In this document: piece by piece, positions 1 to 64,000 of the stretch
Layout of the letters: each line of letters begins with the position of its first letter
How positions within the stretch are numbered: position 1 is the first letter of the stretch
Source: a virus
Strand: one strand, 5' to 3'
DNA: 64,000 nt
UHGV virus genome: UHGV-0125821
The notes under the pieces: generated by a model
Told to the model about the DNA's origin: nothing
What the model saw: the letters and a program-made list of their open reading frames with translations, nothing else
Databases searched by the model: none
Program-made: the position numbers and the translations under genes

Positions 1-38
1 GTGCTCAACAGGGGGATCTTTTCACCGCTGGTACCGAG

Positions 39-64
39 TTCTCTTAAACCAAGGTTTAGGATTG
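39..64. other. cix-like 26-bp crossover site for a Cin-family invertase (TTCTCTTAAACC-AA-GGTTTAGGATTG)
   Basis: Imperfect 12-bp inverted half-sites around a 2-bp core, resembling hix/gix-type sites (AAACCAAGGTTT core); overlaps the cin stop codon. Implies bases 1-38 lie inside an invertible segment. Confidence 0.55.
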
Positions 65-616
65 AAATGATGACGCCGGAAACTTCTTATAAAGCGTGGA
101 AACAGCCACATCATAGATGATTGCAACCTGCTTACGGGGGATGCCCTTCTCCAGCAATCGCCGCATTTGCTGCCATGTTTCTTCTTGGTATTTAGGCCGA
201 CGCCCACCTATACGACCTTCTGCGCGAGCTGCATCAAGTCCAGCGCGTGTACGTTCAACGATAAGCTCACGTTCCATTTCTGCCAGCGCCCCCATTACGT
301 GAAAGAAAAAGCGCCCCATTGGTGTACTGGTGTCGATGGAGTCAGTGAGACTCCGGAAGTTAATGCCTCTGTCACGAAGCTCTTCCACCAGCACAACCAA
401 GTGACGCATGCTGCGCCCAAGACGATCTAACTTCCATACGACTAGGGTGTCACCTCTGGAAAGCATACGGAGAACCTTTTTTAACCCAGGGCGTTCAGCC
501 TTTTTGCCGCTCGCCTTATCCTCAAAAATTAGCTCACATCCTGCGCTTTCAAGGGCGTTTCGTTGTAAAGCTGTGTTTTGGTCATTAGTTGATACGCGAA
601 TGTATCCAATAAGCAT
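56..616 (-). CDS. cin: Serine DNA invertase, Cin/Pin/Gin/Hin family
   Basis: Translation MLIGYIRVSTNDQ...GRIGGRRPK...IYDVAVSTLYKK is a typical invertase with catalytic Ser region and C-terminal HTH; SD AAGGGGGA precedes the ATG at 616; the longer track start at 676 is unlikely. Confidence 0.9.
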   Translation of the reverse strand: MLIGYIRVSTNDQNTALQRNALESAGCELIFEDKASGKKAERPGLKKVLRMLSRGDTLVVWKLDRLGRSMRHLVVLVEELRDRGINFRSLTDSIDTSTPMGRFFFHVMGALAEMERELIVERTRAGLDAARAEGRIGGRRPKYQEETWQQMRRLLEKGIPRKQVAIIYDVAVSTLYKKFPASSFQS

Positions 617-720
617 ATGTCCCCCTTGTATGTTAAGGAGGGAGATTTTAGAAGATGTCCTGTAAGGAAATAACAAACTGACTAAGTTAGTGGCGCATTA
701 GATGTTATTTCTGGAGGGGT

Positions 721-1047
721 ATGTTTGCAGATTATGAAAATCTGGCTGTAGTAGTCATAACATCCCTACTAAGTGGAACCGGCGTATTCCTTCTCGGAGT
801 TAGAGATGGGCGCATTTCTGCGTCCCTGCTCAATCTTGCGAGTGAATTGTTTACTGCGGTAACAGCCGGGCTTGCGGGGTATGGGGTGGCGGTTAGCCAA
901 GAATGGCCTGAAGGTATCATTTTCTGCGTTGTTCTGATTGCCAGTAACAACGGTAGTGAAATTTTACAGGGCTTGAAGTCCAGAGCTAGTAACGTCTTGA
1001 ATCTCTTAAGCGTAATAGCGAATGGGGGAAAAGGTGGAGAGAAATAA
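721..1047 (+). CDS. Small membrane protein, holin-like (LydA-position gene of a P1-type late operon)
   Basis: 108 aa with about three hydrophobic helices; first gene of an operon divergent from cin, matching the P1 lydA-lydB-darA layout. Call is by position and topology only. Confidence 0.4.
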   Translation: MFADYENLAVVVITSLLSGTGVFLLGVRDGRISASLLNLASELFTAVTAGLAGYGVAVSQEWPEGIIFCVVLIASNNGSEILQGLKSRASNVLNLLSVIANGGKGGEK

Positions 1048-1493
1048 TGGGTAACTTTGGAAATTATTTCATTTTTATCATGGCATTTGTTGCCATCATT
1101 GACCGTTTCATTTTTCGTCGCAAGAGTGTTGAGATTTTGAGTATTGGTGACGCTGTAGTGAAAGAATCCGCTATAGCATTTCCTGTTTCGCTACGTGTTA
1201 AGCGAAGCTGGGTCAGCAATGCTCAAATCGAATATTGGTTGCAAGACCTGAAAAATCCATCTGTGGTTATTTCAGGGAAAACGCGACCAGTTGACGCCTC
1301 AAAACGCGGTGAGAGAGAAGAGTATTTGCTCATCGATACGAAATATCTTGAGCCAACGAAGTGGGATCTGAAAGTCACATTGACTAACGGTAACTGTCGA
1401 CTGAATCCGCTTTATCGCATTTTCCCTATCAATGACTGCATAGAGCGCCAGTTTACGATCGAAAAGCGTGAAGGAGACTGGGATGTCAAATAA
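1047..1493 (+). CDS. Hypothetical protein with N-terminal membrane anchor (LydB-position)
   Basis: 148 aa; start overlaps the upstream stop; hydrophobic N-terminus. Confidence 0.4.
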   Translation: MGNFGNYFIFIMAFVAIIDRFIFRRKSVEILSIGDAVVKESAIAFPVSLRVKRSWVSNAQIEYWLQDLKNPSVVISGKTRPVDASKRGEREEYLLIDTKYLEPTKWDLKVTLTNGNCRLNPLYRIFPINDCIERQFTIEKREGDWDVK

Positions 1494-2103
1494 GAATAAT
1501 TATGTTCTTCTTAGTTATGATGAGTTAAACGAAAAGGGGCTGGCAAAACTCGTCAAAGAAATCAGCAAAGGTGGTTACAAGATAGCGAGGGTGATCCCTG
1601 CAAGTAATGGCAGGAAGAAAGATGGGATCATGACGCGCACATTTACCCTTATTGGTATTGATGAACAGACAATGGAAGTTCAGGTTAACGATACCGGTGA
1701 TATATCTGGGATCAAACTGAATGGTAAAACAGTACCGTTCAAGCCAGTAAAAACAATGTCGGCTTTGGGGCAATCTCTTGCGGCTTTATTTAATCGCGGA
1801 TCAACTTCTTTCCAGAAGTCATTAGCTCGAAAACTTGCTCGTGCAGCAAAAAATATTGATGACGGAAATAAGAAGCGGCAGGGAGTTAAATCTAACGCTC
1901 AGAAATTAGCTGAAGCGAAAGAATCACGTGATGCACTCCGTGAAGATATCGCTAATGCTAACGACAAACTGTCTAAACTCCAGAGCAAGTCAGACAAAGT
2001 AATGCAAGATACGGGTAACGTTAAAGCTGCCTTGTCTCAGGAAGTAGCTAAGACACGTGCTCTTAAAGAAGAAATCGCGCGCCTGGAGGATGAGCATGAT
2101 TAA
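1483..2103 (+). CDS. Hypothetical coiled-coil protein in the dar-like operon
   Basis: ATG at 1483 preceded by AAGGAG; C-terminal half predicted coiled coil; translationally coupled to the next gene. Confidence 0.5.
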   Translation: MSNKNNYVLLSYDELNEKGLAKLVKEISKGGYKIARVIPASNGRKKDGIMTRTFTLIGIDEQTMEVQVNDTGDISGIKLNGKTVPFKPVKTMSALGQSLAALFNRGSTSFQKSLARKLARAAKNIDDGNKKRQGVKSNAQKLAEAKESRDALREDIANANDKLSKLQSKSDKVMQDTGNVKAALSQEVAKTRALKEEIARLEDEHD

Positions 2104-4021
2104 CAATCCTTTACGAATTAATATTCAGTCTACTTTTGCTGATACGATCCCCGGCTATGTGCCAAGTCGCTGGTCTTCAGAAGAATTAAGCGAAGATGAC
2201 CTGATTTTTGAGGCGGCGACCTTAGAAGATATTGAGCTTGCCTATATGGGCAATGAAATTCTGGTTGTGTCTGACGAAGCTATGTTTGAGTCCATAACTA
2301 CAACCAGAATTCGGTTAGCTCAAACAATGCGAGCTTTCGTCCGTGCGCTGAATCGTGGCCTGAATGGTACGAATATTATGGCAGGGACTGATGAAGCCGG
2401 GACCGATGAAAATGGACGTAATTGTATTGGTGGTGCGATTATCGGTCGTGTACGTCGGGTAGCTAATATCCCTGTTTTGACCGCGCAGATACCGCTTACT
2501 GACGGGCAGAGTACAAGCATAATTTTCCACTCTCCAACAGCTGACGGGGCAAAAATAAAGAGTAACGACGAGCTTGTTGCATTTCAGTTTTTACTTAATA
2601 AGCGTAACGTAACTCACGTTGTCGCCCCGATTGGTGGGAGAGATGTTTCTTTAAGCCAGGTATGCCAGGCGCTATCTAATTTGATTGAGCGTAACAGCGA
2701 AAAATTTAAGAAAGCAAAAGAGCGCCAGGACAAAATGAAGGCAGATATTGAGAGTTATCTCAATGAAGCAGATAAACTGGCAGAAGAACGGTCAATAATG
2801 ATTGATCAGGTGGACGTTGCGCAACGTGGGCTGACTGAAAAGCGTGCTGCTCTTACGGAGATGCAAAAAAAACTTGATGCCCAGAAAGCCATCAACGAGG
2901 AATTACAAGAAAAACGCGATAAATTGTTGTCTGCTAAAGGTGAAAAAACGAAGGAACGAGCGTTTAGTGACCAGCTGCGACATGTAAAACATAATCTTGC
3001 CATTGACGGAAAAACAGTGCTGGATAATGGCGCTGAAGTTAATTATATCACGTCCGGCAGTGACAATTTCGTTACGATAGTAGCACCTGAAGGTAAATTC
3101 AGTATTGATGCCAGTGCTGTCAAAGGAGGCAGTTTGGCAGATGCTGCAACCAAATTACTTAAAGCCTACCGAGAGCATAACGCAGATAAATATAAAGTTG
3201 ATGTGTTACCAGGCCAGCAGGAAGACCCCGAACCACCACAGACAGACCCCGAGACGAACCCAGTATCACAACCAGAGAGCCAGGATGTAGGTAAATACCA
3301 CTATGCACTTCAATCTCGCCCGGCTGGTGTTGGTGCTGTGCCGGATGGAAATAAAGCCGTGCTTGATCGTCCTGACCAGGCTGATCAGTATTACGAATAT
3401 GCTCGTCACGGTATCATTACGTATGACCGTAAACTGACAGATGAAGAAGTCAGCCAGTACGAGTTGCTCTATCTTCCTGATGAAGATGAGCTGAAAGATT
3501 TTGCAGGCCAATTGGTTGTGTCCAGCATGTCGAAACATATTGATGGCTATGTAGACCTGTTTGGCAGTGACCTGAAAACATTCAAGGCGCAAGTGAAAAT
3601 TCTTTTCCGCAAAGCGTTTCCAAACGTGGCGTATCCACTTGGTGATGGGGAGAACCTTTTCATTATGGACGTGTATAACGCCCTTCAAAATCATTCAAGC
3701 GAAGTAAAAACAGAGCATGTGGTTGAGCCGGAATCACAACCACAACCAGCACCAGAACAGGAGCCGGAGCCAGAAGAAGCTGGTGAATCAGCAAGTGAAG
3801 CTGATCAGGAGGCAGATAAAGCACTGGAGTACCTGAAATCCGTGCCGGAGCAGTTTACATCCCGCGATCTGACGGTCATCAGTGCTGAACTTGATCATGT
3901 GCAGGAAGCAGCAAACGCTCTAATCAGCGCAGGTCGATACGACGAGAACGAAGCCACTGTTGGTGCAGCAGTTGACTACCTGATCAACATTCTGGCTGAA
4001 ATTCAGCAGGGAGGTGCTTAA
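2096..4021 (+). CDS. Large internal head/antirestriction-type protein (DarA-position; about 641 aa)
   Basis: Size and operon position match P1 DarA; ATG at 2096 follows a GGAGG; acidic Pro/Glu-rich linkers. I do not recognise the sequence itself, so the name is positional. Confidence 0.45.
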   Translation: MINNPLRINIQSTFADTIPGYVPSRWSSEELSEDDLIFEAATLEDIELAYMGNEILVVSDEAMFESITTTRIRLAQTMRAFVRALNRGLNGTNIMAGTDEAGTDENGRNCIGGAIIGRVRRVANIPVLTAQIPLTDGQSTSIIFHSPTADGAKIKSNDELVAFQFLLNKRNVTHVVAPIGGRDVSLSQVCQALSNLIERNSEKFKKAKERQDKMKADIESYLNEADKLAEERSIMIDQVDVAQRGLTEKRAALTEMQKKLDAQKAINEELQEKRDKLLSAKGEKTKERAFSDQLRHVKHNLAIDGKTVLDNGAEVNYITSGSDNFVTIVAPEGKFSIDASAVKGGSLADAATKLLKAYREHNADKYKVDVLPGQQEDPEPPQTDPETNPVSQPESQDVGKYHYALQSRPAGVGAVPDGNKAVLDRPDQADQYYEYARHGIITYDRKLTDEEVSQYELLYLPDEDELKDFAGQLVVSSMSKHIDGYVDLFGSDLKTFKAQVKILFRKAFPNVAYPLGDGENLFIMDVYNALQNHSSEVKTEHVVEPESQPQPAPEQEPEPEEAGESASEADQEADKALEYLKSVPEQFTSRDLTVISAELDHVQEAANALISAGRYDENEATVGAAVDYLINILAEIQQGGA

Positions 4022-4389
4022 TGACCATCTCTGTTTTAGACCGCCTGAAATTAGGTAAAGAGCTATCAGATCTAATGCAGGCGCAGAAAACTGCGCCAGT
4101 ATTGCAACGCGTCACCATTGGTAAGCAGATTGTTGATGTGATGCTGAAATTGGGCCTGGGGACTGCCGCGCAACCGGCAGCGGAACCGCAACAACAGACT
4201 GATCCTGTTGTAGATGAAGTCCCTAAGATAGTGACTGACTTCCTGGGCGGTGTCTTCACAAAGTCCACACAAATGGAATTTATTGATGCGCTGCGTGGGA
4301 TCTCAAACTATGTTGGCGAGTTCCTTACGTTGGAGCAGGCTAAAGAGCAGACCATAAGCTGGGTGAAAGCTAACGGTTATGCCGGGTAA
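4021..4389 (+). CDS. Hypothetical protein (dar-like operon)
   Basis: 122-aa ORF; ATG overlaps the upstream stop (TAATG). Confidence 0.5.
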   Translation: MTISVLDRLKLGKELSDLMQAQKTAPVLQRVTIGKQIVDVMLKLGLGTAAQPAAEPQQQTDPVVDEVPKIVTDFLGGVFTKSTQMEFIDALRGISNYVGEFLTLEQAKEQTISWVKANGYAG

Positions 4390-4471
4390 TCAAAAGGGGC
4401 TGAAATGCCCCTTTCACTTATCTGTTCTCACATAAATCACACACTTTTTACACTCACAGCTTTCTCTATAG

Positions 4472-5869
4472 TTGGAGTGTATTTTGAACAAATCAGTTAC
4501 TTCTGCGCTTTCCGGGGCCACAGATATTAACAGCGTCATTGCTCTGGTTTCTTCATTAGAGAGGAAAGAAACACGCCTGGGGCGAAGTAGCTACGTAGTC
4601 ACCAGCAAAGGTGCAGAGGTAAAGACGGCTTTTAAGGTCGTTGATGCCAGCAGTCTGATCATTTCGAACAACCTTGACGGTACGATTAACCCGGCCTTCC
4701 CGGAAGAACTCCAACCACGAGATCGTACCCGGTTATCCAGCAAACTCCAGGTTAACCGTATTGCCTCCAATTTACGCCCGGCACAATTAACGGATTCCGG
4801 TATGAGCAGCCACGGAGCGCCGATAGTTGGTCCGGACAACGTTGTTGAATCCGGCAACGGAAGGAGTATGGGTATCTGGCGTGCCTATGAGCAAGGACAG
4901 GCGGATGAGTATCGCCAGTACCTGATCGACCATGCGAAAGAGTTTGGTCTGAATCCTGACGAAATTTCGCAAATGTCTATGCCCGTACTGGTGCGAGAAA
5001 GACTCACAGATGTAGACCGCGCTCAATTTGCCCGCGATTCAAACATTAGCGATCTGCAAGAGATGGCAGCAAGTGAAAAAGCGTATGCGGATGCGCAATT
5101 TCTCACTGAGAGCGTCATGGCGCTATTTAATCCTTCAGATGATGGAAATCTGCTGGCGCGGTCCAATGATGCGTTTATTCGTGCGTTTTTGCGCGAAATT
5201 GGCGATACAGCGACAGCAGGCTTGCTTACTGCCGATGGGCGTCCCACGAAACAGCTTATCGATCGCATCCAGAATGCAATTTTTGCCAAAGCGTACAAGG
5301 ATGAAAGGCTTGTTCGGCTGGTGTCGGAAGAGCCAGATCCGGAAATGCGTAATATCCTGACCGCATTAAATACGGCAGCCAGCGATTTTGCGCAAATGCA
5401 GTCGCTGTCTGGCGACGCTCACCATGACGCAGTAACAGGCTTAGTGGACGGTATAGAGCAGGTTAATGGCCTGGATACACAGGCGATAGCAGCACTCCAG
5501 GAAGCAATTAATCTTGTACGTGAAGCCAAAGACAACGGTCAGGCCGTTGAAGAAGTGATCGCCCAAAGGGGGTTATTCGGCGACAGTACACCGGAAGCTG
5601 AGGCATTGGCGTTATTCATCGTAGCAAATAATCGCAGTGCGAAGCGTATGGGGGCAGCATTCAAAAAAATGGCGCAAAAAATCAACGACGAGCTGACTCA
5701 TAAACAACAGGCATTGGGCGATATGTTCGGCGGTGGCGATGTTGATCTGCGTCGTATTTTGTCTGCTGTATCTGATGAAATTGAGGGTGAATTTGGCGAA
5801 GGGAAAGGTCTGAACTTTGCTATGTTTGAAAATTCTACAGATCTAAATAATTGCCGTACGGAAAACTAA
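4472..5869 (+). CDS. Hypothetical protein (dar-like operon)
   Basis: 465-aa ORF with TTG start in the track; an in-frame TTG at 4484 has a better-spaced GGAG. Confidence 0.55.
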   Translation: MECILNKSVTSALSGATDINSVIALVSSLERKETRLGRSSYVVTSKGAEVKTAFKVVDASSLIISNNLDGTINPAFPEELQPRDRTRLSSKLQVNRIASNLRPAQLTDSGMSSHGAPIVGPDNVVESGNGRSMGIWRAYEQGQADEYRQYLIDHAKEFGLNPDEISQMSMPVLVRERLTDVDRAQFARDSNISDLQEMAASEKAYADAQFLTESVMALFNPSDDGNLLARSNDAFIRAFLREIGDTATAGLLTADGRPTKQLIDRIQNAIFAKAYKDERLVRLVSEEPDPEMRNILTALNTAASDFAQMQSLSGDAHHDAVTGLVDGIEQVNGLDTQAIAALQEAINLVREAKDNGQAVEEVIAQRGLFGDSTPEAEALALFIVANNRSAKRMGAAFKKMAQKINDELTHKQQALGDMFGGGDVDLRRILSAVSDEIEGEFGEGKGLNFAMFENSTDLNNCRTEN

Positions 5870-5933
5870 ACCAACCGCTGAAATCACATACTGATTATGC
5901 TGCCGCAAAACTGGAAACAATTTGCGGTGATTC

Positions 5934-7616
5934 ATGGCAACGAAAGACAAAAACAAAGGCTTTCTGTCAGCATTGAAGAAAGCCTTCAACGGTGGTGATG
6001 TTACGCCCGCCGATCCGGTCGTTTTTACGAGCGGACATAGTGTCGTTGCTCGTTCCGGCCTGTCTGCTTTACGTCCAGGCATCCTGGGGAGCAATAGCGA
6101 TGGCATGACGAGTGAAGCAGATTCAATTTCTTTATCCGCTGAACTGCCCGGCGAGCGCCTGCAAAAGTACAACATCCTGGAAACGATGGCTAAAAGCCCG
6201 ACTATCTCGACGGCTTTAAATATTCACATTGCACATGCGCTTGCGCCTTCAAAAAAAACCGGACAAGCATTCATCCTTTCGCCAAAGGATGGTTCCGATG
6301 CCGAGGCAGTAAGTAGATGTGAAGAGTTAACCGCTGATTTGGGGGCGATGATTAATGACGGACTTCCTTCATGGGCCATGATTATGGCGATCTTTGGGGT
6401 GTCTTATGTCCGACCTTATGCTGAACAGGGCAGGGGGATAACAGGCATTGAGTCCAGTTATTACACTCTGCCACACTTCGTCCAGGAGTTTTATCGTGGT
6501 AGCCAGCTGGTAGGTTTCAGTGGTGATTACATTCTGGATACGCATAGTTTGCGCAGAGTAATAACCGAACCGTGGAATCTGGTTTCCATGAAAAATCCCT
6601 ATTGGACGCCACAGCATAAAGTTATTCCGGTTAGCTACGGCACAAAAGGGTACTCACTGTTAAGTGATCAGGCTGATAAGCCGTTAATGGAGACGCAGAA
6701 TTACGGAACTTCATTCCTGGAATACAGCTATGAACCTTACCTTAATTTATGTGCTTCGCTCGCCGCGCTGAAATCAACGCGAAATAATGCAGCCAAAATT
6801 GACCGCCTGATTGCTCTTACGACGAACACACTGGACCCGGTTAATGCGGCGAACTATACGCGTGGCGTCAGCCAGGCATTGAAGCGTCATAGTGACCTGG
6901 TGGCGCAAAGGTCGATTAATGCCAACGCTATTCCGACTGTGCTTAACCATCTGATACCTGTTATGGGAGACGGGAAGAACGGCATCACCATTGATACGCA
7001 ATCCATACCCGCAGATATCAGTGGTATTGAAGACGTTATGTTTCACCTCCGGCAGCTTGCTGCAAGCCTCGGCATTGACGCAACAATGCTTGGCTGGGCT
7101 GATCAGATGAGCGGAGGGCTTGGAGAAGGCGGCTGGCAGCAAACTGCTATCCAGGCTGCATTGCGTGCGAACTGGATCAGACAGGCCGCCCAGCGAACTA
7201 TTTATCGGCTTCTGGACATTCACCTCGCTTATAAATATGGCAAGGTTTACACCGAAACAAACCGCCCTTATGACGTGCAATTCAACTCAATGAACACAGC
7301 TATCCAGGAAGAGGAAAACCGAGAACTGGATGCACGCGCCAACTTTGTTGCTGTCATCTCCCAAATTATGGACCAGATCCAGAACAACCCGAAACTGGCT
7401 GGTAGCGACGCGTTTATGCGTTATCTGTTCACTGAGCAGTTGCACATCGACGATGACACTCTCAACACCATGATCAAAGAGTTTAAGGCGAATGAATCAG
7501 AGCAAAACAACGAGCATGGTATGTACGAATCCGCGCCGTTGTCGTCCGGTGACGATCCGGAAAACTGGACGCCAGAACAGTTAATAAACTTTGCAAAATT
7601 TGTGATGAGCAATTAA
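5934..7616 (+). CDS. Hypothetical protein (dar-like operon)
   Basis: 560-aa ORF on the same strand, tightly packed. Confidence 0.55.
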   Translation: MATKDKNKGFLSALKKAFNGGDVTPADPVVFTSGHSVVARSGLSALRPGILGSNSDGMTSEADSISLSAELPGERLQKYNILETMAKSPTISTALNIHIAHALAPSKKTGQAFILSPKDGSDAEAVSRCEELTADLGAMINDGLPSWAMIMAIFGVSYVRPYAEQGRGITGIESSYYTLPHFVQEFYRGSQLVGFSGDYILDTHSLRRVITEPWNLVSMKNPYWTPQHKVIPVSYGTKGYSLLSDQADKPLMETQNYGTSFLEYSYEPYLNLCASLAALKSTRNNAAKIDRLIALTTNTLDPVNAANYTRGVSQALKRHSDLVAQRSINANAIPTVLNHLIPVMGDGKNGITIDTQSIPADISGIEDVMFHLRQLAASLGIDATMLGWADQMSGGLGEGGWQQTAIQAALRANWIRQAAQRTIYRLLDIHLAYKYGKVYTETNRPYDVQFNSMNTAIQEEENRELDARANFVAVISQIMDQIQNNPKLAGSDAFMRYLFTEQLHIDDDTLNTMIKEFKANESEQNNEHGMYESAPLSSGDDPENWTPEQLINFAKFVMSN

Positions 7617-7629
7617 CCGGAGGGAAATA

Positions 7630-8628
7630 ATGCAATCACTGAATACTGTTACGGATCGCTTCTCCCTGGTAGAGAAAATCCGCAAACACACACCGCAGAA
7701 CAACCGAAATTACGTCATTCAGTCGGTACGAGACACATTCAACTCGCCAGAAACAAAAGAGCGTATCGCGCTGGGTGAGATGTATGGTTATTACGGTCAT
7801 GGTCGCCGGGCGATGCACTATAACAAAACGAAAAGCCTGAACTTGCCGGAAGTCTCTGTTGTGATGGTAGATGGGAAGCCTGTTGTATTGGAGAACGTGC
7901 CGTCAAACAGGACTATCGACATTTCGATTGACGACAACGGCATTGTTACTCATACGCAGGAAATACTGGATACAGACACCGGGCGTATTGTTCAGGGCAT
8001 GATTAATTCTGGTGCTGGTGGTTGGTCGTGGGCTACATCTGGTCCAGATTCATCGGTATCCCTGGTAAAGTCTTTCCACGGCTTTGATTACGTAACTGTG
8101 CCTAACTATATCAGCCTCGACAAGAGAAGCCTGATGCTTGAATCAGCAGAAGAGCGCGATGCGGCTATTCATGCAGCACTTATCGAACAAGGTTTTACCG
8201 ATAACGCTGCTACGGATCTGGTTCACCACTTTTCAGCAATGAAAAATCAGCAAGCCATGCTCGAATCTGCACATCGTGAAGCCCTGGAATCAGAATTGAT
8301 GCTCCTTGAAGTGGAAAACATACAGCTTCGAGATAAGCTGCGCGCTCAAACAGCGATGATGGAAAGCCAGGGGGAAAATGCAAAGCAATGCCGCCGGATT
8401 TTGCGTGAAGCTATCCAGGAAATGCCTGTTTTTATCAGCGCAGAACAGCGCCGGGCGCTCTGCCGTATGCAGTCTGAAGATGATGCCCGCATAGTGGCTG
8501 CGATGCTTGAATCTCTTGGGGCAAATGCTACTTATGGCTTACCGGTATCAGGCAAGAAAGAACCAGAGTTATCACCGAAGGAGAACAAAAACACCACCCC
8601 GTTACTCTTCGTTTCCAGAAGGGGGTAA
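7630..8628 (+). CDS. Hypothetical protein (dar-like operon, last gene)
   Basis: 332-aa ORF starting 14 nt after the previous stop. Confidence 0.55.
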   Translation: MQSLNTVTDRFSLVEKIRKHTPQNNRNYVIQSVRDTFNSPETKERIALGEMYGYYGHGRRAMHYNKTKSLNLPEVSVVMVDGKPVVLENVPSNRTIDISIDDNGIVTHTQEILDTDTGRIVQGMINSGAGGWSWATSGPDSSVSLVKSFHGFDYVTVPNYISLDKRSLMLESAEERDAAIHAALIEQGFTDNAATDLVHHFSAMKNQQAMLESAHREALESELMLLEVENIQLRDKLRAQTAMMESQGENAKQCRRILREAIQEMPVFISAEQRRALCRMQSEDDARIVAAMLESLGANATYGLPVSGKKEPELSPKENKNTTPLLFVSRRG

Positions 8629-8641
8629 TCGCCTTGTTAAG

Positions 8642-8656
8642 TTAAATTTCTAACAT
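8642..8656. promoter_or_regulatory. Operator-like motif TTAAATTTCTAACAT (monovalent)
   Basis: Member of a recurrent asymmetric motif family with consensus TTA(G/A)(T/A)TTTCTAACA(T/C). Confidence 0.4.
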
Positions 8657-8742
8657 AGTGTATTTATATACACTGTTGATCCTGGTGGATGGGATCGAGT
8701 AGGATCGCGGTCACTGCTTCGGTAGCGACTGCCAAAAAAAGC

Positions 8743-8768
8743 AAAAGCCGCTGAGAAGCGGCTTTTTG
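8743..8768 (+). terminator. Rho-independent terminator
   Basis: GC hairpin AGCCGC-TGAGAA-GCGGCT followed by TTTTT. Confidence 0.7.
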
Positions 8769-8828
8769 GTGTATAAATCCACTGGCATAGATTTATACGG
8801 TAGATAGATTTTTTCACGGAACTATCTG

Positions 8829-9791
8829 GTGAGTATTTTAAATTCAGTTTCAGTAACTTTCAACACTTCTGAGTATAAAAACAACACTGAATACCACAAA
8901 AAAATCAAAGGTCATCAGTTGAGTTTTTTTGCTCGTCATAGCGGTCTTATTTCCCCTTCACATAGCGCCATTATTGCCGAGTTCGCCAACCTGGCAGGGG
9001 CTACCGATGAATACATGATCCGTCGCTCATATGCTGATATGTCCGAGATTACAGGACGCAGTATTTCTACTGTGCGCCGGGCATTTGCTGAAGCGACGAA
9101 GTGCGGAATGCTTGTTAAGCAACATCAGGTAGCGAATAACAATGCCCAGGTGTGTAACGTATATCGGTTTACGACACAATTTCTCCACTTCATTCATGTA
9201 GCAATGGAGATAGGGGGTAAGCAGGGCATCAAATTTGCCAACGCCACAAAACTGGTTAAGCAGTTGATTTCAAAGGTTCGTTATTTTTTTGAAACTGGGA
9301 CCCCCCTGTTCAAATTGAACAAGTCCCCCTATGTTCAAAATGAACAGCCAATAGAAAATAAGAGTCACTCTATAGCCAAAAGAAGAGAAAGATCATGCGC
9401 GGTTCAGCCAAAGGCTTCACCAGCAGATAGTTCTCAAACGGATAACGGGGTACTGGATAAAAAACCAGTAATCAGGGAAGAACATACCAACCACTGCCTG
9501 GCGGCGGCAAAAGCGAGAGCTGCAAAGCGTCGTTCAGACGAGGGGCACGCAAAACGGCAGGCTCTGTATCGTACCGCTGAAAAGCTGGCAAAAAAATTTG
9601 CATGGATACGTAGTGCCGCTACCGCAGTGAATAAGCCTAAACAATCCAGTGCCCTGGATTTCTCAATGGATTATTCTGGCTCCCAGGGGTGTGCAACCAT
9701 TGGTGAAGCCTTTGACCTGATGAAACAGCGTGGCTATCGGTCTGAATTTGACCGTGAGGATTGGTCAATCCCGGCGGGCTTTAGGGGATGA
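8829..9791 (+). CDS. Hypothetical DNA-binding protein (winged-helix-like segment)
   Basis: 320-aa ORF with GTG start; segment ITGRSISTVRRAFAEATKCGMLV resembles an HTH. A replication-initiator (RepL-like) role is only a guess. Confidence 0.45.
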   Translation: MSILNSVSVTFNTSEYKNNTEYHKKIKGHQLSFFARHSGLISPSHSAIIAEFANLAGATDEYMIRRSYADMSEITGRSISTVRRAFAEATKCGMLVKQHQVANNNAQVCNVYRFTTQFLHFIHVAMEIGGKQGIKFANATKLVKQLISKVRYFFETGTPLFKLNKSPYVQNEQPIENKSHSIAKRRERSCAVQPKASPADSSQTDNGVLDKKPVIREEHTNHCLAAAKARAAKRRSDEGHAKRQALYRTAEKLAKKFAWIRSAATAVNKPKQSSALDFSMDYSGSQGCATIGEAFDLMKQRGYRSEFDREDWSIPAGFRG

Positions 9792-9842
9792 CCTGTGTGT
9801 CTACAAAACATCCCAATGATCGGAAAATGCTCGCTCGATAAT

Positions 9843-9873
9843 TTGTGTTAGAAAATTAATTTGCTGTTTCTAA
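9843..9873. promoter_or_regulatory. Bivalent operator-like site (GTTAGA-N16-TCTAA inverted pair) upstream of the c4/icd/ant-like module
   Basis: TGTGTTAGAAAATTAATTTGCTGTTTCTAAA; same core spacing as three other bivalent copies; positioned like P1 Op51. Confidence 0.45.
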
Positions 9874-10078
9874 ATCGGAATGTATGATCTGCATCATCGA
9901 CTGAAGTCATCCATTGCTGAAATTTTTAGTTGATCTTCCATGTTTTCAGGCTTATATTCATGTCGTCGTAGCAAATTCTGCGACCGGGTTTAGCAGCCTG
10001 AATACGAATGCGGACAACCGCAGATATCCGATATTGCGGTATTTTTGTGTCCGTAAAACCACGTTACGCCCGAATTAT

Positions 10079-10155
10079 GGTGGGGCGTGATGGGGAGGCT
10101 TCGGCCTGCTGGTTTCATTCGTGCCAGTCTGCTAACCCCGTCACGTCCTGCCACC
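10079..10155 (+). ncRNA. c4-like antisense immunity RNA (candidate)
   Basis: Long closing stem GGTGGGGCGTGA...TCACGTCCTGCCACC around an AGGC-TTCG-GCCT hairpin; internal CTGCTAAC is complementary to GTTTAGCAGC repeats at about 9988 and 10157, the second just upstream of the icd-like RBS. Boundaries approximate. Confidence 0.35.
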
Positions 10156-10205
10156 CGTTTAGCAGCGGGGCGCAGGTTGTTAAACCTACGAATGAGGCCG
10201 TAACT

Positions 10206-10430
10206 ATGGTTAATGCCAATCCTTGCTCGCGCCCGGAATTTATCTGGCGTTTCCACTCCCTGCAAAAACACTGCGATCACTTCGCAATTGCCGCAACTGA
10301 AAAAGAAGCCCGTTCTCTGATCCCTGATCAACATGGCGTCCTGACTGGCCGTTTCTCTACTTCATCACAACCAAACACTAATCCTTGGTATCGCAATATT
10401 GCCAATCCCGGAATTGCGGAGGCACACTGA
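10206..10430 (+). CDS. Icd-like small protein (Ash/Icd family signature FIWRF...AATE.EAR)
   Basis: 74 aa from the ATG at 10206; motif PEFIWRFHSLQKHCDHFAIAATEKEARSLIP; paralog at 48952-49122. The 140-aa track ORF from 10008 is rejected. Confidence 0.5.
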   Translation: MVNANPCSRPEFIWRFHSLQKHCDHFAIAATEKEARSLIPDQHGVLTGRFSTSSQPNTNPWYRNIANPGIAEAH

Positions 10431-11137
10431 TGGATATCTGCATTCTTGAAAAGCCATCAATGACCAGCATTGAGATCGCGGAGCTGGTGGGAAAACGTCA
10501 TGACAATGTGAAGCGTACCATTGAAACATTAGCCGAATCCGGCGTTATTGTTCGTCCTCAAATTGAGGATGAACCAAAAATAGATGTAATGGGGCGTTCT
10601 CGATTAATTCAGGTGTTCCGATTTAGCGACGAGCAAGGCAAACGAGACAGTATTATTGTAGTCGCACAGCTTTGTCCTGAGTTTACTGCCCGGCTGGTGG
10701 ACCGCTGGCGCGAACTGGAAGAACAAGTACGCCAGCCGTTGACCGAAATAGAGATGATCGCCGCAATGGCTGCAAATGCAGTTCAGCAGCAAAAGCGGCT
10801 TCATGCTGTTGAGTCAAAGGTTAGCCAGGTCGCTGAAACCGTCGAGCAAATCAAGAAGGGCAACATTCCGGAAGGTTACATTGGCTACCGCCAGCTGGCG
10901 GCAAAATGCGGCCTGACCGAAGCCAAATGTCGCAACCTGGTTAACGCTTACCGGATTCCCACCGATACACATGAGTTTTTAACTCCAGAGGGGGTATTGT
11001 CGCGTCGTTCCATCGTGGCCTTATCTCCCTTCATGAATGCTTTTAACCGGATGATGTCGGAGGCTGAACACCGAGGAAAACGCTGGTATCACCCCAAAAT
11101 GGGGCAATTCCAGGTGATCGGTTGGGGAGGTGAGTGA
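10430..11137 (+). CDS. Antirepressor, Rha family (Ant-like)
   Basis: N-terminal SIEIAELVGKRHDNVKRTIETL is a Rha-type regulatory domain; ATG overlaps the icd-like stop (TGATG). Confidence 0.6.
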   Translation: MDICILEKPSMTSIEIAELVGKRHDNVKRTIETLAESGVIVRPQIEDEPKIDVMGRSRLIQVFRFSDEQGKRDSIIVVAQLCPEFTARLVDRWRELEEQVRQPLTEIEMIAAMAANAVQQQKRLHAVESKVSQVAETVEQIKKGNIPEGYIGYRQLAAKCGLTEAKCRNLVNAYRIPTDTHEFLTPEGVLSRRSIVALSPFMNAFNRMMSEAEHRGKRWYHPKMGQFQVIGWGGE

Positions 11138-11334
11138 TGGACATCATGCAGGCGGTAAAAAAAATCAGGGAAGGACAGGCTGAAGTGTGCCGCCGTAAAG
11201 CATGGAGTGTTGGTGTATGGGCCTGGCCTGATAATTACTCTACTACCGGATGGTTTTGTATTAATGGACTCCAGATCCGGGAAGTTGATTTATCGACGGC
11301 TGATATAGTCGGTAATGATTGGATCGTGACTTGA
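11137..11334 (+). CDS. Small DUF2829-like protein (Tad2-like fold candidate)
   Basis: 66 aa with AVKKIREGQ.EVCRRKAW and terminal DIVGNDWIV motifs, resembling the larger DUF2829 segment at 34130-34792. Confidence 0.35.
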   Translation: MDIMQAVKKIREGQAEVCRRKAWSVGVWAWPDNYSTTGWFCINGLQIREVDLSTADIVGNDWIVT

Positions 11335-11366
11335 AGCGTGATGCCCCGGCCTGGCCGGGGCTTTTT

Positions 11367-11852
11367 TCATGCCTCATTAGTTGAGGTTGCTGCGTCTCCG
11401 ACTGGTAACAGAGCGGTATTGCGTGGTTCGCCAGCAGGCCAGCGATAGCCAGACACTCTTGATGTTGGGAATGCGCGAATATTAACCGCATCCCCCTGGT
11501 TCCCACCCAGGACAAGCAGATCGCCATTGGCGCGGCGTCCGACAACGAAGCCTACGTGCCCACCGCCTACGCGGGTAAATACAACGATACATCCGTATGC
11601 CGGTGTATCTAATTTCTCGCCCCAATCCAGATAGGATTTTGCCGACTCAAATCTTGTTGAGCGGATGCCTACACGTTCCAGCATTGCACCGACAAATGCT
11701 GCGCACCACGGCGTTTCATCGTCTTTAATTCCGCCGCGCTTGATGTCGCGCCAGAACTGAACGATTTCAGGATTGTGTTTAGCGCCTTTTATTTCAGTCA
11801 GGCCAATGTGCTTACGGGCTTCAATTAGCCAGCGAGGTTCAATGTTTGCCAT
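11367..11852 (-). CDS. NlpC/P60-CHAP-like cell-wall hydrolase family protein
   Basis: 161 aa; candidate Cys in ETPWCAAFV and His in GGGHVGFVVG, typical of phage Cys-His peptidase families. Confidence 0.5.
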   Translation of the reverse strand: MANIEPRWLIEARKHIGLTEIKGAKHNPEIVQFWRDIKRGGIKDDETPWCAAFVGAMLERVGIRSTRFESAKSYLDWGEKLDTPAYGCIVVFTRVGGGHVGFVVGRRANGDLLVLGGNQGDAVNIRAFPTSRVSGYRWPAGEPRNTALLPVGDAATSTNEA

Positions 11853-12003
11853 ATTTTTCTCCCGGTCATGGGTTAATAAGTAGGCAAACTATGGGGAGTA
11901 TGTGATTTTGACGGTAGTATCGTCCCCCTGAAAATAACATTCTCCATACCCTCTCAACCGTACCGCATAGCGGAATTTTTTACGGTTTAGAGGGGGAAAT
12001 CCT

Positions 12004-15000
12004 TTGGACAAACTACTTCATTCAATCAGTGAAGTCTCCAGCTTAGGCGAACTGATTGAAATTGTTAGTCGGTTGCATAAATTACGTGCTGTTGCGACCT
12101 TTGGCGTCAGGAAAGCCGATGGTGTCAGTATTCAGAAAACACGCCGGGCAGCAAACAATGCCGCAGTAAATCTTCTTAATTCCCTTCCGCCCGGCTTCGA
12201 TGGGGCGAAATTAACTGACGAACAACGTCAGATTCTTGCTGGGTATACCGGTGAAGGCGGCCTGACAGATGGTGAGGGCAGCCAATACGAATACTACACG
12301 CCACAGTTTATGGCTGAAGGTATATGGGAGCTGTTTGCTGACTACGGTATTGATGGCGGTCACGTACTGGAACCATCAGCTGGCACGGGTATTTTCCAGG
12401 AGACAAAACGGCAGGGAATGATAATGACCAGCGCCGAGCTGTCTCCGATCTCCGGTCGAATCAACCAGCTGTTGCACCCGGAAGACGATGTGAACATTGG
12501 GGCGTTTGAGGCTCTGGCGGCGAAAGACGCAATGTATGACCACGCTGTTGGTAACGTACCGTTTGGCGAAGGCCGTTCCGGCGTTGCAGGGCTTGATCCG
12601 GCATATGCAAACGAGAAGAACGTTGGCAATTACTTTGTGCTGCGCACGATCGACAAGGTTAAGCCTGGTGGGCTTATCGTATTGGTGGTGCCAAATGGCA
12701 TGACCGATGGTACGAAATATAAAAAATTGCGCGATAAAGTCAGCCGTAAAGCGGAATTTTTGGGCGCACATCGTATGCCTTCCGGTACGTTCAGCGAATC
12801 CGGTACAGATACCGTGGTGGACGTATGGGTATTGCGTAAACACCCGGAAACCTTCCTGGAGATGATCCCCGACACGGATGATTCAACACTCAAATCGGCA
12901 AACGTCCTTTGGGATACCTTCCTCAAAGGAAAATGGTTTACAACCGAAGGGAAGCGATTTGTTTACGGCGACATGGAACGTACCAGCTTCCGCAATACCC
13001 TGGTGGTGAAAAAAGACGGTCGTGTATCCAATGAGTCGATGAAAACCGCGCTATCTCGTCGCTTTGATAGTCGCATCAATTGGGATTTGCTCGGCGTAAC
13101 TACTCAGGCATGGCAGGGCGCGAAAGTGGGCGATAAACGCCTTGTAGGCGGTATCTGGCATGAGTTTGATGGTCTGAAATGGGTTAAGGACACGACAACC
13201 AAATCCTCCGCGCTTGATGTAAGTCGATATGGTGTTTCGACGTTTGGCGATCTGCAGATCGCGTTTCAGTCAACAAATGGCATTCTGGCTTTGTCATGGG
13301 ACCAGATATCGGCGATCGCGTCTGACTATCCATCGGTTGTCAGTGATGAAGTGGCAGCAATGATTCGCTTTGCTGGCAAGCAGCGAGAAAAAGACAGGGA
13401 GCGCGTTATGCGCGGTGCACTGATAGGTCAGTTGATCAACAAGGCACTTGATTTGCGTAACCTGGGGGTGAACGTTGATGACAAACTGGCAGATGCATCC
13501 CGCCTGGCGGCAGCAGAAGTTGCGAAGTATGGACCACCGCACGTGATTAAGCTGAATGGGCTTGCTGAAGCTGGCGCTAAAAACTGGATGACGTTCACTG
13601 GCAATGTGAAACAGGATGGTTCCACTTCTGACCTTCTGGCAGGGCGACTTGATGTAACGGATGGTGCTGCCGGTATTGACTTTACGCGTCCTGAACAAGT
13701 GATAGCACATCTTTTTAGTGATGTAGCCCTTAATCCTATAACGCTGGGCGACTTTCGTGAGGCGTTTGCTGGTGAACTGCCAGAGGACGACGACGCGGCC
13801 CTTGAATACCTGGCGAAATTTGATGATATCGCTATTGATGGGTATGGCTGTCTGCTGCCGATGGACCGCGCCACCAGCGGCGATGTTGCAACCAAAACAG
13901 CACTGCTGGTGGGCTGGCGTGATGCGTCAACAGGTGAGCAGAAAGCGAACTTTGAGCGTCAGCTGGCGAAAATCGAAGAGAAACGCATTTTCACGCCACT
14001 AAATAAAGTCACCGTTAATCTGAATGCCCGCTGGCTGGATCGCCGCTTGATAAAAGAGTTCCTGGCAGAGCAGGGCTATGACGAGTTTAAGTACACTGAA
14101 CCTGATCTGAAGGTCGTCGATGGCATTCTGGTATCTCCGGACGATTACGAAGGTAAGGACGGGGTATTTACCGGCTATCAGCTACGAACCGTAAACGGCA
14201 AAAACGGGAATGAGTTCAAGAAGGCCAACAATAAAGACGGCTTCCTGAACCAGTTAGAAAACTACCTGAACGGTGTTAAACCGCGTGGGCAGAATGCTAA
14301 CGAGTACCTGGATAAAATTGCTCAACTGGAAGTTAGTTTTAACGACTGGTTACGCACTCACCCGCAGGCTGATCAGATAGCCCGCGAGTATAACGACGCA
14401 TTCAATGGTTTCATTCCGTTCACGCATTCTGACGCACCGCTTGGCCTGGAAGGGATTAGTGGAAAGCGCATTCCTCTGACTTATCAGAATGAAGAAGTGC
14501 GGCGCTTGTCAGAAGATGGGCGCGGCATCATGGGATTTGGTACCGGGCTGGGTAAAACCACGACCGCGCTTGCGCTTGAGGCGTATAACTTCGAAACAGG
14601 TCGCACTAAACGCACGTGTATTGTTGTTCCGAAGGCGGTTTATCAGAACTGGTATCACGAGGCACAGAGTTTCTACAGTGCTGATGCCTTCGCCAATATG
14701 ATGTTTATCGGTTTGGATGAAGTTCGTGATGACAGCGGAAATATTCTGACCGCGCCGGTGCTTGATGAAAATGGCGAACCACGCCTCGACAGTAACGGGC
14801 AGCCTCTTACCAGAAATGTTGTGAAAGAGTCCGCCAGCGCCGTTATCGTTCAGCGCATGAACATGATCCCGTCGTCAAATTGGCGAACGGTCATCATGAC
14901 AAAAGAACAATTCGCGTCTATCCCGCTACGAGAAAAAACCATCGATGAGAACTCACAGCAAGCTGTCTTTAATGCTGTGGAAATGGGGCGTCTTGACCTG

Positions 15001-18000
15001 GCGTCCGGTAAACACCGTGATGCGCAGAAGAAGAACAAGATTAAGGATCAGGCCGCGAATACCGGTACAACGAAGAAGCAGAATATCCCGTACTTTGAGG
15101 ATATGAACTTCGATAGCGTGATTGCCGACGAGGGGCATAACTACCGCAACTCCTTTAATGCCGGGCGTGAAGCGGGACAACTGGCATATTTGCCTAACCC
15201 GGCAGTATCCAAGATGGCCCGCGACATGGCTGTAAAAGCTGCGTACATGATGAAACGCAACAACGGGCGTGGTGTAGTCATGCTGACGGCAACACCGCTG
15301 GTGAACAGTCCGATTGATGCCTTCAACATGCTGTCTACTGTCATTCCGCAGGAAGAGTGGATGCGCATGGGCATCATTACGCCTGATGATTTCGTTCGTG
15401 TGTTTGGCAAAACAGCCACAGTTCAGGTCCAGAAAATTTCCGGGGAAGTGGAAGAGAAGCAGGGGCTGGTGGGCTTCCAGAACCTTGACGGCCTGCGTGG
15501 TATTTTCCATCGTTGGACCACTCTGAAGACTGCTGCAGATGTCGGAGCGACGGTTAAAATTCCCGACATCATCGAGAACACCTTGCAGATCCCGATGACA
15601 GGGGAGCAGGAGGCTGCTTATGAAGAGCTTCGTAAGCGTGCTCAGGAGTTAAGTCGCAATGATGAGCTGACAGTCGATGAAAACGGGCATATCACTAACG
15701 ACAAACCGGATGATTTCATCTTCTCCATCATCCGCGACATGGATAAGGTTGCTATAGATCCGGATCTGTATGCCAGTGCGATTACATTCCAGTTCCCCGT
15801 TGAGCTTGCAGACAAGGTAAAAGCTATTGCTGATGCCCTGCCAAAAGTCGCAGGCGGTAAAGTGGCAGAAGATGCAGACGAGGCCGAAGAAGACGGCGTT
15901 GGTGGACTGGTCAGTACGCGTACCAGCAAGGTAGTGAAGACCACCTTTAGTGAACATCCGGCGCATGTTGAAATACGCGCCAGCATTGAACTGGAAGCTG
16001 AAATACTGAAGGCCATTGCTGCCGCCGGGATTGATCTGCAGCAGGTATCACACCCCATCCCACCGAAGTATGCCGCGCTGATCGAAAACCTTCGTGAAGG
16101 TCTGAAGAACGGTAAACAAATTGTCTTCATTGATGAAAAAGCCCAGCACCAGAAGCTGCGCCGTATTATCGCCAGTGCACTGCAAATGCCGGAGCAGGAG
16201 ATAGGCATTATCAATGCGACGACCGTTAGCCAGGCTGGCGGCATCAAGCTGAAGAAGGTGAATAAGCCGACTGAACCTACTCCGAATAAAAACGGTGAAT
16301 ACAAAGAAGGGGCATGGGAAACCTACTACAGCAAACTTGCCCAATATGAGGATTATCTCTCAGCTAAAAATGATGCTGGCCTTGAGGGCATGGAAGGTAT
16401 TGCCGCCGACTATAACGAAGGTCGCACGCGCATCATAATCTGTAACAAGAAGGCTGAAGTAGGTATTAACCTGCACATCGGGACAACCGATATCCACCAC
16501 CTGACACTACCCTGGACACCAGCCAGTATCGACCAACGAAATGGGCGCGGTGCGCGCGTAGGGTCTCCGCAAGAGAAGGTCAATGTTCACTACTATTGTG
16601 GCAAAGGCACATTCGACGACTTCCGTCTGGATACGCTGAAACGTAAGAAAGACTGGATCAAGATGGTGATGACCTCCGACATGTCAGAGATCGCCAATGG
16701 TGATGCGGATGATGCTGATGAACGCGCCATTATGCTGGCGGCAAACCCGGAAGAACGCCGCGCAATCATGGCTCGCCAGGCGCAAGAGCGTGAAGAACGT
16801 CTGAAACTGAAAGCACAGCGCGAGGCCAACAATGCTCTCGATATCTACCTGAAAGCGGCAAACGCCGCCGGAAAAGATATCGGCATGATGGAGACAGAAC
16901 TGAAAAGCGCGATGGAACAGATAGAGTATTACCAGCGAAATCTTGACGACCTGATAAAAGCGGGTACGAACAGGAATGGGCAAAAATACGCACTTGAGCA
17001 GTTGAGTAGCTACAGAAAACGTGCGCGGGTGCTGCGGTTTGCGATCACCAGGGCAAAAGACGCGGATACCATAATGAAACGCTCTCGTGGTGATGTGGAG
17101 CGCGCTATTAAGTCTGGTGTGCTGGATATCAGTATCGATGTTATTCAGAACCCACAGGAATATATGCGCACTGACAAGAATATCCTGTTGCATAAAGGTA
17201 GTTATTACCGTGCAGTCATTGATGATCGCGAAACAACAGCGATTGTCCGGGTGGAAAAAATTGACGGTGAAAAAGCACAATACCTCTGCCGTATCGCCTG
17301 GCTGGATAGAGCAAGTCGTTACGCTCGAGCACCGGGGTCAATCGTTACATTGCCGTTTGACTCTGTGATTGAAGCGGTAACTTTTGAAGAGGGGGTAGCT
17401 GAATCGCGCGCAACGGCTGCGCGAGGTGTTCAGTGCCACCAGCTATCAACAATACTAACTCGCGATCAGTTCTATGATGCTATTCGCAATGGGGTAATGA
17501 ATGTTATTGCTGGTAAACCAGGTAATGCATGGGGCGGTGGGTCAGCTATTAAATACTGGGCATATCGCACAGATGATGGTCAGATTGCGCTGTCATCGGC
17601 CTATGATGGCGTGATAGGCCAAAAAATCGGGCGAGCATCGGATATAGCACCTGAGCGATGGATATATCCTGATGGCAACGACGAGGCGCTGAAGCGTGAA
17701 GTGGCAAAAATACAAGCCAGTGATAACCCGCTGAATATCGTGGACGGCGAGGGATTCCTCCAGGCATTGTATGGGTATGATTACATCCAGGGAATGCAGG
17801 CATGGGGCGCACAGGCAACGATGGATGATGTTGCCCAGGAGTTCGAAAACTGGATGGCTGGGCGTGGTCTGTCAGGTCGTTCGCTTAATAAAGTCACTTC
17901 TGAAGATATTCTTAGCTTGTTCCGCAAACCGTCCGGAGAAGGTCTGGAATCATTCTGGAGGACCGTGCTGGCATACCGTTTATTCCAGGGCAGGATGAAA

Positions 18001-18840
18001 GCCTTTAGCAATATCGATGATATTGAACGGATGTTTAATCAGGTCAAGATCGCGAAAATTAAGGCGAAGATCGAAAAAACACGTTCTGCGCTGGTGGCCT
18101 GGCGCGATGCATTGTTTGAGCAATATAAATCACTCAGTGATGCAGATGGATGGGCGGCATTGGAACAGCTGGCGAATAATGGGGTAGATGGAGCGAAACT
18201 CGCCATTGTTCAGGCTGATAACCCCCTGGAATCACCGGCAGCACAGTGGATTAAGGTGGGGGCTGTCATCAATGCATTTGATGAAAAACACATTAGTAAG
18301 GACGATTTTGCTGATGCTGTTTCTGTTAATCGCCTGGTAGAAATGGCTACCCGCCGCGCCCGTGAGTTGAAAGACGGCGACTATGTGAATGAGTTGCCGG
18401 ATACGCTCAAATCGGCAACGTGGCAGGACTATGTATCGCTGAAAAACGGCGGGGCCACTGAATCAGAGATCGCGGAAAGGCTTGAGCAGGCTGAAAGCAA
18501 AAGAGAAGAGCAGGCGGCAGTGGCTGAAGCCAGAGCTGATGAAGCGGCGAATGATGACTATATCATTGTGGTTAATGATAAGCCGATTCGCGCTAAGGCG
18601 CGTGTTCGCGGGCGCTGGTGGAGCGTCAGCGAGGACGTTGGCGCGGTTTATCTCATTGCCGACCAACCAGGTTCCTCGACAATACGGAACGCCAAAGACG
18701 CGATTAAGAAGATTGGCGGGCGTTTCTGGAATTTTGAAGCAAACCCGGTTGCTGATGTGAACTTTGACCGTCCTGCATGGATGGTATCTACGCGTTACTC
18801 GGTAGATGAACTGCGTAAAATAATCGCCGATGCGGCCTAA
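12004..18840 (+). CDS. darB: Giant methyltransferase-helicase fusion, DarB-like antirestriction protein (2278 aa)
   Basis: N-terminal MTase motifs (LEPSAGTGIF; DHAVGNVPFG); central SF2 helicase (GFGTGLGKTT Walker A; VIADEGHNYRN DExH box); size close to P1 DarB; TTG start after GAGGGGGA. Internal antisense ORFs are spurious. Confidence 0.8.
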   Translation: MDKLLHSISEVSSLGELIEIVSRLHKLRAVATFGVRKADGVSIQKTRRAANNAAVNLLNSLPPGFDGAKLTDEQRQILAGYTGEGGLTDGEGSQYEYYTPQFMAEGIWELFADYGIDGGHVLEPSAGTGIFQETKRQGMIMTSAELSPISGRINQLLHPEDDVNIGAFEALAAKDAMYDHAVGNVPFGEGRSGVAGLDPAYANEKNVGNYFVLRTIDKVKPGGLIVLVVPNGMTDGTKYKKLRDKVSRKAEFLGAHRMPSGTFSESGTDTVVDVWVLRKHPETFLEMIPDTDDSTLKSANVLWDTFLKGKWFTTEGKRFVYGDMERTSFRNTLVVKKDGRVSNESMKTALSRRFDSRINWDLLGVTTQAWQGAKVGDKRLVGGIWHEFDGLKWVKDTTTKSSALDVSRYGVSTFGDLQIAFQSTNGILALSWDQISAIASDYPSVVSDEVAAMIRFAGKQREKDRERVMRGALIGQLINKALDLRNLGVNVDDKLADASRLAAAEVAKYGPPHVIKLNGLAEAGAKNWMTFTGNVKQDGSTSDLLAGRLDVTDGAAGIDFTRPEQVIAHLFSDVALNPITLGDFREAFAGELPEDDDAALEYLAKFDDIAIDGYGCLLPMDRATSGDVATKTALLVGWRDASTGEQKANFERQLAKIEEKRIFTPLNKVTVNLNARWLDRRLIKEFLAEQGYDEFKYTEPDLKVVDGILVSPDDYEGKDGVFTGYQLRTVNGKNGNEFKKANNKDGFLNQLENYLNGVKPRGQNANEYLDKIAQLEVSFNDWLRTHPQADQIAREYNDAFNGFIPFTHSDAPLGLEGISGKRIPLTYQNEEVRRLSEDGRGIMGFGTGLGKTTTALALEAYNFETGRTKRTCIVVPKAVYQNWYHEAQSFYSADAFANMMFIGLDEVRDDSGNILTAPVLDENGEPRLDSNGQPLTRNVVKESASAVIVQRMNMIPSSNWRTVIMTKEQFASIPLREKTIDENSQQAVFNAVEMGRLDLASGKHRDAQKKNKIKDQAANTGTTKKQNIPYFEDMNFDSVIADEGHNYRNSFNAGREAGQLAYLPNPAVSKMARDMAVKAAYMMKRNNGRGVVMLTATPLVNSPIDAFNMLSTVIPQEEWMRMGIITPDDFVRVFGKTATVQVQKISGEVEEKQGLVGFQNLDGLRGIFHRWTTLKTAADVGATVKIPDIIENTLQIPMTGEQEAAYEELRKRAQELSRNDELTVDENGHITNDKPDDFIFSIIRDMDKVAIDPDLYASAITFQFPVELADKVKAIADALPKVAGGKVAEDADEAEEDGVGGLVSTRTSKVVKTTFSEHPAHVEIRASIELEAEILKAIAAAGIDLQQVSHPIPPKYAALIENLREGLKNGKQIVFIDEKAQHQKLRRIIASALQMPEQEIGIINATTVSQAGGIKLKKVNKPTEPTPNKNGEYKEGAWETYYSKLAQYEDYLSAKNDAGLEGMEGIAADYNEGRTRIIICNKKAEVGINLHIGTTDIHHLTLPWTPASIDQRNGRGARVGSPQEKVNVHYYCGKGTFDDFRLDTLKRKKDWIKMVMTSDMSEIANGDADDADERAIMLAANPEERRAIMARQAQEREERLKLKAQREANNALDIYLKAANAAGKDIGMMETELKSAMEQIEYYQRNLDDLIKAGTNRNGQKYALEQLSSYRKRARVLRFAITRAKDADTIMKRSRGDVERAIKSGVLDISIDVIQNPQEYMRTDKNILLHKGSYYRAVIDDRETTAIVRVEKIDGEKAQYLCRIAWLDRASRYARAPGSIVTLPFDSVIEAVTFEEGVAESRATAARGVQCHQLSTILTRDQFYDAIRNGVMNVIAGKPGNAWGGGSAIKYWAYRTDDGQIALSSAYDGVIGQKIGRASDIAPERWIYPDGNDEALKREVAKIQASDNPLNIVDGEGFLQALYGYDYIQGMQAWGAQATMDDVAQEFENWMAGRGLSGRSLNKVTSEDILSLFRKPSGEGLESFWRTVLAYRLFQGRMKAFSNIDDIERMFNQVKIAKIKAKIEKTRSALVAWRDALFEQYKSLSDADGWAALEQLANNGVDGAKLAIVQADNPLESPAAQWIKVGAVINAFDEKHISKDDFADAVSVNRLVEMATRRARELKDGDYVNELPDTLKSATWQDYVSLKNGGATESEIAERLEQAESKREEQAAVAEARADEAANDDYIIVVNDKPIRAKARVRGRWWSVSEDVGAVYLIADQPGSSTIRNAKDAIKKIGGRFWNFEANPVADVNFDRPAWMVSTRYSVDELRKIIADAA

Positions 18841-18876
18841 CAGATAAGGAGCGGCCCCAACTTGGGCCGAATTTGA

Positions 18877-19311
18877 ATGACGACATTAATTGACACTGTA
18901 AAACCGACGGAATCCTACCTTGAGGACATTTTGCCGCAGGCGCTCAATGGCAGGAGTGAAGAGGCGTTTCTGGATGCATATCTGAATGGCATGGTGGAAA
19001 GGCTGAAACGAGATCCACAGCTTTATCACCTTTATGGGCCGTGGTGGCCTGCGCTTAAAACGTTATTGCTGGAGCGCGGCGACATATCATTTGGACAAGT
19101 TGTAGATAGTGATGTGGCAGAGATCTACAAAATGAGTCGCCCGGCGCTTACGGTTTTGGCTGGGCATCTGTATTCGAGCGATCGCCTGGAAAATGACGCG
19201 GTATACAATCCTGTTCATGCTCTGGAAGTCGCACCTTATGCCGATGATACAGAGCCATACGTGTACATAAGTTACGACGAGTCTATAGAGAAATATCGAA
19301 TTATGGGGTAG
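18877..19311 (+). CDS. Hypothetical protein
   Basis: 144-aa ORF directly downstream of the darB-like gene. Confidence 0.5.
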   Translation: MTTLIDTVKPTESYLEDILPQALNGRSEEAFLDAYLNGMVERLKRDPQLYHLYGPWWPALKTLLLERGDISFGQVVDSDVAEIYKMSRPALTVLAGHLYSSDRLENDAVYNPVHALEVAPYADDTEPYVYISYDESIEKYRIMG

Positions 19312-19313
19312 CC

Positions 19314-19574
19314 ATGCGAAAGAATCGTAGGTTTACGGTCGAAGACCTAAAGGAATATTCCATATCGAAGGGGTATATCCTTGAGTTCCACCGATACAAG
19401 AAGGTTTTTACGCTGCGAAAAGCAGAAAACCCTGCGAACTGGAGCTGGATATACTTTCCTCACACCGATGATAAGTTGGTAGAACTTGTTGATGATTTAA
19501 CCTATGAAGGTTGGTTGATCGCAATCGACAAGACAATCAAAGAATTATCCGAACAGGATAAAATAACCCTTTAA
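19314..19574 (+). CDS. Hypothetical protein
   Basis: 86-aa ORF starting 3 nt after the upstream stop. Confidence 0.45.
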   Translation: MRKNRRFTVEDLKEYSISKGYILEFHRYKKVFTLRKAENPANWSWIYFPHTDDKLVELVDDLTYEGWLIAIDKTIKELSEQDKITL

Positions 19575-19710
19575 AAATAACAGGTTGGGTAAATGCCATG
19601 CGATTTACCCTCCTTGTTGATTAAGGTCACTCTTTACTCTAAAAGCAAATCCGACCTGTTGCATATAGACCATCCTTGAGTAGTATCTCTCTTGTTTTAC
19701 AAATCTAACG

Positions 19711-20205
19711 TTGTTGTTATTATTTTGCATATTTACTATCAATGGGTGTGTTAGAAAAATAGCGCGAAAGAGAAGGCGTCGCAGTGAATATTCTGAAACA
19801 TCCCCACATGCCGCAGCTCTTAGAGAACTGGAGAAAAACCCAGATCTAATCAAAAGGAACCATGAGCATTACGAGCAGGTTCGCGTCCTGGACTGGTTGT
19901 ATCGCAATATGCGTTATGTGTATGAGCATACTCACGCCACTCCAAACGGTGGCCTGCGAGGCAAAAGGACGGCAATAAAAATGGTGGCAGAGGGCCAAAA
20001 GAAGGGATATCCCGATCTTTCTATAGACCTTGCTTGTGGGGGATACCACGGAATGCGCATTGAGATGAAACATGGGAGAAATCGCCTGACTCCCGAACAA
20101 CTCGTCTGGATGACTCGCCTCACTGAAGCCGGTTACTACTGCTTTGAGGCGCGCAGTGCCGCTGAAGCCATAAAAGCTATCACGGAGTATGTTTGTCTTG
20201 ATTAA
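19711..20205 (+). CDS. VRR-NUC domain nuclease (start codon uncertain)
   Basis: C-terminal HATPNGG...GYPDLSIDL...IEMKHGRNRLTPEQLVWMTRL fits the VRR-NUC (PD-(D/E)xK) pattern; the track start is TTG and no well-supported in-frame start precedes the domain. Confidence 0.5.
   Translation: MLLLFCIFTINGCVRKIARKRRRRSEYSETSPHAAALRELEKNPDLIKRNHEHYEQVRVLDWLYRNMRYVYEHTHATPNGGLRGKRTAIKMVAEGQKKGYPDLSIDLACGGYHGMRIEMKHGRNRLTPEQLVWMTRLTEAGYYCFEARSAAEAIKAITEYVCLD
19747..19759. promoter_or_regulatory. Operator-like motif GTGTTAGAAAAAT
   Basis: Reverse-orientation copy of the recurrent motif; lies inside the 5-prime extension of the 19711 ORF. Confidence 0.35.
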
Positions 20206-20219
20206 ACGGAGAAATCGTT

Positions 20220-20420
20220 TTGCGTTTACTTAACGTGGCAGAACTTATCCCTGCAGGAACTAATGCTATCGCTCGTCGTCGCTCATGGCAGCAGGCTCTA
20301 TGTATTGAGATCTCGAAACGTATCAATGGAAGTTTTGAAGCTCACAATATTGTTACTGGCGATAAGGTTCACATAACCCCGGAAAGTGCAAGCGCTGATG
20401 ATTGGGAGTTTGTACATTGA
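20220..20420 (+). CDS. Hypothetical small protein
   Basis: 66-aa ORF, TTG start. Confidence 0.3.
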   Translation: MRLLNVAELIPAGTNAIARRRSWQQALCIEISKRINGSFEAHNIVTGDKVHITPESASADDWEFVH

Positions 20421-20716
20421 GCAAAAAATATTATGTGAGTCTGGCGTTCGCTGACGATGCGGGGAGGACGCGGAGTATCACGTTGAGCACACCGGTTAAG
20501 GCTGTGACAGCGCCGTTAATCCGTGAAGCACTCAGAGAGCTGGAATTGGGGGAAAACTCGGCACTGTTGTCGGTTAGTTGGTTCGGGAAAATGTCAGAGA
20601 AACAATACGTGGATGGAGTTACCCCAATAACAGTAATGAGGCTACTTTCATTGCTGCAATGGGCCATCGTACCTGTATTTATCGCGTATCTTATTTATCA
20701 GGCTGCAACACAGTAA
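20402..20716 (+). CDS. Hypothetical protein with C-terminal transmembrane helix
   Basis: 104-aa ORF ending in LLSLLQWAIVPVFIAYLIY; followed by a terminator. Confidence 0.4.
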   Translation: MGVCTLSKKYYVSLAFADDAGRTRSITLSTPVKAVTAPLIREALRELELGENSALLSVSWFGKMSEKQYVDGVTPITVMRLLSLLQWAIVPVFIAYLIYQAATQ

Positions 20717-20721
20717 TTGCA

Positions 20722-20750
20722 TAAAAACCCGCCAATTAGCGGGTTTTTTG
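20722..20750 (+). terminator. Rho-independent terminator
   Basis: AAAACCCGC-CAATTA-GCGGGTTTTTTG. Confidence 0.75.
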
Positions 20751-20790
20751 TTTATTGCATCTTCCGATACCGTCATCAAACTAATAAAAT

Positions 20791-20805
20791 ATGTTAGAAA
20801 ACTAA
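20791..20805. promoter_or_regulatory. Operator-like motif (reverse complement of TTAGTTTTCTAACAT)
   Basis: Exact 15-mer shared with sites at 31322, 48135 and 43237; 25 nt upstream of the 20830 start. Confidence 0.45.
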
Positions 20806-20829
20806 TTCAACAAAGTAACGGGAATAGCA

Positions 20830-22038
20830 ATGAGTCAACACACTGATACTTCTAATCTGGAAATTATCTCGACAGCAATTGAAACGCTGCGCACACAAAT
20901 CGCTCTTATACAGAAACGGAATCCGGGTGATGACCTGTCAAAGCGACTGCACGAGAGTGTCATTGCCACTACAGATAACCTGGTGGCGGAAATCAACAAG
21001 CTGCTTGATGATGGGGCAGTTGATTACAATAAGCTGGTGGATCAGTTTGAGGAATACCAACAAGCAGTTAATGATGGCTTGATCCGTTTTTCACAAGTCA
21101 CAGGCGTATCAGCGACAGTTGAAAGCCTGGGTGATGCAGTTAATCAATTTGCCGCGAATATGCGTAATGAGATCGGCAATCTGGAAGCGCGTCTTGAACA
21201 GGCAAATACACTGCGTAAATCTGCCGAAGCCGATTTGAACCGTTACAAAAAAGACTATCCGCCCAGCCTGACAAAGCGGCTGGATGTTGCGGAGAAGGAT
21301 AACCGCACGCTGAAAAGAGAGCGCCGGGAACTAAAAGAGCGTTTAACCAAGCTCAATCAGCAATGCATTGATTATCAAGGCGAAGGCGTCACACTGCGTA
21401 AAAAGTTGGCTACAGCGCAGAGCATTATCGAAACATTAAAGCGAGAGTGCTCACAGCTTGGTCACGATCTGAACCGTGCTTGTGGCATGGGACAAAGACC
21501 AGAGACATTTCCACTTATGTATGACGGAAGGGATGCCATTGCCTACATCCATGAGTATCCGCACGGCCTGGTTGCGGAAACTGGGCAGCGTGGCGAAGCA
21601 CTGCTGACGGCTAATTACCATCAACAAATCAGAACCAATCGCTTGTTAACGATGGATGTGATCCCATCGGTATGGGGAACGCCGCTTTACTATCGCCTGC
21701 CGGGCTTCGAAAAGGACTGGAATACCGACATAGACGAATGTCTCGCAGATAAAATTATGGCGTACCTGGAGACGGATTTTCCGCGCTTATATCGCCGGAT
21801 TATGGACTCTAAGGATGCGCCAATCGATGAATTAAAAATGCGTCCGGAGACGCTGGAGGCAATCAAGCAGACGGAGTTTGATACTGTATTCAGTGTGGCC
21901 TGCATTCCAAGCTGTTTCCATGAAAGCATTCCGTTCATGCAAGGAGATCGTCGTCAGGAAATCATTGACGCTTGCCGGGTATGGGCGAACGAATGGGATA
22001 AGAAGAATGGGGGTGTAGAAGATCTTTACGGGAAATAA
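20830..22038 (+). CDS. Hypothetical protein with N-terminal coiled coil
   Basis: 402-aa ORF bracketed by operator-like motifs at both ends. Confidence 0.6.
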   Translation: MSQHTDTSNLEIISTAIETLRTQIALIQKRNPGDDLSKRLHESVIATTDNLVAEINKLLDDGAVDYNKLVDQFEEYQQAVNDGLIRFSQVTGVSATVESLGDAVNQFAANMRNEIGNLEARLEQANTLRKSAEADLNRYKKDYPPSLTKRLDVAEKDNRTLKRERRELKERLTKLNQQCIDYQGEGVTLRKKLATAQSIIETLKRECSQLGHDLNRACGMGQRPETFPLMYDGRDAIAYIHEYPHGLVAETGQRGEALLTANYHQQIRTNRLLTMDVIPSVWGTPLYYRLPGFEKDWNTDIDECLADKIMAYLETDFPRLYRRIMDSKDAPIDELKMRPETLEAIKQTEFDTVFSVACIPSCFHESIPFMQGDRRQEIIDACRVWANEWDKKNGGVEDLYGK

Positions 22039-22054
22039 TGTGTTAGAAATCTAA
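22039..22054. promoter_or_regulatory. Operator-like motif TGTGTTAGAAATCTAA
   Basis: Core GTTAGAA immediately followed by TCTAA; right after the 20830-22038 stop. Confidence 0.35.
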
Positions 22055-22196
22055 AATCACAATTCGAATGTATTGATTGTGAGGGTAACTTAACATAGAA
22101 TTTTCCTTGCTGGTGGGCGGTACCCACGTTTCGCTTGCTGGGCTTGATAGTCACTTATTGGTTATTGTTCGCCCACCAGCATTTAACAAATTAAAG

Positions 22197-22209
22197 TGTT
22201 AGAAAAATA
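22197..22209. promoter_or_regulatory. Operator-like motif GTGTTAGAAAAAT
   Basis: Same core as the other copies. Confidence 0.35.
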
Positions 22210-22547
22210 TAGTAACGCAAGAGCACGCTTTGGCACCGTGCAGGCCAAAGTTCAGCAGGTTTAGTGCGGAAAGTGGTTTCAGAGAGAGCACTTTGCGGAG
22301 TAAACGACAATACATGTTGAGCCACGGAAGGTCTTTTTAAGGTGTTCATTGATGATGGTCCGGCAGAGAGTAACGGTACATGCTGCATCTAATCATCAAT
22401 GCACATCTTCAACATTAAGGAGGCATAGGGATTTTTGTGGCGGTTACCTTTTGCCCTGAGTCTCCTTAATGTTGCAGTAATGCACCTATGCGGATGTGGC
22501 CTTGCATTGTGTCTTGAAAGAATGGGGTAAGGCCGGGGATATCCCCA

Positions 22548-22562
22548 GGGGGAGGCACCCCC
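22548..22562 (+). other. RNA hairpin GGGGG-AGGCA-CCCCC (1 of 3 with invariant AGGCA loop)
   Basis: 5-bp stem, 5-nt loop; stems differ between copies by compensatory changes. Confidence 0.4.
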
Positions 22563-22788
22563 GCTGCAACGAACAGCCACAGACGGCAGTCTAGTGATGG
22601 AAACGTGCAAAGACTTTAAACCTCGTTACGGCTGGCGTGGCAAACGCGACAACCGAGACAGAGCGGTGACGGGCGGAGAGAGTGCCGCATCAAGAAAGAA
22701 GCCGACTTGTGATCCCTTTCAGCGGGCATTTGAAAGTGAATCTAGCTCAGGCAGTCGGCTTCTTTCTTGTGTGAGATGTAGCGTATTT

Positions 22789-22812
22789 GCCCATCTTCGG
22801 GTGGGCTTTTTT
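22789..22812 (+). terminator. Rho-independent terminator closing an ORF-poor structured region
   Basis: GCCCATC-TTCG-GGTGGGC followed by TTTTTT; preceded by a long imperfect hairpin at about 22700-22770. Confidence 0.6.
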
Positions 22813-23272
22813 AGGGTTTTCGTCATGGTTAGCGACTTTGCGGCGGTTTAGAAACCGACCATTAAAGTAAATGCAAACGATGATCTGATGATGGTAGCGG
22901 CCTAAGAAGCCTGACGCCACGGGGTATGAGTCGTCCCCCGTCAAAAAATCGACCGCAGAGTGTCCCCGTCTGTGTATTAGGGAACGGGGAGGCATAACAG
23001 GCAAGGGCGCTGGTGTGATTAACCAGATGAATGAGAAGGGTCAGGTCTTTCTGGTCAGCGCCCTTACCTGTTACGTCCCTCCCGCGTAATAGCCATTGCT
23101 TAATGGCATCCTGGGGGAATTTCTTGTAACGGGTATATCCCGTCATGCTGAAGGCGCTAATCACGCTGGAAGCCAGGGTTATGCATCCCCTGTTACTGAA
23201 TTGCAGCCAGGGCGCGGTGCGCCGAAAAGCATACGGAGGTGGAAGCCCTCGCCGGAGACGTACCCGGCAAGT

Positions 23273-23348
23273 GATGGTGTAGCTCAGCGGTTAGAGCGGT
23301 TGACTGTTAATCAACGGGTCGATGGTTCAAATCCATCCACCATCGCCA
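23273..23348 (+). tRNA. tRNA-Asn (anticodon GTT)
   Basis: Manual fold: 7-bp acceptor GATGGTG/CACCATC, D-arm GCTC..GAGC, anticodon loop CTGTTAA, T-arm GATGG-TTCAAAT-CCATC, 3-prime CCA. Confidence 0.9.
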
Positions 23349-23350
23349 AT

Positions 23351-23426
23351 GCCGGTTTAGCTCAGTTGGTAGAGCGCCTGCCTTGTAAGCAGGATGTCAG
23401 CGGTTCGAGTCCGTTAACCGGCACCA
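23351..23426 (+). tRNA. tRNA-Thr (anticodon TGT)
   Basis: Acceptor GCCGGTT/AACCGGC, anticodon loop CTTGTAA, T-loop TTCGAGT, 3-prime CCA; 2 nt after tRNA-Asn. Confidence 0.9.
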
Positions 23427-23847
23427 ACACAACAGGTAAGGGTATTTTGCGACGTCGGAGATCGCCGTGCTTGGCAGAGGGTTCGAATCCCTACGAAGTA
23501 CCCTTACCGTTGTGATGAAGTGCAGCTCTTTGAAGCAACCAGAAGATAAGCATCTGGCTTCACAACATAAACCGCAGGAACGACCAATAAACGGTAGTCC
23601 GTATGGAGAACACCCCGTTGAGGAAGAGGCCTGGCCGGAACCGTAACCGGCACTACAACGTTAAGAACACTGGCGTAACGGGGTCATATCCCAATCTATG
23701 AATAAATGTTGCGTTGCAGCGTGACAACCAGTGTTCTCAACATTGTGGTGAATGCACAGGCTGATGTGCCGCAACTACAGTAGTGCGCGCTTTGCGGGGC
23801 TTGCTACAACCCTGTGTCGGAGTTCAGCACCGACCATCACAATCACT

Positions 23848-23934
23848 GGAGAGTAGGGAGCATGGTGCTCAAACGGTCTTGAAAACCGTCCCATTGCGCA
23901 AGCGATGATGGTTCGATTCCATTACTCTCCGCCA
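23848..23934 (+). tRNA. tRNA-Ser-like gene (anticodon TGA, long variable arm)
   Basis: Manual fold: acceptor GGAGAGT/ACTCTCC, anticodon stem ACGGT/ACCGT with loop CTTGAAA, 4-bp variable-arm hairpin, T-arm GATGG-TTCGATT-CCATT, discriminator G and CCA; D-arm short (3 bp). Confidence 0.45.
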
Positions 23935-24142
23935 GTGCAACGTTAAGAGTATTTGGCTAATTAAGCGAATGCCGGAAGCAGAACCGGATCACCAAATGCG
24001 TACAGGCGTCATCGCCGCCCAGCCAGCCAAGTGCTCTTACCATTGCGGTGAATGCGGTTAAGCGCACGCGGAACAGTTAAAACAATCCTCCTTAGTGGTT
24101 AAGTCAAACATCCCGGCGTTAATTGTTAACTGGTTAACGTCA

Positions 24143-24157
24143 CCTGGAGGCACCAGG
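24143..24157 (+). other. RNA hairpin CCTGG-AGGCA-CCAGG (2 of 3 with invariant AGGCA loop)
   Basis: Same loop as 22548 and 25771 with a covarying stem; followed by a T-run at 24166-24172. Confidence 0.4.
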
Positions 24158-24197
24158 CACCGCAGCTTTTTTATTCGTTAAATAATGGAGTGAGAGG

Positions 24198-24434
24198 ATG
24201 CAGAACAATCCGAACAAATGTCGAACGCTATGGGTGCGGTTATATATTTATGTCGCCCTCTGTTTGATTGTGTCACTGGTTCTGTATGTTTGGCTTTTGC
24301 CAAATATGATCTCATCTGACAGCACAATACTTGTATTGTTGGGAGTCCTTCTCGCGCTCATTTACCCGGCTTTTGCAGTAGTCTTTTTTCGTGAAAAAAC
24401 CAGGAAATTGATTAATGAAAAAAACGTTGATTAG
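24198..24434 (+). CDS. Small integral membrane protein
   Basis: 78 aa with two hydrophobic helices; overlaps the start of the downstream SPFH gene. Confidence 0.4.
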   Translation: MQNNPNKCRTLWVRLYIYVALCLIVSLVLYVWLLPNMISSDSTILVLLGVLLALIYPAFAVVFFREKTRKLINEKNVD

Positions 24435-25221
24435 TGCAGCGATTATTTTTGGTTCTTTATGTCTGACCGGATGCGACCGGGTAGAACCAGGCAATGTAGG
24501 GATCAAAGTAAATAAGCTGGGGGATGATAAAGGTGTCGGCGAAGTAGTTGGCGTTGGTCGCTACTGGACAGGCTGGAACACAGAAGTTTATATCTTCCCG
24601 ACCTTTAAGCAAATGAAGACCTATGATGATCCGTTCAGCTTCCAAATGAGCGACGGGACAACAATTGGTTACCACATTGGTGTAGCTTACAAGGTTGATC
24701 CGGCAAAAGTCACAACTGTATTTCAGACCTACCGCAAAGGCGTGGATGACATTACCGACACTGACCTGCGCCAGAAGATCGCCGATGCACTCAACCGACT
24801 GGCCAGCAAAATGACCACCGATAAGTTTATCGACGGTGGTAAGTCTGAACTGCTGGATTCAGCACTTAAAGATATTCAGGAAGAGATGACCCCCATCGGC
24901 ATTCAGGTCATGAGCCTCTCTTATGTCGGTAAACCGGAATATCCGCCAACCGTTATCGACAGCATTAATGCAAAAGTCACGGCGAACCAGAAAACTCTGC
25001 AACGCGAAGCAGAAGCCAACATGCTGCGCGCAGAAGCTGCCGGACAGGCCGATGCCATTCGCACAAAAGCCCAGGCTGAAGCTGATGCCATTCGTTTACG
25101 CGGTGAGGCTCTGCGCCAGAACCCCGGCGTTATGGAGTTGGAAGCGATCAACAAATGGAACGGAACGCTACCGCAGTATATGACCAGTAATACCGCTGTT
25201 CCGTTTGTTCCGGTGAAATAA
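24415..25221 (+). CDS. SPFH/band-7 (prohibitin/HflC-like) domain lipoprotein
   Basis: Lipobox LTGC in the signal peptide; SPFH-type core and Ala/Glu-rich C-terminal helix (AEANMLRAEAAGQADAIRTKAQAEADAIR). Confidence 0.65.
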   Translation: MKKTLISAAIIFGSLCLTGCDRVEPGNVGIKVNKLGDDKGVGEVVGVGRYWTGWNTEVYIFPTFKQMKTYDDPFSFQMSDGTTIGYHIGVAYKVDPAKVTTVFQTYRKGVDDITDTDLRQKIADALNRLASKMTTDKFIDGGKSELLDSALKDIQEEMTPIGIQVMSLSYVGKPEYPPTVIDSINAKVTANQKTLQREAEANMLRAEAAGQADAIRTKAQAEADAIRLRGEALRQNPGVMELEAINKWNGTLPQYMTSNTAVPFVPVK

Positions 25222-25375
25222 CCAAATAGATAACATGATGGAATTTTGGACGTTTGCCGACAAGAACCCTTGGTGGACATTTTTATTTCTGCTGGTGGTT
25301 GCATATGGGGTCGAGCAAGCAGCAAAAGCCTTACGCGGTCCTGGCAAAAAGCGTAAGCGGAATTAACAGTAATCT

Positions 25376-25451
25376 GGCCCTTTAGCTCAGTGGTTAGAGC
25401 AGGCGACTCATAATCGCACGGTCACCGGTTCAAATCCGGTAGGGGCCACCA
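25376..25451 (+). tRNA. tRNA-Ile (anticodon CAT, lysidine type; tRNA-Met not excluded)
   Basis: GGCCCTTTAGCTCAGTGGTTAGAGCAGGCGACTCATAATCGC... closely resembles E. coli ileX/ileY tRNA; 3-prime CCA encoded. Confidence 0.85.
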
Positions 25452-25770
25452 TATTTGGTTGTAACACGGCGTCTGGCACATGCGTCGTTAGCGGTCTGGT
25501 GACGTTAAAAGGGGTATCTTTGACTCTTGCTTAGGCAAACGGACCAGGTAGCCGGAATGTGCAAGCCCCGGTAACAGTGGCGGACCGAGGACTCACCATC
25601 CTGGCGATTCGGTGTGACAGCCGGAAGAGCACGGCGCACAACAGGAAAAGGCGTTTAATTAGCGTGAGCGCCGTTTCCGTTGTGGTAATTGCGGCTATGC
25701 GCTCGTGACGAAGCCATTTTCATTCACTACGTTCTGATAAGTGACGTCGCCAGGAGTGGCTAACCTGGCA

Positions 25771-25785
25771 GGTGGAGGCACCACC
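25771..25785 (+). other. RNA hairpin GGTGG-AGGCA-CCACC (3 of 3 with invariant AGGCA loop)
   Basis: Third copy with a covarying stem; in the non-coding stretch between tRNA-Ile and the 25907 gene. Confidence 0.4.
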
Positions 25786-25906
25786 GCCACAACTCCTTTC
25801 AATTCATCATATAGCCGCTCAGGCTGTACCCCTTAATTAATACGAAGTTACGACATCACTACCGGTACTTCCGGGGGATAGTCGCGCGTGTAAAAAAGGA
25901 GACGTT

Positions 25907-26482
25907 ATGTTAATGGCGAACGATAACGCATATGCAGAAGAAGATCTCATTTTGAGTGACTTCATAGGGAAGCGTGAACGCTGGACCCAAAAGCGAGAGG
26001 AACTTTACGCCTCATTAGTTCGCAAAGGCGTCAATATCGAAACCGCACAGAGCGGCGATATGACAGTGGTAAGCGTTGGATTGCACGGTGTAAGCGTGTC
26101 AGCAATCAATCATGAGCCATACGTTGCGTTATCCGAGTCAATGGTAAGGTTAGTTAAGTTCCTGAAGTACACAGAAGCGAATAATGTAATCATTGGCAAA
26201 AAGAATATCCCTTTTTCCTCGGCTTTTTACTGGATGATGAAAGGGCTTGATGCCCGGCGGACATCATGGCCTAAAGGGAGCTATATATCGATGTTCCGTG
26301 GCAGCATTGGCAGCAAAGAAAAGCTCTTCGAATTCTTGCCGGAAGAGGCATTCGATATTGTGGAAGGGTGCGATGTGATGGTGATGCCTCGCCTGGTAAT
26401 GATGAATGGTGATTTACAGGCGCAGACAGACTGGTTTGCAACTGGTGTGGATATTATCGCGACTGACTGGGAGGCTTTCTGA
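25907..26482 (+). CDS. Hypothetical protein
   Basis: 191-aa ORF; AAGGAG upstream. Confidence 0.5.
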   Translation: MLMANDNAYAEEDLILSDFIGKRERWTQKREELYASLVRKGVNIETAQSGDMTVVSVGLHGVSVSAINHEPYVALSESMVRLVKFLKYTEANNVIIGKKNIPFSSAFYWMMKGLDARRTSWPKGSYISMFRGSIGSKEKLFEFLPEEAFDIVEGCDVMVMPRLVMMNGDLQAQTDWFATGVDIIATDWEAF

Positions 26483-26874
26483 TGTACGGGACTACCAAAT
26501 TAAGCACTCAACAGGCCACCAATATGGAGTGGTCTATCGCTAACTGTAAGATCGTGTCATGCAATGCCACGCGTACTGATGTGGGCCATAAAAGCACTAT
26601 AACAGGCTATCTAGTAATGACCACCAGGGGGATGAGGGTTAGCTTTCGCTGGAAAGCAGAGCAAGTAACGCCATTCAGAGAGCCATCAATGCCGCTGCAG
26701 GTTGAGCAGGATTATCTATGTTTACCAGAAATAGATGGCGGAATGCTGGTGGAGTCTGATGGTAGTAAGGCTGATTTTGAAGCCAATTTGAAGCTGGCAC
26801 AGGCCGTAATCAATAGTTATCGCGGAAAGTGGATCGCAAAAGTGAAACATGTTGTTCGTTTGTCTCGCTGGTAG
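26482..26874 (+). CDS. Hypothetical protein
   Basis: 130-aa ORF, start overlapping the upstream stop. Confidence 0.5.
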   Translation: MYGTTKLSTQQATNMEWSIANCKIVSCNATRTDVGHKSTITGYLVMTTRGMRVSFRWKAEQVTPFREPSMPLQVEQDYLCLPEIDGGMLVESDGSKADFEANLKLAQAVINSYRGKWIAKVKHVVRLSRW

Positions 26875-26890
26875 CGTTAGGTATTTAATA

Positions 26891-26906
26891 TTAATTTTCT
26901 AATACA
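26891..26906. promoter_or_regulatory. Operator-like motif TTAATTTTCTAATACA (variant core TCTAATA)
   Basis: About 80 nt upstream of the lpa-position gene; in P1 the lpa promoter is C1-controlled. Confidence 0.4.
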
Positions 26907-26982
26907 ATCATCTTTTTACCAGTCTATACAGTTTTAACATTCTCATTATCATCCCCTCGGTCATTTCCTGCCCGGGGGATTA

Positions 26983-27375
26983 ATGGAACAAATCAGCAGC
27001 GCAGAAATTGCGGATATCATGATCAGGGCTGACTGCTATCTGACAGTCACTGAAATTACCACTCTCGCCAAAGAAAAATACCCTCATCTCCATGTTTCAC
27101 GAGTAAGTGTAACTAACATCATTCGTCATTTTGTTCGTTCAAGCAGGGCAATCTGTGAGCTTGATGATCGTGTTTACCCACGAAAATACTGGTTGCATGG
27201 CCTGAACGGATATCAGTTCAAGGTGCGTGGGCGAACCCCTGAATATGGCAGTTTACTGGTTAAAAACTGTAGCAGGAAATCAGTCGAACAGGCGCGAAAA
27301 GAGCAACGAGAGCTGGTGGACATGGCGAATAAGCTGTGGAATGCCGCCGTTATAAAGCGTGGTGTTGCTTTATGA
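26983..27375 (+). CDS. Late-promoter-activator-position protein (Lpa-like, by position upstream of pacA)
   Basis: 130-aa ORF whose stop overlaps the pacA ATG (ATGA); operator-like motif upstream. No sequence recognition. Confidence 0.4.
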   Translation: MEQISSAEIADIMIRADCYLTVTEITTLAKEKYPHLHVSRVSVTNIIRHFVRSSRAICELDDRVYPRKYWLHGLNGYQFKVRGRTPEYGSLLVKNCSRKSVEQARKEQRELVDMANKLWNAAVIKRGVAL

Positions 27376-28736
27376 GTCTGGTTAATTGGGAGGAGCACCG
27401 CGCCCGCTTTATAGCGTTGCGTGAAGAAAAAGGGATCACTGTAAAGGAATACTGTGAGGAGCATGGCCTTAGCTTCAATACAGCCAGAAAGCATCTCAAT
27501 ATGAAAAAAAATGAGGTGCGGTCGCAGGTAAAGACAACAAAAAAAAGCACCAAATCACCTGAAAAAAAACGGGCGGGAAGAGCAACAAAAAAGCTGGAAG
27601 AGGGTGTAGAAAAAACAAAATTTACAGAAATTGACAATTCGCAGGGCGCAGGTTCTTTCCGAAGTATGCCGAGAAAGAAAACTTCGGATCATGAAAATAA
27701 TTCAAATAATAACAATAAGATAAAAGAATCTGTCAGGAGATCATTGCGCGAAAAAATGGCGAAAATGATCCCCGAAGAAGATAAAAACGCCCCAAAAATT
27801 GAGGGATCTTCTGCAATGATCCATGACGGTGCTGTGCAGCGAGCCACATTGCCAACTACGAATGTGGCTCGCGATATGATGAAGAACGGCGCAGAAGAAC
27901 ACCTGCGGTTAGCAATTCAAATGGCGCAAGAGCGCGCACTTCAGTATCAAAGCATTGTTGATCAGGAGGCCGAACGTCTACAGGCGGAAATAGACGCCTT
28001 GGGCGATAAAGAGCCAGAAGGAATGCACCCTGGGCAGCGCCTTCTCGGTCTAATCAGTGACGCGGCCTACTACATGAATGATTTTATCAGTAGGTTGGCA
28101 GCTATATATCAGTCCGAACAAAAGCTGCGACAGGGGGATGAAAAGCTTCGTCAGAGCGCTCGCCAGCAAGCATTCAAAGAGGCTGAGGCCAGAGAAAAAC
28201 TCGAATTAGCACGCCTACAGGCCGAACAGCGTGGCAAAGAGATTGAATATCGCATTGGCGCTGACGCACGCGCAGCCAGAGTTATCGCCGCCGCTATACG
28301 TATGCGTGAGCGCGAGGAACTGGATGATATCGGTGTTGCTGAATACATCGAGCGCCAGGGTGTCAGCGTCCCGGCTATCCTCGCGGCGCGCGCGGCGAAA
28401 GCTATCACTCTTCTCGAACCACCTGTTTCTGACGTCAATGATGTTGATGATGAACAGCTGGACAAAGAGGCAAGGGAGTTTGCAACGCTTCAGGCTAACC
28501 ATCCGCAATGGCTGGCAGAGCGCCGGGCGGATGTGGCAACCATTGTTGAAGAATTGGGGTGCGGAGATTACGACCGCAATGGCGAGCGTAAAGCTGGAGA
28601 ATTCGAGGCCAACGACGAAGAGCTGGATATTGACCCTTCGGCAACGGCTGAAATTTACGGTGATTATGATGCATCTGATGCAGGGTATGACGCCGGAGAT
28701 GATGATATCGCGATAGAACCGCCGGAGGATGATTAA
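27372..28736 (+). CDS. pacA: Terminase small subunit, P1 PacA-like
   Basis: Begins MSLVNWEEH; immediately upstream of and coupled to a clear PacB homolog; Lys-rich linker then acidic C-terminus. Confidence 0.75.
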   Translation: MSLVNWEEHRARFIALREEKGITVKEYCEEHGLSFNTARKHLNMKKNEVRSQVKTTKKSTKSPEKKRAGRATKKLEEGVEKTKFTEIDNSQGAGSFRSMPRKKTSDHENNSNNNNKIKESVRRSLREKMAKMIPEEDKNAPKIEGSSAMIHDGAVQRATLPTTNVARDMMKNGAEEHLRLAIQMAQERALQYQSIVDQEAERLQAEIDALGDKEPEGMHPGQRLLGLISDAAYYMNDFISRLAAIYQSEQKLRQGDEKLRQSARQQAFKEAEAREKLELARLQAEQRGKEIEYRIGADARAARVIAAAIRMREREELDDIGVAEYIERQGVSVPAILAARAAKAITLLEPPVSDVNDVDDEQLDKEAREFATLQANHPQWLAERRADVATIVEELGCGDYDRNGERKAGEFEANDEELDIDPSATAEIYGDYDASDAGYDAGDDDIAIEPPEDD

Positions 28737-30244
28737 TGGCTGGCGGGCGCAAGATTAAATGCGTCACCAGAGATCCACGCTGGCGCGATATGGTAATCAA
28801 ATACCGCTACAACTTTACCCAGGCTGTTGTCGATATTTTTGGGATGTTCCCCTCCCAGCAGCAGCAGCAGATCATTCAGTCCGTACAGGAAACGGGGAGT
28901 AGGACTACCGTCACGTCCGGACACGGAACGGGGAAGTCGTCCCTTACCGCGATGTTGCTGTTGATTTTTATGATCCTGTTCCCCGATGCCCGTGTCATCA
29001 TTGTTGCTAACAAGATAGGCCAGGTAAAAACAGGCGTATTCAAATACGTTAAACAGTATTGGGCGAATGCAGTTAAGCGTCATGGGTGGTTGCAGACCTA
29101 TTTTGTCCTCTCTGACACCATGTTTTATGAGCGCTCCCGTAAGGGGATTTGGGAAGTTCTCTGCAAAGGTTATCGACTCGGCAACGAAGAAGCGCTGGCG
29201 GGGGAACACGCGGCACATTTGCTTCTAATTCTGGATGAAGCATCTGGTATATCTGATAAGGCGATCGGCGTAATGACCGGTGCTCTTACTGAAGAAGATA
29301 ACCGGATGTTGATGCTATCCCAGCCAACAAGGCCAAGTGGTTATTTCTACGATTCGCACCATTCTCGAGCAAAAACCCCAGACAACCCGAAAGGGATCTG
29401 GACAGCAATTGTTCTTAACTCGGAAGAATCACCGTTCGTCACACCACAATTCATCAAGGAGAAGCTTCTGGAATATGGCGGGCGCGATTCTATTGAGTAC
29501 ATGGTCAAGGTGCTTGGTCAGTTCCCACGAGAAATTAACGGCTATTTGCTTGGTCGTGATGAATGCGATCGCGCTGCTCGCCGCAAGGTGTTGTTGGAGA
29601 AAAACTGGGGATGGGTGGCAACGGCTGACGTTGGTAATGGGCGAGATAAGTCGGTCCTCAACATCTGCAAGGTATCAGGTCACAGGGATAAGCGGCGCGT
29701 TGTTAACTTTAAGGTAATGGAGATGCCTGGCACTATGGACCCATTGGCCTTTGCTGACTTCATATATAACGAATGTACGCCGGAAAAATACCCGAATATA
29801 ACAATCGCGGTTGATGCTGATGGTTTTGGTTCTGATACGTGTGCGCAGTTGGTGCGTCGTGGTGCGAACCCGGTACGTATTCGGTGGGGAAAACCCATGT
29901 TTGCGAACAAAGACAGGGAGCGATTTGTTAATCAGCGTGCCTACGCAAATATTATGGCGCGTGATGCCATAAAGTCAGGGCGTATGCGGATAGACAGTGA
30001 CCCTAAAACGGCAGAGCAAGCGTCAAAAATCCCCTTTTTACTGAATGAAGAAGGGAAAATGGCGATGATGCGCAAAGAGCACATGCGGCAAAAGCTAAAC
30101 ATCAAATCGCCTGACCGATGGGATACCTACTGCTTCACTATGCTGGTGGACTATGTGCCTGCTAATGAAGATATTGGTGCCGAAATGGCAACTTTCCGAG
30201 ATCAGGTTCTGGCGGATATCGAAATGCCGGATCTGGATATATAA
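28736..30244 (+). CDS. pacB: Terminase large subunit, P1 PacB-like
   Basis: 502 aa; terminase ATPase Walker A TSGHGTGKSS and Walker B LLLILDEASG motifs; overall match to my recollection of P1 PacB. Confidence 0.85.
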   Translation: MAGGRKIKCVTRDPRWRDMVIKYRYNFTQAVVDIFGMFPSQQQQQIIQSVQETGSRTTVTSGHGTGKSSLTAMLLLIFMILFPDARVIIVANKIGQVKTGVFKYVKQYWANAVKRHGWLQTYFVLSDTMFYERSRKGIWEVLCKGYRLGNEEALAGEHAAHLLLILDEASGISDKAIGVMTGALTEEDNRMLMLSQPTRPSGYFYDSHHSRAKTPDNPKGIWTAIVLNSEESPFVTPQFIKEKLLEYGGRDSIEYMVKVLGQFPREINGYLLGRDECDRAARRKVLLEKNWGWVATADVGNGRDKSVLNICKVSGHRDKRRVVNFKVMEMPGTMDPLAFADFIYNECTPEKYPNITIAVDADGFGSDTCAQLVRRGANPVRIRWGKPMFANKDRERFVNQRAYANIMARDAIKSGRMRIDSDPKTAEQASKIPFLLNEEGKMAMMRKEHMRQKLNIKSPDRWDTYCFTMLVDYVPANEDIGAEMATFRDQVLADIEMPDLDI

Positions 30245-30271
30245 AGCCCCGCGATGCGGGGCCGGTTGTGA

Positions 30272-31309
30272 TTACCAGAGCTTCGCGGCGTACTGCGTTT
30301 GGGGGAATGTGTATCCGTAACGTTCTTCGATTGCTTTGCCGTATTTTTTACGAGCTTCATTCAGTTTAATGCCGGTCAGGTCGTCTCCAGAGGCCATCAT
30401 TACGTCTAACAATTCCAGATCCATTTTATCCAGCCTTGCCATTGCTTCACGTGATGTACGTATCTTACGCTCAATGATATGGCGAATAGCCGGATCGGCA
30501 TCCTCCAGCATCTTAGCGGATTTCTGCTTAAGGCTTTCATTGCGAATATCGATGTTCCTTAAGATGTACGACTTCGCAACGTAGCTTGGCTGGTGTTTTT
30601 CCAGGTCACGAACACGATATAAGTTAAAATCGCCGAGAAGGCTGCAAGGTACCGATTCGACGCCAGAATAAATTGTAATGCTCCGGCGTTCACCAACATT
30701 ATTGACAACGGGGATCGTTGTCTTCGGTAGTCTTGCGAAAACCAATGCACCATGTGCGCCAACTCTAAAGCGAGAAAGGGCATTGCTGCCTTCGATGTTT
30801 GTTGTCAGCACAACATCTGTATATGCCTCTTTACGCGCCCGGTAGATCTCGCCTTCAGGCTCAGCTTCAAAGAAGCGCTGTTCTTCTTCAAGATCGCCTA
30901 CGATTTGAGAAAAAACCCTATTTTTCAGGCTTTTCTTTATGATTTTGTCGTATTTTTTTAGCAATTGTTCACGTGTAAATGTACGTGTTGTTGTAGCGCT
31001 TTGCACAACGACATGCGTGCTTTGATTGGTGTCCTCAATGATGAATGGGATCGGAGAATATACAGACTCAACAATGTTCGACGCTTTGCCGTCGGCATCG
31101 CGGCACATGTCAACGAAGGCTTTCCATTCAGCAAGACATTTTTCAGCTTCTTCTAATATGTTTTGGTCATGCGTTAATGCAACATGGCGGAATTCCTCGC
31201 CAGCATAACTGGTATCATGGAAAACAGAGTTTGCGACCACCAGCTCTTTCCACCGTTCAGCGGTTTGCAGGAACCGTTTGTACTCTTTCTCGATCGACTT
31301 CTTACTCAT
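30272..31309 (-). CDS. Hypothetical protein in the c1 position (candidate C1-type immunity repressor)
   Basis: 345-aa ORF between pacB and rox/dre, where c1 lies in P1; operator-like motif 13 nt upstream of its start; sequence not recognised. Confidence 0.5.
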   Translation of the reverse strand: MSKKSIEKEYKRFLQTAERWKELVVANSVFHDTSYAGEEFRHVALTHDQNILEEAEKCLAEWKAFVDMCRDADGKASNIVESVYSPIPFIIEDTNQSTHVVVQSATTTRTFTREQLLKKYDKIIKKSLKNRVFSQIVGDLEEEQRFFEAEPEGEIYRARKEAYTDVVLTTNIEGSNALSRFRVGAHGALVFARLPKTTIPVVNNVGERRSITIYSGVESVPCSLLGDFNLYRVRDLEKHQPSYVAKSYILRNIDIRNESLKQKSAKMLEDADPAIRHIIERKIRTSREAMARLDKMDLELLDVMMASGDDLTGIKLNEARKKYGKAIEERYGYTFPQTQYAAKLW

Positions 31310-31321
31310 TATTCCTACTCG

Positions 31322-31338
31322 ATTTAGTTTTCTAACAT
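31322..31338. promoter_or_regulatory. Operator-like motif ATTTAGTTTTCTAACAT at the 5-prime end of the c1-position gene
   Basis: Exact shared 15-mer; position suggests autoregulation. Confidence 0.45.
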
Positions 31339-31520
31339 AAAATTACTATGACAAATTTATGTCGAATAACAGAGTGAGTAAAGGATCGAACTGTGATTTT
31401 TTGTCATCAATTTTAGAAAACCAACCGTAGAAACCACACTTCGCAAATTAAAGACCATGAAGGCAACGTGTTACTGGTCATCATCAATCTATGATGGGTT
31501 AAAAAAAAATCGGCATTTTA

Positions 31521-31552
31521 TAACTTTAAATAATTGGCATTATTTAAAGTTA
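31521..31552. other. rox site (Dre recombinase target), 14-bp inverted repeats around a 4-bp spacer
   Basis: TAACTTTAAATAAT-TGGC-ATTATTTAAAGTTA is the reverse orientation of the rox sequence as I recall it; it can also be read as a 34-bp lox-like site with 13-bp arms; about 150 bp upstream of dre. Confidence 0.85.
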
Positions 31553-31704
31553 GGCTATAATCATGTGTAGATGAACAGTATTGACATCACTGAAAATACG
31601 TACCTCGAATCAAAGGCTTGTATTTTGAAAATTAACTTATAGCTACCCTGTCATTTTTATATTTTTCGCGTAGCATCATCTGTATATAGAGGTGAAATAG
31701 TTTC

Positions 31705-32733
31705 ATGAGTGAATTGATTATCTCTGGCAGTTCCGGTGGTTTTCTGCGCAACATTGGCAAAGAGTACCAGGAAGCCGCAGAAAACTTTATGCGGTTCATG
31801 AATGACCAGGGGGCTTATGCGCCGAATACTCTGCGCGACCTCCGGTTGGTGTTTCATTCCTGGGCGCGCTGGTGTCACGCTCGCCAGCTTGCCTGGTTTC
31901 CGATCTCACCAGAAATGGCCCGCGAGTATTTTCTTCAGTTGCATGATGCCGATCTGGCTTCGACCACCATTGATAAGCACTACGCCATGCTTAACATGCT
32001 GCTTTCTCATTGTGGCCTTCCGCCACTTTCGGATGATAAAAGTGTTTCTCTGGCTATGCGGCGTATCCGGCGCGAAGCGGCAACGGAAAAAGGCGAACGA
32101 ACAGGCCAGGCTATACCGCTGCGATGGGACGACCTGAAACTGCTCGACGTCCTGTTGTCCAGGTCAGAACGGCTGGTGGACCTGCGCAACCGGGCTTTTC
32201 TCTTTGTTGCATACAATACGCTGATGCGTATGTCGGAAATCTCGCGTATTCGTGTAGGAGATCTGGACCAAACAGGTGACACCGTCACGCTACATATTTC
32301 ACACACGAAGACAATAACGACCGCCGCCGGGCTTGATAAGGTGCTTTCCCGTCGCACTACTGCTGTGCTGAATGACTGGCTGGATGTTTCCGGGCTTCGT
32401 GAACATCCTGACGCGGTGCTGTTCCCGCCGATACACCGTAGCAATAAGGCCAGGATTACGACAACGCCCCTTACTGCACCTGCAATGGAGAAAATATTCA
32501 GCGACGCCTGGGTGTTGCTGAATAAAAGGGATGCCGCGCCAAACAAAGGGAGATACCGGACGTGGACCGGGCATAGTGCTCGTGTCGGGGCCGCTATCGA
32601 TATGGCTGAAAAGCAGGTGTCTATGGTGGAGATCATGCAGGAAGGAACCTGGAAGAAACCGGAAACACTTATGCGGTATCTGCGCCGTGGCGGTGTGTCT
32701 GTGGGGGCTAATAGCCGCTTGATGGATTCGTAG
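31705..32733 (+). CDS. dre: Tyrosine site-specific recombinase, Cre family (Dre-like)
   Basis: 342 aa; aligns with Cre across conserved blocks (FLFVAYNTLMRMSEISRIRVGDL versus Cre FLGIAYNTLLRIAEIARIRVKDI; WTGHSARVGAAIDMA); adjacent rox site. Confidence 0.9.
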   Translation: MSELIISGSSGGFLRNIGKEYQEAAENFMRFMNDQGAYAPNTLRDLRLVFHSWARWCHARQLAWFPISPEMAREYFLQLHDADLASTTIDKHYAMLNMLLSHCGLPPLSDDKSVSLAMRRIRREAATEKGERTGQAIPLRWDDLKLLDVLLSRSERLVDLRNRAFLFVAYNTLMRMSEISRIRVGDLDQTGDTVTLHISHTKTITTAAGLDKVLSRRTTAVLNDWLDVSGLREHPDAVLFPPIHRSNKARITTTPLTAPAMEKIFSDAWVLLNKRDAAPNKGRYRTWTGHSARVGAAIDMAEKQVSMVEIMQEGTWKKPETLMRYLRRGGVSVGANSRLMDS

Positions 32734-32734
32734 A

Positions 32735-32750
32735 TTAAATTTCTAACACA
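32735..32750. promoter_or_regulatory. Operator-like motif TTAAATTTCTAACACA
   Basis: Immediately after the dre stop and upstream of the next operon. Confidence 0.4.
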
Positions 32751-32806
32751 TCTTTTTAGATTGATGTCTTTGCTGTAAAGTACCCTCGCCTATTTCGGAG
32801 GGTGCT

Positions 32807-33151
32807 TTGCAGAGTCAAATCACGGAATCAAGACGCTTTAAGGTGGATGGTTACACCGTAACCTTCGCTGCTGGTGTTAAGAACAGTCATGCTGTCGTTG
32901 TATTCGGCATCATGACCGGGCTTGAGGCCGTCCCTGTGTTTACCCTCGAAAAAAACTGGCGAAATCTGGAGGAAGCAGAAAGCTACGTCCGGAAAGTAAC
33001 CATCATTGCCGCCGAAAAACTCCTGGCCCACTATCAGGAAAATTATCGCACTATGGTCGAGAAGATTAATCTCGCTTTCACTCGCCCCACTACCGGCTTT
33101 ATTGCACCGGATACTAATGCAGGTCGCTATCCTGCAAGGGGGCGTCGGTGA
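32807..33151 (+). CDS. Hypothetical protein
   Basis: 114-aa ORF (TTG start in track). Confidence 0.4.
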   Translation: MQSQITESRRFKVDGYTVTFAAGVKNSHAVVVFGIMTGLEAVPVFTLEKNWRNLEEAESYVRKVTIIAAEKLLAHYQENYRTMVEKINLAFTRPTTGFIAPDTNAGRYPARGRR

Positions 33152-33624
33152 AAACTTATTACCCATCTCTGAATTGTTACCCGTCTTCCTATCCAGGATT
33201 GTCCGGGAAGCTGTTAGCTCTATTAGCTAAAGCACCTACGGAATGGTTTAAGCCAGTCGTTATCAATCCACACTTCCTGGATTACGGATCTGTTCGCACT
33301 CGTAACGAACTCAAAAACTTACTGGCGCATGGATTCATTCGACACCGTGCCGGTAAAGGCTATCAGTTATCGATTGCGCCAGAAGAGGCCGTGCGGCTAT
33401 TCGCATATCGTGACAGCCAGACAAAAGCTCGGGTAATAGCTCAAATACTTCATAACGGCAGCACCTATGCCCGCCAGTTTGGCGGCGACACGTCGCAGTT
33501 CTTGCGGGCGGTGCGATCGCTGGAGGAGCAAGGAGTTATTGAAAGTTCCTGTCTTCCTGTTCCTACCGTTCCACATATCAAACGTCGGGTTTACACCTTC
33601 ACGCAGAGAGCTAAAAAACAATGA
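33148..33624 (+). CDS. Hypothetical protein, possible winged-helix DNA binder
   Basis: 158 aa; 4-nt overlaps with both neighbours. Confidence 0.5.
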   Translation: MKTYYPSLNCYPSSYPGLSGKLLALLAKAPTEWFKPVVINPHFLDYGSVRTRNELKNLLAHGFIRHRAGKGYQLSIAPEEAVRLFAYRDSQTKARVIAQILHNGSTYARQFGGDTSQFLRAVRSLEEQGVIESSCLPVPTVPHIKRRVYTFTQRAKKQ

Positions 33625-34115
33625 TTTACGTAAAAGTGAAACGCCTACATCCGGCAGCAAAACTTCCAGCTTATGCCACCTCCGGATCGGCGGCGATGGA
33701 TTTTGAGGCTGTTGAAATAAAACCATGTGTCGATAGCAATGGTGCAATTTCCTCAAGCTGGTGGGTATACACCGGACTGGCTATGGAGATCCCGCCCGGC
33801 TGGTGTCTGAAACTCTATCCGCGTTCCGGATTGGGCTGCAAAAAACATACTCGCCTGGCTAACTGCGTAGGAATTATCGACTCCGATTATCGCGGTGAAA
33901 TCATGGCAAAACTGATTACAGATCCCGGTGGTGAAGGCGTTTGCCTCAAGCCAGGAATGGCGGTCATGCAAGGCATTTTTGAGCGTGTTGAACCGGTATC
34001 GCTGGTAGAAGTTGATGAACTCGATGAAACAGAGCGAGGCGCTGGTGGCTTTGGTAGCACATCGGAAGACCGCGTTGAAATCAAGCGTACACCGCTTCAG
34101 TACGCAAAGTTTTAA
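33621..34115 (+). CDS. dut: dUTP pyrophosphatase (dUTPase)
   Basis: Conserved dUTPase motifs GIIDSDYRGE and RGAGGFGSTS. Confidence 0.85.
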   Translation: MIYVKVKRLHPAAKLPAYATSGSAAMDFEAVEIKPCVDSNGAISSSWWVYTGLAMEIPPGWCLKLYPRSGLGCKKHTRLANCVGIIDSDYRGEIMAKLITDPGGEGVCLKPGMAVMQGIFERVEPVSLVEVDELDETERGAGGFGSTSEDRVEIKRTPLQYAKF

Positions 34116-34129
34116 GTAGAGGAAGGATT

Positions 34130-34792
34130 ATGGTCAGCACTTTTCAGGTGTTCCCCAAATACAAATGCCACAGCATCATTCGGGCATCGAAAATCAAAGA
34201 TATTGTTATTGTCGGCAAAGCTTATGCGCCCATTTTTGGCAGTATCGAAGTCGTTGAGCCAAAAGGAATGACGCTTCGTGTTGATGGTGTGTTCTTGGAA
34301 AAATTCCGACCGCAAATAGGAGGATATCTCGTCACTGCTGAAAATGGCTATCTGGTCTATGTGCCAGAGAAAGCATTTGAAAAATGCTATAGCCGGGTTA
34401 ACGACGCCTCCGAAAATGGGGTATCGCTCAGCATTGAAGGTCACAATGGGGTGACATTCATTACAGCCAGGGACGTAACTATTTCTGCTGGCGGTATCGC
34501 TACTCTACAAGAAGAAATCGACCTTGAAGCAGCCGACTTTTCTGACGCGCTGATGTGGCTGAAGGATGGCAAGAAAGTTGCCCGGCGCGGGTGGAACGGC
34601 GAAAACCAATTCTGCTGGCTGGTTCCTGAAGGACAGTACCCGGCACGAATGGAAGCCATTAAGGGATATTTCCCCGGCGATCTCGTTCCGTATGGTGCTT
34701 ATTTCGCCTTAAAAAATGCACAAGGTGTAGTTGTTCCGTGGTTGCCTTCTGTAGGCGACTTACTGGCATGTGACTGGTTTGTAGTGGAGTGA
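34130..34792 (+). CDS. Two-domain protein with C-terminal DUF2829 (Tad2-like) domain
   Basis: C-terminal DALMWLKDGKKVARRGWNG...VVPWLPSVGDLLACDWFVV fits the DUF2829 pattern; N-terminal about 130 aa unassigned. Confidence 0.5.
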   Translation: MVSTFQVFPKYKCHSIIRASKIKDIVIVGKAYAPIFGSIEVVEPKGMTLRVDGVFLEKFRPQIGGYLVTAENGYLVYVPEKAFEKCYSRVNDASENGVSLSIEGHNGVTFITARDVTISAGGIATLQEEIDLEAADFSDALMWLKDGKKVARRGWNGENQFCWLVPEGQYPARMEAIKGYFPGDLVPYGAYFALKNAQGVVVPWLPSVGDLLACDWFVVE

Positions 34793-34798
34793 TTTAAC

Positions 34799-35599
34799 GT
34801 GGAAAATACTAAAGCAATTCAATACCGCTTGCGTAATGGCCTGCTGGTGGCTGTGAACGCCGACATGTCACTGCCGTTTGACACGATTGAACGTACTATC
34901 ATGACGTATCTCGGCTTTAATGAAGAGCTGAATGAAGAGCATGGCGTAGCTATATGGAGTGATGCAGAAAGCGGCGTTCATCGTTACATCACCGCCAGGG
35001 GCAAAGACTACTCTCTGGAAGAACTGTTTACCCTTGCACAGTCTTTCGAATGTGTAGCATTAGACATGTTTAATGATCCTGCTATAGCGCAACGACTTAT
35101 ACGCGAGCTTGGGCTATCCGTTACACCAATTATCTTTAAGAATGGCAGCCTGACTGGCACATGGCGCGTAGAACGCATCTCAAACTACCTTCCATATAAC
35201 CGACAGTTAAATGGAGTAATCTCCGGCGTTAATCAGCCCGTAGCGTGTGAAAATGTAAACCTGGTTGCCGCTGTTTTGGCAACCGCATGTCGTGTTATCG
35301 GTTTGGCTAAACAGGCATTTATTCATTTCCCAAATGGTGCAGAAGGTAGCGCAGAGATTATCGCGTGTGATTTCGAATTTACCTGGATGCTACGCGAATA
35401 TCTGGACCAAACAGTATTCCGTGCCGAAGAACTGGATATGTATATCACGTCAACGATTCCAGACGATGTGCGAGCTGAAGCAATCGCTACAGCCAGGGCG
35501 AAATGCCGTGCGGCGATTGCAGAGCAGGCCAAAGAAGAACCGTCCGATGAAGCCGTGGCTGATGTTGAAGCAGAGGTAGCGGAGGATGCTGACGCCTAA
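34799..35599 (+). CDS. Hypothetical protein
   Basis: 266-aa ORF (GTG start in track); acidic C-terminus. Confidence 0.5.
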   Translation: MENTKAIQYRLRNGLLVAVNADMSLPFDTIERTIMTYLGFNEELNEEHGVAIWSDAESGVHRYITARGKDYSLEELFTLAQSFECVALDMFNDPAIAQRLIRELGLSVTPIIFKNGSLTGTWRVERISNYLPYNRQLNGVISGVNQPVACENVNLVAAVLATACRVIGLAKQAFIHFPNGAEGSAEIIACDFEFTWMLREYLDQTVFRAEELDMYITSTIPDDVRAEAIATARAKCRAAIAEQAKEEPSDEAVADVEAEVAEDADA

Positions 35600-35653
35600 A
35601 AACATCACCGAATTAGCTGGCTGACAGCAGAAAAAATCATTGAGTGATAGTAG

Positions 35654-35685
35654 GAAGCCCGCCTGGTTGAGCGGGCTTCTTTTCA
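35654..35685 (+). terminator. Rho-independent terminator between convergent genes
   Basis: GAAGCCCGC-CTGGTTGA-GCGGGCTTC followed by TTTTC. Confidence 0.7.
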
Positions 35686-36063
35686 AATATTGGAACCAAA
35701 TAATTCACGTAGTTTTTCCGCTACTGAAGATACGGGGATTTCTCCAGTTGCGGCCCCCACCGCAAGTTCCACCAGCACGGGAGAATCATATACCTGTATA
35801 CCGTTACGGCGTAGAAATAGCAGCGCACTGTTTAGCGCGGTACGCTTATTGGCATCATTGAATATATGCCCTCTCGCCGTAGCCACCAGGTAGGTGGCGG
35901 AGACTTCGAAAAGGTCGGTGATCTCTTCGTAGGCAACTCTGGCCTGAACTCTCCCGATAATGGCCTCTGCCCTACCCGGATCTGACATTCCCGGCAGGCC
36001 GCCGTAGCGGCTTATATTCGCATCATGAAGCGCAATAAGTTCTTCCGGTGATATATGCCTCAT
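35683..36063 (-). CDS. doc: Doc toxin (Fic-fold kinase; death on curing)
   Basis: Near-identical over most of its length to P1 Doc as I recall it ([22 protein letters not shown]...[13 protein letters not shown]). Confidence 0.95.
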
Positions 36064-36290
36064 TATCGGTTAACCAGTTCCTTGTTGGTGGAGTCCAGGG
36101 TGTCAAACAGGGATGCAAATTCAGCATCCAGCGCCGCTTTTTTGTAGGCTTCAAAAGTAGCCTTGCTGACAATTACTGCTGGCTCTCGGCCTCTGCGGGT
36201 GATTTCAACCTCTTCCCCGGCTTCAACATTGTTGAGCACTTCAGAAAGGTTGCCGCGCGCGGTACGGAAGTTAATGGATTGCATAAACAC
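36063..36290 (-). CDS. phd: Phd antitoxin (prevents host death)
   Basis: [32 protein letters not shown]... matches P1 Phd; stop overlaps the doc start. Confidence 0.9.
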
Positions 36291-36392
36291 CTCGTGTGCT
36301 CGTTATGTGTACGCAATTATAGGTTTTAATGATGCTGAATACCACTTCTTGGTGCCTTAAATCCTCGAGATGCAGTCTTGCAATTGCTGGGA

Positions 36393-36815
36393 TTAAGCAG
36401 AATAAGTGGTTGGAATTCTGAGCAGTAATCCAATCTTGGCTATGTGTGCATATGGCAGCTCTCCGGTTTTACCATCATGTATCGAGGCTATCAGATTCAA
36501 TTCTTGCGCCGCTTTACGAATTTCAGTTTCTGATGGAACAAGGCGAAAACCGGTGTGTAACATTTTGATATAGAAAGGTAATAGTTCGTACTTCACCCGT
36601 AACTGTGCTGCCGCATCTTTCAAATCATGGATGATTTCTTGTTTTAAGTCAGAGCGGGGATTCGATAGCTTTGCTTGGTTAGACAATAACAGATGCGATA
36701 TTTCCCCCAACTGTTCCTTGAATGAAATGTAAGACTCAACCCCCTTGATGATGAGTCGACCTAGGACAAAAACGCTTACTCCAGTGACAACAGTGACAAA
36801 AGCAGACGAACTCAT
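36393..36815 (-). CDS. Hypothetical membrane-anchored protein
   Basis: 140 aa with N-terminal TM helix; moderately AT-rich; downstream of doc. Confidence 0.45.
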   Translation of the reverse strand: MSSSAFVTVVTGVSVFVLGRLIIKGVESYISFKEQLGEISHLLLSNQAKLSNPRSDLKQEIIHDLKDAAAQLRVKYELLPFYIKMLHTGFRLVPSETEIRKAAQELNLIASIHDGKTGELPYAHIAKIGLLLRIPTTYSA

Positions 36816-36949
36816 TCGCGTACCTAAAAAGAGAATTATAACCTCATCTTATCTTCAAGTGAGTAACCGCGTCTAATGGGAGGAATCATTTAAATGGCCA
36901 GGGCGATATAGAGCCAGTCATGCCTCTCTATGGTTTCTCTGAAAACAAA

Positions 36950-37339
36950 TCATATAGCAGGACTATCATCAAATTCACCGCCCCTGGCGTCATTGATAAT
37001 GTGGGTGATCACACCAAAAACAGCATTACTACCCGTGTAACCATCGTCATCTACTGGTAACGCCTCTTTCTTCCCGGTGCTTAAATCCTCCAGGTGCTGG
37101 CGCGGATACTTCCGGTATCTTTTTACGCGATATTCCCCCTCCATAGCGCATATAAGCAGTGAGCCATCAACCGGAGTAAGTGAGGAATCAACCACCAGCA
37201 AAGCACCTTGCAATATTCCCTCACGGTGATGGCTGTCTGCCGCCCGCATGAAGTAGGTCGCTGAAGGATGTCTGATTAGTTGCTGATCAAGAGAAATACG
37301 GCTCTCTGCATAATCCGCCGCAGGAGAAGGGAAGCCCAT
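36950..37339 (-). CDS. humD: UmuD-prime-like SOS mutagenesis protein homolog (HumD-like, S24 peptidase fold)
   Basis: GFPSPAADY...HPSATYF...LLVVD...GEYRVKR...VFGVITHII aligns with UmuD lacking its N-terminal arm. Confidence 0.8.
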   Translation of the reverse strand: MGFPSPAADYAESRISLDQQLIRHPSATYFMRAADSHHREGILQGALLVVDSSLTPVDGSLLICAMEGEYRVKRYRKYPRQHLEDLSTGKKEALPVDDDGYTGSNAVFGVITHIINDARGGEFDDSPAI

Positions 37340-37438
37340 AGCGTTTTACCTCAATGATACTGTTTATTCATACAGTATACATTGAAAAGGCATAGTTTGT
37401 GAAAGCGGGGTTTGCAGGCGCGCCACGCTGGGGGCTAA

Positions 37439-37831
37439 TCACATTGGTGGCGTGAACTTGCCATTCATATATTGCAAAATGCTTGACTCAATTTTTTCAT
37501 TAAAATCAGAATGATGCTCCTCAAGGACAAAGCGCGCCTTATTGTTGCGCACAATAACCTCCGCCAACGGACTAACCAGAGATGTGGAGTTAGAGATTTT
37601 CTCGGCGCGCTCTACATCGCTTTTAAACGTTACGATGAAGTGCTGGTGGCCTGGTGACCGGCGACACAACATGCGTCGCACTTCCACGGTATCTTCACGG
37701 CCTTGAGTATGTACAGGAAAGCTATCGACCACCGCTGTATTGGTGCGGATTGTCTGCATAGAACGCGTGTTGTCGTGATAGTTAAGCATGTTTAATGTCT
37801 TCCCCATCTTGCCGTTATTTTCTTGGTGCAT
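37439..37831 (-). CDS. Hypothetical protein
   Basis: 130-aa ORF in the minus-strand operon. Confidence 0.4.
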
Positions 37832-38066
37832 CCTCGTTCTGATACACCGGATGGCTCCCTTTTGGCAACTGGAGGCTTAACTGCCGGTAGTGCCGTAACC
37901 GTTCCATGAAATAGGTGCGCAGGTTCTCTGGTTGCTCGCGGGCTACCTGTTCAGCCATGACAGGTATGTTCAATCGCTCTTTGTACGCCACACCGCTGGC
38001 AGCCAGATCAACGTTAACCTTATCCCGTTCTTCCTGACTTTTAGCTGCAATATTCCAGTCGCTCAT
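37815..38066 (-). CDS. Hypothetical protein
   Basis: 83-aa ORF. Confidence 0.4.
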
Positions 38067-38068
38067 AT

Positions 38069-38341
38069 TTAAGGCTCACATTTCCAGATGGTATTCTGAA
38101 CACCCGAACCGGGCGCAAGATTAGGGTTAGCGTTCGCGCTATGCTGATATACTGCTTTAGACTTCCCATATTGCTGACAGGCTTTATCTGCGGTTTTTTG
38201 CAGGCTATCCAGGCCATACCAACCATCTGACTGTATGCTTACCTTTTCACCGTCGTTGTATTGCACCATTGCACACCCAGATATAGCCAGTATCGCGCCG
38301 ACAATAACGCTTTTCCATAAAACTCTATGCAACATATACAA
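38069..38341 (-). CDS. Small lipoprotein
   Basis: 90 aa; signal peptide with lipobox AISGC. Confidence 0.5.
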
Positions 38342-38380
38342 AAATCCCCTCTGTGAATTGAGGGGATTTTAGCATGGTGA

Positions 38381-39211
38381 TCAGATATCGGCCTTATTCG
38401 GAATTTTATCAGCCACCAGCGGCAATAAAGCCTTCGCCATTTCATGAACCAACATGGCATCAATGACGCCTAGCGTATGGCCCGGCTTAATCTTTAATGC
38501 GGCCTCAAGATAGCCTCTTTCCAGAGTGGTTTTTACGCTTTTCTTGGGCGATTGTTGGGAACTATCCGGAAAATCCGGATGGTTGCCAGCCAGTCTACGC
38601 AAAACGGCCTTAACAGCCTCAATACGGTCATCATCGCAATTTTCCAGCGTATCTATGCGGTCGAGCATGATGATTGCGTTATCAATATCAGGATTGCCGG
38701 TCCACTCATTACCGCGATTGGATTCGGCAGCATGGTTGCCGCGTACTGGTTGATTCTCGGCTTTACCCTGTCTGTCGTCGCTGCATGAATGCCCTTCCAG
38801 CCAGGCCAATGCTTGTCGCATGAAATACGCAATATGTTTGCCGTGGTAATCGTCTTCATCGATGTGAAAAGCGATACTGCGGATGTATTCAATTGCGTTT
38901 TCAATGGCCTCCGGCGTTATCGGCGCTGGCGGTGCGGTATAAAACTTCGTCCCCAACGGCAACAACTTCATCGCTTTTTCTCCCTTAATGATGCGATAAG
39001 TTGATTTCCCGCCAAGGTCTACCGTCCCATCCATAACAAGGCCATGTTGCTTCTCTGAAACTTCACCAATAGGCTCTGCTTCCAGCGATGTCAGCGCAAT
39101 CCGCGCCAGTTCTTCCGCTTCTTCTGCTGGCAGTACAACGTTGCTACCAGGTCCGTATGTTTCGCGCCACTGCTTGATTGTCAGTAGTCGCTCTTTGGTT
39201 ATAGTGGTCAT
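38381..39211 (-). CDS. Hypothetical protein
   Basis: 276 aa; 4-nt overlap with the upstream gene. Confidence 0.5.
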   Translation of the reverse strand: MTTITKERLLTIKQWRETYGPGSNVVLPAEEAEELARIALTSLEAEPIGEVSEKQHGLVMDGTVDLGGKSTYRIIKGEKAMKLLPLGTKFYTAPPAPITPEAIENAIEYIRSIAFHIDEDDYHGKHIAYFMRQALAWLEGHSCSDDRQGKAENQPVRGNHAAESNRGNEWTGNPDIDNAIIMLDRIDTLENCDDDRIEAVKAVLRRLAGNHPDFPDSSQQSPKKSVKTTLERGYLEAALKIKPGHTLGVIDAMLVHEMAKALLPLVADKIPNKADI

Positions 39212-39489
39212 TTGTTAACCCTCAAAACTTTATGCCCGGGCGCAAAAGCACGCGTTTTGTCTTTGCTTATTCGCCAGCCATCCTTGCGCGCCTCTTTTGC
39301 ACAGCCAGCCCATGACGTACCTATATACTCACCGAAGTCTGGCACTGGATATACACCTTCCGTGCACTGACGGCAGTCACAATAGAGATGCATGGTGTAA
39401 CTTGCAGCGATAGCCATATCACTCTCCTTTAGTACGCAAGTGGTTTTTCCAGCGGTTTTGCGCCGCGCTGGGCTTTTTGCAAAAACCAC
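39208..39489 (-). CDS. Hypothetical Cys-rich small protein (start uncertain)
   Basis: YCDCRQCTEG and WAGC cysteines suggest a zinc-binding fold. Confidence 0.35.
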   Translation of the reverse strand: MVFAKSPARRKTAGKTTCVLKESDMAIAASYTMHLYCDCRQCTEGVYPVPDFGEYIGTSWAGCAKEARKDGWRISKDKTRAFAPGHKVLRVNK

Positions 39490-39593
39490 AATCCATCATC
39501 CCGTAATGTTTCATTAACCCCATCCGTCGGTTGCTGAGTCTCACCCACTGCCAGACGCCAGGAGCGTTTCTACGAACTAACAGAATCTTTGCT

Positions 39594-40346
39594 TTACGGT
39601 TTTTCATCGTTTTGCTCTCCTGCGTCTCCTTTGATGCAAATGCCAGCGACGCATGGCACATTAACTTCCACGATGCGCACAGTTGGTTTGTACATCTCAA
39701 TCGCTGTCAGCCAGTCAGCGCCAGTCATGCGCTTTTCTGCATCGCCATTAGTCCACTTAACCGGTACACCAATAGCCTTCATCGCGATTTCTATTTCCCC
39801 GGCGATGGCGCTTTTTCCGCAACCAGTAAAACCAGAAACAACGACAAGAACTTCACCTTTGGCTGGTTTTATTTCCCGTGCTTCCAGTTCTGCAATGCGC
39901 TTCTCTGCGGCTTCCAGCTTCTCGCGCATATCGTCAACGTACTCGACCAGAGAACCGCCAGCAGGAATTTCGCACTCCTCGACCAGTTGGAAGTAGATAT
40001 CAGCTGCGGCCCGTGTGTTGCTATGCCTAGCGTCGCCCATCTCACCTTCACGAAGAGCATCGCGTTCGGCGGTAAGATTGGCTATTTTGCTGTCTTTGCC
40101 TTCCAGCTCAACACGCAGCTTCCCTACCGTTAGCGCAATATCCTCGTTCTCCTGATCGCGGCTTTTGATGTATTGCAGGTTTCTTTCCCGTTCATCCAAC
40201 AATGCCAGCGCGATATCTGGCGAAAAGTGCTTCATAAAATCGTTAAGCGCATTAATTCGCTGATCGAAAGGCATTACAGGTGCTTCACCAGCAATTTTTG
40301 TTTTTTCAGCGATTTCACGAAGCTTTTGATAATCAATCTTGCTCAC
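39594..40346 (-). CDS. Paralog-family early protein with C-terminal P-loop NTPase-like domain
   Basis: GTG start after AAGGAGG; N-terminus SKIDYQKLREIAEK shared with three paralogs; Walker A-like GFTGCGKS. Confidence 0.5.
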   Translation of the reverse strand: MSKIDYQKLREIAEKTKIAGEAPVMPFDQRINALNDFMKHFSPDIALALLDERERNLQYIKSRDQENEDIALTVGKLRVELEGKDSKIANLTAERDALREGEMGDARHSNTRAAADIYFQLVEECEIPAGGSLVEYVDDMREKLEAAEKRIAELEAREIKPAKGEVLVVVSGFTGCGKSAIAGEIEIAMKAIGVPVKWTNGDAEKRMTGADWLTAIEMYKPTVRIVEVNVPCVAGICIKGDAGEQNDEKP

Positions 40347-40987
40347 TGGTTGCCTCCTTTGCGAAGCTGCTCCGCACAATGCAGCAGGGCGTCCGTCGCT
40401 TCTTTCACCGTAACGATGTCGCCATCGTCCAGCCCGGCAACCGTCGCGTCCTTAACGAACACCGAGCAAAGGTCATTAAACGCCTGCGCACGTACTTCAG
40501 CCAGGAGAGCGTCGGTGACCGGAGTTTCAGGAATCCGTCTCCTCATCCGTTCTATTGCATGATTGAACCCGAAATCTTCAGCAAGAGATACGTCATCCAT
40601 ATTGTCATTGTCGTCCTCAATATCCCGTGGTTCTGGAATTGCAGACTTTATTACCGCATTCTCCGCTGCTAGCGCCGCGCACTTGGCCTCAAGAGCGGCA
40701 ACCACTTCCTGATGGTCTTTGTACTTAACGTATGAGCCGGAGATGTCATCACCTTCGGTGTTTAGCCATGCGTCATTGCAATTCACTGCGTAGGTTCTGA
40801 TGCTCATGCTGATGCTCTCCCGCCCCTGACAGACGCCAGGCCAGTCAATAAAGTATCCGCAATGCCTACCCTCAGACGTGCGCGCAGGATAAATGCCGTT
40901 ATGACCCGGCAAAATATATGCTACCCATTCATCTTGCGTTGCCTGTTTCGCCGCCTCGCGCAGTTCTTTATAGTTAATTTCGCTCAC
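40343..40987 (-). CDS. Paralog-family early protein (Ea22-like organisation)
   Basis: N-terminus MSEINYKELREAAKQ and C-terminus LRKGGNQ shared with paralogs; near-identical gene junction repeated at 40340, 40975 and 45860. Confidence 0.5.
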   Translation of the reverse strand: MSEINYKELREAAKQATQDEWVAYILPGHNGIYPARTSEGRHCGYFIDWPGVCQGRESISMSIRTYAVNCNDAWLNTEGDDISGSYVKYKDHQEVVAALEAKCAALAAENAVIKSAIPEPRDIEDDNDNMDDVSLAEDFGFNHAIERMRRRIPETPVTDALLAEVRAQAFNDLCSVFVKDATVAGLDDGDIVTVKEATDALLHCAEQLRKGGNQ

Positions 40988-41223
40988 TGGTTGCCTCCTT
41001 TACGGATCTGCGCTGCGATGCGCGAAAAAAAAGACTCCCGCGTATGACTGTTAAGAGCTGGCGCGAACGCTGCGTTAAGAACAGCAGCATCACAGCCGTC
41101 ATCAATATAGAGCGCAATTTTTTTCTCCAGGCGCGCTTTGGCTTCCTGCAACTGCATACCCCGGCACGCACGCGGGATATAATCAGCAATTTGAGCGATA
41201 GCCTTTTCGTTCTGTTTAAACAT
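40984..41223 (-). CDS. Short paralog-family protein sharing the C-terminal IRKGGNQ module
   Basis: 79-aa ORF ending with the same motif and junction as its neighbours. Confidence 0.4.
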   Translation of the reverse strand: MFKQNEKAIAQIADYIPRACRGMQLQEAKARLEKKIALYIDDGCDAAVLNAAFAPALNSHTRESFFSRIAAQIRKGGNQ

Positions 41224-41419
41224 GCTTCACCTCGATAGGCTTGATGGTGTCTAACAGCAGTCGACGGCGCGTATTTTCTGCAAAGTGGCGGCGTCCGGTA
41301 TCTTTGTGGTAAAACTCATTTTTGCCGACGACCCACATCCGCTCTGTTTGGTGCAGTTTTTTTACCTGCGGACCGTCTTTGGTGATCACGGTGCCGGTAT
41401 GGGTTTTTACGATTGTCAT
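41216..41419 (-). CDS. Hypothetical small protein
   Basis: 67-aa ORF overlapping neighbours. Confidence 0.35.
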   Translation of the reverse strand: MTIVKTHTGTVITKDGPQVKKLHQTERMWVVGKNEFYHKDTGRRHFAENTRRRLLLDTIKPIEVKHV

Positions 41420-41502
41420 GCCACTACCTCTTCGAACAGATGAACGAGACAGGCCGATGCTCGTCCACCTAAAAAGCTGACGACTTGATGCATACTCACG
41501 GT

Positions 41503-42195
41503 TTATTCCTGAATGCGCTTAAACTCAATTACCCATACCCACGGGTTAGATAGCCAGTTATCCTGCCCGTAAATACTGCGCCAGATATCACCAAAACCAA
41601 CGCGATAAACAGCTTCCGGCGGTGTAATTTTGTACATCGCCGGAGATGCGCCTTCTGCTTTAGCATCTGCCTCGCTCATATCACGCAGCCGTTCCACACG
41701 CACGTCGGTAATTTCCAGCAAAATGCGCGATGCCCAGCGCGGCATGTGAATTGATGGACACCACCCGCCATCAAATTTTTCATTCACAGTGTGAGGTTTC
41801 CAGTCGGCATCATCGGGTATCGACCACAAGCCGTAATCACCCGGCTTTTGCTCACAACTGGCCCGATAAATCCTTGCTGCGTTCTTCTCATCGCCACGAC
41901 AAAGGTTGTCGTTCCAGTCCACACTGCAACCATCCTCATTGCCTAATATCGCCCACGCCTCACGGACCCATATGCGATCACCAACGTTACCGAACGGGCA
42001 TAAACCATGTTCAGGTGCATCCATAACGTGGGTATAGACACCATTGCGTTTCTTTGTCGGTTTACGGATAACCAGGCAGTTATCGGCCCTGACATTTTTT
42101 ACAGGTCGGCGAGTCTGCGTCTTCCTTCCTTCGAGGATGGCCCTGACCATCTCATCGTTAAAAATCATCCCGCGTTCTTTCATTTTTTGATCCAC
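41503..42195 (-). CDS. ASCH-like domain phage protein (tentative)
   Basis: N-terminal MIFNDEMVRAILEGRKTQTRR and GDRIWVREAW resemble ASCH-fold prophage proteins. Confidence 0.4.
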   Translation of the reverse strand: MDQKMKERGMIFNDEMVRAILEGRKTQTRRPVKNVRADNCLVIRKPTKKRNGVYTHVMDAPEHGLCPFGNVGDRIWVREAWAILGNEDGCSVDWNDNLCRGDEKNAARIYRASCEQKPGDYGLWSIPDDADWKPHTVNEKFDGGWCPSIHMPRWASRILLEITDVRVERLRDMSEADAKAEGASPAMYKITPPEAVYRVGFGDIWRSIYGQDNWLSNPWVWVIEFKRIQE

Positions 42196-42199
42196 CTCA

Positions 42200-43195
42200 T
42201 CAGTTATTGAAAGTGATCACTCCGCGCTCGATGGCGAAGTCAAAAAGCTGGTTAGCGGCTACGTAAAGGCGTATGCCATGTGCTTTTTCCCATGCCCGAA
42301 CATCGTTTTCTGCGCTTCTGGCGCAGTCATCGCAAAGAGGAACAGCCCAGCGGTCGTGTTCGTTTAACGAGCGGGCGCGGTACATGAACGGGTGGTTAAC
42401 TTTGCCACCGCATCCGATGCACGGACGAGAAACCACAAACCGGAGATAAGCCGGGCTTTTACCGAGGACCGCTTTTGGTCGGCGCATATAAAGCAGACCG
42501 GAATCCTCATCTACAGACAGGTTGACGATCTGCTCTGCGGTTATGTCCACCAGCTCACGGGTGCTGTGCTCCCAGGTGATATCTGATTCTTTCAGCGTAC
42601 CGGTAGGGATTTCAGTTTTTGGCTGACAAAATGCAATGCGACCGGCTTCATCTGGCAGCTCATCTTTCAGATTCCGGCGAATGGCCCAAAAAGTGAGTTC
42701 AACCATGCTCAGATCGCGTTCTGGCGGTAGTTTTAACTCGCTCGCAGCCCAGTTCATAACCCAGTTGGCACGATTCAGGGATAACTGGTCGTCCAGCTTG
42801 CTGTACCCCTTCATCATGTATTCCGCATCATGCTTCCAGCACAGGCGAACGGCAGAGCCGTTATAGAAATGGGTGGTTAGCTGGTGGCTGCAATCGCGCT
42901 TATCGTGCGCCTGGCAATCGTGGATATTGGAACTTACCCAATGAACAAGCGAATCTTCACCGCCCAACGCGTTAAATACGCGCTCGCTTTGAAAAAACGG
43001 TTTCAGAGACTGGTTGGCAACCAGCGAATAATTCAGATCCACTACGCCATCTGGCGTGTTTTCAGCCTGTTCACGCGGAAGTGGGGAGATAATGAAACGG
43101 CGACCTGCGCCAATGTAGTTGCTGGTGGGCTTGTCTACCGGAAAGACAGCCACACCAGCTCCGTTTACGAAATGAGGTGTGATTATTGCACTCAT
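42200..43195 (-). CDS. Hypothetical protein with C-terminal Cys-rich zinc-binding-like motif
   Basis: 331 aa; CIGCGG...PLCDDC near the C-terminus; first gene after the bivalent operator. Confidence 0.5.
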   Translation of the reverse strand: MSAIITPHFVNGAGVAVFPVDKPTSNYIGAGRRFIISPLPREQAENTPDGVVDLNYSLVANQSLKPFFQSERVFNALGGEDSLVHWVSSNIHDCQAHDKRDCSHQLTTHFYNGSAVRLCWKHDAEYMMKGYSKLDDQLSLNRANWVMNWAASELKLPPERDLSMVELTFWAIRRNLKDELPDEAGRIAFCQPKTEIPTGTLKESDITWEHSTRELVDITAEQIVNLSVDEDSGLLYMRRPKAVLGKSPAYLRFVVSRPCIGCGGKVNHPFMYRARSLNEHDRWAVPLCDDCARSAENDVRAWEKAHGIRLYVAANQLFDFAIERGVITFNN

Positions 43196-43236
43196 AATGT
43201 ATACCGACTCTGTTTTGTTCCGAGCGGTAAAATAAT

Positions 43237-43270
43237 ATGTTAGAAAACTAAAATCAATGTTCTAACACAT
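43237..43270. promoter_or_regulatory. Bivalent operator-like site (GTTAGA-N16-TCTAAC)
   Basis: ATGTTAGAAAACTAAAATCAATGTTCTAACACAT, 25-60 nt upstream of the 42200-43195 start. Confidence 0.5.
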
Positions 43271-43292
43271 TTTGAGTGCGTAAATGATTTGA

Positions 43293-43985
43293 TCAGACTT
43301 TAAGCTGCCCTCCCTTCACCTGCATTAGCGTCAGATTTCCACAAAAAACCGCGCCCGTGTCTATGTAGTGCTGATTCCAGTATGCTTTTGGTCTTCGTAC
43401 CGGTGTGTGCCCAAAGATAAAGCGATCTGCGCCTGTGATTTCTCCACCAATGCCATCTATCGAATCACCGACGCGACTGCGCGACCAGACAACATCAAAA
43501 AGCGATACATCCTTACCGAACTGGTACTCTCCACCTGGATAGTCGGCATGGGCTATAACGATAGTTTCATGTCCGGTGTTCAACTCAATGATATATGGCA
43601 GACGCTTTACCAGCTCCACCAGCGCCTTGGCTAATATTTCCTGATCAGTGTCCAGCATGAAGAACCATTGTCCGCCATTCATTAGCCAGTTATTCACGTT
43701 GCCATCTGGACTTAACGCATCAAGCATCAACCGCTCATGGTTCCCCATTACTGCCCTGAACCAGGGCATCTGCAATAGTTCCAGACATTCGACATTTTCA
43801 GTACCGCGATCGATAAGGTCGCCAACCGATATCAGTAAATCCTGCGCCGGGTCAAAATCCACACGATGGAGTTCGGACATCAGTCTGGTGTAGCAACCAT
43901 GCAGATCACCAACTACCCATATGTTTCTGTAGCCAGAACCATCAATACGGCTATATAAATTCACTTCATGCATAGCTTGGATCAT
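43293..43985 (-). CDS. Ser/Thr protein phosphatase, lambda-PPase-like metallophosphoesterase
   Basis: Motifs VVGDLHG, GDLIDRG and GNHE; start at 43985 gives an ATGA overlap with the upstream stop. Confidence 0.85.
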
Positions 43986-44293
43986 GCGGCAACCTTCTCC
44001 CGCAGCCAGATACAAACTGGACCATCTTCAGTGTCATGAATAGAGCCAACAAACCAGCCTTCACCCTCTGGTCGCTCCGGTTCCCAGGCGGCAATATCGG
44101 GACCAGCTGCGTCCATATCAAAATCATCTTCATCCATACTGCGAATAGTCCACTGAAGATTATTTTCCTTCATCCAGGCGTCAAATTCCTCAGTGGAAAT
44201 ATATTCACGACCTGCGCAAAACTTCTCATACTCCGGATGTGTCCAGCAGCCATATTCATCACGTTCTACCGGCATTTCTTTAATTGTGTTCAC
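43982..44293 (-). CDS. Hypothetical acidic protein
   Basis: 103 aa. Confidence 0.45.
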
Positions 44294-44514
44294 TCTTCAT
44301 CCTCCAAATCAGCAACCGCGTCCATCACATCAGAACCGCGAATAACTTCAAAAGCGCGGCAGGCCATTTGAAATACCCGTTGCTCTTGCGGGTGCGGAGA
44401 CTCCCAATATTTGAAGCCTGGGCGATGCGTGTACCCCATCATGGAATAAAAATCGCCAGCAAGTTCAATCGCGGCATCAACAAGTTCGCGATTTGTCATC
44501 GTCTGTTCTGTCAT
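44290..44514 (-). CDS. Hypothetical small protein
   Basis: 74 aa; 4-nt overlaps. Confidence 0.4.
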   Translation of the reverse strand: MTEQTMTNRELVDAAIELAGDFYSMMGYTHRPGFKYWESPHPQEQRVFQMACRAFEVIRGSDVMDAVADLEDEE

Positions 44515-44801
44515 TTGGTTTTCTCCTGTCTGAACATCACTATCATCAGGTCGCCTTTTGTCGCTATTCTGGCTGTTGTGCCTGGTTCAATGCTGCCAAG
44601 TTCAAATGCGTCATAGAACGCTTCTAATGCCTTCTGGCGTAGTTCCTGTTTGCGCCGTTTTTTCCACTGTTTCAGGAAAATGGAACCCAGCCATCGCCAT
44701 GTACGGGACATGATGTAAAGCCAACCGAGAAGTGCCAGACCGGAATTTAGGAGCGTATCGATCGTTATTGTCGTGTCGATATTCATTGGATTCTGCCTCA
44801 T
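44511..44801 (-). CDS. Hypothetical small membrane protein
   Basis: 96 aa with one hydrophobic helix. Confidence 0.4.
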   Translation of the reverse strand: MRQNPMNIDTTITIDTLLNSGLALLGWLYIMSRTWRWLGSIFLKQWKKRRKQELRQKALEAFYDAFELGSIEPGTTARIATKGDLMIVMFRQEKTK

Positions 44802-44877
44802 CTTTTTTCATCGTATCCCCCTCCCATGCGGGGCGACGGTGCGCCCCGTTAAAATTCAAAGTGATCAAATTCGTCAT

Positions 44878-45201
44878 TCATTTTCTTAAGTCCTCTTCCC
44901 GGATAACGTTGTTGCACGCATCCACACACTCGTCGCAGATGAAAACGTCTTCCCCGGCAATTAACTTTTTGACGGCGTGCTGTGGTTTATTGCAGAAGCT
45001 GCAATAAAGCGTTCGCCTGACTGATACGGATGGTGCGCCAGATGTCAGCCGCGCGATGTCGTTCTTGCGACGCAATATCACACGGCTGCACTCGACCAGC
45101 ATCTCCGGGGATATCTTCTCCTCCGTAGCGAGCGTTTCTAATCGTTCGAGTATGTGGAAGGCTTTTTCCTGGGTAATTGCAGAATGCGATGTGGTCATCA
45201 T
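44878..45201 (-). CDS. Small protein with ClpX-type N-terminal zinc-binding-domain-like C4 module
   Basis: [39 protein letters not shown] parallels the ClpX N-domain ([40 protein letters not shown]); no AAA+ module. Confidence 0.6.
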
Positions 45202-45866
45202 CTTTTCCCTTCAAAGTTCGGGCGCAGGCAGGATTGTCCTTTACGAAGCAGGGCTGCGAACCTGTCAGCCGCATCCGCGCAAGCAGAAGCAACGGAATCA
45301 AAAAATGGATCATCTCCGGTATCGCGCATCGTCAAAGCGAATGCCTCCAATCCCTGAGCCTGTATTTCAACAAGGTAAGCTTCAGATGTAGTGCTTTTCG
45401 CCTCGCCTAATTTGTTATGAGCTATGTTCGCTACACATGCGATGTCTATATCTGGATGATTAATTGGGAGATGGCTAAGAATTTCCTCAAGTGCTGCTTT
45501 TTTGTTTTGGCATTCCGCCACCAGCGCCCCGCAATTGCTTTCCAGCTCTGCAATACACTTTTTAGCGGCTTCCAGCTCAACACGCAGATTCTCAAGCGTT
45601 AGAGCCATCTCCACGTTCTCGTCCAGCAGTTCAATCACATCAGGATCGCTATCATCAACTACTGTTATGCGCGATTTTTTGTAATGCTCGTCAGCATAAG
45701 TTCGTCCAGTTTTGAAGCATCCGTCATCCTCCATGCCAGAACAGGCATAAACAACATGTGATCCAGATATGCGCTGCATTGACATTTCCTCGCCACAAAC
45801 AGAGCATTTAGGCGCTGGTTTCGGTGAAAAACGTTCACGTAACGTCTGATAATAAAGCTCGCTCAC
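45198..45866 (-). CDS. Paralog-family early protein (Cys-rich variant)
   Basis: N-terminus [13 protein letters not shown]; shares the conserved upstream junction. Confidence 0.5.
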
Positions 45867-46372
45867 TGGATGACTCCTTTACGAAGCTGTTCGGCGATAT
45901 CTTCGAGAACGCCATCAGAGAATGAGCGATCAAAATCGCCTTCCGGCGCATTAGCCATAAACTCAGTAGAGGTAAGAATCATCCGGGCAATATCCGCGGC
46001 GTTCTTCGCAGTATCATCAATAAAACCAGCTTTCCAGGCAGCCAGCATTCTGTTCGCCACAAAGTAAGCGCCCTCCTTGCGTGCTTCAGTCTTCACTTCA
46101 TCCAGGAAAGTGTCGGTCGCAGGAGTAGTTTTTTGTGGTGATAGGGCGATACGAATTGTTTCAAGAGCTGGATCTATTTCCACTGTTGGCACCTTGATAA
46201 AACCAAGCTGCACGCCATTCATAATGAACGTGCGGCGATCCTCACATATCGCCTTCAGTCTCGCATTCTCCGCAGCCAGCGCCGCGCGCTCTTTCTCAAG
46301 TCGGGAAATTTCCGTTACATACTCAGCGTTACGCTCTGCCAGTTGTGCGGGCGTTAAACCTTCAGACTTCAT
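45863..46372 (-). CDS. Paralog-family early protein (coiled-coil)
   Basis: C-terminus [11 protein letters not shown] and the shared junction. Confidence 0.5.
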   Translation of the reverse strand: MKSEGLTPAQLAERNAEYVTEISRLEKERAALAAENARLKAICEDRRTFIMNGVQLGFIKVPTVEIDPALETIRIALSPQKTTPATDTFLDEVKTEARKEGAYFVANRMLAAWKAGFIDDTAKNAADIARMILTSTEFMANAPEGDFDRSFSDGVLEDIAEQLRKGVIQ

Positions 46373-46679
46373 ACACTCTCCTTTCGAAATAAACGTACTG
46401 ATTAATCATGCCCAGGGGCATTTCGAGTTTTTCCGCGATCTCACGGCGGGGAACACCACACTGATGAAGCTGCCGTGCCAGTTCTATATCGCTCTGCCGG
46501 TATTTGGCTGACGGATGAAAGTCTCCTTTCAGAATCATGCTGATCCCCAACTCCCGCGCTTTAGTCCTGACGGCATCACCGGTACGACCGATCAGCTTCC
46601 CAATACTCTCGACCGTCATAGTTCCGGCGCACTGGCGGAGTATCATGATTTCTGCCCTTCCCCATCCCCGCCAGCTCAC
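46362..46679 (-). CDS. Small HTH-containing protein
   Basis: 105 aa; IGKLIGRTGDAVRTKARELG looks like an HTH. Confidence 0.45.
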   Translation of the reverse strand: MSWRGWGRAEIMILRQCAGTMTVESIGKLIGRTGDAVRTKARELGISMILKGDFHPSAKYRQSDIELARQLHQCGVPRREIAEKLEMPLGMINQYVYFERRVYEV

Positions 46680-47314
46680 GCAGAACTCCTTCTAACCAAA
46701 AGAACGCCATCTTCAGAAACAACGTTGCAGGACTTCAGGTAATTCATTGCCTCTTTCGGTAATGGATTCTTTGGATCGGCGTTTGCCAGGGATTTCGATA
46801 ACCTCATGATAAATTTGATCATTACCTTCTGGCGGAGCTTGTGCTCATGAGATAAAGAAAGGTAATAGGAAATGGTATGGGCTAAACGCTCACGAAGCTG
46901 TTCTGTGCCGTGATATACAGCAGCGATATCACGCAGTGCATTGACCAGTTCCCGGTAAATATGTGGAGCAACCTGGCATTCAATGTTGGTTGGTGACTCA
47001 TAAATTACAGTCAGCCCCAGCTTTTCAGCCAGCGCGTGCTCTGCACGAGCACCAACCGATTCTTCCCATTGATTGAGCAAATAGATCGCATCAGCAGAAC
47101 GCACCATTGCCAGGCAAATATCCATGTATTCACTCTGGCAAAGGCCACCAGGTAACACCGCTGGATTCAGAACGATATGCCCTTCAGCCATCAGCTCGCT
47201 CGCTTTCGCATTAAACGCCGCACGGTTGTAATCTGGATAACCAGTCATCGGCCCCGCGATGTAAATTTTCAAAACACGTTTCACCATCAAAATTTCCCCA
47301 AAATCGTGACGCAA
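46676..47314 (-). CDS. DUF4406-like (nucleoside 2-deoxyribosyltransferase-fold) protein with C-terminal extension
   Basis: KIYIAGPMTGYPDYNRAAF...HIVLNPA...DAIYLL fits the DUF4406 pattern; start may be the internal Met at about 47287. Confidence 0.5.
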   Translation of the reverse strand: MRHDFGEILMVKRVLKIYIAGPMTGYPDYNRAAFNAKASELMAEGHIVLNPAVLPGGLCQSEYMDICLAMVRSADAIYLLNQWEESVGARAEHALAEKLGLTVIYESPTNIECQVAPHIYRELVNALRDIAAVYHGTEQLRERLAHTISYYLSLSHEHKLRQKVMIKFIMRLSKSLANADPKNPLPKEAMNYLKSCNVVSEDGVLLVRRSSA

Positions 47315-47480
47315 AACATAAGCACTGCGAAAAGCTCAATACCAAGCTCAAGTAGCGCCAACGCCCCGAAAAACAACACATAGAACAGGCCAATCTCATT
47401 CACAGATGGCTGGTGGATCGCACTTAAAGCTATAAGCATCATGTCCTCCAAACAGTTATCAGGAATGATATTAATGTTTT

Positions 47481-47510
47481 GTGTTAGAAAATCAATTTTG
47501 AATATCTAAC
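47481..47510. promoter_or_regulatory. Bivalent operator-like site between divergent ref and the minus-strand early operon
   Basis: GTGTTAGAAAATCAATTTTGAATATCTAAC with 16-bp core spacing; P1 ref is C1-controlled. Confidence 0.5.
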
Positions 47511-47559
47511 TGTTTTGATCAATCATAGAAAAATAGCTGAAAAGTAAGAGGCAGCCATC

Positions 47560-48138
47560 ATGCAGAAACAGAGCTATTGGGAGAAACAGAGACAAAAAGC
47601 CATGCAAAAATTGGCTGACCCAGCCTGGCGAGAGGAACAAAGGGCAAAGCGCCTTCAACAAGCTCAACGCCAGCAGCAACGAGCGAGAGAAAAAGCCGCA
47701 TCGCCTGAATATCGGCAAAAGAGAATTGAAAAAGCAAAGCAATATGACCAGCGGAGAAAAGAGAAAACTGTATCCGCTCCGTCCAAAAAAACACGCACGT
47801 CACGCGGCCTGAAGGGCAGATCACTCACAGCCGATGAACGCCGGATACAGACCGCTATCGGTACTCTCCCCTGCATTGCCTGCCATATTCACGGGCAACA
47901 TAGCCCAGTGGTATCCCTGCACCATATCTTCGGGAGAACGGCAGAGAACGCGCATAAATATGTCCTCCCTTTGTGTAAATGGCACCACCAGTACGCAGCG
48001 CCAGCCGAGGTCCGAGAACAATATCCCTGGCTGGTCCCTGTTCATGCTGACGGAAAAATAGGCGGAAAAGCAGATTTCATGCGGCACAATGCCGATGAAA
48101 TGACGTTATATCAGATGGCGATTGAATTGATAAATTAG
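47560..48138 (+). CDS. ref: Ref-like HNH endonuclease (recombination enhancement function)
   Basis: Basic disordered N-terminal region followed by Cys/His-rich core CIACHIHGQH...LCKWHHQ, as in P1 Ref; size close to P1 Ref. Confidence 0.8.
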   Translation: MQKQSYWEKQRQKAMQKLADPAWREEQRAKRLQQAQRQQQRAREKAASPEYRQKRIEKAKQYDQRRKEKTVSAPSKKTRTSRGLKGRSLTADERRIQTAIGTLPCIACHIHGQHSPVVSLHHIFGRTAENAHKYVLPLCKWHHQYAAPAEVREQYPWLVPVHADGKIGGKADFMRHNADEMTLYQMAIELIN

Positions 48139-48149
48139 TTTTCTAACAT
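48135..48149. promoter_or_regulatory. Operator-like motif TTAGTTTTCTAACAT right after the ref stop
   Basis: Exact shared 15-mer. Confidence 0.4.
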
Positions 48150-48469
48150 TTTAAGTTGAATTGTAAATTTCTCCGATGTACATTCACTACCGATTGGCAC
48201 ACCGGTCAACTTTTTGAGACAAACTGTTTAGTTTTTCGTATTATTGCCGCCGCCATACCTATGGCGGTGCAATATAGGTGGCTGAAAAGCCCCCGTTGAC
48301 TCACGGTGTTCCAGCCTTTATTGCGCCGCCACCAGACCGTGGAACAGTCGATGGCGGCTCCGAAAGCAAGGAGTCACTACACTATGAACAACTACAGTCT
48401 TTTCCCATCACTCGTCGTCCACCACTCACGCGATAATCTGCATTCTTTACTCGCGCTGGGGGTGTCAAA

Positions 48470-48637
48470 ATGACTGTTCGCTACCTCAACTTTCAAATCA
48501 AGAACATTACTGGCGGTTGCTATGACTGGTTTGTCACTCTCGGAAAAGAAGTGATCACCGGGAAGCTGGATGAAGTGAAAGCTAAAGCAATGGCCTACGC
48601 CTGCAAGCAAGCCCGGAAGAAATCCGCCAAAGCATAA
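48470..48637 (+). CDS. Hypothetical small protein (55 aa, below the ORF-track cutoff)
   Basis: ATG preceded by GGGGG; followed by a strong terminator at 48743-48766. Confidence 0.3.
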   Translation: MTVRYLNFQIKNITGGCYDWFVTLGKEVITGKLDEVKAKAMAYACKQARKKSAKA

Positions 48638-48742
48638 AATACTGACTGTTGCGCCCTGGCATTATCGTGGGGTATATTTCTACGGCACCTTAGAAAAACG
48701 GGTGCCGGGATTGGAACCCCGGATAATGCAAAAGGCGACACA

Positions 48743-48766
48743 GACGCCGAAAGCGTCTTTTTTTTT
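48743..48766 (+). terminator. Rho-independent terminator
   Basis: GACGC-CGAAA-GCGTC followed by nine T. Confidence 0.75.
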
Positions 48767-48815
48767 GTGTCATGCCATCGCACAGCCATACGTAGCGTTT
48801 AGCTCAGAGATCAAT

Positions 48816-48891
48816 GGTAGTGCTGGCTGGGCTGCCGAAAGGCAGGCCGGTTCCCTTTTGCGCCGGTAGTTCCAACCCAGTCAGTGCTACC
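48816..48891 (+). ncRNA. Second c4-like antisense RNA (candidate)
   Basis: Stem GGTAGTGCTGG...CCAGTCAGTGCTACC around a CTGCC-GAAA-GGCAG hairpin; internal GGTAGTTCCAA is complementary to TTGGAAC...GGTAGC around the RBS of the icd-like ORF. Boundaries approximate. Confidence 0.3.
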
Positions 48892-48951
48892 GCCATTGAG
48901 ATTGGAACCTCACGCGGTAGCTCCTTAAATTAGCAAAAGGAGGCTGCCAAT

Positions 48952-49122
48952 ATGGCTACTATCCCTACCCCAACTCATTCTGAATTTATCTGGCGTTTCT
49001 ATTCCTGCCAAAAGCACCTGTATATCTGCGTCATGGCTGCTACCGAATCAGAGGCGCGCTCATACCTTCCCGAAGAACCCTGCATTTTTGCTGCTCGCTT
49101 CACTCTAATTGAAAGGTCTTAA
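48952..49122 (+). CDS. Second Icd-like small protein (56 aa)
   Basis: SEFIWRFYSCQKHLYICVMAATESEARSYLP is paralogous to the 10206-10430 product; SD AAGGAGG. Confidence 0.45.
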   Translation: MATIPTPTHSEFIWRFYSCQKHLYICVMAATESEARSYLPEEPCIFAARFTLIERS

Positions 49123-49244
49123 CGATAGTCTGCCACGAATAGTTACTTCCACTGCCTAAAGTTATTTAATTGCATTACAAAGTGTAAATTAGTAACATTA
49201 GAATCTCACACAGCACTATAACTATATGTTTTTTATGTAAAAGG

Positions 49245-49604
49245 ATGATAATCGTGGCTACTAAAATTAAACTTGAAAACCCTCAAACTGGCGAATCAAT
49301 CACCGGTTTTTATGGTTTTTCCTGGACTACATTCTTGTTTGGTGCTTTTCCAGCTTTGTTCAGGAAAGACTTTATAACTTTTATTGGGGTATTTGTAGTG
49401 ATGCTGATACTGGCATTCCTCACAGCCGGAATTGGCCCGTGGATTGCCTCATTTATCTGGGCGTTCATGTATAATAAATATTTCACCGTAAATAAGATAA
49501 AACAAGGCTTCATTTTTGCTGGTTCTCACACAGAAAATGAGTTGGCTGCTAGCAAGCTAGGATTGTCATTAAATCAAAACAACTGCAAAACTATTACCGA
49601 GTAA
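49245..49604 (+). CDS. Small membrane protein (DUF2628-like, tentative)
   Basis: ENPQTGESITGFYGFSWTTFLFGAFPALFRKDF plus two TM helices; AT-rich gene. Confidence 0.45.
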   Translation: MIIVATKIKLENPQTGESITGFYGFSWTTFLFGAFPALFRKDFITFIGVFVVMLILAFLTAGIGPWIASFIWAFMYNKYFTVNKIKQGFIFAGSHTENELAASKLGLSLNQNNCKTITE

Positions 49605-49643
49605 AGCCAAAAAGCAGGCTTAATAGTAAGCCTGCTATGTCAA

Positions 49644-50477
49644 TCACGAATCTCTCTGACAATTCAGAAACATAAACGCCCGCTTGTCTGTTAAATCCGT
49701 AACATAATACTCTCTCATGCCTGTAGGTTTTATTCTACGAGCATATACAAACTTATGAACTGGTTGTTTTTCCCCATAACTTACATCAGTCCTAAATTCA
49801 TCAACCACGCTACCATCTTTTTCAGTTTCCTTTCTCACTAGCTGATTTTCTAATACAGGCTTTGATTCGTCCATGCCACTAAAAGCATCCTGACCTGTGC
49901 TGTTGCCTCGGTTTCCGCGTGGCAAATCCCATGAAAAATAAGTGCCATAGTCAGTAATCACACGATCCCATGTTCCGGAATCCCCCATATAGTTAGAACG
50001 CTCCCCCTTGTAAGTTACAGCCACCTTACAGGCATACGTTTCACCATTATTTTTTTTATCATGTCCAGCCATGCTTGCAGGAGTTGCAGGGGAATTATGA
50101 ATAGATGCGCTTACATCATCTTGCGTTAATTCCTCAACTGGAGCAAATTCATATATGGGTGTGCCGAGGCTATTTAAATATAACTTATATCTAACCCTAA
50201 GCGCACTTCCATCAGAGAATTCATACGTTCCCAGACATTGGAGCTTATTTTTTTCTCTTATCTCATTGATCTGATTATAAGCATCAATTACAGAGATTGC
50301 TTCCTGATCGTCCTTAAGCAGTTCATTATAATCATCGATTAACATCTGTCTGGTTTTAGGGGCATTACAGTCAATTTTGCTAAAATCATAAGCAAAGGCA
50401 AATGTGGGAACAGAGAGAGCAACAACAGTAGCAAGTATTGTTGAGGAACATCTTTTCCCATTTTTTATAAAAAACAT
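49644..50477 (-). CDS. Secreted/exported hypothetical protein (AT-rich cargo)
   Basis: Start at the internal Met (50477) gives a signal peptide MFFIKNGKRCSSTILATVVALSVPTFAFA with GGAG upstream; the track start at 50555 is less likely. Confidence 0.5.
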   Translation of the reverse strand: MFFIKNGKRCSSTILATVVALSVPTFAFAYDFSKIDCNAPKTRQMLIDDYNELLKDDQEAISVIDAYNQINEIREKNKLQCLGTYEFSDGSALRVRYKLYLNSLGTPIYEFAPVEELTQDDVSASIHNSPATPASMAGHDKKNNGETYACKVAVTYKGERSNYMGDSGTWDRVITDYGTYFSWDLPRGNRGNSTGQDAFSGMDESKPVLENQLVRKETEKDGSVVDEFRTDVSYGEKQPVHKFVYARRIKPTGMREYYVTDLTDKRAFMFLNCQRDS

Positions 50478-50821
50478 TTCATTAACTCCATACTTTACCA
50501 TCTTAGCCGCGAGCGCGGTCCCTAAAACCCTTAACTTCACTGCACCGTCCTTCATGCAATCAAAATGACTTTTATGTTATAAAAATAATCAGCAAAATCA
50601 ACATGATTTAGGCCAAATTTCGGTCAAAAATAAAATCCACAAAAAGTGGTTGACACTATTTTGGAAATCACAAACTGCACATAATCCATCGCGCTAACGG
50701 CTCCCGTTGAAGGTTCTTTTGACGATTAACTTTCAGCCGAAGCGCGGTAGGGAGTCATAACGCCAAAGCAGGCCGCCATGTGCGGCCTTTTTTTGTATCC
50801 GTCATCCGTGGAGGAAGGACA

Positions 50822-51475
50822 ATGGAAAAGATCGCAATATTCAGCCTGACCACCAGCAAGCCTCAAATGCTCACTGCAATACTGAAAGACGGTGCTCTCA
50901 TTATTAACGAAGTAAAACCCCTCCCCGCGTCAGCATTGGAGCAAAAGCAAAAAATTCCTCCAGCTATAGCAGCCCTGCGGAAAAGCAAATTTAAGGTACT
51001 GGTAGACGAAATTACGCCAACGATCTCCGCTGGCACCGGAGCAAGCCAGGTGACTCTCAAGACCCGTCATGCCGATGGCAGAGCAGCAATCATCGTCGGG
51101 ATGGAAAGATACAGAGAGTTAAAACTCCAGAAGCTATTATCCCTGCCGCAAAATAACAAAGGTGCTTTCGAAATCCCTGACTCCATCGTTGACACCGAAT
51201 ACAACGGTAACGGAGAAGAAGTCTACCGGGTGAACTGGCAGGATATCAGGCCGGAGCATATTCTGATGATCCTGTGTTGCTACGCAACCGTATACCACAA
51301 CGTTGCCAGTGCGGATTACGTAGAGCAGATGATCGGTACAGTCGAGAAAGAGCAAAAAACAGGCATACTCGCTTCGTTCCTGTCCATTATTGGGCATGAA
51401 AAAGTTAAAGCAGGCACCTCCCAGCCAAAGTCACTGACTGGGAAAGAAGTTGATGAAGATACCGTGATACTTTGA
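50822..51475 (+). CDS. Hypothetical protein
   Basis: Start MEKIAIFSL after GGAGGAAGG; the track start at 50780 would include a terminator-like hairpin. Confidence 0.5.
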   Translation: MEKIAIFSLTTSKPQMLTAILKDGALIINEVKPLPASALEQKQKIPPAIAALRKSKFKVLVDEITPTISAGTGASQVTLKTRHADGRAAIIVGMERYRELKLQKLLSLPQNNKGAFEIPDSIVDTEYNGNGEEVYRVNWQDIRPEHILMILCCYATVYHNVASADYVEQMIGTVEKEQKTGILASFLSIIGHEKVKAGTSQPKSLTGKEVDEDTVIL

Positions 51476-51803
51476 TCACATTAGTAGCTTTGTTAACTCC
51501 CTCAATACCAGGTAGAAGAGTAACAAAAATATTGACGCGAGTATTTGAGTGGTCAATGAAGCGTTCATAAACAGATCAATTAGCATTAATAATTCGAAGA
51601 TAACATCCATGTCATTCACTCCGTTTAATTTTTAATCTAATGCCAGCAAATGAAGCTGGCCCCCGCATAAAGATTAATGAAAGTCACTTGTCACCAGTGA
51701 GGGGATTTATGAACCACATCCCCCTGAACTGGTGGCCTGTCTGTTTCTCGCATTTCACACCCTGCATACAGTTTCCCCCAGGTTATGACTGAGAGGCTTT
51801 GTT

Positions 51804-52133
51804 ATGGGCTATAGCAGACTCGACGATAGGTACATTGAAGACGATATTTTTCGTGCGCTGTTTCACCAGGAAATGATTAAGCGGGTATCGGAGTATCACT
51901 CTGATAATTTCCAGTACACGATAAAGATTGATGAAGTATATCGTTCAGATCTTGCAGCCTACCGGGCGTATGGCAATGCAGATTTGCGCTGGGTATTCCG
52001 GGTGCTGGTGGGCCATGAGTCAGAAATGGAAGAAATGCCCGCAGGGACCACGTTAACTCTTCCTGATGTGGCATGGCTGAGGAACAAGATCCGTGATTAC
52101 GCGAGCGCGGAACCGGAGATAGAAAATGCCTGA
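51804..52133 (+). CDS. Hypothetical protein
   Basis: 109-aa ORF, coupled to the next gene. Confidence 0.45.
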   Translation: MGYSRLDDRYIEDDIFRALFHQEMIKRVSEYHSDNFQYTIKIDEVYRSDLAAYRAYGNADLRWVFRVLVGHESEMEEMPAGTTLTLPDVAWLRNKIRDYASAEPEIENA

Positions 52134-53319
52134 TTTCCTGAAAAACCAGGACGGGCGCTATATCACTGACGGCCTGTCCTCTAAGGACTTCACGCGTTTA
52201 TTCGAGCTTATCAGGAAAGAACAAACCCGTAAGCGCCGACAAGCTCACCGGACGCTGACGCCAGGTAGACTGAGGAACAAATCCGCCGAAGATATTCTCA
52301 AGTTAGGGAAGAAAAAAGGCGGCACGTTCTTCACGCGAGACGACCTGAAAGGTTTCGAAAAGCTACGGAGTAAAACGCGCGAAAAATACGACAGCAAGAC
52401 GGCTGGCATCACATACGCCCAGCTGGTGGCATCCAGCCAGGCAATCGATATTAAGCGTGCAAATAACGCCGTGGATGACGGATCTGGTATCAAAAGAGCT
52501 ACACCCGTATCTCTTCGCCACAATGTGATTAATATCCGCGTAGAAGCATCGGATATATCCGTCCACCAGCACCATATCGTCCGGATACGCTTTGAAGAAT
52601 GGGATCAGATGGTTGATGACATCGCAGAAGACGATAAATCAGCTCTCAAAATCACTAAATCACTGTGCGCCGGGCGAGTGTCTTTCGATTGTGACTGTGG
52701 TCGTCATCAATACTGGTATCGTTACATCGCCACTGCGGGTAACTTTGCCCTGGCACCGCCAAAAGAATACGCCTATCCAAAAGTTCGCAACCCGAAGCTG
52801 CAAGGCGTCGCCTGTAAACACGTGATCCACTCAATGACGCGGTTACAGTCCGCCAGTTGGCAAATGAGTATTGCTCGTGCGCTACAAAAGGCTGCAACGC
52901 AAATTGCATTTGGTGATGATCGCCGCCGTACAACCAAACACTTCTCAAAAGAAGACGAGAAGGAGTTTAATCGCAATCGTAGCAGTAAAACGAACGTTGA
53001 AGCCGCCAAACGCGAATGGAGGCTCTATCAGAAGCGCCAGGCAGCTTTAAGTACAAAACTGGCAAAGGACAACGGCAAGATCGACAAACTACGTGACCAA
53101 TTGACCAAGGCCAGAAAGTTGTCAGATGCACAGAAAAAACGGGCGGCAGCAAAAGAAGCGGCCTTGCAACGTGAGAAACAGAAAAACAAGGAGCTTCAGC
53201 AACGCCTTGCCGATCAGTTCGCACTGAAGAAGCAGGCGTTCATTGATGCGCTTGTCATGGCTGGAACACCACCAGCACAAGCTGAAAAAATGTTCATGGA
53301 GTATGTAAAAAAAGCATAA
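52126..53319 (+). CDS. SWIM-type zinc-finger protein with Lys-rich coiled-coil C-terminus
   Basis: CDCGRHQY...CKHVIH resembles a SWIM CxC...CxH module. Confidence 0.5.
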   Translation: MPDFLKNQDGRYITDGLSSKDFTRLFELIRKEQTRKRRQAHRTLTPGRLRNKSAEDILKLGKKKGGTFFTRDDLKGFEKLRSKTREKYDSKTAGITYAQLVASSQAIDIKRANNAVDDGSGIKRATPVSLRHNVINIRVEASDISVHQHHIVRIRFEEWDQMVDDIAEDDKSALKITKSLCAGRVSFDCDCGRHQYWYRYIATAGNFALAPPKEYAYPKVRNPKLQGVACKHVIHSMTRLQSASWQMSIARALQKAATQIAFGDDRRRTTKHFSKEDEKEFNRNRSSKTNVEAAKREWRLYQKRQAALSTKLAKDNGKIDKLRDQLTKARKLSDAQKKRAAAKEAALQREKQKNKELQQRLADQFALKKQAFIDALVMAGTPPAQAEKMFMEYVKKA

Positions 53320-53352
53320 ACCACACATAGCCTAGTAGTTTATGCTGGGCTT

Positions 53353-54081
53353 TCATTTTTTTGAAAGATCAATTCCAGTATTATCAAACAAACTGGAAAT
53401 ATCAGACACCAATTTATTAAAATGCTTGTCATCATTATAGAATGATGTGCTTTTTATAGCGACTATAAAATCACATAAATCTTGCGGAGATTCAATGCTA
53501 ACCCCCTTATTTTTATATAGTTCAATAATACTGCCAACATCAGTATGCAATAGTTTTATCGCGCCACAAATTTCTCGCTGTTTCGTAACCAAGTCATTAA
53601 GTTTATTTTCATTTTCATCTAAGATTTGTTTTGAATATTTAGCGTCATTGGTTGCTTGATTTAACTTTGTTTTCTTTCTTTGCAATTCTATTCTTTTATC
53701 ATAATCAGCAACTTCATCTAAATATCTTATTTCAGTGTATAATTTACTTGTTAGCTTAGATATCTTCAGTGTGAGAACAGGAGCTAACACAGATGCAAAT
53801 ACTCCATAAACAAATGGGATTACAACGTGATAAACCCACGGGGATACAATCCAATTATCAATGAACGGGACATTACCACCAACAGAAACAATAGATAATG
53901 TATATAGGATGTCGTCCTTTGACTTTAATATAATTAAAATATCCTTCCAGTTAAAAATTAGAAAAGAAATGACAACATATGCAAAAACCTTGTTAAATAT
54001 TTTATCTTTTATTATTTCAGAAAATGATTTTAGTTCTGTTTCATTTATAGACGGATTATCTTTAACTTTTTCTGACATCAT
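53353..54081 (-). CDS. Membrane-anchored coiled-coil protein (AT-rich cargo; exclusion/abortive-infection candidate)
   Basis: 242 aa with N-terminal TM helices then a long K/N/D-rich helical region; much lower GC than flanks. Confidence 0.5.
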   Translation of the reverse strand: MMSEKVKDNPSINETELKSFSEIIKDKIFNKVFAYVVISFLIFNWKDILIILKSKDDILYTLSIVSVGGNVPFIDNWIVSPWVYHVVIPFVYGVFASVLAPVLTLKISKLTSKLYTEIRYLDEVADYDKRIELQRKKTKLNQATNDAKYSKQILDENENKLNDLVTKQREICGAIKLLHTDVGSIIELYKNKGVSIESPQDLCDFIVAIKSTSFYNDDKHFNKLVSDISSLFDNTGIDLSKK

Positions 54082-54102
54082 AGCTTATCCTGATTACTTT
54101 TA

Positions 54103-54303
54103 TTATGGATAGTTAAAAGATTCAACAGGTGATGGTGGTTGAATTGGGTAATGTTTCTTCTCGTACTCCTCAATGAGAAGACTCATAACCTCAAAGAAAT
54201 CACCTTCCGGAGTATTCATTTCCGGTTCGTTATCGAACATCGGTTCGACCGCACGCAGTGCGGCCTCATAATCTTGTTCTGTACGGATAGGTTTAATGTT
54301 CAT
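54103..54303 (-). CDS. Small protein resembling the N-terminal domain of long HigA/HipB-type antitoxins
   Basis: IRTEQDYEAALRAVEPMFDNEPE...LLIEEYEKKHYPI pattern; 66 aa, no HTH; directly downstream of higA. Confidence 0.3.
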   Translation of the reverse strand: MNIKPIRTEQDYEAALRAVEPMFDNEPEMNTPEGDFFEVMSLLIEEYEKKHYPIQPPSPVESFNYP

Positions 54304-54359
54304 TAATTACAAAGGAAAGCCCACTTGCTAAGTGGGCTTTTTGTATGTGTTTTACTATA

Positions 54360-54698
54360 TCAGGCTGCTTTTTTATTCAGGTTCCGCTGAGAAATAAATT
54401 TTTCAGCAGTATTGATACGACTTAACTCTTCCTGAACGCGCATATCATTTTCGACTTCCCACAGATCTACTGCGGTCTGAAGATTAATCCAAAAATCTAC
54501 AGAAGTATCGAATGCTTTTGCCAGGCGATATGCCATATCCATCGTTAGCTTACGATTGTTATTAACAAGAGCACTTACGGTGTTACGATGAACATGAAGT
54601 ATTTCTGCTAACTCGTTGATCTTCAGCTCTAACGGCTCCAGGTATTCGTACAGCAGGATATCACCTACGGTCGTCGGTTTTCTGGTTGCCTGTTTCAT
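54360..54698 (-). CDS. higA: HigA antitoxin (XRE-family HTH)
   Basis: MKQATRKPTTVGDILLYEYLEPLELKINELAEILHVHRNTVSALVNN... is a typical HigA. Confidence 0.85.
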   Translation of the reverse strand: MKQATRKPTTVGDILLYEYLEPLELKINELAEILHVHRNTVSALVNNNRKLTMDMAYRLAKAFDTSVDFWINLQTAVDLWEVENDMRVQEELSRINTAEKFISQRNLNKKAA

Positions 54699-54768
54699 TT
54701 TTTGCCCTTACTAGCGTGCGTATTAAGTGGACTCTGGTCAGAACCCGGTCCGTAACCGGGTATCTGTT

Positions 54769-55071
54769 TTAGTATTTGTGAGGGTCGAGATACAAGTCCT
54801 CGGCCTTTCCGTTAACCCACTTAAAAATTAACCTATATTGCTTATTCACCCTTACTGATGAATAGCCATTTAGCTTCCCTGACAGTTCCTCATACCGATT
54901 ACCTGGTGGTGATCTTAAATCCTTACAGGTAGTTGCGGCATTGATAATGTCCAACTTCCGTGACAATGTCATATGAATATCAGGAGGTATCTTTCTATGT
55001 GGTGTTGAAAATTCAAAAAAATCATCAAGCCACGCATCCCTGAAATCCTTTATGTTAATTTTTTTGGTCAT
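54769..55071 (-). CDS. higB: HigB toxin (RelE/ParE superfamily)
   Basis: DDFFEF...LRSPPGNRYEELSGKLNGYSSVRVNKQYRLIF fits the HigB family; toxin gene precedes antitoxin as in higBA. Confidence 0.85.
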   Translation of the reverse strand: MTKKINIKDFRDAWLDDFFEFSTPHRKIPPDIHMTLSRKLDIINAATTCKDLRSPPGNRYEELSGKLNGYSSVRVNKQYRLIFKWVNGKAEDLYLDPHKY

Positions 55072-55221
55072 TAGTCATTTGATCCTCCGTGATGATTACC
55101 GAATGCCATAACTATAGCGCACCGTTGCACTGTGCGCAAGTGCATTTTATGAATTCCCCCTCCTTCATCCAAAATCACAATCTCCAGAAAATCTTCCTTT
55201 CGATACCTGACAGATCGACCT

Positions 55222-56025
55222 TTGAGGATGCTTATGGGCCGTTTTGACGAATGGTTTGCTGACGATGCAAACCTGGCAAGTAAGGAGTCAGAACATGACA
55301 GCACGCAGAGAGAAACGCCAGCGCCGATTGAAGCGAATGCAGGAGGCGCGCCGGAACATGGCAATACCGGTTCGGATTCATTCAGCATTCTGGAAGAGCA
55401 ACCCGCCGCCCAAGCTGATAGCCATGATAATTTTGCTGATAGCAACGGTGGCCTTACTCCGGATGCTGGCGAATCAGATATAGCCATACTTCCATCTTCC
55501 CTGGCTGGCAGAGAACCGACTCCACAGTTAAAAGCACGCTATAACGGGCATAAAGCCTTTAACGACCAAATCCGCGCAGACTGGATGCTGATTATTGAAT
55601 CCAGCCCAGACGCGTTTCAGGCTCTCTTATATCGACCAGATGTTGGCACATATGGGGTAGTCAGCGACGAAACAGGAGAAGAGTCATTCACTGAACTGGA
55701 TAACAACCAACGCGAACTGACTTACCAGGAACCTGAAATCGTTTATGTGCTGGATAACCCTGACGGGCGTGACTCTTTCCATGCGATTGACGCAGACGGT
55801 GAGCAGGATGGCTTAACCGATGATGTTCTGATTCTGCGTATTGCAGCAAATAACGTCCCCGTCGGCTCAATTCTTGAATGGAATGAAGAGATGGTAAACG
55901 GCGTAGCGCGCCGCTGGTGGTACGTGCACCGTATTTTTAGCTACGGCACACAGCATGTTGGTTCGCTTTACTACTGCATACCTGCCAGGAATTTTGATAC
56001 GACTCAAAACGGAGTGATCGAATGA
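55222..56025 (+). CDS. Hypothetical acidic protein (possible virion/baseplate module)
   Basis: 267 aa, Asp/Glu-rich; first gene of a coupled four-gene plus-strand cluster. Confidence 0.45.
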   Translation: MRMLMGRFDEWFADDANLASKESEHDSTQRETPAPIEANAGGAPEHGNTGSDSFSILEEQPAAQADSHDNFADSNGGLTPDAGESDIAILPSSLAGREPTPQLKARYNGHKAFNDQIRADWMLIIESSPDAFQALLYRPDVGTYGVVSDETGEESFTELDNNQRELTYQEPEIVYVLDNPDGRDSFHAIDADGEQDGLTDDVLILRIAANNVPVGSILEWNEEMVNGVARRWWYVHRIFSYGTQHVGSLYYCIPARNFDTTQNGVIE

Positions 56026-56789
56026 CTTCAAATAAAACCCTCCTGGCGCGAACAGGTGAATGGCAAACCTCACGCACAGGAAAATTCCAGACCACGGGCT
56101 TTGAAAACGTGGATAACGCGTTTGCGACGCTAATCAGCAACATTTTTTCTGATATCTTACTGGTGGCCCCCGCGCCGGAAGAAAAACGCTTTGCGTCATT
56201 CCTGAATCGTCCACCAGCAGAGCGTGTCTATGTGGCCCGTTTCGACAATGCGATCGAGTTTCTTAAAGCAGTTCGTCGCGCAAATGCCGGGCAAGGGAGA
56301 AAACCTGAAAACCAGAACATTAACCGGGATGCTCTCCCCCTGGTCAATATCTCACGCACTATGGATATCAATTATATCAACGATGATCAGCAGATTGACC
56401 GCAAAAAAGTAGCCAGTTTTTGCGAACCGGATACCGGAATGCCTTTAGCAGAACTGGAATACACCCAGGCCATTCTGACGTATGACGTTACGTTAATGGC
56501 AACTGATAAAGCGACCATGAGTCTGATGTGTAATTCGCTGGGCGCACGGCTTCGCCTGATGACAGGTACACAATTTGAAGCAACCACTCACCTTGTTCGT
56601 GTCCCGGTCCCGCTGATTTGCTCGATACAGGATGCCAAAGAAGTCGGCTTTACGGATGTTTCAGCACCAATTGGAGAAGAGCGTATTTATGCCACACAAG
56701 CGCCGATAAGTGTGATTGCAGACGTGATCACAGCATGGGAGTTGGACGCAAAACGTATTATTACCGAAACCTCGATATCTATGGGGTGA
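56022..56789 (+). CDS. Hypothetical protein (possible baseplate module)
   Basis: 255 aa; 4-nt overlap upstream. Confidence 0.45.
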   Translation: MTSNKTLLARTGEWQTSRTGKFQTTGFENVDNAFATLISNIFSDILLVAPAPEEKRFASFLNRPPAERVYVARFDNAIEFLKAVRRANAGQGRKPENQNINRDALPLVNISRTMDINYINDDQQIDRKKVASFCEPDTGMPLAELEYTQAILTYDVTLMATDKATMSLMCNSLGARLRLMTGTQFEATTHLVRVPVPLICSIQDAKEVGFTDVSAPIGEERIYATQAPISVIADVITAWELDAKRIITETSISMG

Positions 56790-56792
56790 TAA

Positions 56793-57773
56793 GTGGCCCA
56801 GGAGTTACAACAATATTTTCTACAGTCAGTGCTCATTAACGATAACAAAGTGCCACGAGACTGGATTTTTACCGCAGTATATGTAGAAAAAACCAGCCTC
56901 AAAGCCCCTTTGCTAAAACTGGAAATTCATGACGCTACCGGCACCGTAATTGATGACTGGAAAGCCAAATACGGTGCATCGCTGGTGGCTGAAATGGGCG
57001 ATCCAAACGGTAATGCAGGCACTTTTAAAACAGATTTCTTTGTTACGTCTGCAATGCTGGCTGGTGATGTTGTTACCGTTATTGCTGTCAGTGAAGACGT
57101 GCGCAGGTTTAAGATCCCCTCCCCGCGCACAAATTTACATACCAACAAAACACCAGACGCTATATTCAAGGCATATTCCGGCAAACTTAAAATTACCAGC
57201 AGCGTGCTAAAACGCGCAGTTACATATCATCTGAATGCCGGTGACAAACCGTCAAAAATGCTTTCGGAGATAGCGCGAGACAAAGGTGCATTGTGTTGGG
57301 TATGTCGGGGGGAATTTAACTTTTACACCCTGGCTGATCTGATGAAGCAAACGCCATCATTTACCTACGAGGGGAATAACCCTAAAGCAGAATACACTTT
57401 GTCCAAAATGCGCCTACTCCAACAGGAACATGCGACAACAGCAAAGAATCAATATCGTTTTGTTGGGTATTCCATGACCGATGGCTACGTCGAATATGGC
57501 GATAGCTCACTCCCAGTGCGTTATATATCCGACTCTGATATGGAAACTCTTCGCAATATGCAGCTGTCTCTCGTCCCCAAAATGGATATAGAAGTCGCAG
57601 GCAATCCTGATATAAAACCGGGGATGGTAATAGAGATTATCGTATACCGCTATGACCAGGAAAACCGCATTGATGAATCAATGCCCCGTAAGCTGATAGT
57701 AAAAAATGTTGCGCACTTTGAGGACCGCGTAGGCTACACAACACGAATGATATTGGGAGTGCCTAACAAATGA
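56793..57773 (+). CDS. Hypothetical structural protein (possible baseplate hub)
   Basis: 326 aa immediately upstream of the spike-like gene. Confidence 0.45.
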   Translation: MAQELQQYFLQSVLINDNKVPRDWIFTAVYVEKTSLKAPLLKLEIHDATGTVIDDWKAKYGASLVAEMGDPNGNAGTFKTDFFVTSAMLAGDVVTVIAVSEDVRRFKIPSPRTNLHTNKTPDAIFKAYSGKLKITSSVLKRAVTYHLNAGDKPSKMLSEIARDKGALCWVCRGEFNFYTLADLMKQTPSFTYEGNNPKAEYTLSKMRLLQQEHATTAKNQYRFVGYSMTDGYVEYGDSSLPVRYISDSDMETLRNMQLSLVPKMDIEVAGNPDIKPGMVIEIIVYRYDQENRIDESMPRKLIVKNVAHFEDRVGYTTRMILGVPNK

Positions 57774-58423
57774 AGCGTAGAGCGCAAATTGTTGGAACTG
57801 TGCACCCGGCAGGGCTTATGCGTGCTCAAGTCCGTGTTTTACCTGACTGGAATGGCGTTCCTGATGACGATCTACCCTGGGCGGAATACCAGTTACCCAT
57901 CGGGAACGCTTTTGTACCTACAGTCAAAGGTGACCTGGTCTGGGTAGAGTTTCCTTATTTAGATGTTAACGGTCGAATAGACACCAGACGCCCAATGATA
58001 GTTGGTGCCGCTCAGGATGCACCGGGAGGAATTCCAAACGTTGCACCAGAAGCATCTGGCAAAGGCAACGGCTGGACGCCGCCGGAAGTAGATGGAGCAC
58101 CTCCCCGCCCCCAAATCTCAGCAACGAAAGACTTCGTTATTCACCGCAACAATATTCTTGAAGTACGAACTGCTGGTGGCGGCTATGAAATTGCCAATAC
58201 GGCAGCAGGCTCAAGGATTGGCATGAATGAGTCCGGGCAGATATATATCATTGGTCCGGCTGATGTAATCGTGAATGCAGGAGGGAGTGTTAACGTCAAA
58301 TCAGCCAACAACATCAATGTTAATGGGGAAAATATAGCTGTCACCGCTAACGGAGACATAGCTTTCAAGGCAGGAGGAACCTTTCAGGCCACTGCTGGCA
58401 ACTTCGATTTCAAGAAAGGATAG
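57770..58423 (+). CDS. Baseplate central spike-like protein (gpV/gp5-type OB fold plus beta-helix)
   Basis: N-terminal GTVHPAG...DLVWVEFPYLDVNGR...PMIVGA resembles P2 gpV/Mu gp45; C-terminal repeats (VNAGGSVNVKSANNINVNGENIAVTANGDIAF). Confidence 0.5.
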   Translation: MKRRAQIVGTVHPAGLMRAQVRVLPDWNGVPDDDLPWAEYQLPIGNAFVPTVKGDLVWVEFPYLDVNGRIDTRRPMIVGAAQDAPGGIPNVAPEASGKGNGWTPPEVDGAPPRPQISATKDFVIHRNNILEVRTAGGGYEIANTAAGSRIGMNESGQIYIIGPADVIVNAGGSVNVKSANNINVNGENIAVTANGDIAFKAGGTFQATAGNFDFKKG

Positions 58424-58437
58424 AAAATGCACCCATT

Positions 58438-58471
58438 TGTGTTAGATAATTAATATGTATTTTCTAACACA
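58438..58471. promoter_or_regulatory. Bivalent operator-like site immediately upstream of rdgC
   Basis: TGTGTTAGATAAT-TAATATGT-ATTTTCTAACACA: 13-bp arms matching 12/13 as an inverted repeat, 8-bp AT spacer; ends 12 nt before the ATG. Confidence 0.5.
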
Positions 58472-58482
58472 AATGGTGAGAC

Positions 58483-59388
58483 ATGAGATCAGTCGCTTTC
58501 AAAAATATCTTCATCTATCGTCTTTCACGCGAAGTTAGCTGGGATACTGCAGAAGTAAATGCAGCCCTTAGCAAGTTTGTGTTTACCCCATGCGGTTCTC
58601 AGGATATGGCTAAAGCTGGTTGGACCTCCGTTCTTGGTGACAACCTCACCCATGAATACCAGGGTTTTCTTCTGATACAGCATAAACGAGAGGAAAAAAT
58701 CCTACCCTCTCAAGTGCTCAAAGAAGAGTTACAGAAAAAAATCCTGACACTTGAAGAAGAGCAAGACAGAAAGCTGAAGAAGACTGAAAAAGATTCGCTG
58801 AAGGATGAAGTGCTTCACTCTCTGCTTCCTCGTGCTTTCACGAGAAAATCAGTCGCTAAAATCCTGATAGACCGAAGCAATCATCTGGTTTTTGTCGAGG
58901 CCAGCAGTGCTAAAAAAGCAGAGGATCAGCTGGCTTTGTTACGGAAATCGCTTGGCAGCTTGCCCGTTGTCCCCTTCTCTCCGAAAGACCCATTAGAACT
59001 GACCATCACTGGCTGGATTAAAAATGGCTTCCCGAACGGTTTCCGTGCCGGTGAGGAAGCGACCTTAAAAGCATTGCTTGATGATGGCGGCGCGGTCCGC
59101 TGCAAAAAAGTGGACCTGCTATCCGACGAGATCATGAGTCATATAGAAGCTGGTAAGGTTGCAACCACAGTTGCGGTTAACTGGCAAGACCGTGCATTTT
59201 TCAGACTGAATGACGATATGAGTATCAAGGCTTTGTCGTTCAGCGACGAATTGTACGACCAGAACGACGATATTGATCGAGAGGATGTTGCGCAACGATT
59301 TGACGCTGACTTTATCCTGTTTACTGCTGAATTATCCGCGATGTTCACTTCGCTGGTGGAGGCCGTTGGTGGTGAAGCTGAACGTTAA
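58483..59388 (+). CDS. rdgC: Recombination-associated protein RdgC homolog
   Basis: Aligns with E. coli RdgC over its length ([14 protein letters not shown]; [21 protein letters not shown]; [17 protein letters not shown]). Confidence 0.85.
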
Positions 59389-59401
59389 CAATAGACCTCT
59401 G

Positions 59402-60052
59402 ATGGTGAGTCTTTGTGATTTCACGGGGAAAATGGTCGCCCCCTGGCTGGAGCATGGTATAGATGCTGTTATCGTCGATCCACAACACGCAGAGACCAGA
59501 GATGAGCTGATGCAATCAGGCGCAGTTCTGACACGTATCAGTGCGATTATCGATAGTGATGAAGTTTATGCTTTTCTCCGAAATAATTTACAACGTATTG
59601 TGTTTTTAGCTGGTTTTCCGCCGTGCACGGACCTTGCTGTTTCCGGTGCGCGCTGGTTTGCGCATAAGGCTGACAAAGATCCGTTTTTCCAGTTCAAAGC
59701 AATGCAGGTTGTCTGGCAGTGTTATGACATTGCAAAGATGATCGGTTGTCCGTACATGATTGAAAATCCGGTCAGCAAAATATCGACATTCTGGCGTAAG
59801 CCAGATCACATCTTTCACCCTTACTTCTTCACTGCATATTGTCAGGAAGATAACTACACCAAAAAAACATGCCTCTGGAGCGGCCAGGGCTTTGTCATGC
59901 CTGATGCCCTAATGGACGAATCATTAGGCAAGCCAGATAACAGAATCCATGCCGCGCCACCAGGGCCTGACAGGGCTAATTTTCGAAGTGCTACTCCACA
60001 TGGATTCGCAAAGGCAGTTTTCGAAGCGAATAAGGGGGTGCTCTATGAGTAA
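59402..60052 (+). CDS. C5-cytosine methyltransferase-like protein (short; motifs IV and VI only)
   Basis: AGFPPCTDLAVSGA (PCQ-like catalytic Cys) and MIENPVS (ENV-like); only about 216 aa with no obvious target-recognition domain. Confidence 0.45.
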   Translation: MVSLCDFTGKMVAPWLEHGIDAVIVDPQHAETRDELMQSGAVLTRISAIIDSDEVYAFLRNNLQRIVFLAGFPPCTDLAVSGARWFAHKADKDPFFQFKAMQVVWQCYDIAKMIGCPYMIENPVSKISTFWRKPDHIFHPYFFTAYCQEDNYTKKTCLWSGQGFVMPDALMDESLGKPDNRIHAAPPGPDRANFRSATPHGFAKAVFEANKGVLYE

Positions 60053-60950
60053 ATCTATAGCAAGCATAGCCATAGAAAAACAGGATACGATGGCTGAAAT
60101 TAGCTATATGCGCACCATTCGGACTCCGGATGAATATGAGCGTCCGATATTCAAATGGGTAGGTGGTAAATTCTCAGAATTGCCTACAGTGCTTGAGCAT
60201 CTACCACACGGTAAGCGGTTAATAGAACCATTCGTTGGTGGCGGTTCCGTATTTACGAATGCAGGATTTTGCCACAACCTGCTTAATGATATTAACGGTG
60301 ACCTGATTAACTTCTATCAGACATTGCAGCGAGAAGGACATTCGCTCGTCACGCTGTCATATAGTTTTTTCCAAAATTACAACAACGCTGACGCTTACCT
60401 CGAAGTGCGTGAGGCATTTAACAGAGGAAAGTATGACCAGCTACATCATGCTGCCGCCTTTTTGTACCTTAATCGGCACTGTTTTAATGGCGTAACGCGG
60501 TACAACCAAAATGGCGAGTTCAACGTGGGGTATGGCAAATACAAAGCGCCCTACTTCCCACATGCAGAGATGGAGGCATTTTTGGCTGATGACGTACTCA
60601 AAAACACGTCCTTTGTATCAGGTGACTTTGCTGGCGTCATCGAGGCGGCTGGTGAAGGCGATGTGATTTTTTGCGATCCGCCGTATGAACCGCTGCCGGA
60701 TACAGAAGGGTTTACCAGTTATTCAGGAAATAGCTTCCGTTTCGACGAACAGAAACGGCTGGTATCTCTATTGGTGGAAGCCCACCAGCGCGGCGCTAAG
60801 GTAGTGATAACAAATAGTGGTGCGCCAAACATCCGTGAACTATATGAAGGAAACGGGTTTAAAGTACATCATATGGCAGCCAGACGGTCGGTGTCCTGCA
60901 AGGCGTCAACACGTGTAGTTGCTAACGATATAATTGCAATAATGAAGTAA
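60045..60950 (+). CDS. N6-adenine DNA methyltransferase, Dam/DpnM family
   Basis: Motif I EPFVGGGSVF and motif IV FCDPPYEP; ATG at 60045 preceded by AAGGGGG and overlapping the upstream stop. Confidence 0.8.
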   Translation: MSKSIASIAIEKQDTMAEISYMRTIRTPDEYERPIFKWVGGKFSELPTVLEHLPHGKRLIEPFVGGGSVFTNAGFCHNLLNDINGDLINFYQTLQREGHSLVTLSYSFFQNYNNADAYLEVREAFNRGKYDQLHHAAAFLYLNRHCFNGVTRYNQNGEFNVGYGKYKAPYFPHAEMEAFLADDVLKNTSFVSGDFAGVIEAAGEGDVIFCDPPYEPLPDTEGFTSYSGNSFRFDEQKRLVSLLVEAHQRGAKVVITNSGAPNIRELYEGNGFKVHHMAARRSVSCKASTRVVANDIIAIMK

Positions 60951-60985
60951 AAAACGCCGCAGTAGCGGCGTTTACTTTTTTATGT
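60949..60985. terminator. Bidirectional Rho-independent terminator between the Dam-like gene and glnS
   Basis: AAAAACGCCGC-AGTA-GCGGCGTTT hairpin flanked by A-run and T-run. Confidence 0.75.
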
Positions 60986-60998
60986 GGCGAAATACCTA

Positions 60999-62660
60999 TT
61001 AACCTAACTTCGCCCAGGTATCACGCAGCCCAACGGTGCGGTTAAATACCGGTTTTTCCGCCGTAGAATGGCGGCTGTCGAGGCAGAAATAACCTTCACG
61101 CTCAAACTGGAATGCTTTACCCGCTACCGCTTCTTTCAGCGACGGTTCAGCAAAACCCTGTTTGATCACCAGCGATTCCGGGTTAATCACCGACAGGAAA
61201 TCATCCGCAGCACCTGGGTTCGGCACGCTGAACAGACGATCGTACAGGCGGATTTCAACCGGCAGCGCATGTGCCGCGCTCACCCAGTGAATAACGCCTT
61301 TCACTTTACGACCATCTGCCGGATCTTTGCTTAAGGTGTCGGCGTCATAAGTACAGAAGATGGTGGTGATATTGCCTTCGGCATCTTTCTCCACGCGTTC
61401 AGCCTTAATGACGTAAGCATTACGCAGACGCACTTCTTTACCCAGCACCAGACGTTTGTACTGCTTGTTAGCTTCTTCGCGGAAATCGGCGCGGTCGATC
61501 CAAATCTCACCGCTAAACGGCACCTGACGGCTACCCATTTCCGGTTTGTTCGGATGGTTCGGCATGGTGACCATTTCGCCTTCGCCCTGGTAGTTTTCGA
61601 TAACCAGTTTCACCGGATCGATAACCGCCATTGCGCGCGGCGCATTTTCGTTGAGATCTTCACGGATGCAGGATTCCAGCGACGCCATCTCAATGGTGTT
61701 GTCCTGCTTGGTCACGCCGATGCGTTTGCAGAACTCACGAATAGAAGCCGCAGTGTAACCACGACGACGCAGACCGGAAATGGTCGGCATACGCGGGTCA
61801 TCCCAGCCTTCAACGTGCTTGTCGGTCACCAGCAGGTTCAGCTTACGCTTGGACATCACGGTGTATTCCAGATTCAGGCGCGAGAATTCGTACTGGCGCG
61901 GGTGAACAGGAATGGTGATGTTGTCCAGCACCCAGTCGTACAGGCGACGGTTGTCCTGGAACTCAAGCGTACACAGAGAGTGCGTAATACCTTCCAGCGC
62001 ATCGCTGATGCAATGGGTGAAGTCGTACATCGGGTAGATGCACCACTTGTTGCCAGTCTGGTGGTGTTCAGCAAATTTAATGCGGTACAGCACCGGATCG
62101 CGCATTACGATAAATGGCGACGCCATGTCGATTTTCGCACGCAGGCAGGCTTTACCTTCTTCAAAACCACCGGTACGCATTTTTTCGAACAGCGCCAGGT
62201 TCTCTTCAACGCTGCGGTCGCGGTACGGGCTGTTTTTACCCGGCTGCGTCAGGGTGCCGCGGTATTCGCGGATCTGTTCCGGCGTCAGTTCATCAACGTA
62301 CGCCAGGCCTTTATTGATCAGTTCGATCGCATAGGCGTGGAGCTGATCAAAATAATCGGAGGAGTAACGGACGTTACCAGACCAGTGAAAACCTAACCAC
62401 TCAACGTCGTTTTTGATCGACTCAACATACTCGATATCTTCTTTTACCGGGTTAGTGTCGTCGAAACGCAGGTTGCACTGGCCTTTATAGTCCTGGGCGA
62501 TCCCGAAGTTCAGGCAGATAGATTTCGCATGACCAATATGCAGATAGCCATTCGGTTCCGGCGGGAAACGGGTATGTACTGTGGTGTGCTTACCACTGGC
62601 CAGATCTTCATCGATGATCTGACGAATAAAGTTAGTCGGGCGGGCTTCTGCCTCACTCAT
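60999..62660 (-). CDS. glnS: Glutaminyl-tRNA synthetase
   Basis: 553-aa product essentially identical to E. coli GlnS as I recall it ([18 protein letters not shown] motif; VMSKR KMSKS motif). Confidence 0.95.
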
Positions 62661-62847
62661 TGTGGATTCCTCAAAGCGTAAACTACGTATAACAGCGTAT
62701 GATCTTATAAGCCGAATAGGCTGACAACCACTAGTTGATTAGAAATTGCTTTCTATCGTTATTTCAATAATGAGCTTTTTCATGAAGCCCACTTTTGCGC
62801 ATAAGTAAATTAATGACAAATGGTACACAATTGGAACCAAAAAGGAT

Positions 62848-62895
62848 GTAAAGGTGCACCAAATTAGTGGTGTATTGGTGCACCTTTGGTTCAAG
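62848..62895 (-). terminator. Perfect 11-bp inverted repeat (AAAGGTGCACC...GGTGCACCTTT): putative par-operon terminator or operator
   Basis: 16-nt loop; on the minus strand it is followed by TTTTT. Confidence 0.4.
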
Positions 62896-62928
62896 ACTTT
62901 TTAAGTTCTAAAACCAACCTGAAAGACT

Positions 62929-63216
62929 TTATTTTGCTTCCTCAGACTCCGCTAACATGAGGATAGCATGGCGGATCATATTCAATTTGCTGCGATTATG
63001 CTTTTTACTTAACGCATCAAGTACCTGGTACTCGTATTCATTGAAACCAACACGAATAGATTTAAAATCACGTGGAGCGTCCTTATCGAGCACTTTGTTG
63101 TCTTCTGGTTGCTCACCTGGCACCAAATCAGCCTTACTGGCAAAATCCTCAATTCGGCGTTCAAGATCGGGGTCTTTTACTTCGGGGGCTTTTACCGATT
63201 TACGAGGCTTAATCAC
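62929..63216 (-). CDS. ParG/ParB-like ribbon-helix-helix centromere-binding protein
   Basis: 95 aa; C-terminal RHH-like KSIRVGFNEYEYQVLDALSKKHNRSKLNMIRHAIL; start overlaps the parA stop. Confidence 0.6.
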   Translation of the reverse strand: MIKPRKSVKAPEVKDPDLERRIEDFASKADLVPGEQPEDNKVLDKDAPRDFKSIRVGFNEYEYQVLDALSKKHNRSKLNMIRHAILMLAESEEAK

Positions 63217-63850
63217 TTAATAACTCCTTAACCAACATCTGGATTTCACCTTTAGCTTTCCCGTTGTCCATCTCAACAACGCCCTTCCCTTCAGCCATGC
63301 AATCGCGGTAAACCTTACGATCACGAATGATGGTTTTCAGCAACTTCAGTTGCGGATATTCAGCCAGGTACTCTTTGGCCTCATTGGTTTCATTCACAAC
63401 CGGATTGGATGGGGCCATTGTTAAGACTGCGAACGCCTTAATGCTAGGATTAGGCATCAGGTCCAAAGCCTCTTCAAACACTTCAACAAAGTGTGCCAGC
63501 GTGTCTAAATCTGGTTGAGATGGTCTGAATGGGACCAACACAATATCTGCAGCGGTTATGCCTGTACGCATCTCTTTGCTATCGCGCCCGGCTGTATCAA
63601 CAACTACAAATTCATAACGCTTATCCAGATCGAGAAGTGTTTCTCGAATATTACCAAACTTCTGGACACAATGAATAACAGGAGAAACCTCTGCCGTGTT
63701 ACGGTCAGCTGCCCAGCGGGCAGCTGTTCCTTGCTTGTCTGCATCTAGTAACACTACATCCTTATTTGCGCGGGCAAGCTCCGCACAGATGTTTACGCTT
63801 GTGGTTGATTTTCCACAGCCACCTTTTTGGCTGACTACCAATATAATCAT
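63209..63850 (-). CDS. parA: ParA/ParF-type small partition ATPase (type Ib)
   Basis: Deviant Walker A KGGCGKST near the N-terminus; start at 63850 (MIILVVSQ) with GAGGA upstream; the track start at 63880 is less likely. Confidence 0.8.
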   Translation of the reverse strand: MIILVVSQKGGCGKSTTSVNICAELARANKDVVLLDADKQGTAARWAADRNTAEVSPVIHCVQKFGNIRETLLDLDKRYEFVVVDTAGRDSKEMRTGITAADIVLVPFRPSQPDLDTLAHFVEVFEEALDLMPNPSIKAFAVLTMAPSNPVVNETNEAKEYLAEYPQLKLLKTIIRDRKVYRDCMAEGKGVVEMDNGKAKGEIQMLVKELLSD

Positions 63851-64000
63851 ATCCGTTCCTCGGTGTGATTTTGGTATCAAAACGGTTCCAGATAAGAGCC
63901 TTTTTGATGCGGGACAGGCTCTATAATGGAGTCATGAATGTTTGGCAAAGTATAACATCAATCAGACCAAATACACCTTATATTGCATCCTATTTAACAC

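What the first reader, a model, noticed from the sequence alone, without database searches (positions are those of the whole stretch)
34130..34792. Two-domain protein with C-terminal DUF2829 domain downstream of dUTPase
The C-terminal about 90 aa fit the DUF2829 pattern (MWLKDGKKVARRGWNG ... LLACDWFVV), while the N-terminal about 130 aa are unassigned. A fused DUF2829 with an extra domain suggests a variant anti-defence or nucleotide-binding function.
Basis: inference. Interest (0 to 1): 0.55.

Follow-up and report, generated by a model that had tools for sequence, protein, structure and literature searches.

The report
Tad2 immune-signal sponge with extra OB-fold domain
This gene of a P1/D6-like phage-plasmid encodes a Tad2-type "sponge", a protein that soaks up bacterial anti-phage alarm molecules, joined to an uncharacterised OB-fold domain that in other phages is repeatedly fused to three unrelated sponge families and so may be an unrecognised counter-defence module.

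Summary
ORF 34130-34792 (+) encodes 220 aa, 14 nt downstream of a dUTPase gene. Residues 133-220 are a clear Tad2/DUF2829 domain: Pfam E=2e-22, 47% identity to the solved Myroides Tad2 (9EIB), target-normalised TM 0.70-0.83, and the signal-pocket residues W155/N156, W204, S207 and D210 conserved.

The "unassigned 130 aa" are two parts:
- Residues 92-132 are a variable linker with low predicted confidence.

The OB domain has no match in Pfam, NCBIfam or PADLOC. It belongs to a large family of mostly stand-alone 85-130 aa phage proteins (more than 3,000 clusters). Among its longer members the only recurrent partner domains are Tad2, Sequestin and Acb2/Tad1, three unrelated sponge families. The same fusion logic recently led to the discovery of Sequestin.

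This window's OB allele has lost 7 of 15 family-conserved polar or aromatic residues, and phage D6 has deleted the domain in frame. Its role in this protein is therefore uncertain.

The gene is common (229 PLSDB plasmids) and already annotated as DUF2829. Verdict: a genuine Tad2 family member with a new architecture; the OB family is the interesting lead.

The parts
34130..34792 (+). Whole gene: 220-aa protein with three parts (OB-fold, linker, Tad2 domain)
   Evidence: ORF list. 98% identical 220-aa proteins are annotated 'DUF2829 domain-containing protein' in E. coli. The gene is present in 229 PLSDB plasmids.
34119..34127 (+). Shine-Dalgarno-like purine run GAGGAAGGA ahead of the ATG
   Evidence: Read directly from the sequence.
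34130..34402 (+). N-terminal OB-fold domain, aa 1-91 (Dec-like; phrog_11049 family)
34403..34525 (+). Linker, aa 92-132: beta-rich, pLDDT below 50, variable among homologues
   Evidence: Full-length model has pLDDT <50 for residues 92-132 and pTM 0.41. In homologues this segment exists as two beta-rich alleles, is helical, or is absent (alignment A1). dN/dS is about 1 with allele replacement.
34526..34789 (+). C-terminal Tad2 (DUF2829, PF11195) domain, aa 133-220
   Evidence: Pfam E=2.1e-22. phmmer against the PDB: ModTad2 9eib E=8.6e-21, HgmTad2/AcrIIA7 and SPO1 Tad2. Foldseek: 9eib and 8v3e at 41-47% identity, target-normalised TM 0.70-0.83. dN/dS about 0.09.
34592..34597 (+). Codons for W155-N156, the 'GWNG' pocket residues (SPO1 Tad2 W25/N26; HgmTad2 W21/N22)
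   Evidence: Mapped through the alignments. Residue roles come from 10.1101/2023.05.01.538930 and 10.1101/2023.11.15.567273. W155 is invariant and N156 is present in 23 of 33 homologues.
34739..34759 (+). Codons for W204...S207...G209-D210, the second half of the ADPR-signal pocket (SPO1 W73/S76/T78/D79)
   Evidence: W204, S207 and D210 are invariant in 33 homologues. The T78/T92 position is G here (residue roles).
33621..34115 (+). Upstream gene: dUTPase
   Evidence: Pfam PF00692 E=1.3e-13. The D6 orthologue is annotated dUTP diphosphatase.
34799..35599 (+). Downstream gene, 6 nt after the stop: IsaA-like protein of unknown function, which follows this gene in both P1-like and D6-like elements
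   Evidence: 47% identical to P1 IsaA aa 60-320. Same adjacency in SJ46 and D6. No Pfam, PADLOC or NCBIfam match.
31534..31561 (+). Only strong sigma-70-like site upstream of the co-directional gene string from cre to isaA-like (possible operon promoter; consensus match only)
   Evidence: TTGGCA-16-TATAAT, 11 of 12 matches. The scan found fewer sites than in shuffled sequence, so this is weak evidence.
35661..35676 (+). Terminator-like hairpin plus T-run after the isaA-like gene (possible end of the transcription unit)
   Evidence: Pattern match only; the count does not exceed that in shuffled sequence.

Best explanation
The gene encodes a modular counter-defence protein of a D6/P1-type phage-plasmid.

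Shown: the C-terminal 88 aa are a bona fide Tad2 domain whose closest solved relative is the Myroides odoratus Tad2.

Inferred: by analogy with solved Tad2 proteins, this domain assembles through helix alpha1 and the beta2/alpha2 region into a homotetramer. Its inter-protomer pockets (W155/N156 from one chain; W204, S207 and D210 from another) would sequester a TIR-made ADP-ribose-derived alarm molecule (His-ADPR, 3'cADPR or a relative). The host Thoeris-type effector would then never be activated. The beta2-beta3 insertion has the same length as in ModTad2 apart from one residue, so it may form a second pocket for a cyclic nucleotide.

Shown: the N-terminal 91 aa are a separate OB-fold on a flexible linker of about 40 aa. 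This OB-fold belongs to a large, uncharacterised family of small phage proteins. Family members occur alone or are swapped onto Tad2, Sequestin and Acb2 modules in either order.

Inferred, with low confidence: the OB module adds a second, independent binding activity against host immunity, either another signal or a host protein. It would not alter the Tad2 pocket.

My estimates: Tad2 domain acts as a signal sponge, about 0.85. OB module is an independent counter-defence binder in its family, about 0.35. That activity is still intact in this particular allele, about 0.2.
For: - Tad2 domain: Pfam PF11195 E=2.1e-22. PDB sequence hits are ModTad2 9eib E~1e-20, HgmTad2 and SPO1 Tad2. Fold match has target-normalised TM 0.70-0.83 at 41-47% identity.
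- Pocket residues W155, W204, S207 and D210 are invariant in 33 homologues. They correspond to residues shown by crystallography and mutagenesis to bind gcADPR (papers read).
- Strong purifying selection on this domain, dN/dS about 0.09.
- Independence of the two modules: full-length pTM is 0.41 although both domains are individually well predicted and the linker has pLDDT <50. The linker is variable or absent in homologues. The reversed order Tad2-OB occurs in P0093, and triple OB-Tad2-Sequestin proteins exist (P0081, P0100, P0101).
- OB family: 931 representatives at E<=1e-3 and 3,269 clusters at E<=1e-5, mostly stand-alone proteins of 85-130 aa.
- Fusion partners: among 79 longer members, 15 of 18 Pfam-annotated partner domains are sponge families. 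These are Tad2 x7, Sequestin PF21825 x6 and the Acb2/Tad1 hairpin x2 (architectures; P0324).
- Precedent: fusion to known sponges is the criterion by which Sequestin was discovered and then validated (10.1101/2025.07.12.664507). That screen queried Pfam, where this OB domain is absent.
- Context: the gene sits in an accessory region. In SJ46 the same cassette lies just downstream of ssb, which in the P1 record lies behind promoters overlapping a C1 operator.
Against:
- Ligand specificity in the Tad2 family is not predictable from relatedness. Different homologues bind 3'cADPR, His-ADPR, N7-cADPR, cyclic dinucleotides or cUMP/cCMP.
- One adenine-contacting position (SPO1 T78 / Hgm T92) is Gly here. 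The HgmTad2 cyclic-dinucleotide contacts R31 and D34 are V165 and G168 (mapped).
- This window's OB allele keeps only 8 of 15 family-consensus polar or aromatic positions (K15S, H59F, Y70A, D72N, S76V, S78V, G86C). Phage-type OB-Tad2 fusions keep 14-15.
- D6 carries an in-frame deletion of the OB domain and other truncated variants exist.
- dN/dS on the OB domain ranges from 0.19 to 1.3 on only 2-9 changes per class, which is inconclusive.
- The only characterised relative of the OB fold, Dec, binds capsids rather than small molecules.
- Fusion is association, not proof of function.
Confidence: 0.6

Rival explanations
1. The N-terminal part works like phage L Dec. The OB-fold binds the phage capsid or another virion component, and the beta-rich segment 92-132 trimerises. 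The Tad2 domain would then be virion-associated: displayed on the capsid, or packaged and injected in the way P1 delivers its Dar anti-restriction proteins.
For: - Dec is the top and only specific structural and sequence relative of the OB domain, and the secondary-structure elements occur in the same order (one search compared).
- Like Dec, the OB is followed by a beta-rich stretch that is disordered in the monomer model. Dec residues 90-134 are disordered as a monomer.
- Some stand-alone family members are encoded in virion modules: between portal and major capsid genes (Ralstonia phage GP4; L010), and between T7_gp14/SLT internal-protein genes and a 2,378-aa ART-PolyVal protein (L013).
- This window's allele shares with Dec the loss of the family's polar consensus (F at position 59, hydrophobic residues at 76 and 78).
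Against: - The gene lies in an accessory region between dut and isaA, or after ssb in SJ46, not in a head module.
- Most stand-alone members sit among small accessory ORFs.
- The family motif is conserved across phages with unrelated capsids, which argues for a common ligand rather than a lineage-specific capsid surface (inference).
- The linker is helical or absent in many OB-Tad2 homologues. Its resemblance to a VgrG beta-helix is not significant, E=0.23.
- A Dec-like trimer clashes with Tad2 tetramer symmetry, and an external sponge could not reach intracellular signals.
Confidence: 0.15
2. Only the Tad2 domain matters. In this lineage the OB-fold is an inert or decaying appendage, at most a solubility or spacer module, inherited from an ancestral fusion.
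For: - 7 of 15 family-consensus positions are replaced in this allele, and P1-like alleles differ widely at exactly these positions.
- In-frame OB deletion in D6. Natural dut-Tad2 deletion fusion P0054 and N-terminally truncated variants P0018, P0027 and P0038.
- Window versus P0011 gives 9 nonsynonymous and 2 synonymous changes in the OB, whereas the Tad2 domain has dN/dS about 0.09.
- The Tad2 part is far more conserved than the OB part among P1-like plasmids.
Against: - The OB reading frame is intact in the great majority of homologous clusters and in 190 of 229 plasmids that cover at least 80% of the gene.
- The model is confidently folded, pLDDT 89.
- The other pairwise comparisons give dN/dS of 0.19-0.39.
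- Rapid change at conserved surface positions is also what an arms-race target switch would produce.
Confidence: 0.22
3. The protein is an anti-CRISPR of the AcrIIA7 type, since DUF2829 was first reported as a type II-A Cas9 inhibitor.
For: The C-domain matches the AcrIIA7 chains 8kbi and 9kzr at E of about 1e-10 to 1e-12.
Against: Li et al. could not reproduce Cas9 inhibition by AcrIIA7/HgmTad2 in vitro or in vivo and showed that it is a gcADPR/cGG sponge. Type II-A CRISPR-Cas is not a typical system of E. coli or Salmonella (background knowledge). The closest relative here is ModTad2, not AcrIIA7.
Confidence: 0.03

Closest known systems
ModTad2 / MoTad2 (Myroides odoratus prophage Tad2; PDB 9EIB, 8V3E)
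   Same: It is the closest solved relative of aa 133-220: 41-47% identity, E~1e-20, target-normalised TM 0.70-0.83. The beta2-beta3 insertion has the same length apart from one residue. The GWNG and W..PS..D pocket motifs are the same.
   Different: ModTad2 is an 89-aa single-domain protein, whereas this protein carries 132 extra N-terminal residues. ModTad2 binds His-ADPR and cUMP/cCMP; no ligand is known here. The published text read here names no ModTad2 contact residues, so its pockets could not be checked residue by residue.
SPO1 Tad2 (gp34.65; PDB 8SME/8SMF/8SMG), founding member of the family
   Same: Same fold and same pocket residues: W25/N26 correspond to W155/N156, W73 to W204, S76 to S207 and D79 to D210.
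   Different: Only 32-36% identity. T78 corresponds to G209. The insertion after beta2 is longer here, and there is an extra OB domain.
HgmTad2 / AcrIIA7 (PDB 8KBI-8KBM)
   Same: Same fold. The gcADPR-site residues W21/N22, S90 and D93 are conserved.
   Different: The Hgm cyclic-dinucleotide site lies in a 41-aa insertion that is much shorter here, and its key residues R31 and D34 are V165 and G168. cGG or cGAMP binding of the Hgm type is therefore not expected.
Known multi-sponge fusion proteins: Acb4-Tad2 (Pasteurella phage Pm86), Tad2-Sequestin, Sequestin-Acb4 (Tal et al. 2025, 10.1101/2025.07.12.664507)
   Same: Same design principle: a Tad2 module joined by a linker to another small phage module. 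Relatives of this very protein carry Sequestin C-terminal to Tad2, as Tad2-Sequestin or as OB-Tad2-Sequestin.
   Different: The partner here is an OB-fold with no Pfam family and no demonstrated activity. In the published cases both partners are validated sponges.
Phage L decoration protein Dec (PDB 6E3C)
   Different: Dec is a 134-aa capsid-binding trimer with a C-terminal beta-helix spike and no Tad2 domain. Dec lacks the family's CHK and YEDGYxSxSP consensus. Here the gene is not in a structural module, and the post-OB segment is not conserved among homologues.

Membership tests
Tad2 (PF11195 / DUF2829) immune-signal sponges | Matches the family profile above the curated threshold | tested here: met
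   79.9 bits against a cut-off of 25, E=2.1e-22, aa 136-219 covering profile positions 2-73 of 73.
Tad2 (PF11195 / DUF2829) immune-signal sponges | Tad2 fold: N-terminal helix followed by an antiparallel sheet with an insertion after beta2 | tested here: met
   AlphaFold2 model pLDDT 73-85 over aa 133-220. The top 24 Foldseek PDB hits are all Tad2 structures, with target-normalised TM 0.57-0.83.
Tad2 (PF11195 / DUF2829) immune-signal sponges | Conserved residues of the gcADPR/ADPR-signal pocket (SPO1 W25, N26, W73, S76, T78, D79; Hgm W21, N22, S90, T92, D93) | tested here: met
   W155, N156, W204, S207 and D210 are present, and W155, W204, S207 and D210 are invariant in 33 homologues. Only the T78/T92 position differs (G209) (residue roles).
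Tad2 (PF11195 / DUF2829) immune-signal sponges | Homotetramer with pockets at protomer interfaces | not testable with these tools
   Only monomer prediction was available. The helix alpha1 region (IDLEAADFSDALMWLK) is the most conserved stretch of the family, which is compatible with an interface role.
Tad2 (PF11195 / DUF2829) immune-signal sponges | Sequesters a TIR- or cyclase-made signal and relieves Thoeris, CBASS or Pycsar defence | not testable with these tools
   Requires binding assays and co-expression experiments.
HgmTad2-type cyclic-dinucleotide pocket (subset of Tad2) | Long beta2-beta5 insertion with R31, D34, S47, F70 and N85 contacting cGG or cGAMP | tested here: not met
   The insertion is about 17 aa shorter than in HgmTad2. 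R31 corresponds to V165 and D34 to G168 (alignment; residue roles).
Phage L Dec-type capsid decoration proteins | Dec-type OB-fold with detectable sequence homology | tested here: met
Phage L Dec-type capsid decoration proteins | C-terminal three-stranded beta-helix that trimerises | tested here: inconclusive
   Residues 92-132 are beta-rich and have low confidence in the monomer model. The only PDB resemblance is a VgrG beta-helix at E=0.23, not significant. The segment is helical or absent in other OB-Tad2 proteins.
Phage L Dec-type capsid decoration proteins | Binds the mature capsid; present in virions | not testable with these tools
   The context here is non-structural, between dut and isaA. 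A minority of stand-alone relatives lie in virion modules.
Known sponge families other than Tad2 (Tad1, Acb2, Acb4, Sequestin, Lockin, TadIV-1), considered for the N-terminal domain | Sequence or fold match of aa 1-132 to one of these families | tested here: not met

The most novel reading that the evidence does not exclude
The N-terminal Dec-like OB-fold (phrog_11049; consensus LPxYxCHKxVxAxKI...KHxPxxGGYxVxYEDGYxSYSPAxAFExGY) may be the signature of a new, very large family of phage counter-defence modules (more than 3,000 protein clusters). It could be a further immune-signal sponge or an inhibitor of a host immune protein. It has been invisible to previous fusion-based screens because it has no Pfam model. 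The capsid decoration protein Dec would then be an exapted offshoot of this family. A variant of this reading is that the OB is a virion-targeting device that lets phages deliver ready-made sponges with their DNA.
Probability: 0.3. Interest if true: 0.8.

Novelty: new variant of a known kind. Interest (0 to 1): 0.55.

Why it matters
Tad2 sponges are a main route by which phages silence signalling immunity (Thoeris, and in some homologues CBASS and Pycsar). This result places a ModTad2-like allele on P1/D6-type phage-plasmids that are common in clinical and animal E. coli, Salmonella and Shigella: 229 PLSDB plasmids. That bears on phage-plasmid host range and on P1-based tools.

The more useful result is the OB-fold partner. 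It is a large, unannotated phage protein family whose only recurrent fusion partners are three unrelated sponge families. That is the same kind of signal that led to the discovery of Sequestin. It gives a concrete, cheap experimental target set: consensus-type stand-alone members, OB-Sequestin and OB-Acb2 fusions, and the SopranoGao OB-Tad2 protein. It also raises a testable evolutionary link between counter-defence modules and the capsid decoration protein Dec.

Tried and rejected
- Pfam, NCBIfam and PADLOC gave nothing for aa 1-132. PHROGs gave only 'unknown function' families.
- I searched the linker alone against PDB sequences for Dec-like or tail-fibre beta-helix homology. The best hit was VgrG at E=0.23, which is not significant.
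- I asked whether the OB domain could be Lockin, Sequestin, Acb2, Acb4 or TadIV-1. There is no sequence or fold match, and the published descriptions differ.
- I tried to get ModTad2 His-ADPR and cUMP contact residues from the papers. They appear only in figures, not in the text, so clade-specific pocket checks were not possible.
- I searched the supplements of the 2025 sponge-diversity preprint for this protein's peptides and found none. No evidence was found that it has been tested.
- Pairwise dN/dS between close alleles is informative for Tad2 (about 0.09) but rests on too few substitutions in the OB domain.
- Hits of the OB query to 1,177-aa and 2,543-aa repeat proteins (P0133, P0124) were set aside as low-complexity 'DGxFTYTPxxGF' repeat matches rather than homology.
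- The anti-CRISPR reading (AcrIIA7) was rejected on published evidence.
- GC content across 31-37.5 kb shows no compositional island around the gene.
- The promoter and terminator scans gave no more sites than shuffled sequence, so the operon boundaries are only suggestions.
Full report
**1. The observation**

Window 34130-34792 (+) is an ATG-started ORF of 220 codons. A purine-rich ribosome-binding stretch lies just upstream. The ORF starts 14 nt after the stop of a dUTPase gene at 33621-34115 (Pfam PF00692, E=1.3e-13). Six nucleotides after its own stop comes a 266-aa ORF that is 47% identical to P1 IsaA.

The surrounding genes identify the window as a D6-like member of the P1 group of phage-plasmids:
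- a Cre-like recombinase at 31705-32733;
- doc and phd at 35683-36290 on the minus strand;
- a humD/umuD-like gene at 36950-37339.

Window 33000-36500 is 96.8% identical to Escherichia phage D6 over 85% of its length.

**2. The C-terminal domain**

Pfam PF11195 (Tad2-like, formerly DUF2829) matches aa 136-219 at E=2.1e-22, 79.9 bits against a cut-off of 25.

Against PDB sequences the best hits are:
- the Myroides odoratus prophage Tad2 (9EIB with His-ADPR, 8V3E apo) at E~1e-20;
- HgmTad2/AcrIIA7, SptTad2 and SPO1 Tad2.

An AlphaFold2 model built on 33 homologues gives pLDDT 73-85 for aa 133-220. Its first 24 Foldseek matches in the PDB are all Tad2 structures, with 41-47% identity to ModTad2 and target-normalised TM 0.70-0.83 for those chains.

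Crystallography and mutagenesis have identified the residues that hold 1''-3' gcADPR. In SPO1 Tad2 they are W25, N26, W73, S76, T78 and D79 (10.1101/2023.05.01.538930). In HgmTad2 they are W21/N22 and S90/T92/D93 (10.1101/2023.11.15.567273). Through the alignments these map here as follows:
- W155, N156, W204, S207 and D210 are conserved.
- Only the Thr position differs (G209).
- W155, W204, S207 and D210 are invariant in 33 full-length homologues.

The HgmTad2 cyclic-dinucleotide site is not conserved. R31 corresponds to V165, D34 to G168, and the insertion is much shorter. The beta2-beta3 insertion does have the ModTad2 length. In ModTad2 that region forms an extra pocket, proposed to bind cUMP.

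Between close alleles the domain shows 9 synonymous and 3 nonsynonymous changes, dN/dS about 0.09.

I conclude that aa 133-220 are a genuine, constrained Tad2 domain with an intact canonical pocket. Which signal it binds cannot be read from sequence. Tested homologues differ widely: 3'cADPR, His-ADPR, N7-cADPR, cyclic dinucleotides, cUMP/cCMP.

**3. The N-terminal 132 residues**

They are not one domain. In the full-length model, residues 1-91 have block-mean pLDDT of about 70-91 and residues 92-132 fall below 50. The overall pTM is 0.41, which indicates two independently placed domains.

A second model of aa 1-100 used 61 stand-alone relatives. It reaches pLDDT 89.4 and pTM 0.77, with the element order beta0, beta1-3, helix, beta4-5, helix. 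The evidence that this is a Dec-like OB-fold:
- Foldseek agrees.
- The relationship is also visible in sequence: phmmer E=0.0019, and a profile of the family hits Dec alone at E=7.8e-6.

Dec consists of this OB-fold plus a C-terminal segment. That segment is disordered in the monomer and forms a trimeric beta-helix on capsids (PMC6449081).

The linker here is beta-rich (VSLSIEGHNGVTFITARDVTISAGGI). It has no significant relative (VgrG beta-helix, E=0.23). In other OB-Tad2 proteins it is replaced by a different beta-rich allele or a helical segment, or it is absent.

**4. The OB family and its partners**

A full HMMER scan of 1.84 billion representatives with aa 1-132 found 931 proteins at E<=1e-3. 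A profile search of the 5.8-billion-cluster set found 3,269 at E<=1e-5. Nearly all are 85-130 aa 'hypothetical proteins' without any Pfam domain.

The family consensus is LPxYxCHKxVxAxKI ... KHxPxxGGYxVxYEDGYxSYSPAxAFExGY. PHROGs files the family as phrog_11049, function unknown.

Pfam scanning of the 79 representatives longer than 135 aa gave only six partner families:
- Tad2, 7 proteins;
- PF21825, now called Sequestin, 6 proteins;
- the Acb2/Tad1 hairpin, 2 proteins;
- DUF1508, RyR and DUF551, 1 protein each.

Local HMMs resolved the following architectures:
- OB-Tad2;
- OB-Sequestin;
- OB-Acb2 and Acb2-OB;
- OB-OB tandems;
- Tad2-OB (reversed order);
- the triple OB-Tad2-Sequestin.

A MazG-like pyrophosphatase PHROG and a Vibrio phage MazG protein also contain the fold.

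So 15 of 18 annotated partners belong to three evolutionarily unrelated families of immune-signal sponges. Tal et al. (10.1101/2025.07.12.664507) used exactly this kind of observation, Pfam families fused to Tad2 or Acb4, to discover and validate Sequestin. Their screen could not have seen a domain that has no Pfam model.

A 2026 paper lists the known sponge families as Tad1, Tad2, Acb2, Acb4, Sequestin and Lockin, plus the new TadIV-1 (PMC13243611). None is an OB-fold. No paper in the searchable library connects an OB-fold with these proteins.

**5. Reasons for caution about the OB domain in this particular protein**

- At 15 family-conserved polar or aromatic positions this window's allele keeps only 8. 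The changes are K15S, H59F, Y70A, D72N, S76V, S78V and G86C.
- OB-Tad2 proteins of lytic phages, such as Klebsiella phage SopranoGao gp55, keep 14-15. The other P1-like alleles are scattered between 6 and 13.
- Phage D6 itself carries an in-frame deletion that removes the OB barrel and leaves a leader, linker and Tad2 protein of 146 aa. Other truncated forms and a dUTPase-Tad2 deletion fusion occur.
- dN/dS on the OB domain ranges from 0.19 to 1.3 on a handful of substitutions and decides nothing.

These facts fit either decay or fast adaptive change of a binding surface.

Contexts of stand-alone members are mostly accessory small-ORF regions. Three lie in virion modules:
- between portal and capsid genes;
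- next to internal-protein and polyvalent-protein genes.

Together with the Dec homology, this keeps a virion-association role alive as a rival.

**6. Genomic setting and distribution**

The gene belongs to a co-directional string from cre to the isaA-like gene. That string has one strong sigma-70-like site upstream of cre and a terminator-like hairpin after the isaA-like gene. Both are pattern matches only.

In the Punavirus SJ46 the same cassette lies between ssb and isaA. In P1, ssb is transcribed from promoters overlapping a C1 operator.

P1 itself lacks the cassette precisely. The first 58 aa of P1 IsaA correspond to a leader that in SJ46 precedes the OB-Tad2 coding sequence. The rest of P1 IsaA corresponds to the separate isaA gene.

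Megablast finds the gene in 229 PLSDB plasmids, annotated as 'DUF2829 domain-containing protein' in the rows listed. By species they are Escherichia 198, Salmonella 23, Shigella 7 and Klebsiella 1; 225 are non-mobilisable and the listed records are mostly 90-100 kb. The locus is mosaic. The OB, linker and Tad2 insertion each exist in several alleles that recombine.

**7. Mechanism**

Most likely (inferred from family membership, about 0.85), the Tad2 domain tetramerises and sequesters a TIR-derived ADPR-type signal. It may also bind a cyclic nucleotide in a second pocket. This would blunt Thoeris-type, and possibly Pycsar-type, abortive-infection responses of the host.

The OB-fold is an independent module on a flexible tether. 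For its family, the best-supported role is a second counter-defence binding activity (about 0.35). The rivals are virion association (about 0.15) and an inert or decaying appendage in this lineage (about 0.22). The AcrIIA7 anti-CRISPR reading is rejected on published evidence.

**8. Novelty and verdict**

The protein is a true Tad2 family member, already present and generically annotated in databases. Its Dec-like OB, linker and Tad2 architecture has not been described in the literature I could search. I rate the finding itself as a new variant of a known kind.

The wider lead is the more novel reading: a family of more than 3,000 clusters of small OB-fold phage proteins that partners specifically with sponges. 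It needs experiments.

Interest is 0.55. If the OB family proves to be a new counter-defence module, interest would be about 0.8.

Noticed in passing
L001 (phage D6, NC_050154) 2594-3034, compared with window 34130-34792: The D6 orthologue is 146 aa. An in-frame internal deletion joins the first ~20 codons (MNNMATKELFKFLPKYKAHK) directly to the linker, removing the OB barrel. D6 also carries the other linker allele.
   Followed up: yes
L007 (phage P1, NC_005856) 4570-5532, compared with L006 (SJ46) 4806-6440: P1 lacks the OB-Tad2 cassette exactly. The first ~58 aa of P1 IsaA match the leader that precedes the cassette in the SJ46 annotation. The rest of P1 IsaA matches the separate isaA gene. 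P1 isaA therefore looks like the product of a precise loss, or SJ46 of a gain, of this gene.
   Followed up: partly
Proteins P0054 and P0023 (homologues): P0054 (241 aa, 15 member sequences) is a dUTPase-Tad2 fusion created by a deletion between the 'GAGG' of dut and the 'SAGG' of the linker. P0023 (306 aa) has a tail-fibre N-terminus (PF03406) joined into the middle of the OB domain. Both look like rearrangement products.
   Followed up: partly
Alignment A1, columns for window aa 163-203 (nt 34616-34738): The Tad2 beta2-beta3 insertion exists in at least three alleles among P1-like plasmids: PEGQYPARMEAIKGYFPGD as here, a short LAGSVNLH form, and a long PDKQGASRLTPIKHAANGELEINFDSP form. This is the region that forms the second ligand pocket in other Tad2 proteins. 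Ten of the 33 homologues, which carry a short form of the insertion, also have N156K in the canonical pocket.
   Followed up: partly
window 34799-35599 (+): An IsaA-like 266-aa protein with an acidic C-terminal tail follows the OB-Tad2 gene in D6-like and P1-like elements. It has no Pfam, PADLOC or NCBIfam match, and its function is unknown.
   Followed up: partly
window 32807-33151 and 33148-33624 (+): Two overlapping ORFs (114 and 158 aa) lie between cre and dut. They have no Pfam or PADLOC match and are conserved in D6 as orf117 and orf116.
   Followed up: partly
Proteins P0057, P0073, P0076, P0257 and P0112 (not in the window): A different small module ending in ...GDWI[IV]K...G..Y.C.P..FE.[TI]Y.P also recurs immediately N-terminal to Tad2, sometimes after the OB domain. 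P0112 carries yet another short beta module with a similar GYxxxSPxxVFExxY ending. These may be further unannotated partners of sponge domains.
   Followed up: no
L013 5001-5264 (metagenomic contig): A stand-alone 87-aa OB family gene overlaps by 4 nt the start of a 2,378-aa ART-PolyVal 'polyvalent' protein gene. It follows T7_gp14-like and SLT-domain internal virion protein genes, a context typical of injected proteins.
   Followed up: no
window 35683-36290 (-) and 36950-37339 (-): The doc/phd addiction module (93-95% identical to P1) and a humD/umuD'-like gene flank the region. A 140-aa ORF at 36393-36815 (-) with a hydrophobic N-terminus has no family match.
   Followed up: partly

Follow-up and report, generated by a model that had tools for sequence, protein, structure and literature searches.

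Ea22-like gene cassettes of a D6-like phage-plasmid share a junction that may act in both translation and recombination

The 64,000-nucleotide window that we analysed (UHGV virus genome UHGV-0125821) contains an array of Ea22-like genes linked by near-identical gene junctions. We consider it likely that these are Ea22 cassettes whose junction combines an expression device, made of a Shine-Dalgarno (SD) sequence and a GTGA stop/start overlap, with a patch of homology for recombination. The junction would be primarily an expression device: the SD lies in the last codons of the upstream gene and the next GTG start overlaps its TGA, so each cassette would bring its own ribosome-binding site, translationally coupled to any predecessor. 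A second junction type (..IKGE*) would act in the same way. As the junction (~20-85 nt) is common to many unrelated cassettes in many phages, it would also offer a patch of homology. The pathway that we infer is homologous recombination at the junctions and at conserved intragenic coiled-coil segments, by which cassettes and C-terminal domains would be added, deleted and swapped. The Ea22 family and its mosaicism are already known and the genes themselves are ordinary; the new elements are modest, namely the junction mechanism, which includes an explanation of the Ea22 '+GE' tail, and a mini P-loop-like domain.

The array and the element that carries it

The host element is a D6-like (P1-related) phage-plasmid of E. 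coli. Plasmid ptetA of E. coli 19-5 is 100% identical to the window, and phage D6 is 97% identical to 65% of the region. The element is of the D6/P1 type and not a lambdoid prophage. The array is part of a tightly packed minus-strand operon of ~9 kb that contains small accessory genes of the kind typical of lambdoid exo-xis or early-left regions. Neighbouring genes overlap by 1-14 nt at 12 of the 17 gene junctions of the operon. All array features lie on the minus strand, at the positions given in the preliminary description. The genes of the array and the sites flanking the operon are:

47482..47495, plus strand: operator-like site TGTTAGAAAATCAA in the divergent ref/operon control region
45863..46372, minus strand: 169-aa gene; short N-terminus, coiled-coil segment and C-terminal domain ending in LRKGVIQ
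45198..45866, minus strand: Ea22-like gene of 222 aa with the N-terminal motif, an insert of the form CxxC...C...C, a coiled coil and a C-terminal domain (PF13935, 48.5 bits; phrog_368)
44878..45198, minus strand: ClpX C4 zinc-finger-like gene (PF06689, E=1e-17)
43293..43985, minus strand: lambda NinI/P1 Ppp-type serine/threonine phosphatase (PF00149; NinI-like phrog_246)
40984..41223, minus strand: 79-aa gene (phrog_1344); body unrelated, end IRKGGNQ, source of the next gene's SD
40343..40987, minus strand: Ea22-like gene, 214 aa (PF13935, 88.2 bits), end LRKGGNQ
39594..40346, minus strand: Ea22-like gene, 250 aa (PF13935, 64.4 bits)
39810..39833, minus strand: Walker-A-like motif GFTGCGKS in the 250-aa protein
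39654..39857, minus strand: portable domain of about 68-72 residues (protein residues 164-231)
38341..38370, minus strand: strong terminator-like hairpin of 11 pairs, probably the end of the operon

The operator-like site is the one pointer to expression that may be early and repressor-controlled; a sigma-70 scan called no promoter upstream of the operon.

Three genes (45198-45866, 40343-40987 and 39594-40346) are true members of the Ea22 family by PF13935 (Ead/Ea22; cutoff 27 bits). Each has a conserved N-terminal helix motif, M-S-(E/K)-(I/L)-x-Y-x-x-L-R-E, a coiled-coil scaffold and its own, different C-terminal domain. The preliminary description had assigned both an N-terminal and a C-terminal module to at least four genes. 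The (L/I)RKG tail is indeed present in four (45863-46372, 45198-45866, 40984-41223 and 40343-40987), but the N-terminal motif is present in three and both modules in only two; at least one module occurs in five genes. The tail RKG(G/V)(N/I)Q is the sole module shared by 45863-46372 and 40984-41223. The 169-aa gene lacks the Ea22 N-terminal motif and has no PF13935 match in Pfam; it matches phrog_14548, phrog_614, phrog_368 and phrog_492, and its protein aligns with the 214-aa protein across the coiled coil and C-terminal domain (BLASTP E=9e-5). In a multiple alignment the gene bodies are very divergent (19-32% identity), and similarity is therefore concentrated at the ends; in pairwise BLASTP of the 222-aa and 214-aa proteins, the first 11 residues alone align. 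The genes had also been called paralogous, which does not hold in the sense of local duplication, given bodies that are unrelated or barely related to each other and have counterparts of 90-100% identity in other phages.

The 250-aa protein consists of an Ea22-like N-terminal segment of 88 residues (57% identical to lambda Ea22, E=1e-23), long helices and a mini P-loop-like C-terminal domain. Its Walker-A-like segment, pointed out before, is strongly conserved: G..G.GK[ST] is invariant in 145 of 147 representatives of the portable domain. The predicted pattern is strand, G-x-T-G-x-G-K-S loop, helix, strand, helix, strand, and a P-loop NTPase fold and activity are putative. The phosphatase and the ClpX-zinc-finger-like gene are interleaved in the array, as described; in other phages the latter follows an IRIKGE* junction. 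By analogy with lambda and Stx-phage Ea22, the Ea22-like proteins of the array may be tetrameric and pro-lysogenic.

Anatomy and conservation of the junction

The junctions and their derivatives in the array are:

40982..41001, minus strand: junction J1, exact copy of AAAGGAGGCAACCAGTGAGC
40341..40360, minus strand: junction J2, exact copy of AAAGGAGGCAACCAGTGAGC
45861..45880, minus strand: junction J3, AAAGGAGTCATCCAGTGAGC, two mismatches to AAAGGAGGCAACCAGTGAGC; SD in K-G-V codons, GTGA stop/start overlap
45237..45248, minus strand: degenerate junction within the 222-aa gene, L-R-K-G from CTTCGTAAAGGA; repeat D5
39415..39430, minus strand: intact junction of the second type, AAAGGAGAGTGATATG; ..T-K-G-E* followed by the next gene's ATG
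39624..39644, minus strand: relic of the second type in the 250-aa gene, GICIKGD in place of GIRIKGE*

The repetition of near-identical junctions thus stands, with two exact copies and one that carries two mismatches against a chance expectation of 0 (AAAGGAGGCAACCAGTGAGC was absent from 100 shuffles of the window). This sequence is the core of D1, a family of 62-nt direct repeats of 76-81% identity. J1, J2 and J3 are alike in having AAGGAGG, a 6-nt spacer and the GTGA overlap. The consensus SD AAGGAGG is contained in AAA GGA GGC, the K-G-G codons at the end of the upstream gene. Six bases past it comes the next gene's GTG, a weak start codon that shares bases with the upstream TGA. At the degenerate junction, an 11-codon read-through is followed by a second SD-like sequence, GAAGGGA, and the ATGATG start of the ClpX zinc-finger gene. 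The second type reads ATC AAA GGA GAG TGA nATG. In its relic the stop codon is gone, and the reading frame extends by nine codons, which gives a 14-nt overlap with the next start.

Among 57 unique 5' contexts of Ea22-like genes, collected by protein homology, GGAGG is retained whether the upstream codons read KGG, EGG, AGG, SGG or TGG, and also with K-E-G (a one-base shift) or a non-coding upstream stretch. The four contexts with a weak SD all start with ATG rather than GTG. Phage D6 retains GGAGGCAACCAGTGAGC though its upstream reading frame is a different one. These comparisons show, at the level of sequence, that the SD is conserved independently of the upstream peptide. KGE* is the ending of 43 among 76 unselected Ea22-like gene 3' ends, all 43 encoded by AAA GGA GAG with zero synonymous variation, whereas GGA makes up only 15% of the glycine codons in the operon. 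In 41 of these 43 ends an ATG stands at the same position, +4 from the stop, ahead of at least 12 different downstream genes.

It is quite unlikely that the shared termini are kept mainly for protein function, with the SD-like sequence incidental. Under that explanation, the N-terminal motif would mediate oligomerisation or contact with a partner, and the ..LRKGGNQ or ..IRIKGE tail would act as a peptide to be recognised, for example a docking or degradation tag for the ClpX-zinc-finger-like protein. The zinc-binding domain of ClpX binds C-terminal adaptor peptides, and a homologue of it is encoded in the same operon. Both A-A-Q-L-R, upstream of the SD, and the N-terminal motif (codons 3-14 of the downstream gene) vary synonymously while their amino acids stay constant, which implies that selection also acts at the protein level on part of the junction. 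Lambda Ea22 retains ..IKGE* with no gene start right behind it, which is either a relic or a protein-level role. The K-G-G/E codons, however, lack such synonymous variation, the SD survives changes of the peptide, frame and coding status, and the tail is found on unrelated proteins, among them the 79-aa phrog_1344 protein, with R, H or S before the K.

Recombination footprints

The exact 20-mer AAAGGAGGCAACCAGTGAGC occurs in >120 IMG/VR viral contigs. Across 101 unique contexts, homology is limited to an island of ~85 nt (about -20..+65). Of the pairs that share a left flank, 279 of 347 are unrelated on the right; of those that share a right flank, 352 of 428 are unrelated on the left. Junction-like sequence is present in 1908 of 5426 complete E. 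coli genomes (~35%), at up to eight places per genome; the IMG/VR and E. coli contexts are related by descent, so these counts exceed the number of independent events. Every gene body has counterparts of 90-100% identity in other phages, and window positions 40095-41436 are ~90% identical to Stx2a/ArgO145 lambdoid phages.

Breakpoints were located by comparison with four D6-like relatives. The related plasmid L124 (NZ_CP122593) lacks precisely the cassette bounded by J2 and J1 (40343..40987); the one junction that it has there is a hybrid of the J1 left and J2 right sides with 56 nt of overlapping homology. Similarity between D6 and the window stops at 40357 (within J2), at 45888 (just beyond J3) and in one copy of a coiled-coil DNA repeat:

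40646..40693, minus strand: coiled-coil repeat D4, where the chimeric genes of L125 and L126 cross over
46253..46300, minus strand: partner copy of D4, with the D6/window similarity break

Two other relatives (L125 and L126) have a chimeric gene with a crossover in D4. In total, 14 of 24 breakpoint clusters fall in junctions or coiled-coil repeats, which make up 9.8% of the region (binomial P about 6e-9, with BLAST segment ends near repeats not fully independent). These comparisons show that sequences on either side of the junction have re-assorted and that breakpoints occur at junctions. The proposal of a cassette family diversifying by recombination is thus upheld by PF13935 membership, by the junction island in >100 phage contigs and by gain, loss and chimeras in the four relatives.

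Phage Rad52-like recombinases recombine short, diverged homologies; the minimal pairing segment is given as 23-27 nt for Red-beta and 31-34 nt for RecA (PMC3945230). The exact identity of J1 and J2, 20 nt, is below these values, so a crossover exactly there would be inefficient. This short identity fits an explanation by illegitimate, homology-independent recombination with selection for joints at gene borders, the junction reflecting shared ancestry of the Ea22 start and ribosome-binding site. Random recombination with survival of functional joints only would likewise enrich breakpoints at gene borders; those at 42198, 44798/44893, 41647 and 46334 lie at ordinary borders or in repeat-free gene interiors, and the junctions at 45237-45248 and 39624-39644 resemble imprecise events. 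We nevertheless regard this as unlikely: the clean one-cassette indel of L124 is the signature of a homologous crossover between direct repeats, enrichment at intragenic coiled-coil repeats is unexplained by selection for gene borders, and both mosaics flanked by homology and relaxed recombination by Red/RecT/Erf are on record for these phages (PMC3945230). Tandem duplication within the plasmid lineage, followed by divergence and with gene conversion keeping the junctions of true local paralogues alike, is very unlikely. It would account for three junction repeats in the same orientation, two adjacent Ea22-like genes and repeats D2-D4 common to distant copies, but the bodies are unrelated or barely alignable, single cassettes (such as 40095-41436) match other phages at 90-100% nucleotide identity, the P-loop-like C-terminal domain recurs almost unchanged in many prophages, and relatives differ by presence or absence of whole cassettes with no graded divergence. 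Variable cassettes bounded by short conserved repeats also recall programmed diversification by a shufflon-like site-specific system or a diversity-generating retroelement. This can hardly apply here, as the junction copies are all direct and on one strand, with zero inverted, the operon has no invertase, integrase or reverse transcriptase, and what varies is entire unrelated domains rather than repeats with point mutations.

Comparison with known systems

Ea22 has been described as a mosaic, tetrameric, pro-lysogenic protein whose N-terminal segment and coiled coil are combined with a C-terminal domain that varies (PMC10834534, PMC7093339). Lambda Ea22 and Stx-phage Ea22 V1-V3 (PF13935 / IPR025153) resemble the array genes in the GTG-AGC start overlapping the upstream stop, the N-terminal M-S-(E/K)-I-(N/D)-x-Q-x-L-R-E, the coiled-coil segment LLDERERN.QYIK.RDQENEDIALTVGKLRVELE, the variable C-terminal domains, the mosaic build and the K-G-(E/G) end. 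In contrast to these, several copies occur per element here, two of them adjacent, and the array lies between ref and humD of a P1/D6-type phage-plasmid, whereas lambda Ea22 belongs to the exo-xis interval of an integrated lambdoid phage. The solved C-terminal domain of lambda Ea22 is unlike those of the array and was not matched in a PDB sequence comparison; P-loop NTPases of the SIMIBI class (Walker A GxxxxGK[ST]) are among the closest known systems.

Phage D6 (NC_050154; orf92 and orf100) and other D6-like plasmid prophages carry two to four genes annotated in RefSeq as 'ead/Ea22-like family protein'. They share the operon backbone (DUF4406, HTH, Ea22-like, ClpX zinc finger, DUF4752, phosphatase, DUF968 and more) and are 94-98% identical to the window over shared blocks. 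Their Ea22 cassettes differ in number and identity, with two in D6, three plus the 169-aa gene in the window and four in NZ_CP058659, and these differences are bounded by junctions and coiled-coil repeats.

Translational coupling through ATGA or GTGA overlaps, with the SD inside the upstream coding sequence, is a general feature of bacterial and phage operons. The array follows it, with AAGGAGG 6 nt ahead of a GTG that overlaps TGA and with most operon neighbours overlapping, but here the SD codons form a recognisable, conserved tail (..RKGGNQ, ..IKGE) on unrelated proteins. This tail is the '+GE motif of unknown significance' of Ea22 (PMC7093339).

The 'linkers' at module borders of lambdoid phages (Botstein/Susskind modular evolution; the 'HR traces' of De Paepe et al. 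2014, PMC3945230) are likewise conserved islands between unrelated flanks at which recent exchanges stop. Unlike these, the island described here has an assignable primary function (SD, start/stop overlap and terminal peptides) and is re-used at several places per operon. No recent exchange between the lambda-like and P1/P2/Mu groups was reported in that study (PMC3945230), whereas the present cassettes are common to a P1-related element and lambdoid Stx phages at ~90% identity.

Operon layout in a D6-like element

The 6.8-kb region matches plasmid ptetA (93.4 kb, from E. coli 19-5) at 100% identity, several other plasmids of ~90 kb at 92% coverage and ~98% identity, and phage D6 at 65% coverage and 97% identity, and homologues of ref, icd, humD, hot and phd/doc are found in its flanks. 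Based on these matches and neighbors, the element is a D6-like, P1-related phage-plasmid and not an integrated lambdoid prophage. The genes that make up the array are the following:

Genes of the array, in window positions
45863-46372, minus strand: 169-aa gene, C-terminal end LRKGVIQ (ORF list and start-site table)
45198-45866, minus strand: 222-aa Ea22-like gene (ORF list and start-site table)
44878-45198, minus strand: ClpX-type zinc finger gene, with three small genes downstream of it (ORF list)
43293-43985, minus strand: phosphatase gene, followed by a DUF968 gene and an ASCH-like gene (ORF list)
41216-41419, minus strand: 67-aa gene (ORF list and start-site table)
40984-41223, minus strand: 79-aa gene (phrog_1344), C-terminal end IRKGGNQ
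40343-40987, minus strand: 214-aa Ea22-like gene, N-terminus VSEINYKELRE, C-terminal end LRKGGNQ
39594-40346, minus strand: 250-aa Ea22-like gene, N-terminus VSKIDYQKLRE

The phosphatase and the ClpX-type zinc finger genes lie within the array, as the preliminary description had stated. Adjacent genes overlap by 1-14 nt at 12 of the 17 gene junctions, and these minus-strand genes make up a single compact operon, which probably ends at a strong terminator-like hairpin (38341-38370). The ORF at 38381-39211 (minus strand) is uninterrupted in the window (276 aa), while RefSeq has a DUF551 CDS running across the plasmid coordinate origin plus a 'pseudo' fragment; this split looks like an annotation artefact of the point at which the record opens. 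At the other end, the first ORF of the operon encodes a hydrophobic protein of 54 aa (47287-47451, minus strand) and has its own Shine-Dalgarno (SD) sequence, TGGAGGACATGATG. It is annotated in two D6-like relatives (L124 and L126, as a 156-nt 'hypothetical protein') and is left unannotated in the identical RefSeq record. A sigma-70 scan upstream of the operon called no promoter, and a hand-read TTGATT-N16-TAATAT at about 47480-47510 has only 8 of 12 matches.

The motif TGTTAGAAAAYTAA, with the extended consensus TgTGTTAGAAAAnTAAt, is detected in 18 copies in the window (8642-58469; 1.2 expected), for example at 20792, 31324, 43238, 43254, 47482 and 48135. The sites are frequently intergenic and include two inverted pairs (43238/43254 and 58440/58456), and one copy falls in the divergent control region common to the operon and ref. 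These sites are probably operators of a D6-type C1 repressor, much like the C1 operators that are dispersed in P1. The operon is labeled 'early' solely because of this operator inference from TGTTAGAAAAYTAA. The divergent gene that adjoins the mosaic operon encodes a Ref-family RecA-dependent nuclease (PF16786; 47560-48138, plus strand). The Ref protein of P1 stimulates recombination.

Junction sequence and its constraint

The repeated, near-identical gene junction of the preliminary description is confirmed: the 20-mer AAAGGAGGCAACCAGTGAGC is found exactly at 40341-40360 (J2) and 40982-41001 (J1) and with two mismatches at 45861-45880 (J3), and forms the core of a 62-nt direct-repeat family. 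A chance repeat is ruled out, as no match to the 20-mer was obtained in 100 shuffles. On the coding strand the junction reads CGN AAA GGA GGC AAC CAG TGA, and GTG AGC begins one base ahead of the stop, such that the downstream GTG start overlaps the upstream TGA (GTGA) at all three sites. We scored as SD any sequence complementary to the 3' end of 16S rRNA that lies 5-9 nt before a start codon. J1 and J2 have the full SD AAGGAGG, followed by 6 nt and GTG, and J3 has AAGGAG. Other junctions are of a second type, with an ..IKGE* tail (ATC AAA GGA GAG TGA nATG), or are degraded:

Further junctions and relics, in window positions
39415-39430, minus strand: intact junction of the second type (AAGGAG, 6 nt, then ATG)
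39624-39644, minus strand: relic of the second type (GICIKGD) inside the end of the 250-aa gene
45237-45248, minus strand: degenerate RKG junction inside the end of the 222-aa gene

A conserved stretch of this kind could be maintained for the peptide that it encodes or for the ribosome-binding site (RBS) that it contains. Across 57 unique 5' contexts of Ea22-like genes, chosen by protein homology alone, GGAGG is kept when the upstream codons read KGG, EGG, AGG, SGG or TGG, and also with K-E-G, where the SD is shifted by one base, or with a non-coding stretch. Only four of the 57 contexts have a weak SD, all of them with ATG in place of GTG. Phage D6 retains GGAGGCAACCAGTGAGC with the upstream gene in another frame. 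The 3' side was surveyed in 76 unique 3' ends of Ea22-like genes, unselected at that end. KGE* is detected at 43 of these, and all 43 use AAA GGA GAG; GGA accounts for only 15% of the Gly codons in the operon. In 41 of the 43, an ATG stands at a fixed +4 from the stop, leading into at least 12 different downstream genes. Three independent lines thus point to the RBS as the constraint on the junction. Selection also acts at the protein level: N-terminal codons 3-14 and the codons of A-A-Q-L-R vary synonymously. The junction is thus best described as a composite of terminal peptides and RBS.

The conserved terminal K/R-G-E of Ea22 has been described as 'of unknown significance' (PMC7093339). In the sequences compared here, the RBS of the next gene offers a plain explanation of this '+GE' tail. 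Lambda has no gene directly 3' of Ea22, and related phages carry TGA-tATG-agcagg... there; because these phages start a gene at the same place, we infer that the ..IKGE tail of lambda is a relic. Among the papers searched, none names both Ea22 and Shine-Dalgarno.

Probable exchange of cassettes at the junctions

The exact 20-mer is found in more than 120 IMG/VR contigs among the matches listed, where it is preceded by at least 10 different C-terminal domains and followed by many different Ea22-like genes and occasionally by unrelated ones. Among 5426 complete E. coli genomes, 1908 have junction-like sequence, at up to eight places per genome. When 101 unique contexts are compared, they share an island from about -20 to +65, outside of which identity is at background. 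The flanks re-assort on either side of it: of 347 pairs matched in the left flank, 279 are unrelated in the right flank, and of 428 matched in the right flank, 352 are unrelated in the left (80-82%).

Breakpoints were compared in four D6-like relatives. NZ_CP122593 (L124) lacks exactly the 214-aa cassette, and its only junction is a hybrid whose left side is that of J1 and whose right side is that of J2; the homology overlaps over 56 nt. The similarity to D6 ends at 40357, within J2, and at 45888, just beyond J3. In plasmids L125 and L126, the N-terminal part of the 214-aa gene is fused to the C-terminal part of the 169-aa gene, and this chimera is joined in the coiled-coil DNA repeat D4 (copies at 40646-40693 and 46253-46300). 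Other breakpoints fall at the KGE junction (39413) and at its relic (39626-39637). The repeats make up 9.8% of the region and hold 14 of the 24 breakpoint clusters (P about 6e-9, for events that are not fully independent). The island between re-assorting flanks, the indel in L124 and the chimeras at D4 uphold the earlier proposal of a cassette family diversifying by recombination, and support the view that cassettes and C-terminal domains are exchanged at the junction and in the coiled-coil segments. We read the junction as a device for ribosome binding and putative translational coupling that doubles as a homology patch.

J1 and J2 share 20 exact nt inside a 62-nt stretch of 76% identity, and longer identical stretches are found in other genomes. 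The minimal efficient pairing segment is 23-27 nt for Red-beta and 31-34 nt for RecA (PMC3945230), and the 20 exact nt of the core are slightly below these lengths, which speaks against efficient crossover right there. Phage Rad52-type recombinases are able to recombine short diverged homologies (PMC3945230). Illegitimate recombination, followed by selection for functional joints at gene borders, is a partial alternative to homologous exchange. Local tandem duplication is rejected, as the gene bodies are unrelated and each has close copies elsewhere. Programmed diversification by a shufflon or a diversity-generating retroelement (DGR) is likewise rejected, given that the repeats are only direct and that the operon encodes no recombinase or reverse transcriptase.

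Two further observations concern the distribution of cassettes. In the 91-nt gap between the ClpX-zinc-finger gene and a DUF4752 gene (44787-44877), plasmids L124 and L126 carry an extra Ea22-like gene of about 700-790 nt; either this fourth cassette seems never to have entered the window or it has since been lost from it. The segment 40095-41436 of this P1-related plasmid prophage is ~90% identical to lambdoid Stx2a-converting phages and to ArgO145; for the lambda-like and the P1/P2/Mu phage groups, an absence of recent exchange was reported (PMC3945230).

Ea22 proteins and the Walker-A-like mini-domain

Membership of the Ead/Ea22 family (PF13935) was assigned to proteins with a profile score above the Pfam gathering score of 27 bits. 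Three members were identified (45198-45866, 48.5 bits; 40343-40987, 88.2 bits; 39594-40346, 64.4 bits), and 'ead/Ea22-like family protein' is already the RefSeq annotation of three of the genes. The genes at 45863-46372 and 40984-41223 give no match above the cutoff and are not counted as members. The first of these encodes the 169-aa protein, which is similar to the 214-aa protein in its coiled coil and C-terminus and has PHROG families in common with it; the 79-aa protein (phrog_1344) has only the tail in common with the array. The preliminary description had counted at least four genes with both terminal modules. The shared ends stand and the count does not, since the N-terminal motif is present in three genes, the RKG tail in four and both modules in two. 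The gene bodies, C-terminal domains included, are otherwise unrelated between copies.

Ea22 has been described as a mosaic, tetrameric protein in which an N-terminal segment is followed by a coiled coil and by a C-terminal domain that varies (PMC10834534, PMC7093339). The comparison with Ea22-type genes suggested earlier recovers this build here: the N-terminal motif and coiled-coil segment align to lambda Ea22 (57% identity, E=1e-23, over residues 1-88 of the 250-aa protein) and the C-terminal domains differ. A single-sequence model of the 250-aa protein has long helices at 43-100, 109-124 and 133-156, at a pLDDT of 43 that makes it unusable. Sequence searches of the PDB with the 214-aa protein and with the C-terminal domain retrieved no relative. 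The 222-aa protein has a zinc-ribbon-like insert (CxxC...C...C, residues ~20-50) directly after the N-terminal motif, and a comparable insert, KCPICGEEMSI, is present in an IMG/VR relative (L090). A scan of genome assemblies with the Ea22 N-terminus was set aside as family evidence: it returned ~30 matches with identical statistics (56% identity; L128-L163) in assemblies from unrelated phyla, among them Streptomyces, Streptococcus, Prevotella and Marinifilum. Many of the matched contigs are either about 48.4-48.5 kb long or tiny and of low coverage. The matches look like contamination of public genomes by phage-lambda control DNA.

The Walker-A-like segment noted earlier in the 250-aa gene is GFTGCGKS (39810-39833), in a C-terminal domain of ~72 residues that recurs near-unchanged across many prophages, usually ending in ..GIRIKGE*. 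Among representatives of 50%-identity clusters, 436 proteins carry the mini-domain at E<=0.001; it is C-terminal in proteins of 118-623 aa, and N-terminal in some GC-rich ones. Conservation was assessed on such representatives, as a listing limited to >=93% identity is unfit for this purpose. Of 147 representatives, which reach down to about 59% identity, 145 keep G..G.GK[ST], and G-x-T-G-x-G-K-S-A-x-A-G-E-I-E is invariant or nearly so in the same number; the motif is predicted to follow a strand and precede a helix, as a Walker A does. Because it is near-invariant across these representatives, the motif is real and clearly under selection. Profile searches gave no significant P-loop match: the best was APS_kinase (E=0.01, 16.3 bits, cutoff 21.1), and AAA_16 and ParA were weaker, all sub-threshold and confined to the first 40 residues. 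An AlphaFold model from 29 diverse sequences is confident (pLDDT 83.5), and Foldseek returned no match with the mini-domain. We do not file the mini-domain as a P-loop NTPase. Pfam found no partner domain in ten distant mini-domain proteins, and no Pfam family spans the mini-domain itself. Five carriers (P0203, P0206, P0225, P0227 and P0262) are long Ala/Pro-rich proteins of GC-rich genomes with repeated 'ARQPVGEPV' / 'AAPPAQAVDL' segments. Pfam finds no domain in them, and they suggest that this module is also used by a second mosaic family of phage proteins.

Ea22 biases the lysis/lysogeny decision and, among the early genes in lambda-type and Shiga-toxin phages, is one of the last that are still poorly understood. 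Earlier work already covers the family, its mosaicism and even the annotation of the genes described here; the phage-plasmid host, the junction as RBS and homology patch, the explanation of the Ea22 tail and the Walker-A-like mini-domain are added here. The locus has the family kept in several copies in P1/D6-type phage-plasmids, and its junction clearly exemplifies how a functional element under conservation would double as a recombination linker between phage groups thought to exchange little. Such terminal motifs should not be read as protein function, and the invariant mini-domain is a concrete target for biochemistry. A bolder proposal, which we consider rather unlikely, is that the junction with its SD in the tail is a general plug-and-play socket and the ~72-residue domain a natural minimal P-loop module. 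With such a socket, any cassette ending in ..KGG/KGE and any starting with GTGAGC would be expressed wherever it landed, lambdoid prophages and P1/D6-type phage-plasmids would draw on one early accessory effector pool, and in many prophage proteins the tail motif would be the footprint of an RBS and not a protein feature. The P-loop module, in turn, would need to be gathered by the Ea22 coiled coil before it could bind its nucleotide or phosphoryl ligand, and would offer a first biochemical handle on how Ea22-type proteins act.

The pro-lysogenic effect of Ea22 and its tetramer with a dimeric C-terminal domain are described for lambda and Stx-phage proteins only (PMC7093339, PMC10834534). Lambda Ea22 is encoded in the exo-xis region of a lambdoid phage, on the pL transcript, whereas the operon described here lies between ref and humD of a D6/P1-type plasmid prophage. 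The exo-xis position is a contextual feature and does not define the Ea22 protein family.

Follow-up and report, generated by a model that had tools for sequence, protein, structure and literature searches.

The c4/icd/ant mechanism of the ImmI locus of phages P1 and P7 has been described (PMC8198154, citing Citron & Schuster 1990 and Riedel et al. 1993). In this locus, an antisense RNA of the C4 family carries two unpaired segments, a′ and b′, whose complementary target sites lie upstream (a1 and b1) and downstream (a2 and b2); a2 is located at the ribosome-binding site (RBS) of icd, which comes next. An antirepressor of the Salmonella prophage Gifsy-1 is controlled by IsrK, an RNA with complementarity to a species of about 80 nt that is processed and lies downstream (PMC4825925). 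In a D6-like plasmid, a second antisense-RNA and icd region has already been noted (PMC6799933). The locus described here lies in a 64,000-nucleotide stretch of viral DNA (UHGV virus genome UHGV-0125821), which is referred to in full as the window and which is a D6-like phage-plasmid. An initial annotation had noticed a structured RNA and an Icd-like open reading frame (ORF) after ref, apart from a P1/P7-like ImmI locus at approximately 9950–11137, and had read them, together with a membrane-protein gene that follows, as an antisense-RNA-gated exclusion or toxin-like switch. We consider instead that the region is probably an immunity module of the c4 type, the second one in this D6-like phage-plasmid; it would use the P1/P7-type mechanism and has lost its antirepressor by an illegitimate deletion of 1343 bp.

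The structured RNA was recognized as c4. Nucleotides 48810–48897 of the plus strand, which carries all the module features described below, gave a full-length match to the Rfam C4 family (RF01695; model positions 1–87 of 87) with a score of 76.7 bits (gathering score, 45), compared with 71.9 bits for the c4 RNA of the first locus (10073–10158). The single-sequence fold had an energy of −46.4 kcal/mol (z = −5.5 relative to shuffled sequences), and the long closing stem and the two hairpins contained compensatory changes in 13 of 28 pairs when nine c4 sequences were analyzed with RNAalifold, thereby confirming that the RNA is c4-like, as the initial annotation had it. Segment a′ (CCUUUUGC, 48854–48861) forms the loop of hairpin 2, and segment b′ (GUUCCAA, 48869–48875) lies in an unpaired stretch. 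A 39-aa ORF (48814–48933), named "ash family protein" by PGAP (Pfam accession number, PF10554, Phage_ASH), sits atop the c4 gene. This ORF is most likely not a genuine protein gene, and its conservation is attributable to the c4 RNA beneath it. A legacy "ash" protein annotation also overlies the RNA gene of the satellite phage P4, whose CI RNA belongs to the same Rfam family, is processed, and pairs with the seqA and seqC sites, located upstream and downstream of it in one transcript. P4 CI works by terminating transcription of the replication genes prematurely, not by repressing the translation of icd and ant, and P4 is not known to have an icd.

Upstream of c4, at 48685–48763, we found an IsrK-type leader RNA, which the initial annotation had missed along with its a1/b1 sites and terminator. 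The leader matched the isrK model over its whole length (Rfam RF01394; positions 1–77 of 77) with 62.5 bits (gathering score, 50), and consists of hairpin 1, hairpin 2 with b1 in its loop, a single-stranded a1 and an intrinsic terminator, which was located in a scan for terminator-like sites (stem 48742–48758, followed by a U-run). It also matched the overlapping Rfam c4-a1b1 model weakly (22.4 bits), and in more distant loci both models reached the gathering score on the same element. C4 came after isrK in all 12 close loci and in nine distant ones, the latter being the usable enterobacterial, Vibrio and Pseudomonas loci obtained by scanning genome contigs with a degenerate isrK pattern, a scan that otherwise yielded mostly chance matches in unrelated phyla and did not pick up Salmonella Gifsy-1. 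The IsrK RNA family is the leader that holds the a1/b1 targets in modules of the c4 type. In Rfam, isrK stands outside the C4 clan, though the models overlap.

This leader distinguishes the module from P1/P7 ImmI, which has a P1-type a1b1 element, and brings it close to the IsrK–orf45–AnrP system of Gifsy-1, where a leader of the isrK model likewise ends in a Rho-independent terminator and complements a structured RNA just downstream. The Gifsy-1 RNA, STnc1160 (approximately 80 nt, processed), overlaps "orf45" in much the same way as the c4 of the window overlaps the 39-aa "ash" ORF, a likeness drawn from the published description (PMC4825925), and an antirepressor is under control both in Gifsy-1 and in the intact relatives of the window module. 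The two systems differ in that Gifsy-1 has no separate icd and the ORF above its RNA is reportedly translated, with direct coupling to anrP, whereas the window has an Icd-like ORF after the RNA and lacks the antirepressor gene.

A putative promoter for the module (48649–48678) comprises a −35 hexamer, TTGCGC (48649–48654), an 18-nt spacer and a −10 hexamer, TATATT (48673–48678), and the IsrK-type RNA begins 7 nt downstream of the −10 hexamer, at 48685. This promoter scored below the threshold in a consensus scan and its −35 hexamer is weak; its position was nevertheless kept in an alignment of 46 unique related loci, with TTGCGC or TTGCGT at −35 and TATATT, TATGCT or TATCCT at −10. The consensus of the P1 C1 operator had no match with three or fewer mismatches in the whole window, although this consensus is that of P1 and may not be that of the D6-type repressor, and the motif called an operator at the first locus (9858–9875) was not found in a second copy. 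That this search revealed no P1-type C1 operator, and that the second module is located beside ref in D6-like elements, are further differences from P1/P7 ImmI.

All four target sites of c4 are present in the window, arranged as in P1/P7 ImmI, and c4 is perfectly complementary to each of them (8 nt for the a sites and 7 nt for the b sites). Sites b1 (UUGGAAC, 48711–48717) and a1 (GCAAAAGG, 48728–48735) lie in the leader. Site b2 (UUGGAAC, 48902–48908) is located between c4 and icd, and a2 (GCAAAAGG, 48933–48940) overlaps the icd Shine–Dalgarno sequence (AAGGAGG, 48937–48943), which precedes an ATG at 48952. The antisense complementarity to the icd RBS that had been noticed earlier thus corresponds to a perfect 8-mer between the c4 loop CCUUUUGC and GCAAAAGG over the Shine–Dalgarno sequence. 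A lone 8-mer match is not rare by chance, and other 8-mer matches appeared in the same scan. The complementarity is significant because two unpaired segments of c4 each match twice, in the correct order, and because the matches covary across 85 related loci. The four pairings were kept in 84 of these 85 loci, which displayed seven haplotypes made up of three a alleles and four b alleles; a few covarying bases set the specificity, as in P1/P7 heteroimmunity. The allele pair of the window (GCAAAAGG with UUGGAAC) was found in 28 of the 85 loci, on both D6-like and P1-like backbones. The a and b sites of the second module showed no cross-complementarity with those of the first, in agreement with the earlier view of two separate modules, and the second module has a target specificity of its own. 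A candidate hairpin that would sequester the Shine–Dalgarno sequence (48916–48948) did not exceed shuffled sequence in stability (z = −0.76), and we make no claim for it.

The ORF that follows, icd′ (48952–49122), encodes a truncated product of 56 aa, which PGAP names "host cell division inhibitor Icd-like protein". The product matched NCBIfam NF033153 (phage_ICD_like) with 51.2 bits (cut-off, 25; E = 9e-14) over profile positions 1–47 of 48, so the Icd-like assignment held up in a profile search, and it shared 51% identity over 41 residues with the Icd of the first locus (BLASTP E = 6e-15); the motifs EFIWRF and AATExEAR are among the residues in common. When the product was aligned with its counterparts from D6, JL22 and RCS47, residues 1–52 corresponded to the D6-type Icd (71 aa), whereas the last four residues (IERS) and the stop codon derive from beyond a deletion junction. 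Judged by its sequence, the conserved Icd-like domain is complete despite the truncation. The gp121 annotated in JL22 (3265–3510 in our locus L001) does not follow the reading frame of Icd, whose ORF is 3267–3488.

The origin of the truncation became apparent from comparison with phage D6, which holds both modules, each complete. The window aligned with the D6 locus (L003) as two collinear blastn blocks (window 47000–49106 with L003 553–2657, and window 49106–51500 with L003 4001–6396), leaving a gap of exactly 1343 bp (L003 2658–4000). The junction, placed at 49106/49107 by blastn and by comparing both sequences, has a microhomology of 1 nt (T). The missing segment contains the 3′ end of icd, the Rha/Ant antirepressor gene orf82 and the pmgF-like gene orf81 (D6 annotation). 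Apart from this segment, the module is the same as the second module of D6 (orf83–orf82), which occupies the same place in the D6 backbone, and as the ant insertion that separates pacB from c1 in P1-like plasmids such as RCS47, JL22 and pTZ20_1P. Across the leader, c4 and the 5′ portion of icd, nucleotide identity to these D6-like and P1-like modules was 92–98%, and D6 carries a different b-site allele (UUGAGAC/GUCUCAA, versus UUGGAAC/GUUCCAA in the window).

In D6 and nearly all of approximately 438 related plasmids, this position holds icd (71 aa), the Rha/Ant antirepressor gene that overlaps it, and a pmgF-like gene; the two halves that adjoin in the window were contiguous in only 2 of 438 matching plasmid records, being split in the other 436, and in 1 of 423 matching E. 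coli genomes. Nearly all of 80 IMG/VR loci, together with JL22, RCS47 and ETEC1732, have a long antirepressor ORF whose start overlaps the icd stop codon (−1 or −4), and the antirepressor of the intact relatives is translationally coupled to icd, as in P1/P7. The window module is unlike P1/P7 ImmI in its shortened Icd and in having no antirepressor gene, an absence already noted in the initial annotation; the next ORF is the homologue of D6 orf80, 131 nt after the icd′ stop codon. The sequence comparison indicates that the antirepressor-less state is secondary and was produced by the 1343-bp deletion; the reverse course, in which the antirepressor and pmgF-like genes were later arrivals, would fit poorly with the truncated C-terminus of Icd. 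The module is a variant of a well-known system and not a new kind of switch. A GC-rich hairpin 3′ of the D6 antirepressor gene failed as a terminator, so that loss of a terminator is not among the consequences we assign to the deletion.

The orf80 homologue (49254–49604) encodes a predicted small membrane protein of 116 aa, with a GTG start according to D6 and PGAP and an in-frame ATG at 49245. It is 99.8% identical to D6 orf80 and, as stated earlier, AT-rich, lying in an island with a GC content of 0.36–0.39, compared with about 0.52 for the c4 module. Orf80 belongs to phrog_4915, a PHROGs family of unknown function; neither orf80 nor the simB-like gene that adjoins it was assigned to a family by Pfam, NCBIfam or PADLOC, and PHROGs gave only families of unknown function. 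We collected 221 homologues of orf80, many of them chromosomal and some named DUF2628 domain-containing in UniRef, and the family consists of proteins of about 110 aa encoded in many proteobacterial chromosomes without a c4 RNA.

These data bear on the proposal that a membrane effector has replaced the antirepressor under c4 and Icd-like control, giving an evolved exclusion or toxin-like switch. Such a switch would account for the adjacent, co-directional arrangement of the RNA, the Icd-like ORF and the membrane-protein gene in the window, and a simB-like gene beside orf80 would suit it. The linkage is, however, confined to the deletion lineage (the 2 of 438 plasmids), Icd is visibly cut at the junction, and in related genomes orf80, whose family is widespread without c4, stands outside the c4 module. 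The cargo of the distant isrK–c4 loci, as judged by motifs, comprised antirepressors of the Rha, KilA-N and BRO types, Icd-like ORFs and P4-like regulators, and never a small membrane protein; no independent, non-deletion lineage with c4 target sites at the RBS of an orf80-family gene was seen. An RNA evolved to gate orf80 is thus highly improbable: the adjacency is a product of the deletion, and orf80 retains its native 148-nt upstream region.

Accidental rewiring is a different matter. The deletion could have fused orf80 to a c4-controlled unit, so that orf80 and Icd′ would be expressed once c4 repression is lifted and would confer a new phenotype, for which an envelope change, exclusion or growth arrest might be imagined. 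Orf80 is on the same strand as icd′, the plus strand of 48763–49604 contained no terminator-like site in our scan, the deletion allele is an established lineage, and P1 c4 was reportedly found by Biere et al. in 1992 to lower downstream transcription besides translation. On the other hand, with its native upstream region orf80 is probably expressed independently, as in D6, and it is not translationally coupled to icd′. PADLOC gave no match for orf80, and its relatives are ordinary chromosomal genes. The c4 a′ loop and the orf80 RBS share a match of only 6 nt (AAAAGG, 49239–49244), there is no b site for c4 in the orf80 initiation region, and the same sequence already exists in D6, where the two genes lie 1.3 kb further apart; we dismissed this match as a chance occurrence and not a control site. 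Rewiring of this kind therefore appears improbable, and the effect of the module on orf80, if any, may be a by-product of c4-dependent read-through.

The window module, as a deletion derivative, could also be an inert relic, useless after the loss of the antirepressor, its defining output gene, with c4, leader and icd′ too young to have decayed. D6-like elements frequently have a disrupted second-module antirepressor gene: loci L015, L021, L023, L024, L025 and L028 carry it split over two reading frames, and L033 has an independent deletion. The RNA part is retained in such cases, and the frequent disruption suggests weak selection on the second module. The deletion-carrying copies are, moreover, nearly identical, with one variable column in 483 nt, so that the event may be recent; this variation is too low to demonstrate purifying selection on the remnant. 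Against inertness, the four RNA–RNA pairings, the putative promoter, the terminator and the Icd-like domain are all intact. A look-up by window-encoded proteins in a large assembly collection found the exact 56-aa Icd′ product in 176 blocks, and the flanks were mosaic at ten deletion-carrying loci from separate assemblies and metagenomes and in plasmid NZ_CP047013.1, indicating that the allele persists and spreads. Furthermore, c4 acts in trans in P1/P7 (PMC8198154), so a c4 module would not need an antirepressor gene of its own to be useful. We regard an inert relic as rather unlikely, though it deserves to be kept in mind.

The reading we prefer, that of a second immunity module deprived of its antirepressor, suggests the following course of events by analogy with P1/P7. 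The intact order is promoter, IsrK-type leader with decoy a1/b1 sites and terminator, c4, the b2/a2 sites over the icd RBS, icd, and a coupled Rha/Ant gene. Transcripts reading through the leader terminator would be processed to yield c4 RNA, whose a′ and b′ segments would pair with a2 and b2 and block icd translation, and in the intact relatives this block would also silence the antirepressor through translational coupling and polarity. The short, terminated leader, carrying the a1 and b1 sites, could titrate c4. The T-run of the leader terminator has nine residues in the window, eight in 11 other deletion-carrying copies and seven in most intact copies, and a longer run could lower read-through and hence c4 production. 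The deletion left icd′ and brought the unrelated orf80 into its present position. Since no RNA element in the window is damaged and the complementarity is perfect throughout, c4 most likely continues to repress icd′, the sole target remaining in its own module, and, to judge from P1/P7, it can probably reach in trans the antirepressor operons that arrive with phages or plasmids of matching a/b specificity. The sequence data establish what the elements are, that they are complementary, that the pairings covary and that the deletion took place; we infer transcription, processing, repression and action in trans in this module; its own antirepressor output is gone. One step further, c4 and the leader might constitute a purely trans-acting immunity locus, guarding the resident plasmid against the antirepressors of phages that enter with matching a/b alleles, combined with a new c4-dependent unit that co-expresses Icd′ and orf80 upon titration of c4. 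We think this improbable; if true, it could account for the spread of the allele across D6-like backbones with mosaic flanks.

As a whole, the main value of these results lies in a correction, because an apparent RNA-gated membrane-protein switch turns out to derive, by deletion, from a phage immunity module that was already known. Our understanding of how the c4 system works is unchanged by these findings, and the by-products of the analysis are of modest value. Among them, the specificity alleles form a small combinatorial set that is common to P1-like and D6-like phage-plasmids, and this set bears on mutual exclusion and induction among these common, resistance-carrying elements.

The region was ~98% identical to that of Escherichia phage D6 (MF356679), and positions 48640–49640 were 99.8% identical to plasmid ptetA of E. 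coli strain 19-5 (NZ_CP047013.1), which indicates that the window is part of a D6-like phage-plasmid. Three tRNA genes at 23273–23423 and 25376–25448 (Rfam) are consistent with the tRNA region known for D6-like plasmids (PMC6799933). A second antisense-RNA and icd region in D6-like plasmids, and an ant insertion between pacB and c1 in P1-like plasmids, have already been noted (PMC6799933, PMC6906374). Likewise, both icd and anti-repressor pairs were already annotated in D6, and the Icd-like ORF was already named as such by PGAP.

The features described in the initial annotation were all found where it had placed them. A scan with Rfam at curated thresholds (gathering scores, 45 bits for C4 and 50 bits for isrK) detected a c4-a1b1 target element (9952–10004) and a C4 antisense RNA (10073–10158, 71.9 bits) in the first, ImmI module, and an isrK RNA (48685–48763, 62.5 bits) directly upstream of a C4 RNA (48810–48897, 76.7 bits) in the second. 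The proposal of a second structured RNA was thus borne out; its fold had an energy of −46.4 kcal/mol (z = −5.5 versus shuffles), and alignment with eight other c4 sequences showed compensatory changes in 13 of 28 consensus pairs. The unpaired segments a′ (CCUUUUGC, 48854–48861), in the loop of the second c4 hairpin, and b′ (GUUCCAA, 48869–48875), in an unpaired stretch 3′ of that loop, each had two perfect complements. In the leader, b1 (UUGGAAC, 48711–48717) lies in the loop of the second hairpin and a1 (GCAAAAGG, 48728–48735) is single-stranded, immediately 5′ of the terminator; b2 (UUGGAAC, 48902–48908) lies 3′ of c4, and a2 (GCAAAAGG, 48933–48940) overlaps the Shine-Dalgarno sequence AAGGAGG preceding the icd ATG (48952), in agreement with the complementarity to the icd RBS that had been proposed. 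The module promoter is putative, inferred from its conserved position only. The U-run of the leader terminator (48759–48767) has 9 T in the window; other copies with the deletion have 8 and most intact modules 7, a difference that might change read-through into c4. In the closing stem of c4, the 3′ strand (GCUACCGC, 48886–48893) is complementary to GCGGUAGC (48914–48921), between b2 and a2; the pair covaries in the L039 and L009 locus types (CCACCGC with GCGGUGG), and before processing the transcript could adopt it as an alternative pairing.

Other 8-mer matches were found in the same complementarity scan, and a single 8-mer match is not significant. Strong evidence was obtained by comparing 85 loci, comprising 80 IMG/VR loci with an Icd alignment and annotated phage and plasmid loci. 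There were three sets of a-site alleles (GCAAAAGG/CCUUUUGC, GUCAAAGG/CCUUUGAC and GUCUAAGG/CCUUGGAC) and four of b-site alleles (UUGGAAC/GUUCCAA, UUGAGAC/GUCUCAA, UUGGUCU/AGACCAA and UUGGCCU-UUGGUCU/AGGCCAA), combined into 7 haplotypes, and all four pairings were kept, by Watson-Crick or G-U pairs, in 84 of the loci. This three-way covariation shows that leader, c4 and icd RBS region belong to a single interacting system, and that the copy in the window is intact. The allele pair of the window was the commonest (28/85) and occurred in D6-like and P1-like backbones; the b allele of phage D6 differs from it. Locus L037 is a recombinant in which leader b1 (UUGAGAC) is mismatched to its own c4 (GUUCCAA). 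The specificity alleles constitute a combinatorial set common to P1-like and D6-like backbones (L001–L085 aligned to window 48640–48975). The first module is laid out in the same way but its segments differ in sequence (a′ CAUUCGU, b′ CUGCUAA), and because no cross-complementarity exists between the a/b sites of the two modules, they are orthogonal.

The c4-a1b1 model matched weakly (22.4 bits) over the isrK element of the window, and in distant loci (Brenneria, Mangrovibacter) both models matched one element at gathering score. The isrK (RF01394) and c4-a1b1 (RF03163) models overlap on one element at window 48672–48763, L118 1820–1908 and L140 785–872. At every checked locus in which the match did not run off the end, isrK was followed by C4 (12/12 close loci and 9 enterobacterial, Vibrio and Pseudomonas loci); isrK is absent from Rfam's listing of the C4 clan, CL00128. 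The IsrK family seems to represent the a1/b1 target leader found in c4 modules, plus terminator. Such a role for the window leader fits IsrK of Gifsy-1, which is complementary to a processed ~80-nt RNA downstream (STnc1160) that overlaps "orf45", regulates the antirepressor AnrP, and was likened by its authors to P4 seqA/CI (PMC4825925). A 39-aa "ash family protein" ORF annotated by PGAP (WP_001396852.1; Pfam PF10554, Phage_ASH; 48814–48933, plus strand) lies wholly over the gene for c4 RNA. A parallel is "orf45", reportedly conserved in nucleotide but not in amino-acid sequence (PMC4825925), and the Phage_ASH family looks like a translated RNA gene.

The ORF at 48952–49122 matched NCBIfam NF033153 (phage_ICD_like) at 51.2 bits (cut-off, 25), so that the proposed Icd-like similarity is significant in a profile search, and shared 51% identity with the Icd-like ORF at the first locus. 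Alignment to D6 (L003) by blastn gave two collinear blocks, window 47000–49106 with 553–2657 and 49106–51500 with 4001–6396, between which 1343 bp of D6 are missing from the window; the junction (49106/49107) shows 1 nt of microhomology. The missing segment contains the 3′ end of orf83 (icd, 71 aa), orf82 (putative anti-repressor of 313 aa, matching PHROG anti-repressor Ant with E = 6e-61; in D6 its start and the icd stop overlap), and the pmgF-like orf81. The module had been called an orphan; it does lack an antirepressor in the window, and that state results from this loss. The truncated 56-aa product, icd′, retains residues 1–52, the entire conserved domain (profile positions 1–47 of 48), followed by four foreign residues and a stop codon. 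In nearly all IMG/VR loci, icd ends in an overlap with the start of a long antirepressor ORF, and the ETEC1732 plasmid carries the window's specificity allele in the intact arrangement. The locus is a c4 system of a known kind that has undergone a deletion. Of 438 plasmid records with a match, only 2 had the two halves contiguous, as did only 1 of 423 E. coli genomes with a match. The exact 56-aa product was present in 176 blocks of a large assembly collection, and ten loci from separate assemblies and metagenomes share their gene order with the NZ_CP047013.1 locus, with mosaic flanks; the deletion is therefore an established minor lineage, not a one-off. Among these loci the module is essentially invariant, its diversity being too low for a selection test; that it is an inert relic we regard as rather unlikely.

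Among D6-like elements, disruptions of the second module's antirepressor gene are frequent. Its tblastn matches were split over two frames in L015, L021, L023, L024, L025 and L028, and L033 carries an independent deletion whose left end and the window's junction are 24 nt apart (D6 L003 positions 2681 and 2657); some of the frame disruptions in IMG/VR contigs may be assembly errors. In JL22, the frame annotated as gp121 (L001 3265–3510) is wrong; 3267–3488, with a GTG start, is the Icd-like ORF, which overlaps the roi/ant start. The equivalent ORF of RCS47 (L002 3267–3488) is unannotated.

Downstream, the AT-rich membrane-protein gene of the initial annotation, orf80 in D6 (49254–49604), was recovered in an island of GC 0.36–0.39. 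It matches phrog_4915 (unknown function), with no match in Pfam, NCBIfam or PADLOC. A database search returned 221 relatives, typically 106–125 aa, many of them chromosomal in diverse Proteobacteria and some named DUF2628 domain-containing in UniRef, and nothing ties this family to c4 RNAs. The downstream ORFs in distant isrK-c4 loci resembled Rha, KilA-N or BRO-type antirepressors, Icd-like ORFs or P4-like regulators (motifs judged by eye). The initial annotation suggested that this arrangement could be an RNA-gated exclusion or toxin-like switch. That such a switch evolved here is highly improbable, since orf80 follows the pmgF-like gene, not icd, in D6 and adjoins the module in so few plasmids. 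An accidental rewiring, with read-through from the module reaching orf80, would be favored by the lack of a terminator-like site between them, but coupling and specific targeting of orf80 are both absent, and we consider it improbable. The gene retains its native 148-nt upstream region, and a 6-nt match of a′ to its RBS lacks a b partner and is already there in D6. The wider island (49100–50650; GC 0.35–0.43, mostly <0.40) also holds a simB-like gene (303 aa, 49644–50555; phrog_13054) on the strand opposite to orf80, with which it shares a bidirectional hairpin (49613–49636). In P1, the sim genes adjoin ImmI.

In P1/P7, as outlined in PMC8198154 (citing Citron & Schuster 1990 and Riedel et al. 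1993), the operon transcript is processed to c4, which pairs with a2/b2, stops icd translation and, in this way, silences the antirepressor coupled to it. By homology, the second c4 would be cut from the operon transcript, and its pairing with a2/b2 would block icd translation and silence a coupled antirepressor. The terminated leader would supply decoy sites able to titrate c4, and this would account for the activation reported for IsrK in Gifsy-1. In the window, the RNA circuit is complete but its antirepressor output is deleted. The phage's only c4-controlled antirepressor is still that of the first module (10073–11137), which comprises c4, icd and a Rha-type antirepressor of 250 aa. Most likely, the second c4 is still produced, represses icd′ and is able to act in trans on incoming elements that share its specificity.
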